Positions 1 through 32,653 of a stretch of DNA of 32,653 bases are shown here, piece after piece. How positions within the stretch are numbered: position 1 is the stretch's first letter; each line of letters begins with the position of its first letter. This stretch comes from a virus (taxonomy: Duplodnaviria; Heunggongvirae; Uroviricota; Caudoviricetes): the IMG/VR virus record IMGVR_UViG_2541047739_000007; one strand, 5' to 3'. The notes under the pieces are model-generated. The model had not been told where the DNA came from and made no database searches. It saw only the letters and a program-made list of their open reading frames with translations. The position numbers and the translations under genes were made by a program.

Positions 1-1164
1 TTACGCCTTCTTTATATCCTCCATAATTCCACAGTGGGACATATTTGGGACATTATCACCAAAAATGTCGTCTATTTTCCTTGCATGCTCTGTCAAATGA
101 TTAGGCGCAAGGTGAGCATACCTACGAACCATTTCTATGGACTCCCATCCGCCCATTTCCTGAAGCACAGATAATGGGACGCCTGACTGGATCAGCCAGC
201 TTGCCCAGGTGTGTCTGAGGTCATGGAAACGGAAATCTTCAATTCCTGCACGACGACAAGCTGATAGCCATGATGTCTTGCTGTCGATGCGCATCTTCCT
301 GACCGCAGGCGTTGATGTTCCATCTGCTCGCTTAGTCGCCTTGGTATGTACAAACACCCATTTGTGATGCTTGCCTATTTGATCACGCAACACTTTACAG
401 GCGGTATCGTTCAGCGCCACACCAATGGCGCGGTTTGATTTGCTCTCTTCTGGATTCACCCAGGCAACTCGTCGCTGCATGTCGATTTGTTGCCATTCCA
501 GATTTATGATGTTCGACTTTCTCAGACCAGTTGCCAGCGCAAACTTGACGACAGATTTCAGTGGTTCGGGGCACTCATCAATAAGGCGTTTTGCTTCCTC
601 CTTTTCCAGCCATCTGACTCGCTTGTTTCTGACCGCTGGTATCTTGATGACAGGCGCTTTTTCCAGCCACTTCCAGTCGCGTTCTGCAGCACGGAGAATG
701 GCCTTTATCATGGCAAGATGCTTTGCCTTTGTCTGAGTTGATACTGGCTTTGGTTCATAAACAGGCGGTTCTTTACCTTTCCTGATGGCGGCCTGAACTT
801 TCTGTTTCCATATTTCTTTCGTCTTTCTGTTATGCATTCTGCTTACAGCAGAGTAAATCTTTGCCTCCGAGATATCTTTAAGCCTTATACCCTCAAAATG
901 TTCAAGCCAGAACTCAATCCGGCTTTTATCTGAATCGAGAGATTTTTTATCAGCTTTTTCCTCAAGCCATCTTAGGCAGGCCTCTTCAAAAGTGACATCA
1001 GGTAAATCCCCTAGCTTTTCTACTCGCCAGAGTTCTGCTTTTCGCTTGTCGTGCAACTCCTGAGCTTGCCGCTTGTCCTTTGTGCCAAGAGATTCCTTAA
1101 TTCGTTTCCCGCCCGGGAGCGAATACGAGGCATACCATATTTCATTTCTGCGGAAGAGTGACAT
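1..1164 (-). CDS. int: Tyrosine site-specific integrase, P22/lambdoid type
   Basis: 387-aa ORF; N-terminus [34 protein letters not shown] resembles P22-family integrases; C-terminal HDLRHT...RYAHL tyrosine-recombinase signature; window begins at its stop codon, so att lies left of the window. Confidence 0.9.
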
Positions 1165-1391
1165 TTTCTTTCCTCTGTTATGCCATCACCCGCGCTCACC
1201 TGGACAGTATGCAGCGGAGACTGAAGCGCCGCAATGCAAGCTTGCCGTGTTGTGAGGTAAGGAGATTTTGGCTTGGTTGGATCTTTACGTGTTGCCTGTA
1301 GGCGGCCTGTTCGTATCCAGTTGGTGGCGGTTGGTCTGGATATCTTAAGAAACTGACAGGCCTCATCGAGTGTGAGGCTGTATGGCTCCAT
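1020..1391 (-). CDS. xis: Excisionase-like DNA-binding protein (Xis/AlpA-like), 3' end overlaps int start
   Basis: Start [31 protein letters not shown] (HTH) at 1391, translationally coupled (TAATG) to the upstream gene; position immediately upstream of int. Start choice within the longer 1020..1475 ORF is inferred. Confidence 0.6.
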
Positions 1392-1696
1392 TATTTCACC
1401 TCTTGCTGTGTCATTGTTGAAAAATGGATACCAGCTCGTTGCTGCCAGACGATCCAACCGAGAGTCATATCCCATGCCATGTATTCGTTATCGCCGTTTT
1501 TTACTCTCCGACGATCTACTAAGTCACCGAAACGCTTTTCCATGAATAATTCATAGGCTTCGCGTTCATCTGGCTCTACTTCCAGAGATACGAGTGCGAT
1601 TTCATAAGCACGGCGCTCAATATCGTCTCGAACCTCTAGGCTGCTGATTCGTTCTTTGATTTCTTTAATCAGTTCTTTATTGGTAAATGTGGTCAT
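1391..1696 (-). CDS. Hypothetical phage early protein, 101 aa (resembles CPS-53 YfdT from memory)
   Basis: ORF MTTFTNKELIKEIKERISSLEV...; stop overlaps xis start; part of a co-directional overlapping gene chain. Confidence 0.55.
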   Translation of the reverse strand: MTTFTNKELIKEIKERISSLEVRDDIERRAYEIALVSLEVEPDEREAYELFMEKRFGDLVDRRRVKNGDNEYMAWDMTLGWIVWQQRAGIHFSTMTQQEVK

Positions 1697-2058
1697 TATG
1701 CTCCAGCCTCCGGTGCTTTTGGCATTACTGCCCAGTGAGTGATATTGACGTTTTCAAGGTCCCCGACCTGAAATGTCCACTGCCATTCTCCGGTTTCTTT
1801 TTGTCCCCAGGTGTACCAGAGAGAACGCCAGCCAATCAGCCAGCCTTCTCCATTAGCATCAAATAACAGAACACTTTCATTTGCTGGTGGCAGTTCAGCT
1901 GACACTGGTATTATTTTGTTTTCCAGTGCCGCACATTTAGCTTCAAGCGCGTCGAATTTACGTAACAGGTACTCAGCATTTGTTTCATTCACTTTCAGAT
2001 CTCGCGGTACACATTTCCCGCGAAGAAACCCTTCCATTTCGAAAACATTCATGCGCAT
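1696..2058 (-). CDS. Hypothetical phage early protein, 120 aa (resembles CPS-53 YfdS from memory)
   Basis: ORF MRMNVFEMEGFLRGKCVPRDLKV...; tightly packed with neighbours on the same strand. Confidence 0.55.
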   Translation of the reverse strand: MRMNVFEMEGFLRGKCVPRDLKVNETNAEYLLRKFDALEAKCAALENKIIPVSAELPPANESVLLFDANGEGWLIGWRSLWYTWGQKETGEWQWTFQVGDLENVNITHWAVMPKAPEAGA

Positions 2059-2585
2059 TTGCGTAACTCCGATAAATCGTTAAAACGTTCCATAAACATC
2101 CCGTAGGCATGACCCGGTGCCAGTGGAATCACGTTGAACATCTCTGTTGCCGGGATGCCTTCCAGTACAGGCCAGAAAGAGCCATCATCAAGCCCGAGAT
2201 CGCGGCGTTCGGTTGCCAGCATGATGAGATCGGCATATTTCACGGGTGTACTCATAACTGGGGGTAACCCGTATTTCTCACGGATTACGGCGTCTATTTT
2301 TTCTTCCATCCGTTTATAGTCAGGAAGAAGGCGTTTCAGTGGTGCGGGAATGTCCTGGCAATACGCTTCTGTTGCATCATGCATTAACGCTTCAAAAGCA
2401 AATTCCTGCGGCACCAGCTGGCTGCAAAGAACCGCATGTTGGGCGACGCTGTAGAAGTGCGAAAGATGACCGGCAAAGCGACAGATATTTGAAAGGGAAA
2501 CCGCGATATCGTTAATATCGATGTCGTCTTTATTTATCTTGTCATAATAAAAATGCTTCCCGGAAAAAGTTTTAATAAATGACAT
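2049..2585 (-). CDS. HD-domain phosphohydrolase (YfdR-like 5'-deoxynucleotidase family)
   Basis: Start MSFIKTF preceded by GGAGA SD; contains an H...HD metal-binding motif (ALMHDATEA); about 178 aa. Confidence 0.7.
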   Translation of the reverse strand: MSFIKTFSGKHFYYDKINKDDIDINDIAVSLSNICRFAGHLSHFYSVAQHAVLCSQLVPQEFAFEALMHDATEAYCQDIPAPLKRLLPDYKRMEEKIDAVIREKYGLPPVMSTPVKYADLIMLATERRDLGLDDGSFWPVLEGIPATEMFNVIPLAPGHAYGMFMERFNDLSELRKCA

Positions 2586-2903
2586 TTTGTTCTCCACGTA
2601 TATGCACTGCACCGCGCTGAATTCTGGTAAAAGGAAGCCCTCACCATCCGGTGATTATTGAGTTAATTACGTTTCCATAAATGCCCCCGCAGGGGCATTT
2701 GCAGTAATGAAATCAGGCGGTGAAAGTACCAATAAAGGTTTCTACTTTGCTGTCTTTGAATTTCTCAACAAGCAGATCACGAAATTCGTTAGCCATTTCT
2801 TCCTGCACCGCTTCCAGCTGAATAATGCGCAGAACCAGTACAGGACGATCGCCAGTGATAATGCTGAGGCGTAATTTAAACGGACGTTCTTTCAGACCTT
2901 CAA

Positions 2904-2912
2904 ACGGAACGC
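2904..2912. repeat. IS1 target-site duplication, left copy (ACGGAACGC)
   Basis: Identical 9-mer directly abuts both IS1 termini. Confidence 0.9.
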
Positions 2913-2967
2913 GGTGATGCTGCCAACTTACTGATTTAGTGTATGATGGTGTTTTTGAGGTGCTCCA

Positions 2968-3243
2968 GTGGCTTCTGTTTCTATCAGCTGTCCCTCCTGT
3001 TCAGCTACTGACGGGGTGGTGCGTAACGGCAAAAGCACCGCCGGACATCAGCGCTATCTCTGCTCTCACTGCCGTAAAACATGGCAACTGCAGTTCACTT
3101 ACACCGCTTCTCAACCCGGTACGCACCAGAAAATCATTGATATGGCCATGAATGGCGTTGGATGCCGGGCAACAGCCCGCATTATGGGCGTTGGCCTCAA
3201 CACGATTTTACGTCACTTAAAAAACTCAGGCCGCAGTCGGTAA
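2968..3243 (+). CDS. insA: IS1 InsA (transposition inhibitor / N-terminal part of transposase)
   Basis: 91-aa [46 protein letters not shown]... recognised as IS1 InsA. Confidence 0.95.
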
Positions 3244-3665
3244 CCTCGCGCATACAGCCGGGCAGTGACGTCATCGTCTGCGCGGAAATGGACGAACAGT
3301 GGGGCTATGTCGGGGCTAAATCGCGCCAGCGCTGGCTGTTTTACGCGTATGACAGGCTCCGGAAGACGGTTGTTGCGCACGTATTCGGTGAACGCACTAT
3401 GGCGACGCTGGGGCGTCTTATGAGCCTGCTGTCACCCTTTGACGTGGTGATATGGATGACGGATGGCTGGCCGCTGTATGAATCCCGCCTGAAGGGAAAG
3501 CTGCACGTAATCAGCAAGCGATATACGCAGCGAATTGAGCGGCATAACCTGAATCTGAGGCAGCACCTGGCACGGCTGGGACGGAAGTCGCTGTCGTTCT
3601 CAAAATCGGTGGAGCTGCATGACAAAGTCATCGGGCATTATCTGAACATAAAACACTATCAATAA
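3162..3665 (+). CDS. insB: IS1 InsB reading frame (expressed as InsAB' transposase via -1 frameshift at A6C, 3219-3225)
   Basis: 167-aa frame ...[28 protein letters not shown]... recognised as IS1 InsB; TTAAAAAAC slippery run present. Confidence 0.95.
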
Positions 3666-3680
3666 GTTGGAGTCATTACC

Positions 3681-3689
3681 ACGGAACGC
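3681..3689. repeat. IS1 target-site duplication, right copy (ACGGAACGC)
   Basis: Identical to 2904..2912. Confidence 0.9.
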
Positions 3690-4379
3690 ATTTAAATTCA
3701 AATGCCACTGGCATAATGTCTTTGGTCTTCGCTTCGACAGACTCCATCAGGGAGCGTTTGCCGCTGAAGTCATTATCTTCAAAATCAGCGGTCTGGTTTG
3801 CTTCAATCGTGATTTTACGGACTGCCGCAGCCGCTTTTGTTGCCTGAATAGCGTCACCATTAGCATCAAAGCCCACAAGGTAGTCGGCCCAGTCTTCGAT
3901 CCATTCTGCCAGTGACTTCTGGGAGTTACGCTCGCCGTTAACAGACAACAGAGCAGAGAACGGTGCTGTCTTTTTCAGTTTGAGAGTGGCAGTGTTATCT
4001 GCGTGACCTGGCTCATCAATAGTACCCAGGTTAAGCACACTGACGGCACGCATATTATCGGCATCGATAAAGCAGCGGGTGCCTTCATCTGCAAGATCTT
4101 TAGAATAACGGGTAAAATCATCGATGCTGGCAGTGGAAAGTGCACCACGGAAACGGAAGCGATTTAAATTAAATTTTTCCAGATCATGAATGCGGAAATT
4201 CTCAGGCAATGCCACAGCATCGGCACCAATCTTACTGATAATTTCATTAACACCCTGAGCAGAAATAAGGGCATGGATTTGATTAATTGCGGTTGCGTCT
4301 AAGTTCTGAGACATAATAAGTCCTCACTATATAAAGATATTCAGTGATGAGATAAATAATCAGTTTATTACGAACGATA

Positions 4380-4742
4380 TTAACGACCTGCTGCGCGGAG
4401 TTTTCCGTCAGGTTCACCGGCAAGAGTCAGTAATTGTCCCTGGTCTTCCTGCAGAATAGTCAGGCGACCACCGCGATTGACATACATCGGCGTTTCGGTG
4501 GTGTCTTCTTCGGAAATTTTCCCGCGGTTAGTTGGGCGAACATATGAGAGTTTGTGTTTGATTTTCACACGGTTCTCATCAAACGGTTCGATTTCCAGAT
4601 TGAGTGAGACCTTCCCTTTGGTTTTCGTGTTCATCACACCGGAAGCGACCTCACTGAGAACTGCGCCGATTTTGGTTTCAAATACGCCGCCGTCCAGCTC
4701 CCCGATAAATGCCTGCACATCAGTACTGCGTTCGCTAGCCAT
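4380..4742 (-). CDS. Hypothetical phage early protein, 120 aa (resembles CPS-53 YfdP from memory)
   Basis: Start MASERSTDVQAFIGELDGGVF preceded by GAGGAG SD with 7-nt spacer; the longer track ORF starting at 4907 is probably an upstream over-extension. Confidence 0.6.
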   Translation of the reverse strand: MASERSTDVQAFIGELDGGVFETKIGAVLSEVASGVMNTKTKGKVSLNLEIEPFDENRVKIKHKLSYVRPTNRGKISEEDTTETPMYVNRGGRLTILQEDQGQLLTLAGEPDGKLRAAGR

Positions 4743-4791
4743 TTTGCTGCTCCTCATCATATCGACCCTGCAAGGTCGGTTGGTTTCTCCA

Positions 4792-4878
4792 CAAAACAGA
4801 GAAGAACACCTGCGGTGGCAGCCGCCCGGATGGATTGGGTTATGAGCCCGTCGTCCGGTGATGCTCTTCTCTGTTTTG
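4792..4878. repeat. 14-bp perfect inverted repeat (CAAAACAGAGAAGA / TCTTCTCTGTTTTG) flanking a 59-nt GC-rich spacer
   Basis: Arms at 4792-4805 and 4865-4878; the spacer has further local stems (GCGG...CCGC); sits about 50 nt upstream of the 4742 start codon. Confidence 0.6.
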
Positions 4879-4888
4879 CAAAAAAGGA

Positions 4889-4925
4889 CGGTACCAGCCG
4901 GAAGCAAGGGTACAAACTGGTACCG
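4889..4925. promoter_or_regulatory. 9-bp perfect inverted repeat CGGTACCAG / CTGGTACCG with 19-nt loop containing GGTACAAA; candidate leftward operator (oL-like) or RNA hairpin
   Basis: Arms 4889-4897 and 4917-4925; shares the GGTACA core with the palindrome between cI and cro. Confidence 0.4.
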
Positions 4926-5144
4926 CCAGGACTACACACAGCATAAAGTTGTGGTGCCGGGTGCCTCCCGGTGCCTGGCGAAGGTTGCACACCAGGCGGG
5001 TGGGTATCCACAGAAGGTCGACTGTCAGCCTCAACCTTAACCCGCGTGCGCTGAGCCGCATTCACCACAACGCTAAGGATTCTCTCTGGTTGAAAATACT
5101 TAGCTGTTATGTGCCTGCTTTTAGCCACATCAGGCGAGGTGGAC

Positions 5145-5198
5145 CTGGTTATTCCCCAACAACAAGGATTCGGTTAATCTGGATATCCCCAACAACAA
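5145..5198. repeat. Direct repeat pair CTGG(T/A)TAT(T)CCCCAACAACAA
   Basis: TCCCCAACAACAA at 5153-5165 and 5186-5198, 33 bp apart, immediately upstream of the 5215/5238 start. Confidence 0.6.
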
Positions 5199-5214
5199 TA
5201 AGAGTATTCAATGT

Positions 5215-5728
5215 GATCGCTGAATTAACGGCAGCAATGACGGCTATTCGTGAAACAGCCCAGATTGCAAAACTAATGAACGAGGCAAAAACTCAAGCTG
5301 AAGTAAATGCGGCTATTGGTGAGCTGAACTCAAAGCTTGCGTCTATTCAGCGCGAATGCGTGTCTCTCGTTGAACTGGTGGGCTCTTATCAAGAAATAAA
5401 TGCTTCTCTCAAAGCTAAAATTGCAGAATTCGAAAACTTTGAGGCTCAGACGGAAGGCTATATCCTTAACCAACTTGAGTCGGGTACTTTTGTATACTCG
5501 AAGGAGGTAATCGTGAACGGTGGCAGCATAACCATGCATCTTTGCCCAAAATGTTTTGGACAAAAGATAGTATCGATACTTCAACCATTCCCGGTTAGCA
5601 AAGATGAGCTTTTTCATAAAAGCAGGTGCCTCCACTGTGAAAATAAGTTTCTGATGAATAAAAATCCGGATTACGTATCGCCTCCATCCATTGAGGAGTT
5701 GTCCAGAAAACTTAACGGCAATCTGTAG
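5215..5728 (+). CDS. Orphan hypothetical protein: predicted coiled-coil N-terminus and C-terminal CxxC...CxxC zinc-ribbon
   Basis: AT-rich ORF between the leftward early operon and cI, on the opposite strand to both; start uncertain (GTG 5215 or ATG 5238, MTAIRETAQIAKLMNEAK...); CPKCFGQ...17 aa...CLHCENK; own terminator downstream. Confidence 0.5.
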
Positions 5729-5767
5729 ATTGCTACTGTTGTGGATATCCAGATTGTTAAAGAGCTA

Positions 5768-5791
5768 AGCGTCCTGTAGGGCGCTTTTTTG
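5768..5791 (+). terminator. Intrinsic terminator after the orphan gene
   Basis: AGCGTCC-TGTA-GGGCGCT stem-loop followed by TTTTTT. Confidence 0.6.
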
Positions 5792-5904
5792 TTGCTAATG
5801 AATCATCCTAGACTTCATATGCTCCAGGCGGCTACTTCGTGGGCGTCCTGCCTGTTTGTTGTTTCTCTTGGGTACATTATGTATCCCAAAGGCACATTGT
5901 CAAG

Positions 5905-5929
5905 TATAAAAAAACCTGCCGAAGCAGGT
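5905..5929 (-). terminator. Intrinsic terminator of cI (minus strand)
   Basis: ACCTGC-CGAA-GCAGGT hairpin 14 nt after the cI stop, followed on the minus strand by a 7-U run. Confidence 0.7.
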
Positions 5930-5942
5930 TCATAAACATTGA

Positions 5943-6617
5943 TTAGGCTTTGATTTTGTATCTTCTTGGTTTTCCTGAGAAAATCACAGTTCCAATTATA
6001 GAGCAATTACCGTTGATCTTAATGTAAGGCTCAGGCCAGTTTGGGTTTAACGCTTTGAGATAACGCTGTGTCCCATCTTCTATCAACCTTTTGAAGGTGG
6101 TTTCACCTGTATCGTGCATCAATGCAATAACGTCGTCACCGTGGCAGGCAGGTACTTCAGGATCGACAAAAATCATGTCTCCCGGGCGGTACTCATCAAT
6201 CATTGAATCACCTATCACCCGCAAGATATAAGTCATTTCCCCACAGGGTACAGGGCAGGGATACGTTTCTGCTGTGCTCAAATCAACCTCAGAATATCCA
6301 ACTTCTTTCCATGCTCCGGCCTGTACCCATGATATGACAGGGACTAATGTGATTTGTTTATTAGTGATTGAAACATCAGGTTTTTTTGTGATGTTCGTTG
6401 TCTGGTGTTCTTGATCGAGCCATCCGACAGGCAGGTCGAAACATTTTTCGATGTGTCGTGCCATGCTGTCACCGATATTTTTAGTAGCACCATCTCCCAT
6501 AAACCTGCTGGTCTGGGTTGGCTCGCGATCAATCATAGTGGCAAAGGAAGAATTCCCGCCAACACCATCTCTCAGTTTTCTGGCGTTAGACCGCCGGATG
6601 TCATGGATTGTTTTCAT
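5943..6617 (-). CDS. cI: CI-like prophage repressor with C-terminal S24 (LexA-like) self-cleaving peptidase domain
   Basis: 224 aa; C-terminal GDSM serine motif and downstream TFKRL lysine (Ser-Lys dyad); divergent from a cro-like gene. Confidence 0.85.
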   Translation of the reverse strand: MKTIHDIRRSNARKLRDGVGGNSSFATMIDREPTQTSRFMGDGATKNIGDSMARHIEKCFDLPVGWLDQEHQTTNITKKPDVSITNKQITLVPVISWVQAGAWKEVGYSEVDLSTAETYPCPVPCGEMTYILRVIGDSMIDEYRPGDMIFVDPEVPACHGDDVIALMHDTGETTFKRLIEDGTQRYLKALNPNWPEPYIKINGNCSIIGTVIFSGKPRRYKIKA

Positions 6618-6632
6618 AACGAAATTAAAACC

Positions 6633-6653
6633 CTTGTACCGTTAAGGTACAAG
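6633..6653. promoter_or_regulatory. Candidate operator: inverted repeat CTTGTACC-GTTAA-GGTACAAG
   Basis: 8-bp perfect arms with 5-bp spacer in the 90-bp cI/cro divergent region. Confidence 0.55.
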
Positions 6654-6657
6654 TATC

Positions 6658-6685
6658 TTGAAGGTTCATTTCAATCATGTAATAT
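6658..6685 (+). promoter_or_regulatory. Candidate rightward promoter (pR-like): TTGAAG-N16-TAATAT
   Basis: -35/-10 hexamers about 25 nt upstream of the GGAGG SD and cro ATG. Confidence 0.45.
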
Positions 6686-6707
6686 GTATACCGGAGGTAC
6701 ATATTGT

Positions 6708-6908
6708 ATGAAAGCGTATTGGGACTCTTTAACCAAAGAACAGCAGGGCGAGTTGGCCGGAAAAGTTGGCTCAACACCTGGCTACTTACGGCTGGTTTTC
6801 AATGGCTATAAAAAAGCCAGTTTTGTGCTGGCTAAAAAACTTGAGCAATGCACGTCAGGTGCAATTACGAAATCTGACTTAAGACCGGATATCTATCCGA
6901 AAGATTAG
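6708..6908 (+). CDS. cro: Cro-like small HTH regulator
   Basis: 66-aa ORF MKAYWDSLTKEQQGELAGKVGSTPGYLRLVFNG... with GGAGG SD; divergent from cI. Confidence 0.7.
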   Translation: MKAYWDSLTKEQQGELAGKVGSTPGYLRLVFNGYKKASFVLAKKLEQCTSGAITKSDLRPDIYPKD

Positions 6909-6939
6909 CAGAACACTTTCAATTTTTAACCACAGAACG

Positions 6940-7509
6940 ATGAGGCTAATCGTGGGTAAGCATCACTGGAAAATAGAAAAACAGCCTGAGTGGTACGTGA
7001 AAGCTGTCAGAAAAACTATCGCGGCGTTGCCGGGTGGTTACGCTGAAGCGGCTGACTGGCTCGATGTAACAGAAAACGCTTTATTCAACCGCCTTCGTGC
7101 AGATGGCGATCAGATTTTCCCGCTGGGATGGGCAATGGTTTTACAGCGTGCTGGTGGCACTCATTTCATTGCTGATGCTGTGGCGCAGTCTGCAAATGGC
7201 GTCTTTGTGTCTCTTCCTGACGTCGAGGATGTGGACAACGCCGATATTAACCAGCGTCTGCTGGAAGTCATTGAACAGATCGGCAGTTATTCAAAACAGA
7301 TTCGTTCAGCAATCGAAGACGGTGTAGTGGAACCGCATGAGAAGACAGCAATTAACGACGAGCTGTATCTCTCAATTTCGAAGCTGCAGGAGCATGCAGC
7401 ACTTGTCTACAAAATTTTTTGCATTTCAGAAAGTAATGACGCCCGCGAGTGTGCAGCTCCGGGCGTCGTGGCGTCGATTGCTTCTGGTTGTGGAGAAACT
7501 AACGCATGA
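6940..7509 (+). CDS. Putative CII-like / YdaT-like regulatory protein
   Basis: 189-aa ORF directly after cro; alternative GTG start at 6952 has a better SD; family assignment from position and weak motif resemblance only. Confidence 0.4.
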
Positions 7510-7864
7510 ACAGTTTAACAACACACTACCGTCGCTCGCAACTGATTGCGCTTCCTGTACCGGGTGGAAAAGCGAAGGTGGAATATTGCTATGCAGTGAA
7601 TGTACCAGGTGACAGGGAAATTGTAACCCACAGCTTTGCAGAGTGGGCTGTGGGGGATTTCAACCGGCAGAAGGAGACAGTCCTTTGCGACAAGTTAACC
7701 GCTGGTTCAAAGATCACTACGGAGTGCCCGTCAGAGTCATTCGTTGGGAACCGGAAACACAACGGGTTATCTACCTCCGCGAAGGCTATGAGCATGAGTG
7801 CTTCAGTCCGCTCGAACAGTTTCGTCGTAAATTCAGGGAAATAGAGGTCGGTCATGAGCACTAA
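7506..7864 (+). CDS. Hypothetical protein, apparently frameshifted: frame-A N-terminus (7506..~7655) continues in frame B (7613..7864)
   Basis: Frame-A C-terminal tail is low-complexity while the overlapping frame-B ORF looks protein-like and ends overlapping the next gene start; a GGGGG run at 7652-7656 is the likely shift point. Confidence 0.4.
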
Positions 7865-8795
7865 ATTAACCGGCTATGTATGGGATGGTTGCGCAGCGTC
7901 AGGCATGAAATTATCCAGCGTGGCAATTATGGCCCGCCTGGCTGATTTCAGTAATGACGAAGGTGTGTGCTGGCCATCGATTGAAACCATTGCCCGCCAG
8001 ATTGGCGCGGGGATGAGTACAGTCAGAACGGCTATCGCACGGCTGGAAGCAGAAGGCTGGTTAACGCGTAAGGCGCGTCGCCAGGGTAACCGCAATGCGT
8101 CGAATGTTTATCAGCTTAACGTTGCGAAGCTTCAGGCTGCGGCATTTTCTCAACTGTCAGATTCTGACCCGTCAAAATCTGACGCATCAAAATCTGACCC
8201 GTCAAAATTTGATGCGTCGAAATCTGGCAAAAAAGCGGGTTTTCACCCGTCAGAATCTGGCGGGGATCCGTCAGTAAAATCAAAACATGATCCGTCAGAT
8301 AAAAAACCTTCTCGTCCGGACGCTTCGCAACCGGACACGCAGACGGCTGAACAGGATTTTTTAACTCGCCATCCTGATGCGGTTGTATTCAGCCCTAAAA
8401 AGCGCCAGTGGGGGACGCAGGATGATTTGACCTGCGCACAGTGGCTCTGGAAAAAAATCATCGCCCTGTACGAGCAGGCTGCCGAATGTGACGGCGAGGT
8501 GGTTCGTCCCAAAGAACCGAACTGGACAGCCTGGGCAAACGAAATTCGCCTGATGTGTGTGCAGGATGGTCGTACTCACAAACAAATCTGCGAGATGTAC
8601 AGCCGCGTCAGCCGCGATCCGTTCTGGTGCCGTAACGTGCTCAGCCCGTCGAAGCTGCGGGAAAAATGGGATGAGCTTTCCCTGCGCTTATCGCCGTCCG
8701 TAAGCACGTACACCGAAAAACGCGAAGACCCGTACTTCAAAGCCAGTTACGACAACGTGGACTACAGCCAGATCCCGGCAGGATTCAGGGGGTAA
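7854..8795 (+). CDS. Replication initiator (lambda O-like organisation: N-terminal winged-helix, acidic/serine linker, C-terminal domain)
   Basis: 313 aa; iteron array lies inside the linker-coding region (SDSDPSKSDASKSDPSKFDASKSGKK); position downstream of cro/CII-like genes. Confidence 0.7.
   Translation: MSTKLTGYVWDGCAASGMKLSSVAIMARLADFSNDEGVCWPSIETIARQIGAGMSTVRTAIARLEAEGWLTRKARRQGNRNASNVYQLNVAKLQAAAFSQLSDSDPSKSDASKSDPSKFDASKSGKKAGFHPSESGGDPSVKSKHDPSDKKPSRPDASQPDTQTAEQDFLTRHPDAVVFSPKKRQWGTQDDLTCAQWLWKKIIALYEQAAECDGEVVRPKEPNWTAWANEIRLMCVQDGRTHKQICEMYSRVSRDPFWCRNVLSPSKLREKWDELSLRLSPSVSTYTEKREDPYFKASYDNVDYSQIPAGFRG
8164..8223. repeat. Four tandem 15-bp iterons (TCTGACCCGTCAAAA family), candidate replication origin, with degenerate copies to about 8300
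   Basis: TCTGACCCGTCAAAA / TCTGACGCATCAAAA / TCTGACCCGTCAAAA / TTTGATGCGTCGAAA in register, then an A-rich tract and more CCGTCAG copies. Confidence 0.7.
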
Positions 8796-8797
8796 TC

Positions 8798-9286
8798 ATG
8801 AGTCTTTTGAATGAAGTTCAGAAATTCATTGAAGCCCATCCGGGGTGTACTTCCGGAGACATTGCGGATGCTTTTGCAGGTTACTCACGGCAGCGCGTTC
8901 TGCAGTCAGCAAGCAAGTTACGTCAGAGTGGGCGTGTGGCTCACCGTTGTGAAGGGGATACACGCAGACATTTCCCGCGCCTGACTGAGAGAGCGCAGGA
9001 GCCGGAACCACAACCAGTTCGTGAAACCAGACCTGCGCGCAATTTCTATGTCGGCACTAACGATCCACGGGTAATTTTGTGCCTGACCCGCCAGGCTGAA
9101 GAACTGGAGTCCAGGGGCTTATACCGTCGTGCTGCAACCGTGTGGATGGCGGCATTCCGTGAAAGCCACTCCCAACCAGAACGAAACAATTTTCTGGCGC
9201 GTCGTGAGCGGTGTTTACGGAAAAGCAGCAAGCGCGCTGCATCGGGTGAAGAGTGGTATCTGTCAGGGAATTACGTGGGGGCTTAA
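8798..9286 (+). CDS. Hypothetical protein in the replication module (possible helicase-loader or regulatory role)
   Basis: 162-aa ORF immediately after the initiator; stop overlaps the next start (TAATG). Confidence 0.45.
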   Translation: MSLLNEVQKFIEAHPGCTSGDIADAFAGYSRQRVLQSASKLRQSGRVAHRCEGDTRRHFPRLTERAQEPEPQPVRETRPARNFYVGTNDPRVILCLTRQAEELESRGLYRRAATVWMAAFRESHSQPERNNFLARRERCLRKSSKRAASGEEWYLSGNYVGA

Positions 9287-9939
9287 TGAGTAATAAATAT
9301 TGCCAGGCGCTGGTGGAACTGCGGAACAAACCAGCCCATGAACTGAAGGAAGTGGGCGATCAGTGGCGCACGCCGGACAACATTTTCTGGGGAATTAACA
9401 CCCTGTTTGGCCCGTTTGTTCTGGATCTGTTCACTGACGGTGATAACACCAAATGTGCTGCGTATTACACGGCGGAAGACAACGCGCTGGCGCATGACTG
9501 GTCAGAACGTCTTGCGGAGCTTAAAGGTGCTGCCTTTGGTAATCCCCCATACAGCCGCGCCAGTCAGCATGAGGGGCAATACATCACAGGCATGCGTTAC
9601 ATCATGAAGCATGCCAGTGCCATGCGTGATAAAGGCGGGCGCTATGTTTTCCTGATCAAAGCTGCCACCAGCGAAGTGTGGTGGCCGGAAGATGCAGATC
9701 ATATTGCTTTTATTCGCGGGCGTATTGGTTTTGAACTGCCTGCCTGGTTTATCCCGAAAGATGAGAAGCAGGTGCCGACAGGCGCTTTCTTCGCTGGTGC
9801 TATTGCTGTTTTCGACAAGACCTGGAAGGGACCGGCAATCAGCTACATCGGGCGCGATGAACTTGAGGCATGTGGTGAGGCGTTTCTGGCGCAGGTTCGC
9901 CAGCAGGCGGAAAAACTGGTCAGGGAGATGGCGGCATGA
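9286..9939 (+). CDS. Phage N6-adenine DNA methyltransferase (Dam-like)
   Basis: Start MSNKYCQAL coupled to the upstream stop; catalytic GNPPYS (NPPY) motif. Confidence 0.8.
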   Translation: MSNKYCQALVELRNKPAHELKEVGDQWRTPDNIFWGINTLFGPFVLDLFTDGDNTKCAAYYTAEDNALAHDWSERLAELKGAAFGNPPYSRASQHEGQYITGMRYIMKHASAMRDKGGRYVFLIKAATSEVWWPEDADHIAFIRGRIGFELPAWFIPKDEKQVPTGAFFAGAIAVFDKTWKGPAISYIGRDELEACGEAFLAQVRQQAEKLVREMAA

Positions 9940-10262
9940 CGACGTTAACTCAATGCCAGCAGCAGGTGCTGGATATGCTGATTTCTTATCAGAAAGAACG
10001 TGGCTTCCCGCCAACCAATCAGGAGGTGGCAACCATGCTGGGATACCGTTCAGTGAATGCAGCGGTGGAGCATCTTCGCGCACTGGAGAAAAAAGGCGTC
10101 ATCACGATAAAGCGTGGTGTGGCCCGGGGGATCACGCTTCATACCGTGGTGAAGGACGACGACAGCGAGGCGGTCGGGATTATCCGCTCACTGCTTGCCG
10201 GTGAGGAAAACGCCAGGCTGCGTGCAGCCCACTGGTTACATGAGAGGGGCCTGAAAGTATGA
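9936..10262 (+). CDS. LexA DNA-binding-domain-only protein (no S24 peptidase domain)
   Basis: 108 aa; MTTLTQCQQQVLDML...GFPPTNQEVATMLGYRSVNAAVEHLRALEKKGVITIKRGVARGITL aligns along its length with the LexA N-terminal winged-helix domain; the ORF ends before any peptidase domain. Confidence 0.7.
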   Translation: MTTLTQCQQQVLDMLISYQKERGFPPTNQEVATMLGYRSVNAAVEHLRALEKKGVITIKRGVARGITLHTVVKDDDSEAVGIIRSLLAGEENARLRAAHWLHERGLKV

Positions 10263-10654
10263 AGTTGATCCTACCTTTTCCGCCCAGCGTGAACACGTAC
10301 TGGCGACACCCCAACAAAGGGGCGTTTGCTGGTAAGAGCCTGATAAGCGCGGCGGGGCGAAAATTCCAGAGCGCGGCGTGTGCAGCAATAGTTGAGCAGT
10401 TACGTCGTCTGCCGAAACCAACGTCGGCACCTGCTTCAGTGGAGATCGTGTTGTTTCCTCCGGATAACCGGATCCGCGATCTGGACAACTATAACAAGGC
10501 GCTGTTTGACGCCCTGACCCACGCGGGTGTGTGGGAAGACGACAGTCAGGTGAAAAGAATGCTGGTGGAGTGGGGACCGGTTATCCCGGAGGGGAAGGTC
10601 GAGATCACTATCAGTAAGTACGAAAAAGCGAGTTGCAAATTAGCAACTCGGTAA
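10259..10654 (+). CDS. rusA: Holliday-junction resolvase RusA
   Basis: 131 aa; PPSVNTYWRH...DLDNYNKALFDALT motifs characteristic of RusA. Confidence 0.85.
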   Translation: MKLILPFPPSVNTYWRHPNKGAFAGKSLISAAGRKFQSAACAAIVEQLRRLPKPTSAPASVEIVLFPPDNRIRDLDNYNKALFDALTHAGVWEDDSQVKRMLVEWGPVIPEGKVEITISKYEKASCKLATR

Positions 10655-10699
10655 CGGAATTGAGCAACACCCTAAATTTGGGTATTACCTCGTTAAAGA

Positions 10700-10719
10700 T
10701 ACTGTATTTATGAACAGTG
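10700..10719. promoter_or_regulatory. Candidate LexA (SOS) box TACTGTATTTATGAACAGTG
   Basis: CTG-N10-CAG with AT-rich centre; close to consensus TACTGTATATATATACAGTA; in the 160-bp gap upstream of the KilA-N gene. Confidence 0.65.
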
Positions 10720-10816
10720 TATCCTTGATAACTATTAAAAATCGCAGTAAGTTCATCCTGCATCAACGAAAAGGGAGTGCAGTCCCGCTCGTGGATAAAA
10801 ATTTGTGGAGAAACCA

Positions 10817-11632
10817 ATGAATCAGTTGCTTGTAATTGATGGCGTTTCTGTGCGCCAGTACTTCGAATCTAACTACTGTCTTAACGACCTTCAGAAAGCA
10901 GCTCTTCTTGCCGCTGGTGAGAATCGCTCCTCCCGTTCGCTGGAAGTTCACGAGTTTATGCGTCGTCCTGAAACGAAGGCTCTTGTGGAATTATTGGAAG
11001 AAGAAACTACGGGAGATTCCCGTAGTATTCCTGTCATCACCATTCAGGGGCGCAATGGTGGGACGTATGTCTGTAAAGAGCTGGTCTATGCATATGCAAT
11101 GTGGATCAGCCCGGCATTCAGCTTAAAAGTGATACGTACTTTTGATGCGCTTCATAATTCATCACCAGAAGAAACCACATCCGACAAAATTAAATCCGGG
11201 GTCATTCTGCTTGAATCAGCAGCAAAGACTCTAAATCTGTCAAACTCCTCGAAACTTGGTGCATACCAGAAATTATCAAAGGTAGCTGGTCTTCCTGAAC
11301 TTATGCCGATCTATGCCATTGATGCACCTGCTGATGCGCCAGATGGTTCAAGCCGCCCTACGCTGTCGCTGAGTGCACTGCTGAAGCAGTATGGTATCCG
11401 CCTGACGGCTAATCAGGCATATCACCAGATGGCGAAGCTGGGGATCGTTGAACAACGCGAACGATACAGCCGTACCGCGATTAACAACATCAAAAAATTC
11501 TGGTCGCTGACCGCGAAAGGCTGCATGTTCGGCAAGAACATCACCAGTCCTGCAAATCCGCGCGAGACGCAGCCGCATTTCTTCGAATCCCGATTTCCTG
11601 AGCTGTTAAAGCTGCTCGATACCGTTCATTGA
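10817..11632 (+). CDS. KilA-N domain protein (candidate SOS-controlled antirepressor)
   Basis: Start MNQLLVIDGV with GGAGA SD; KilA-N/APSES-like core (GGTYVCKELVYAYAMWISPAFSLKVIRTFD); about 272 aa. Confidence 0.65.
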   Translation: MNQLLVIDGVSVRQYFESNYCLNDLQKAALLAAGENRSSRSLEVHEFMRRPETKALVELLEEETTGDSRSIPVITIQGRNGGTYVCKELVYAYAMWISPAFSLKVIRTFDALHNSSPEETTSDKIKSGVILLESAAKTLNLSNSSKLGAYQKLSKVAGLPELMPIYAIDAPADAPDGSSRPTLSLSALLKQYGIRLTANQAYHQMAKLGIVEQRERYSRTAINNIKKFWSLTAKGCMFGKNITSPANPRETQPHFFESRFPELLKLLDTVH

Positions 11633-11633
11633 G

Positions 11634-12629
11634 GTGACCGTGAGAGCACTACTGACCCCTGAAATTGCCCCGCGTATGGGGATCGTATTGTTCAGGCCAG
11701 GTTCAGAGCTGATGCCCCTGTTTATGCAGGGGCGTGTCCTGCTGGAGCCTGAGCCGGAGCGTTATTCATCTTTCGCCAGTGGTGCCGTTCCGGCGGCATC
11801 ACAACCGCTGGCGGATGATCCTGCCGTTCGGGCCGTGTTCCGCCATGAGGCAGTGATCCGTCGTGCTGGTGGCGTGGAATGTCTTGAAAGCTGGTTACTT
11901 CGTGAAAAAGGCTGCCAGTGGCCTCATTCCGGATGGCACAGCGAGAACATGACCACAATGCGACACGCTCCGGGTGCAATCCGTCTGTGCTGGCACTGCG
12001 ATAACCAGCTGCGCGATCAGTTCACGGAACGGCTGGAATCAATGGCAACGGATAACTGTGCCCGCTGGGTGTTGTCTGTTGTGCGTCGGGATCTCGGTTT
12101 TGATGACAGTCACGTTGTGACAATGCCGGAACTGTGCTGGTGGCTGATTCGTAATGACCTGGCGGATGCCTTACCGGAAAGTGCAGCCCGTAAGGCACTG
12201 AGATTACCGAAGCCTGTTGTGCCGTCTGTCACCCGGGAAAGTGACCTTGTGCCTTCGGTTCCTGCCACCAGCATCATCCAGGATAAAGCGAAAAAGGTGC
12301 TGGCGCTGAAAGTGGATCCGGAGTCGCCGGAGTCTTTTATGTTACGCCCAAAACGTCGCCGCTGGGTTAATGAAAAGTACACGCGCTGGGTTAAGACGCA
12401 GCCGTGCGCATGTTGTGGAAAGCCTGCTGATGATCCCCACCACCTGATAGGCCACGGTCAGGGGGGAATGGGTACAAAAGCGCATGACCTCTTCGTGTTG
12501 CCTTTGTGCAGAAAGCATCACGACGAGCTGCATGCGGATACCGTGGCATTTGAAGAGAAGTATGGCTCCCAGCTGGAGCTGATATTTCGTTTTATCGATC
12601 GCGCACTGGCGATTGGTGTGCTGGCCTGA
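11634..12629 (+). CDS. DUF968-like protein with C-terminal HNH-like Cys/His motif
   Basis: 331-aa ORF (GTG start); C-terminus [18 protein letters not shown]...[10 protein letters not shown]. Confidence 0.55.
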
Positions 12630-12646
12630 TTTTGTGGAGAAAGTTA

Positions 12647-13030
12647 ATGCGTGATATTCAGATGGTTCTTGAACGTTGGGGAGCGTGGGCGGCTAATAAT
12701 CATGAAGATGTGACCTGGTCGTCCATTGCCGCCGGTTTTAAGGGATTAATTCCTTCAAAAGTAAAATCTCGCCCGCAATGTTGTGACGATGACGCGATGA
12801 TCATTTGCGGGTGCATGGCCCGTCTGAAAAAGAACAACAGCGATTTACACGATTTATTAGTAGATTATTATGTATGTGGTATGACATTCATGTCACTGGC
12901 AAGTAAGCATTGCTGCTCGGATGGTTATATCGGGAAAAGGTTACAGAAGGCTGAGGGCATAATTGAAGGGATGTTAATGGCATTAGATATCCGGTTAGAT
13001 ATGGATATCGTTGCTAATAATTCTAATTGA
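12647..13030 (+). CDS. Late-gene antiterminator, Q-like
   Basis: Start [11 protein letters not shown] with GGAGA SD; Cys-rich ([12 protein letters not shown]); position between nin-type genes and the lysis cassette. Confidence 0.55.
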
Positions 13031-13049
13031 TATGCAATTGTTTACTAAA

Positions 13050-13080
13050 AGTTATTAAAAATGGGGCGTGGAAACGCCCC
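13050..13080 (-). terminator. Candidate intrinsic terminator, minus strand, downstream of the porin gene
   Basis: GGGGCGT-GGAA-ACGCCCC hairpin followed on the minus strand by AUUUUUAAU. Confidence 0.4.
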
Positions 13081-13171
13081 CAAAATAAAGGGTAATATAT
13101 AACAGAAGGTTTATATAGTAAGAAGCAAGGTAGTGCTTCTAAAGGAAGTGGCTTGAGGGCTCCACTTATAT

Positions 13172-13207
13172 GTTGCGGAGGCAAAGCCTCCCGCAACATA
13201 TCTTTTT
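13172..13207 (+). terminator. Candidate intrinsic terminator, plus strand, downstream of Q
   Basis: About 10-bp stem (GTTGCGGAGG / CCTCCCGCAAC, one bulge) with CAAAG loop, then a T5 run. Confidence 0.5.
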
Positions 13208-13218
13208 CGTAAGTCAGA

Positions 13219-14301
13219 TTAGAACTGATAAACCAGACCTACAGCGACGATGTCGTCGGTATCAATACCAGCTGTTTTGGTAAACTTACTATCGTCAATT
13301 AAGTTGATTTTGTAATCAACAAAAGTGGACATGTTTTTATTAAAGTAGTAAGTAGCACCGACATCGACATACTTGACTAAGTCTCGGTCACCATGAACAC
13401 CAAGGTCTTTACCTTTTGACTGAAGGTAAGCAACAGATGGACGCAGACCGAAGTCAAACTGATATTGTGCTACTGCTTCAAAGTTTTGTGCTTTGTTTGC
13501 AATATGGTTATTACCAAAAACGGTCATATTCTGAGTTTCAGAATATGTGGTAGCCAGATAGATATTGTTCGCATCATATTTCAGGCCTGCAGCCCATACT
13601 TCCGCATTTTTGCCGGAGGCATTGAATTTGCTCTTACCATAGGCGACCTGACCGTCAGTGCGATCTGATTTAGCATAGGTTGCACCCACGCCGAATCCTT
13701 CATACTCATAAGTAGTGGAGAAACCGAAACCATCACCATTGGCTTCAGTTACGTCAGTGCGGTCATTTTTACCCTGATACTGAGCAGCAAAGTTCAGGCC
13801 ATCGACCAGACCAAAGAAGTCGTTGTTACGATAAGTTGCAACACCAGTAGTGCGACCAGTCATGAACACATCTGTTTGGGTCCAGGTATCACCACCGAAT
13901 TCTGGCAGGACGTCAGTCCACGCACCGATGTCGTATGCTACACCGTAGTTACGGCCGTAATCGATTGAGCCGTAATCACCAAATTTCAGGCCTGCAAATG
14001 CAAGACGGGTTTTGTCTTTGGAAGAACCTTGAGATTCAGCACGGTTGCCTTTGAATTCATATTCCCACTGACCGAAACCAGTCAGTTGATCGTTGATTTG
14101 GGTTTCACCTTTGAAGCCAAGACGGGCATAAGTAGTATCACCATCATCTGCATCATTAGAGGAGAAGTAGTGCTTGGCATTAACTTTCCCGTATAGATCC
14201 AGCTTGTTACTGTCTTTATTATAAATTTCAGCTGCCTGAGCAGACATCGCCATCAGTACTGATGCAGCTACAGCAGAAATTGCCACTGTTAATTTTTTCA
14301 T
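13219..14301 (-). CDS. nmpC: OmpC/OmpF-family outer-membrane porin (prophage-borne NmpC/Lc type)
   Basis: 360 aa; signal peptide [23 protein letters not shown]; porin C-terminus ...VGLVYQF; on the opposite strand between Q and the lysis genes. Confidence 0.9.
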
Positions 14302-14728
14302 TGTACGCCCTTTTTTTTGAACTATTATTAAAAAATGATGTCACTGCGCGATAAATATTCATCTAATCAATGCGATTATTTCAAGATGTAAGTTTTAGTT
14401 TCTCATTTAATTTGTGAAGTAGATCTCTATTTTTATCTAAACCTTTTCTATCTAATCCTATTCATGGCTCTTGTTTGAACGAAAATAAATCTATTAGCTA
14501 ATTTATATTAATGGCACTTATTTATAAGCGATCTATAATTCTTTAGCTTAATTTAAACAAGCTAAAAATAACATCGGAAATTATTCATTGGTTATTTGTT
14601 GAAGTTTTCTTATGTATTTGTGGTGGTGTTTTGAACACTCGGTGGCATTCTCACAAATATCATTTAGTAGTTTACGTACGTAAAAAATTGGTTATGCTGT
14701 TAAGAGTGGTTACTTCGTCACACAGCTT

Positions 14729-14761
14729 AAACCCGCCGTCGAGCGGGTTTTTCCATTTTTT
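14729..14761 (+). terminator. Intrinsic terminator about 130 bp upstream of the holin (candidate tR')
   Basis: AAACCCGC-CGTCGA-GCGGGTTT hairpin followed by a U-rich tract. Confidence 0.55.
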
Positions 14762-14890
14762 GAGTCTCGATATTAGCTGATAACCCAATACCTGAGTTAT
14801 TCACTGACTCCGAATCTGTTACGTTTCTGCCTTTATTGCGATACGTAGTATCCCCTTAATTTACACCCGCTTTGTCTGCGAGGTGGGGTT

Positions 14891-15106
14891 ATGAAATCCA
14901 TGGATAAGTTAACAACGGGTGTCGCCTATGGCACCTCAGCAGGTAGTGCCGGATACTGGTTTTTACAGCTGCTAGATAAAGTCACGCCCTCACAGTGGGC
15001 GGCAATTGGAGTGCTGGGTAGCCTGGTATTTGGCCTGCTGACGTACCTGACAAACCTTTATTTCAAGATTAAAGAAGATAAGCGCAAGGCTGCGAGAGGT
15101 GGATAA
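14891..15106 (+). CDS. Class II holin (phage 21 S-type pinholin)
   Basis: 71 aa; two TM segments ([17 protein letters not shown]), charged C-terminus; followed by a SAR endolysin. Confidence 0.85.
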
Positions 15107-15603
15107 TGCCTCCATCATTACGAAAAGCTGTTGCTGCTGCTATTGGTGGCGGGGCTATTGCTATAGCATCTGTGTTAATCACTGGCCCAAGTGGTAACGA
15201 TGGTCTGGAAGGTGTGAGACATAATCCTTACAAAGACATAGTTGGTGTATGGACTGTATGTTACGGGCATACAGGAAAAGACATCATTCCCGGTAAAACG
15301 TATACCGAAGCAGAGTGCAAAGCCCTCCTGAATAAAGACCTTGCCACTGTCGCCAGACAAATTAACCCGTACATCAAAGTCGATATACCGGAAACAACGC
15401 GCGGCGCTCTTTACTCGTTCGTCTACAACGTGGGTGCTGGCAATTTCAGAACATCGACGCTTCTTCGCAAAATCAACCAGGGCGATATCAAAGGCGCATG
15501 TGACCAGCTACGTCGCTGGACATACGCTGGCGGTAAGCAATGGAAAGGGCTGATGACTCGCCGTGAGATTGAGCGTGAAGTCTGTTTGTGGGGGCAGCAA
15601 TGA
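15106..15603 (+). CDS. SAR endolysin (lysozyme, GH24 / T4-lysozyme-like)
   Basis: 165 aa; N-terminal signal-anchor-release helix rich in G/A ([20 protein letters not shown]); catalytic E...D...T region; start overlaps the holin stop. Confidence 0.85.
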
Positions 15604-16037
15604 GCAGGTTAACCGCGATTATCTCCGCTCTGGTTATCTGCATCATCGTCTGTCTGTCATGGGCTGTTAATCATTACCGTGATAACGCCATTACCTATAA
15701 AGAACAGCGCGATAAAGCCACGTACATCATCGCTGACATGCAGAAGCGTCAACGTGACGTAGCAGAACTCGATGCCAGATATACAAAGGAGCTTGCTGAT
15801 GCTAACGCGACTATCGAAAGTCTCCGTGCTGATGTTTCTGCTGGGCGTAAGCGCCTGCAAGTCGCCGCCACCTGTGCAAAGTCAACGACCGGAGCCAGCG
15901 GCATGGGCGATGGAGAAAGCCCAGGACTTACAGCAGATGCTGAACTCAATTATTACCGTCTCCGAAGTGGAATCGACAAGATAACCGCGCAGGTTAACTA
16001 CCTGCAGGAATACATCAGGACGCAATGCCTGAATTAA
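15600..16037 (+). CDS. Spanin, inner-membrane subunit (Rz)
   Basis: Start overlaps the endolysin stop (ATGA); N-terminal TM helix followed by coiled-coil. Confidence 0.8.
15799..15984 (+). CDS. Spanin, outer-membrane lipoprotein subunit (Rz1), embedded in the +1 frame of Rz
   Basis: [20 protein letters not shown] lipoprotein signal with lipobox Cys, proline-rich mature part; entirely within Rz. Confidence 0.7.
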
Positions 16038-16069
16038 TTTTTTTGCAAATCACAAAGTCCATTTAATGA

Positions 16070-16091
16070 GCCTCGCGATGCGGGGCTTTTT
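16070..16091 (+). terminator. Intrinsic terminator after the lysis cassette
   Basis: GCCUCGC-GAU-GCGGGGC hairpin (one G-U pair) plus UUUUU. Confidence 0.6.
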
Positions 16092-16097
16092 GCAATA

Positions 16098-16123
16098 AAT
16101 GCGTACCGCAACGCATGTTTTTT
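16098..16123 (+). terminator. Second tandem intrinsic terminator
   Basis: ATGCGT-ACCGCA-ACGCAT hairpin plus GTTTTTT. Confidence 0.5.
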
Positions 16124-16238
16124 ACACCGAACCTGCCCCTTTGGAATGGGCCTTTGAGGATACCAGTTAGTGCTGGCGAGCCTCGGTGGGCTGGTTTCCT
16201 GTGCGGCAAAGGTTCATTTCAAAGAGTAGGTACACGCT

Positions 16239-16736
16239 ATGAAATCATTAACCCTCTTCAATCAACCAATTCGTATCGGTGAAGATGGCATGATCTGCCT
16301 CACTGATATGTGGAAAGCCAGTGGTAAAAGTGAATCTGAATCGCCTTACCACTACCTGCGAAACAAGCAGACCAAAGAGTTCTTAGCCGAGCTGGAGAAA
16401 AACCACGAATCTGTGGTTTTTACTGAGCGCGGTGTACACGGTGGAACATATGGCGGGAAGTTTGTTGCTTACGATTATGCGGCTTGGTTAAACCCCGGGT
16501 TCAAGTACGCGGCCTATAAAGTCCTCGATGACTACTTCACCGGAGAACTTCAGCATCGCAACAGCTTAAGTGCGCAGCTCAACATGAAATGTCATGAGTT
16601 TGACCAGAAGAAAGACATGGCGAGCTTCTGCGGACAAGGGCTGGCAGCATGGCGCTATACGAAGCCAGTGTTGGTCGCTGAGATTAACTCCCTGGCTAAC
16701 CAGCTGCAGATTACGATCCCCGGGCTTCCGGGATGA
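16239..16736 (+). CDS. KilA-N domain protein
   Basis: 165 aa; ...DGMICLTDMWKASGKSESESPYHYLRNKQTKEFLAELEK... matches the KilA-N pattern. Confidence 0.6.
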   Translation: MKSLTLFNQPIRIGEDGMICLTDMWKASGKSESESPYHYLRNKQTKEFLAELEKNHESVVFTERGVHGGTYGGKFVAYDYAAWLNPGFKYAAYKVLDDYFTGELQHRNSLSAQLNMKCHEFDQKKDMASFCGQGLAAWRYTKPVLVAEINSLANQLQITIPGLPG

Positions 16737-16990
16737 GTGATCGTGTTATTGAATGCGCCTCCAGAGCGGGGCGCGACTTCTCAGAGTTTATGAAAGGCGA
16801 GAAGGGCATGATGGAAGCATTGGCCTCGGTGGATGAGTTTGGCGAGCAGCTGCGCCTCAACGGCTGTGTCAATCATCACTTTGTTAGCTACATGATGCGG
16901 AACTCGATCATGCAGGCATTCATGGACATGGCAAAAGCCGAGAGGAAAGAAGAGCGCCGGCGTAAGCGAGCGGAAGCAAAAGCGAAGTAG
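16733..16990 (+). CDS. Hypothetical small protein with lysine/arginine-rich C-terminus
   Basis: 85-aa ORF overlapping the stop of the upstream gene (ATGA). Confidence 0.45.
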   Translation: MSDRVIECASRAGRDFSEFMKGEKGMMEALASVDEFGEQLRLNGCVNHHFVSYMMRNSIMQAFMDMAKAERKEERRRKRAEAKAK

Positions 16991-17475
16991 CCATTACAAA
17001 GCCTATCTACGGGTGGGCTTGATAATGGCTTATACCCTACACGGGATAACTTAACTGATATCCCTTTTAAAGGATAAAGGTATTCAAGCCTGACACATCA
17101 TGCGCTGTATCGTCGCCGTGTTCCCGTATTAACAGAGACCGTAGCCCGACGGGGAACTCCTTCTGCGCGAGTGTGCGGGAATAATCAAAAACGATGCACA
17201 CCGGGGTTACCGGGTACACATATTTCATCATGCCAGCGAGTCCGGTTCTGGCACGGAAGAAACCGGACGTTATGATTTAGTGCGGAAATATTTGTGTAGT
17301 GTTCTGAATGTTCTCAGTAAAGAGTAATGAATTATCAAAGGTATAGTAATACCTTTTGTTTTCGTGGATATTTGTAATCCATCTGAAAACCCCTGCTGTA
17401 GCAAGATTTTTCCTGTATTCGTAAAATGATAACTCTCCTGATTTGAATCCTTTTAAGGTGGCTTCTATAAGGCAT

Positions 17476-17688
17476 TTATTTTTTTGAAAATCTTACATTT
17501 ACAACCTTACCCTGTCCTTTTATTAAAACCGTATTATCGTTTTCAAGAACAAGATGAATATTCTCTGTGGCTAAATAGTAAATGTAATGTGAGACATTGT
17601 GACGTTTTAGTTCAGAATAAAACCAGTGATAGTTTAAATTATTTCGCACTTTATCGAATATTTGTTTAAAAATGGCAACCTGAGCCAT
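17476..17688 (-). CDS. Hypothetical small protein (70 aa) in AT-rich DNA, downstream partner of the RHH gene
   Basis: Start [14 protein letters not shown] with GGAAGG SD; compositionally distinct from its surroundings. Confidence 0.4.
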
Positions 17689-17745
17689 TGTAGTACCTTC
17701 CATGTGATATGAGGGGGCGTAGTCTGCACGATTATCTAGATTGCT

Positions 17746-17979
17746 TCAATCTGGTCTAACCTGTTTTCTGAGCAATTCAGTAATGTCACTCTTTTCTTTG
17801 TTTGCTTCAGGCGAAACTCTTTTTTCTGAGCACAGTCTCCGGCGGCAGGCTTCAATGACCCAGGCTGAGAAATTCCCGGACCCTTTTTGAACAAGAGCGA
17901 TGTTAATTTGTTCAATCATTTGGTTAGGAAAGCGGATGTTGCGGGTTGTTGTTCTGCGGGTTCTGTTCTTCGTTGACAT
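17746..17979 (-). CDS. Ribbon-helix-helix (Arc/MetJ/CopG-like) DNA-binding protein
   Basis: RNIRFPNQMIEQINIALVQKGSGNFSAWVIEACRRRL fits the RHH beta-strand plus two-helix pattern. Confidence 0.5.
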   Translation of the reverse strand: MSTKNRTRRTTTRNIRFPNQMIEQINIALVQKGSGNFSAWVIEACRRRLCSEKRVSPEANKEKSDITELLRKQVRPD

Positions 17980-18177
17980 GAGGTTGCCCTGTATTCAGTG
18001 TCGCTGATTTGTATTGTCTGAAGTTGTTTTTACGTTAAGTTGATGCAGATCAATTAATACGATACCTGCGTCATAATTGATTATTTGACGTGGTTTGATG
18101 GCGTAGACGCACGTTGTGATATGTAGATGATAATCATTATCACTTTACGGGTCCTTTCCGGTGATCCGACAGGTTAC

Positions 18178-18189
18178 GGGGCGGCGACC
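18178..18189. other. cosN, the 12-nt lambda cohesive-end sequence GGGCGGCGACCT (cos region roughly 18120-18370)
   Basis: Flanking sequence matches the lambda right end (...CGACAGGTTACG) and left end (CTCGCGGGTTTTCGCTATTTATGAAAATTTTCCGG...). Confidence 0.9.
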
Positions 18190-18367
18190 TCGCGGGTTTT
18201 CGCTATTTATGAAAATTTTCCGGTTTAAGGCGTTTCCGTTCTTCTTCGTCGTAACTTAATGTTTTTATTTAAAATACCCCCTGAAAAGAAAGGAAACGAC
18301 AGGTGCTGAAAGCGAGCTTTTTGGCCTCTGTCGTTTCCTTTCTCTGTTTTTGTCCGTGGAATGAGCA

Positions 18368-18887
18368 ATGGAAGTCAACAAAAAGCAGCTGGCTGACATT
18401 TTCGGTGCGAGTATCCGTACCATTCAGAACTGGCAGGAACAGGGAATGCCCGTTCTGCGAGGCGGTGGCAAGGGTAATGAGGTGCTTTATGACTCTGCCG
18501 CCGTCATAAAATGGTATGCCGAAAGGGATGCTGAAATTGAGAACGAAAAGCTGCGCCGGGAGGTTGAAGAACTGCGGCAGGCCAGCGAGGCAGATCTCCA
18601 GCCAGGGACTATTGAGTACGAACGCCACCGACTTACGCGTGCGCAGGCCGACGCACAGGAACTGAAGAATGCCAGAGACTCCGCTGAAGTGGTGGAAACC
18701 GCATTCTGTACTTTCGTGTTGTCGCGGATCGCAGGTGAAATTGCCAGTATTCTCGACGGGATCCCCCTGTCGGTGCAGCGGCGTTTTCCGGAACTGGAAA
18801 ACCGACATGTTGATTTCCTGAAACGGGATATCATCAAAGCCATGAACAAAGCAGCCGCGCTGGATGAACTGATACCGGGGTTGCTGA

Positions 18888-18913
<26 letters not shown>
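18368..18913 (+). CDS. nu1: Terminase small subunit
   Basis: MEVNKKQLADIFGASIRTIQNWQEQGMPVLRGGGKGNEV... recognised as lambda Nu1. Confidence 0.95.
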
Positions 18914-22594
<3,681 letters not shown>

Positions 22595-22614
<20 letters not shown>

Positions 22615-23914
22615 TCTCCCGCATATTGCCAGCATGGCCTTTAATGAGCCGCTGATGCTTGAACCCGCCTATGCGCGGGTTTTCTTTTGTGCGCTTGCAG
22701 GCCAGCTTGGGATCAGCCGCCTGACGGATGCGGTGTCCGGCGACAGCCTGACTGCCGGAGAGGCACCCGCGACGCTGGCGTTAGTCGGTGATGGTGACGG
22801 ACCACGACAGGCCCGCAGTTATCAGGTCATGAACGGCATCGCCGTGCTGCCGGTGTCCGGTACGCTGGTCAGCCGGACGCGGGCGCTGCAGCCTTATTCG
22901 GGGATGACCGGTTACAACGGCATTATCGCCCGTCTGCAACAGGCTGCCAGTGACCCGATGGTGGACGGCATTCTGCTCGATATGGACACGCCCGGCGGAA
23001 TGGTGGCAGGGACATTTGACTGCGCTGACATCATCGCCCGTGTGCGTGACATAAAACCGGTATGGGCGCTGGCCAACGACATGAACTGCAGTGCAGGTCA
23101 GCTGCTTGCCAGCGCCGCCTCCCGGCGTCTGGTCACGCAGACCGCCCGGACAGGCTCCATCGGCGTCATGATGGCTCACAGTAATTACGGTGCTGCGCTG
23201 GAGAAACAGGGCGTGGAAATCACGCTGATTTACAGCGGCAGCCATAAGGTGGATGGCAACCCCTACAGCCATCTTCCGGATGACGTCCGGGAGACACTGC
23301 AGTCCCGGATGGATGCAACCCGCCGGATGTTTGCGCAGAAGGTGTCGGCATATACCGGCCTGTCCGTGCAGGCTGTGCTGGATACCGAGGCTGCAGTGTA
23401 CAGCGGTCAGGAGGCCATTGATGCCGGACTGGCTGATGAACTTGTTAACAGCACCGATGCGATCACCGTCATGCGTGATGCACTGGATGCACGTAAATCC
23501 CGTCTCTCAGGAGGGCGAATGACCAAAGAGACTCAATCAACAACTGTTTCAGCCACCGCTTCGCAGGCTGACGTTACTGACGTGGTGCAAGCGACGGAGG
23601 GCGAAAACGCCAGCGCGGCGCAGCCGGACGTGAACGCGCAGATCACCGCAGCGGTTGCGGCAGAAAACAGCCGCATTATGGGGATCCTCAACTGTGAGGA
23701 GGCTCACGGACGCGAAGAACAGGCGCGCGTGCTGGCAGAAACCCCCGGAATGACCGTGGAAACGGCCCGCCGCATTCTGGCCGCAGCACCACAGAGTGCA
23801 CAGGCGCGCAGTGACACTGCGCTGGATCGTCTGATGCAGGGTGCACCGGCACCACTGGCTGCAGGTAACCCGGCATCTGATGCCGTTAACGATTTGCTGA
23901 ACACACCAGTGTAA
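22595..23914 (+). CDS. C: Head maturation protease / scaffold
   Basis: GTG start after a GAGGAGGAG SD, (M)TAELRNLPHIASMAFNEPLML..., lambda gpC; the track ORF from 22460 is an upstream over-extension. Confidence 0.9.
23519..23914 (+). CDS. nu3: Scaffolding protein, in-frame internal start within C
   Basis: Internal ATG (MTKETQSTTVSATASQ...) with AGGAGGG SD, co-terminal with C. Confidence 0.8.
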   Translation: MTKETQSTTVSATASQADVTDVVQATEGENASAAQPDVNAQITAAVAAENSRIMGILNCEEAHGREEQARVLAETPGMTVETARRILAAAPQSAQARSDTALDRLMQGAPAPLAAGNPASDAVNDLLNTPV

Positions 23915-23923
23915 GGGATGTTT

Positions 23924-24256
23924 ATGACGAGCAAAGAAACCTTTACCCATTACCAGCCGCTGGGCAACAGTGACCCGGCTCATACCGCAACCGCGCCCGG
24001 CGGATTGAGTGCGAAAGCGCCTGCAATGACTCCGCTGATGCTTGACACCGCCACCCGTAAGCTGGTTGCGTGGGATGGCACCACCGACGGTGCTGCCGTT
24101 GGCATTCTGGCTGTTGCAGCTGACCAGACCAGCACCACGCTGACGTTCTACAAGTCCGGCACGTTCCGTTATGAGGATGTGCTCTGGCCGGAGGCTGCCA
24201 GCGACGAGACGAAGAAACGGACCGCGTTTGCCGGAACGGCAATCAGCATCGTTTAA
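23924..24256 (+). CDS. D: Head decoration protein
   Basis: [27 protein letters not shown]..., lambda gpD. Confidence 0.95.
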
Positions 24257-24277
24257 CCTTACCCTTCATCACTAAAG

Positions 24278-24298
24278 GCCGCCTGTGCGGCTTTTTTT
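24278..24298 (+). terminator. Hairpin plus T7 run between D and E (intrinsic terminator/attenuator)
   Basis: GCCGC-CTGT-GCGGC followed by TTTTTTT. Confidence 0.5.
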
Positions 24299-24310
24299 AC
24301 GGGATTTTTT

Positions 24311-25336
24311 ATGTCGATGTACACAACCGCCCAGCTGCTGGCGGCAAATGAGCAGAAATTTAAGTTTGATCCGCTGTTTCTGCGTCTCTTTTTCCGTGAG
24401 AGCTATCCCTTCACCACGGAGAAAGTCTATCTCTCACAAATTCCGGGACTGGTAAACATGGCGCTGTACGTTTCGCCGATTGTTTCCGGTGAGGTTATCC
24501 GTTCCCGTGGCGGCTCCACCTCTGAATTTACGCCGGGATATGTCAAGCCGAAGCATGAGGTGAATCCGCAGATGACCCTGCGTCGCCTGCCGGATGAAGA
24601 TCCGCAGAATCTGGCGGACCCGGCTTACCGCCGCCGTCGCATCATCATGCAGAACATGCGTGACGAAGAGCTGGCCATTGCTCAGGTCGAAGAGATGCAG
24701 GCCGTTTCTGCCGTGCTTAAGGGCAAATACACCATGACCGGTGAAGCCTTCGATCCGGTTGAGGTGGATATGGGCCGCAGTGCGGCGAATAACATCACGC
24801 AGTCCGGCGGCACGGAGTGGAGCAAGCGTGACAAGTCCACGTATGACCCGACCGACGATATCGAAGCCTACGCGCTGAACGCCAGCGGTGTGGTGAATAT
24901 CATCGTGTTTGATCCGAAAGGCTGGGCGCTGTTCCGTTCCTTCAAAGCCGTCAGGGAGAAGCTGGATACCCGTCGTGGCTCTCATTCCGAGCTGGAGACA
25001 GCGGTAAAAGACCTGGGTAAAGCGGTGTCCTATAAGGGTATGTATGGCGATGTTGCCATCGTCGTGTATTCCGGACAGTACGTGGAAAACGGCGTCAAAA
25101 AGAACTTCCTGCCGGACAACACGATGGTGCTGGGGAACACTCAGGCACGCGGTCTGCGCACCTATGGTTGTATTCAGGATGCGGACGCACAGCGCGAAGG
25201 CATTAACGCCTCTGCCCGTTACCCGAAAAACTGGGTGACCACCGGCGATCCGGCACGTGAGTTCACCATGATTCAGTCAGCACCGCTGATGCTGCTGGCT
25301 GACCCTGATGAGTTCGTGTCCGTACAACTGGCGTAA
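24311..25336 (+). CDS. E: Major capsid protein
   Basis: 341 aa MSMYTTAQLLAANEQKFKFDPLFLRLFF..., lambda gpE. Confidence 0.95.
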   Translation: MSMYTTAQLLAANEQKFKFDPLFLRLFFRESYPFTTEKVYLSQIPGLVNMALYVSPIVSGEVIRSRGGSTSEFTPGYVKPKHEVNPQMTLRRLPDEDPQNLADPAYRRRRIIMQNMRDEELAIAQVEEMQAVSAVLKGKYTMTGEAFDPVEVDMGRSAANNITQSGGTEWSKRDKSTYDPTDDIEAYALNASGVVNIIVFDPKGWALFRSFKAVREKLDTRRGSHSELETAVKDLGKAVSYKGMYGDVAIVVYSGQYVENGVKKNFLPDNTMVLGNTQARGLRTYGCIQDADAQREGINASARYPKNWVTTGDPAREFTMIQSAPLMLLADPDEFVSVQLA

Positions 25337-25377
25337 TCATGGCCCTTCGGGGCCATTGTCTCTCTGTGGAGAAGTCC

Positions 25378-25773
25378 ATGACGAAAGATGAACTGATTGC
25401 CCGTCTCCGCTCGCTGGGTGAACAACTGAACCGTGATGTCAGCCTGACGGGGACGAAAGAAGAACTGGCGCTCCGTGTGGCAGAGCTGGAAGAAGAGCTT
25501 GATGACACGGGCGACACTGCCGGTCAGGATACCCCTCTCAGCCCGGAAAATGTGCTGACCGGACATGAAAATGAGGTTGTATCAGCGCAGCCGGATACCG
25601 TGACTGATACGGCTGATCTGGTCACGGTTGTGGCACTGGTGACGCTGCATACTGATGCACTTCACGCCACGCGGGATGAGGCTGTGGCATTTGTGCTGCC
25701 GGGAACGGCGTTCCGTGTCTCTGCCGGTGTGGCAGCTGAAATGACAGAACGTGGCCTGGCCAGAATGCAATAA
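25378..25773 (+). CDS. FI: DNA packaging protein FI
   Basis: MTKDELIARLRSLGEQLNRDVSLTGTKEELALRVAEL..., lambda gpFI. Confidence 0.9.
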   Translation: MTKDELIARLRSLGEQLNRDVSLTGTKEELALRVAELEEELDDTGDTAGQDTPLSPENVLTGHENEVVSAQPDTVTDTADLVTVVALVTLHTDALHATRDEAVAFVLPGTAFRVSAGVAAEMTERGLARMQ

Positions 25774-25784
25774 CGGGAGGCGCT

Positions 25785-26138
25785 GTGGCTGATTTCGATA
25801 ACCTGTTCGATGCTGCCATTGCCCGCGCCGATGAAACGATACGCGGGTACATGGGAACGTCAGCCACCATGACATCCGGTGAGCAGTCCGGTGCTGTGAT
25901 ACGTGGTGTTTTTGATGACCCTGAAAATATCAGCTATGCCGGACAGGGCGTGCGCGTTGAAGGCTCCAGCCCGTCCCTGTTTGTCCGGACTGATGATGTG
26001 CGGCAACTGCGGCGTGGAGACACGCTGACCATCGGTGAGGAAAACTTCTGGATAGATCGTGTTTCGCCGGATGATGGCGGAAGCTGTCATCTCTGGCTTG
26101 GGCGGGGCGTACCGCCTGCCGTTAACCGTCGCCGCTGA
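25785..26138 (+). CDS. FII: Head-tail connector FII
   Basis: MADFDNLFDAAIARADETIRGYMGTSA..., lambda gpFII. Confidence 0.9.
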   Translation: MADFDNLFDAAIARADETIRGYMGTSATMTSGEQSGAVIRGVFDDPENISYAGQGVRVEGSSPSLFVRTDDVRQLRRGDTLTIGEENFWIDRVSPDDGGSCHLWLGRGVPPAVNRRR

Positions 26139-26149
26139 AAGGGGGATGT

Positions 26150-26728
26150 ATGGCCATAAAAGGTCTTGAGCAGGCCGTTGAAAACCTCAGCCGTATCAGC
26201 AAAACGGCGGTTCCCGGTGCCGCCGCAATGGCCATTAACCGCGTTGCGTCATCCGCGATATCGCAGTCGGCGTCACAGGTTGCCCGTGAGACAAAGGTAC
26301 GCCGGAAACTGGTAAAGGAAAGGGCCAGGCTGAAAAGGGCCACGGTCAAAAATCCGCAGGCCAGAATCAAAGTTAACCGGGGGGATTTGCCCGTAATCAA
26401 GCTGGGTAATGCGCGGGTTGTCCTGTCCCGCCGCAGGCGTCGTAAAAAGGGGCAGCGTTCATCCCTGAAAGGTGGCGGCAGCGTGCTTGTGGTGGGTAAC
26501 CGTCGTATTCCCGGCGCGTTTATTCAGCAACTGAAAAATGGCCGGTGGCATGTTATGCAGCGTGTGGCCGGGAAAAACCGTTACCCCATTGATGTGGTGA
26601 AAATCCCGATGGCGGTGCCGCTGACCACGGCGTTTAAACAGAATATTGAACGGATACGGCGTGAACGTCTTCCGAAAGAGCTGGGCTATGCGCTGCAGCA
26701 TCAACTGAGAATGGTAATAAAGCGATGA
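26150..26728 (+). CDS. Z: Tail completion protein
   Basis: MAIKGLEQAVENLSRISKTAVPGAAAMAINR..., lambda gpZ. Confidence 0.9.
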   Translation: MAIKGLEQAVENLSRISKTAVPGAAAMAINRVASSAISQSASQVARETKVRRKLVKERARLKRATVKNPQARIKVNRGDLPVIKLGNARVVLSRRRRRKKGQRSSLKGGGSVLVVGNRRIPGAFIQQLKNGRWHVMQRVAGKNRYPIDVVKIPMAVPLTTAFKQNIERIRRERLPKELGYALQHQLRMVIKR

Positions 26729-27120
26729 AACATACTGAACTCCGTGCAGCCGTACTGGATGCACTGGAGAAGCATGACACCGGGGCGACGCTTTTTGATG
26801 GTCGCCCCGCTGTTTTTGATGAGGAAGATTTTCCGGCAATTGCCGTTTATCTCACCGGCGCTGAATACACGGGCGAAGAGCTGGACAGCGATACCTGGCA
26901 GGCGGAGCTGCATATTGAAGTTTTCCTGCCTGCTCAGGTGCCGGATTCAGAGCTGGATTCGTGGATGGAGTCCCGGATTTATCCGGTGATGAGCGATATC
27001 CCGGCACTGTCAGATTTGATCACCAGTATGGTGGCCAGTGGCTATGACTACCGGCGCGACGATGATGCGGGCCTGTGGAGTTCAGCCGATCTGACTTATG
27101 TCATTACCTATGAAATGTGA
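26725..27120 (+). CDS. U: Tail terminator protein
   Basis: [31 protein letters not shown]..., lambda gpU. Confidence 0.9.
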
Positions 27121-27127
27121 GGACGCT

Positions 27128-27868
27128 ATGCCTGTACCAAATCCTGTAATGCCGGTGAAAGGTGCCGGGACCACCCTGTGGGTTTATAAGGGGAGCGGTG
27201 ACCCTTATGCGAACCCGCTTTCAGACGTTGACTGGTCGCGTCTGGCAAAAGTTAAAGACCTGACGCCCGGCGAACTGACCGCTGAGTCCTATGACGACAG
27301 CTATCTCGATGATGAAGATGCAGACTGGACTGCGACCGGGCAGGGGCAGAAATCTGCCGGAGATACCAGCTTCACGCTGGCGTGGATGCCCGGAGAGCAG
27401 GGGCAGCAGGCGCTGCTGGCGTGGTTTAATGAAGGTGATACCCGTGCCTATAAAATCCGCTTCCCGAACGGCACGGTCGATGTGTTCCGTGGCTGGGTCA
27501 GCAGCATCGGTAAGGCGGTGACGGCAAAGGAAGTGATCACCCGTACGGTGAAGGTCACCAATGTGGGTCGTCCGTCAATGGCAGAAGAACACAGTACGGT
27601 GACGGCGGCAACCGGTATGACCGTGACGCCAGCCAGCGCTTCCGTAGTGAAAGGGAAGAGCACCACGCTGACCGTGGCATTCCAGCCGGAAGGCGCAACC
27701 GACAAGAGCTTCCGTGCGGTGTCAGCGGATAAAACAAAAGCTACCGTGTCGGTCAGTGGTATGACCATCACCGTGAATGGCGTTGCTGCAGGTAAGGTCA
27801 ACATTCCGGTCGTATCCGGTAATGGTGAGTTTGCTGCGGTTGCAGAAATTACCGTCACCGCCAGTTAA
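27128..27868 (+). CDS. V: Major tail tube protein
   Basis: [33 protein letters not shown]..., lambda gpV with C-terminal Ig-like domain. Confidence 0.9.
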
Positions 27869-27883
27869 TCCGGAGAGTCAGCG

Positions 27884-28306
27884 ATGTTCCTGAAAACCGA
27901 ATCATTTGAACATAACGGTGTGACCGTCACGCTTTCTGAACTGTCAGCCCTGCAGCGCATTGAGCATCTCGCCCTGATGAAACGGCAGGCAGAACAGGCG
28001 GAGTCAGACAGCAACCGGAAGTTTACTGTGGAAGACGCCATCAGAACCGGCGCGTTTCTGGTGGCGATGTCCCTGTGGCATAACCATCCGCAGAAGACGC
28101 AGATGCCGTCCATGAATGAAGCCGTTAAACAGATTGAGCAGGAAGTGCTTACCACCTGGCCCACGGAGGCAATTTCTCATGCTGAAAACGTGGTGTACCG
28201 GCTGTCTGGTATGTATGAGTTTGTGGTGAATAATGCCCCTGAACAGACAGAGGACGCCGGGCCCGCAGAGCCTGTTTCTGCGGGAAAGTGTTCGACGGTG
28301 AGCTGA
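27884..28306 (+). CDS. G: Tail assembly chaperone G
   Basis: MFLKTESFEHNGVTVTLSELSALQRIEHLALMKRQ..., lambda gpG; slippery site near the 3' end. Confidence 0.9.
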   Translation: MFLKTESFEHNGVTVTLSELSALQRIEHLALMKRQAEQAESDSNRKFTVEDAIRTGAFLVAMSLWHNHPQKTQMPSMNEAVKQIEQEVLTTWPTEAISHAENVVYRLSGMYEFVVNNAPEQTEDAGPAEPVSAGKCSTVS

Positions 28307-28722
28307 GTTTTGCCCTGAAACTGGCGCGTGAGATGGGGCGACCCGACTGGCGTGCCATGCTTGCCGGGATGTCATCCACGGAGTATGCCGACTGGCACCG
28401 CTTTTACAGTACCCATTATTTTCATGATGTTCTGCTGGATATGCACTTTTCCGGGCTGACGTACACCGTGCTCAGCCTGTTTTTCAGCGATCCGGATATG
28501 CATCCGCTGGATTTCAGTCTGCTGAACCGGCGCGAGGCTGACGAAGAGCCTGAAGATGATGTGCTGATGCAGAAAGCGGCAGGGCTTGCCGGAGGTGTCC
28601 GCTTTGGCCCGGACGGGAATGAAGTTATCCCCGCTTCCCCGGATGTGGCGGACATGACGGAGGATGACGTAATGCTGATGACAGTATCAGAAGGGATCGC
28701 AGGAGGAGTCCGGTATGGCTGA
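27884..28722 (+). CDS. T: Tail assembly chaperone G-T fusion product (via -1 frameshift at 28282-28288)
   Basis: T-frame ORF 28288..28722 has no independent start with an SD and continues from the G slippery site, as in lambda. Confidence 0.8.
28282..28288 (+). promoter_or_regulatory. Programmed -1 ribosomal frameshift slippery heptamer G GGA AAG (G to G-T fusion)
   Basis: Zero-frame codons GGA AAG in G; a -1 shift reads GGG AAA then VFDGELSFALKLAREMG... (T frame, 28288..28722). Confidence 0.85.
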
Positions 28723-31276
28723 ACCGGTAGGCGATCTGGTCGTTGATTTGAGTCTGGATGCGGCCAGATTTGACGAGCAGATGGCCAGAGTCAGGCGTCA
28801 TTTTTCCGGTACGGAAAGTGATGCGAAAAAAACAGCGGCAGTCGTTGAACAGTCGCTGAGCCGACAGGCGCTGGCTGCACAGAAAGCGGGGATTTCCGTC
28901 GGGCAGTATAAAGCCGCCATGCGTATGCTGCCTGCACAGTTCACCGACGTGGCCACGCAGCTTGCCGGCGGGCAAAGTCCGTGGCTGATCCTGCTGCAAC
29001 AGGGGGGGCAGGTGAAGGACTCCTTCGGCGGGATGATCCCCATGTTCAGGGGGCTTGCCGGTGCGATCACCCTGCCGATGGTGGGGGCCACCTCGCTGGC
29101 GGTGGCGACCGGTGCGCTGGCGTATGCCTGGTATCAGGGCAACTCAACCCTGTCCGATTTCAACAAAACGCTGGTCCTTTCCGGCAATCAGGCGGGACTG
29201 ACGGCAGATCGTATGCTGGTCCTGTCCAGAGCCGGGCAGGCGGCAGGGCTGACGTTTAACCAGACCAGCGAGTCACTGACGGCGCTGGTGAATGCCGGTG
29301 TGCGTGGTGAGGAGCAGTTTGAGGCGATCAGCCAGAGTGTGGCGCGTTTCTCCTCTGCATCCGGCGTGGAGGTGGACAAGGTCGCTGAAGCCTTCGGGAA
29401 GCTGACCACAGACCCGACGTCGGGACTGACAGCGATGGCACGCCAGTTCCATAACGTGACGGCGGAGCAGATTGCGTATGTTGCTCAGTTGCAGCGTTCC
29501 GGCGATGAAGCCGGGGCATTGCAGGCGGCGAACGAGGCCGCAACGAAAGGGTTTGATGACCAGACCCGCCGCCTGAAAGAGAACATGGGCACGCTGGAGA
29601 CCTGGGCAGACAGGACTGCGCGGGCATTCAAATCCATGTGGGATGCGGTGCTGGATATTGGTCGTCCTGATACCGCGCAGGAGATGCTGATTAAGGCAGA
29701 GGCTGCGTTTAAGAAAGCAGACGACATCTGGAATCTGCGCAAGGATGATTATTTTGTTAACGATGAAGCGCGGGCGCGTTACTGGGATGATCGTGAAAAG
29801 GCCCGTCTTGCGCTTGAAGCCGCCCGAAAGAAGGCTGAGCAGCAGACTCAACAGGACAAAAATGCGCAGCAGCAGAGCGATACCGAAGCGTCACGGCTGA
29901 AATATACCGAAGAGGCGCAGAAGGCTTACGAACGGCTGCAGACGCCGCTGGAGAAATATACCGCCCGTCAGGAAGAACTGAACAAGGCACTGAAAGACGG
30001 GAAAATCCTGCAGGCGGATTACAACACGCTGATGGCGGCGGCGAAAAAGGATTATGAAGCGACGCTGAAAAAGCCGAAACAGTCCGGCGTGAAGGTGTCT
30101 GCGGGCGATCGTCAGGAAGACAGTGCTCATGCTGCCCTGCTGACGCTTCAGGCAGAACTCCGGACGCTGGAGAAGCATGCCGGAGCAAATGAGAAAATCA
30201 GCCAGCAGCGCCGGGATTTGTGGAAGGCGGAGAGTCAGTTCGCGGTACTGGAGGAGGCGGCGCAACGTCGCCAGCTGTCTGCACAGGAGAAATCCCTGCT
30301 GGCGCATAAAGATGAGACGCTGGAGTACAAACGCCAGCTGGCTGCACTTGGCGACAAGGTTACGTATCAGGAGCGCCTGAACGCGCTGGCGCAGCAGGCG
30401 GATAAATTCGCACAGCAGCAACGGGCAAAACGGGCCGCCATTGATGCGAAAAGCCGGGGGCTGACTGACCGGCAGGCAGAACGGGAAGCCACGGAACAGC
30501 GCCTGAAGGAACAGTATGGCGATAATCCGCTGGCGCTGAATAACGTCATGTCAGAGCAGAAAAAGACCTGGGCGGCTGAAGACCAGCTTCGCGGGAACTG
30601 GATGGCAGGCCTGAAGTCCGGCTGGAGTGAGTGGGAAGAGAGCGCCACGGACAGTATGTCGCAGGTAAAAAGTGCAGCCACGCAGACCTTTGATGGTATT
30701 GCACAGAATATGGCGGCGATGCTGACCGGCAGTGAGCAGAACTGGCGCAGCTTCACCCGTTCCGTGCTGTCCATGATGACAGAAATTCTGCTTAAGCAGG
30801 CAATGGTGGGGATTGTCGGGAGTATCGGCAGCGCCATTGGCGGGGCTGTTGGTGGCGGCGCATCCGCGTCAGGCGGTACAGCCATTCAGGCCGCTGCGGC
30901 GAAATTCCATTTTGCAACCGGAGGATTTACGGGAACCGGCGGCAAATATGAGCCAGCGGGGATTGTTCACCGTGGTGAGTTTGTCTTCACGAAGGAGGCA
31001 ACCAGCCGGATTGGCGTGGGGAATCTTTACCGGCTGATGCGCGGCTATGCCACCGGCGGTTATGTCGGTACACCGGGCAGCATGGCAGACAGCCGGTCGC
31101 AGGCGTCCGGGACGTTTGAGCAGAATAACCATGTGGTGATTAACAACGACGGCACGAACGGGCAGATAGGTCCGGCTGCTCTGAAGGCGGTGTATGACAT
31201 GGCCCGCAAGGGTGCCCGTGATGAAATTCAGACACAGATGCGTGATGGTGGCCTGTTCTCCGGAGGTGGACGATGA
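28715..31276 (+). CDS. H: Tail tape-measure protein
   Basis: 853 aa MAEPVGDLVVDLSLDAARFDEQMARVRRHF..., long coiled-coil, lambda gpH. Confidence 0.95.
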   Translation: MAEPVGDLVVDLSLDAARFDEQMARVRRHFSGTESDAKKTAAVVEQSLSRQALAAQKAGISVGQYKAAMRMLPAQFTDVATQLAGGQSPWLILLQQGGQVKDSFGGMIPMFRGLAGAITLPMVGATSLAVATGALAYAWYQGNSTLSDFNKTLVLSGNQAGLTADRMLVLSRAGQAAGLTFNQTSESLTALVNAGVRGEEQFEAISQSVARFSSASGVEVDKVAEAFGKLTTDPTSGLTAMARQFHNVTAEQIAYVAQLQRSGDEAGALQAANEAATKGFDDQTRRLKENMGTLETWADRTARAFKSMWDAVLDIGRPDTAQEMLIKAEAAFKKADDIWNLRKDDYFVNDEARARYWDDREKARLALEAARKKAEQQTQQDKNAQQQSDTEASRLKYTEEAQKAYERLQTPLEKYTARQEELNKALKDGKILQADYNTLMAAAKKDYEATLKKPKQSGVKVSAGDRQEDSAHAALLTLQAELRTLEKHAGANEKISQQRRDLWKAESQFAVLEEAAQRRQLSAQEKSLLAHKDETLEYKRQLAALGDKVTYQERLNALAQQADKFAQQQRAKRAAIDAKSRGLTDRQAEREATEQRLKEQYGDNPLALNNVMSEQKKTWAAEDQLRGNWMAGLKSGWSEWEESATDSMSQVKSAATQTFDGIAQNMAAMLTGSEQNWRSFTRSVLSMMTEILLKQAMVGIVGSIGSAIGGAVGGGASASGGTAIQAAAAKFHFATGGFTGTGGKYEPAGIVHRGEFVFTKEATSRIGVGNLYRLMRGYATGGYVGTPGSMADSRSQASGTFEQNNHVVINNDGTNGQIGPAALKAVYDMARKGARDEIQTQMRDGGLFSGGGR

Positions 31277-31602
31277 AGACCTTCCGCTGGAAAGTGAAAC
31301 CAGGTATGGATGTGGCTTCGGTCCCTTCTGTAAGAAAGGTGCGCTTTGGTGATGGCTATTCTCAGCGAGCGCCTGCCGGGCTGAATGCCAACCTGAAAAC
31401 GTACAGCGTGACGCTTTCTGTCCCCCGTGAGGAGGCCACGGTACTGGAGTCGTTTCTGGAAGAGCACGGGGGCTGGAAATCCTTTCTGTGGACGCCGCCT
31501 TATGAGTGGCGGCAGATAAAGGTGACCTGCGCAAAATGGTCGTCGCGGGTCAGTATGCTGCGTGTTGAGTTCAGCGCAGAGTTTGAACAGGTGGTGAACT
31601 GA
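31273..31602 (+). CDS. M: Minor tail protein M
   Basis: MKTFRWKVKPGMDVASVPSVRKVRFGDGYSQRA..., lambda gpM; ATGA overlap with H. Confidence 0.9.
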   Translation: MKTFRWKVKPGMDVASVPSVRKVRFGDGYSQRAPAGLNANLKTYSVTLSVPREEATVLESFLEEHGGWKSFLWTPPYEWRQIKVTCAKWSSRVSMLRVEFSAEFEQVVN

Positions 31603-32300
31603 TGCAGGATATCCGGCAGGAAACACTGAATGAATGCACCCGTGCGGAGCAGTCGGCCAGCGTGGTGCTCTGGGAAATCGACCTGACAGAGGTCGGTGGA
31701 GAACGTTATTTTTTCTGTAATGAGCAGAACGAAAAAGGTGAGCCGGTCACCTGGCAGGGGCGACAGTATCAGCCGTATCCCATTCAGGGGAGCGGTTTTG
31801 AACTGAATGGCAAAGGCACCAGTACGCGCCCCACGCTGACGGTTTCTAACCTGTACGGTATGGTCACCGGGATGGCGGAAGATATGCAGAGTCTGGTCGG
31901 CGGAACGGTGGTCCGGCGTAAGGTTTACGCCCGTTTTCTGGATGCGGTGAACTTCGTCAACGGAAACAGTGACGCCGATCCGGAGCAGGAGGTGATCAGC
32001 CGCTGGCGCATTGAGCAGTGCAGCGAACTGAGCGCGGTGAGTGCCTCCTTTGTACTGTCCACGCCGACGGAAACGGATGGCGCTGTTTTTCCGGGACGTA
32101 TCATGCTGGCCAACACCTGCACCTGGACCTATCGCGGTGACGAGTGCGGTTATAGCGGTCCGGCTGTCGCGGATGAATATGACCAGCCAACGTCCGATAT
32201 CACGAAGGATAAATGCAGCAAATGCCTGAGCGGTTGTAAGTTCCGCAATAACGTCGGCAACTTTGGCGGCTTCCTTTCCATTAACAAACTTTCGCAGTAA
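31602..32300 (+). CDS. L: Minor tail protein L
   Basis: MQDIRQETLNECTRAEQSASVVLWEIDLTEVGGERYFF..., lambda gpL with C-terminal Cys cluster. Confidence 0.9.
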   Translation: MQDIRQETLNECTRAEQSASVVLWEIDLTEVGGERYFFCNEQNEKGEPVTWQGRQYQPYPIQGSGFELNGKGTSTRPTLTVSNLYGMVTGMAEDMQSLVGGTVVRRKVYARFLDAVNFVNGNSDADPEQEVISRWRIEQCSELSAVSASFVLSTPTETDGAVFPGRIMLANTCTWTYRGDECGYSGPAVADEYDQPTSDITKDKCSKCLSGCKFRNNVGNFGGFLSINKLSQ

Positions 32301-32305
32301 ATCCC

Positions 32306-32653
32306 ATGACACAGACAGAATCAGCGATTCTGGCGCACGCCCGGCGATGTGCGCCAGCGGAGTCGTGCGGCTTCGTGGTAAGCACGCCGGAGGGGGAAAG
32401 ATATTTCCCCTGCGTGAATATCTCCGGTGAGCCGGAGGCGTATTTCCGTATGTCGCCGGAAGACTGGCTGCAGGCAGAAATGCAGGGTGAGATTGTGGCG
32501 CTGGTCCACAGCCACCCCGGTGGCCTGCCCTGGCTGAGTGAGGCCGACCGGCGGCTGCAGGTGCAGAGTGATTTGCCGTGGTGGCTGGTCTGCCGGGGGA
32601 CGATTCATAAGTTCCGCTGTGTGCCGCATCTCACCGGGCGGCGCTTTGAGCAC
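32306..32653 (+). CDS. K: Tail assembly protein K, 5' part only (runs off the window end)
   Basis: MTQTESAILAHARRCAPAESCGFVVSTPEGERYFPCVNISGE...HSHPGG (JAMM-type motif); no stop within the window, so absent from the ORF track. Confidence 0.85.
   Translation, partial: MTQTESAILAHARRCAPAESCGFVVSTPEGERYFPCVNISGEPEAYFRMSPEDWLQAEMQGEIVALVHSHPGGLPWLSEADRRLQVQSDLPWWLVCRGTIHKFRCVPHLTGRRFEH

Follow-up and report, generated by a model that had tools for sequence, protein, structure and literature searches.

The closest described relatives of the locus analysed here lie in phage lambda and in the lambdoid prophages of Escherichia coli K-12. In the cryptic prophage Qin, ynfO (b4533) and ydfO (b1549) are read in the same direction across a 57-nt spacer, divergent from the Nu1 homologue nohA. 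The DLP12 genes ylcI, ybcW, and ybcV show a layout equivalent to that of lambda; in lambda and in DLP12-type prophages, about 650 bp with the opposite-strand gene ybcW lie between the two members of the pair. Lambda itself carries an unnamed 64-aa ylcI-like ORF (48109-48303, complement) and a DUF1398 ORF (47042 to about 47452, complement). The structure of K-12 YdfO is available as an NMR model (PDB 2HH8). The small DNA-binding proteins compared with YnfO were the ribbon-helix-helix (RHH) repressors of the Arc/Mnt/CopG type and the RHH antitoxins RelB, ParD, FitA, KacA, and TacA.

Published data connect the second gene to host regulation. Genomic SELEX with PdhR recovered a site in the K-12 ynfO>ydfO region, and the mRNA levels of ybcV and ybcW decreased about 10-fold in a pdhR mutant (PMC7660256). 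Exposure to ionic liquid induced K-12 ydfO 117-fold (PMC4077768). A protective effect of YdfO overexpression against oxidative stress, stated in the latter report, was rejected as a mis-citation of Wang et al. 2010, a study that concerns YfdK, YfdO, and YfdS of prophage CPS-53 and makes no mention of ydfO (PMC3105296). Literature searches found no functional study of the YnfO or YdfO family.

The window, that is, the whole 32,653-nt stretch of the tailed-phage record IMGVR_UViG_2541047739_000007, contains a pair of this kind (Table 1). On sequence comparison, the locus is the ynfO-ydfO (ylcI-ybcV) pair of the conserved lambda and lambdoid right end, and thus already known, ordinary phage DNA. 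The explanation that best covers the whole locus, and which is considered probable, is a lambdoid right-end regulator gene next to a host-regulated accessory gene that has become a pseudogene here. The initial annotation had suggested a comparison with the lambda right end, and this comparison recovered conserved lambda DNA in which both genes are present. Lambda and its close relatives align at about 88-90% nucleotide identity, in two pieces that cover 84-95% of the 1.1-kb query. The lambda 64-aa ORF shares 52 of its first 55 residues with the window protein (94.5%), whereas its C-terminal tail is shorter and different. About 560 bp of additional lambda sequence, including ybcW on the opposite strand, is absent from the window, and the lambda DUF1398 ORF is intact, unlike that of the window. 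The region from cosN to the ynfO start codon is 98% identical in both. Qin resembles the window in gene order, strand relation, spacer length, divergence from a nu1-type gene, and a PdhR-box-like sequence at the 3' end of ynfO. The two differ in that ydfO is frameshifted in the window, with a run of seven A (A7) and a product of 70 aa, and in that Qin is a cryptic remnant, whereas the window, which has terminase and head genes, looks like a complete lambdoid phage.

Table 1. Features of the ynfO-ydfO locus and its cos-proximal surroundings (coordinates of the window)
Feature	Coordinates	Strand	Description	Basis
ynfO-like gene	17746..17979	-	77 aa; TGA stop 17746-17748	Pfam/NCBIfam profiles; identity to K-12 YnfO
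ydfO-like DUF1398 pseudogene	17277..17688	-	412 nt; intact alleles 411 nt, 136 aa	
Truncated frame, DUF1398 N-terminal half	17476..17688	-	70 aa (75 aa from ATG 17703)	PF07166; phrog_35494
ORF starting at ATG 17703	17476-17703	-	75 aa	
DUF1398 C-terminal half	17277..17489	-	+1 frame relative to truncated ORF	PF07166; tblastn
A7 homopolymer, frameshift site	17479..17485	-	intact alleles A6	alignment
Candidate ydfO promoter and overlapping PdhR-box-like site	17731..17765	-		promoter scan; pattern match
Non-coding stretch, ynfO start to cosN	17980..18178		ynfO promoter/operator presumed here	
cosN core GGGCGGCGACCT	18179..18190	+		exact match
nu1	18368-18913			Nu1 vs PF07471, 334.7 bits

Even closer relatives are found in phage PhiR49_1 (PV340568) and in prophages of strains ST3 and SCU-172, which are 99.4-99.5% identical to the window over 1101 nt and share its neighborhood (porin, lysis genes, KilA-N gene, 85-aa ORF, ydfO, ynfO, cos, and nu1). 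The region, and with it these lambda ORFs, is very widespread: matches were obtained in 4642 of the 5426 complete E. coli genomes, with a median of two copies, and the two gene families occupy the right end of lambda and of the majority of lambdoid prophages in E. coli. Escherichia and Shigella loci with enough flanking sequence display the order nu1, cos, ynfO, (ybcW), ydfO, and this order holds even where Nu1 is only 37% identical. The exception is locus L036, where ybcW and ydfO lie beside a different small terminase gene and ynfO is missing. The arrangement divergent from nu1 across cos is common to the window, K-12 Qin, lambda, and all ynfO-bearing Escherichia loci with enough flank. A DUF1398 paralogue, K-12 ycgX, lies beside bluR and has no YnfO partner.

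The initial annotation had proposed profile and structure searches with both proteins; these assigned the first to DUF3950 and the second to DUF1398, with 2HH8 as structural match. By its profile matches, the 77-aa product is a member of the YlcI/YnfO family (DUF3950). It scores 72.8 bits against PF13132 (cutoff 25) in the Pfam profile search, 35.2 against NCBIfam NF041551 (cutoff 30), and E 6e-33 against phrog_949, and it is 97.4% identical to YnfO of K-12 Qin. PGAP labels the protein in close genomes as 'YlcI/YnfO family protein'. Both the FPN and the (S)AWV motifs are present (...NIRFPNQMIEQ...NFSAWVIEAC...), and in an alignment of 30 family members F17, I25, V41, and C45 are nearly invariant. 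The family is narrow, with only 108 cluster representatives among 1.84 billion proteins. In 2 of the 30 sampled members (P0299 and P0332), DUF3950 is fused to the helix-turn-helix (HTH) of a Terminase_2 small subunit, the latter recognized at E 1.6e-11. The 6.8-kb contig that encodes P0299 (L006, 4714-5103) also carries integrase and primase genes and looks like a phage satellite. As a separate observation, ynfO and ydfO share a reading frame, with one TGA and 14 sense codons between them (17704-17748, minus strand). A 233-aa YnfO-YdfO 'fusion' with 761 member sequences (P0134) arises where some metagenome-pipeline gene callers read through this stop, and it is probably an artefact of calling TGA as Trp.

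The protein had been described at first as a 77-aa RHH regulator. The ORF and its length stand, now with a DUF3950 assignment, and an RHH fold is plausible. YnfO is probably an RHH-type DNA binder. The AlphaFold2 model consists of an extended basic N-terminus followed by helices at residues 19-32 and 37-55 (pLDDT 86-89). Residues 13-18, N-I-R-F-P, fall within the extended segment, and a weak hhalign match (E 0.044) places this motif and helix A in register with N-L-R-W-P and helix A of Arc. Foldseek returned no match for the model, and none of the 30 YlcI/YnfO members matched a Pfam RHH family.

The second gene had been presented as a 70-aa ORF with a good Shine-Dalgarno sequence (SD), located 42 nt behind the first gene. 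The ORF and its SD are confirmed: GGAAGG lies 7 nt upstream of the ATG at 17688, the start that PGAP also uses in close genomes. The gap to this start amounts to 57 nt, since 42 nt results only when counting to an in-frame ATG that lies at 17703 and lacks an SD. Furthermore, the ORF constitutes only the N-terminal half of a gene with a frameshift. Of the 119 positions of the PF07166 profile, it covers 1-62 (Pfam DUF1398; E 1.3e-19, 70.9 bits, cutoff 22), and the half in the +1 frame matches positions 62-119 (E 6e-19, 68.7 bits, cutoff 22). The whole domain is therefore matched, although split across two frames. In tblastn, residues 72-141 of protein P0121 align with the +1-frame half at 98.6% identity, and this half ends at a stop codon at 17277-17279. 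An intact frame of about 136 aa is absent from the window because a TAA (17476-17478), directly after the A7 run, stops translation after 70 aa. The truncated ORF has a full-length match to the 75-aa family phrog_35494. A comparison of the two halves of DUF1398, N-terminal against C-terminal, revealed no sequence similarity and hence no sign of an internal duplication.

The junction explains this split. In the alignment, the window and SCU-172 carry A7 where ST3 carries A6, and the homopolymer is the sole difference there. Because the change from A6 to A7 shifts the frame after codon 68, the second gene is, judged from its alignments, a ydfO/ybcV-family DUF1398 pseudogene in this window with a 70-aa N-terminal fragment as its remaining frame. 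Deletion of a single A recreates a 136-aa product with 75.6% identity to K-12 YdfO and 76% to the lambda ORF; its match to 2HH8 has an E value of 3e-67. In strain SCU-172, the identical allele bears the PGAP label 'DUF1398 domain-containing protein, frameshifted'. The gene is intact, with A6, in PhiR49_1 and ST3 (136 aa in ST3). Allele frequencies were estimated with a 71-nt query centered on A7 in about 1057 complete E. coli genomes that carry this ydfO variant. Exact matches to A7 occurred in two genomes (SCU-172 and MSB1_4I) and exact matches to A6 in 814. Since both A7 genomes also rank first in their overall match to the 1.1-kb region, the allele looks like a single mutation inherited within a small lineage of phages; repeated switching or separate sequencing errors appear less likely. 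For this one record taken by itself, a sequencing error at A7 may still account for the extra base.

The extra base has also been weighed as a functional frameshift, in which slippage or phase variation at the A-run would yield both the 70-aa and the full-length product. The shift falls in a homopolymer with a stop codon right behind it, the 75-aa truncated form is frequent enough that PHROGs has a separate family for it, and A7 is found in three independent records. The genome counts nevertheless place the only exact A7 alleles (2 of about 1057, against 814 with A6) in the closest relatives of the window, a pattern that speaks for one inherited mutation and not for recurrent switching. The -1 frame reaches a stop after a few codons, and a full-length product would need a +1 shift of AAA onto AAU, for which pairing would be poor. 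A programmed function of the A-run is thus highly improbable.

The surroundings agree with the first description of the locus in two respects. The AT-rich patch reported there is real, with a GC content of 0.31 over 17300-17700 as compared with about 0.5 on either side, and the placement between lysis cassette and cos likewise holds. The lysis genes lie to the left, followed by a KilA-N gene (16239-16736), an 85-aa ORF, ydfO, and ynfO. Given the position of the cosN core, about 200 nt to the right of ynfO, the gene pair sits just left of cos. Both genes are antisense to the late operon and are read leftward from beside cos. Separate control of ydfO is suggested by a promoter-like site recovered in the promoter scan, TAGACC-16-GATAAT (17758-17731), which spans the last ynfO codons and the spacer. 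The PdhR-box-like sequence AACAGGTTAGACCAGAT (17749-17765, minus strand) lies in the last ynfO codons and overlaps the -35 element of this candidate promoter. It is an exact pattern match where none is expected by chance, and it equals the K-12 ynfO>ydfO SELEX site except for three spacer bases.

On the other side of ynfO, the stretch that reaches to cosN contains an inverted repeat (18049-18061 and 18069-18081), a candidate operator for YnfO. The promoter scan found no promoter scoring at least 9/12 in this stretch. Its identity to lambda and other Escherichia loci is 91-98%. The idea that it is more conserved than the genes was dropped, as the genes themselves reach 89-99%; the apparent divergence of locus L044 is due to frameshifts. 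A Fur-box-like palindrome, GTAGATGATAATCATTATC (18123-18141), agrees with the consensus GATAATGATAATCATTATC at 16 of 19 positions, with 0 such matches expected by chance, and it is largely kept in lambda and the other aligned Escherichia loci. The sequence GGGTCCT (18149-18155), taken here to be cosQ, begins 8 nt to its right. The palindrome may link the expression of ynfO or of the late genes and nu1 to iron, or it may be merely a palindrome associated with cos. Literature on Fur and nohA contained nothing bearing on this site.

These features can be assembled into a working model of the conserved right end. YnfO would be a dimeric, Arc/Mnt-like RHH binder that regulates the leftward unit beside cos, most likely through its own promoter. 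The AT-rich ydfO would be an accessory gene of the moron type with its own promoter in the 3' end of ynfO and the spacer. Its control would lie with host factors, as the PdhR box and the strong stress induction in K-12 suggest, and it may be expressed mainly in the lysogen, like bor. In the phage of this window, the role of ydfO would be lost or cut down to whatever the half-protein can do.

Other readings of the pair were compared with this model. The initial annotation had pointed to type II toxin-antitoxin and small defence modules. In such a type II or abortive-infection pair, YnfO would serve as RHH antitoxin or autorepressor, YdfO as a new toxin, and the frameshift would mark a decayed toxin gene. 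The claim is not sustained, as the proteins lack a toxin-family or PADLOC match and the pair is not an obligate operon; the accompanying remark that the second protein was not recognized as a known toxin family is borne out, since it matches DUF1398 and none of the toxin families in the Pfam search. Among the PADLOC-DB v2 models, neither protein matches below E 0.01: YnfO and the 75-aa ORF had no match, and for intact YdfO the sole match was Csx23 (E 0.023). The two genes do not form an obligate operon, since the opposite-strand ybcW splits them in lambda and DLP12-type prophages. In addition, ydfO comes with a promoter-like site and a PdhR box of its own, it is separately regulated in K-12, and DUF1398 genes occur without a YnfO partner in K-12 ycgX and in L036. 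A YnfO with 97% identity is found next to YdfO variants with identities of 74-99%; a near-constant first protein beside a variable second one thus gives no sign of co-variation. The production of K-12 YdfO in quantity for NMR (2HH8) suggests that strong toxicity is unlikely, and the frameshift is rare, with 2 genomes against 814. Taken together, a toxin-antitoxin or abortive-infection pair is very improbable. A functional prophage module in which DUF1398 is an unrecognized effector that YnfO, as an RHH protein, regulates or neutralizes, whether toxin-antitoxin-like, abortive-infection-like, or acting in superinfection exclusion, is likewise held to be distinctly improbable. If it were true, lambda itself and about 85% of E. 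coli genomes would possess such a module, with the A7 allele as a natural loss-of-function variant.

The location beside cos also invites a role in packaging, with YnfO binding next to cosQ and cosN and modulating the terminase or cos cleavage, for example by silencing the cos site of the prophage. Terminase and IHF, acting with cosQ, cosN, and cosB, explain lambda cos function, and we know of no role of the ynfO and ydfO ORFs in it. In favor of such a role, the ynfO start always lies about 200 nt from cosN, whatever the type of Nu1, and two family members fuse DUF3950 to the Terminase_2 HTH, one of them in the satellite-like contig with integrase and primase. YlcI/YnfO proteins are further listed in capsid-forming phage-inducible chromosomal islands (PICIs) from Enterobacter (PMC13612085). 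The PICI packaging redirector Rpp is, however, an unrelated winged-HTH protein and not an RHH protein (PMC6739421), and the lead of YnfO as an Rpp-like redirector was rejected for this reason. The ynfO gene is oriented away from cos, and the terminase fusions are rare (2/30 sampled). A packaging function of YnfO consequently appears very unlikely. Annotation labels offer yet another reading, in which DUF1398 would be a virion structural protein. The phrog_413 label is 'head and packaging: head protein', and phage records, some of them of lambda, name the gene 'head protein' or 'putative envelope protein'. These labels are propagated annotations and not experiments. The gene runs antisense to the late operon and is retained in cryptic prophages that have lost their head genes (Qin) as well as beside bluR (ycgX), and neither a signal peptide nor a membrane segment is visible in the YdfO sequence. 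To our knowledge, the set of lambda virion proteins is well defined and does not include the DUF1398 protein. A structural role is hence extremely improbable, and the regulator-plus-accessory-gene model of the right end remains the preferred one.

Several observations concern the surroundings of the pair and the search results. Between Rz and ydfO, positions 16239-16990 (plus strand) encode a 165-aa protein with KilA-N and ORF11CD3 domains and an overlapping 85-aa ORF (phrog_875), which together occupy the place of lambda bor. The KilA-N protein has a partial PADLOC match to the candidate system PDC-S22 (E 1.2e-8, 31 residues). Matches outside Escherichia consist mostly of lambda DNA on contigs of about 3.5 kb or 48.4 kb (L015-L043), located in assemblies of Pseudomonas, Kitasatospora, Cohnella, Flavobacterium, Pedobacter, and other genera, as is explained by control or spike-in contamination. 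Since the genome-contig matches are mostly of this kind, they are uninformative on how the genes are distributed beyond Escherichia and Shigella. Among the results of the protein searches, many 3.5-kb ENA contigs full of errors likewise derive from lambda. Farther to the left, between the Q region and the lysis genes, an OmpC/NmpC-type porin gene (13219-14301, minus strand) is followed by a very AT-rich patch (14300-14700, GC 0.25-0.28), and porins are a known type of lambdoid cargo.
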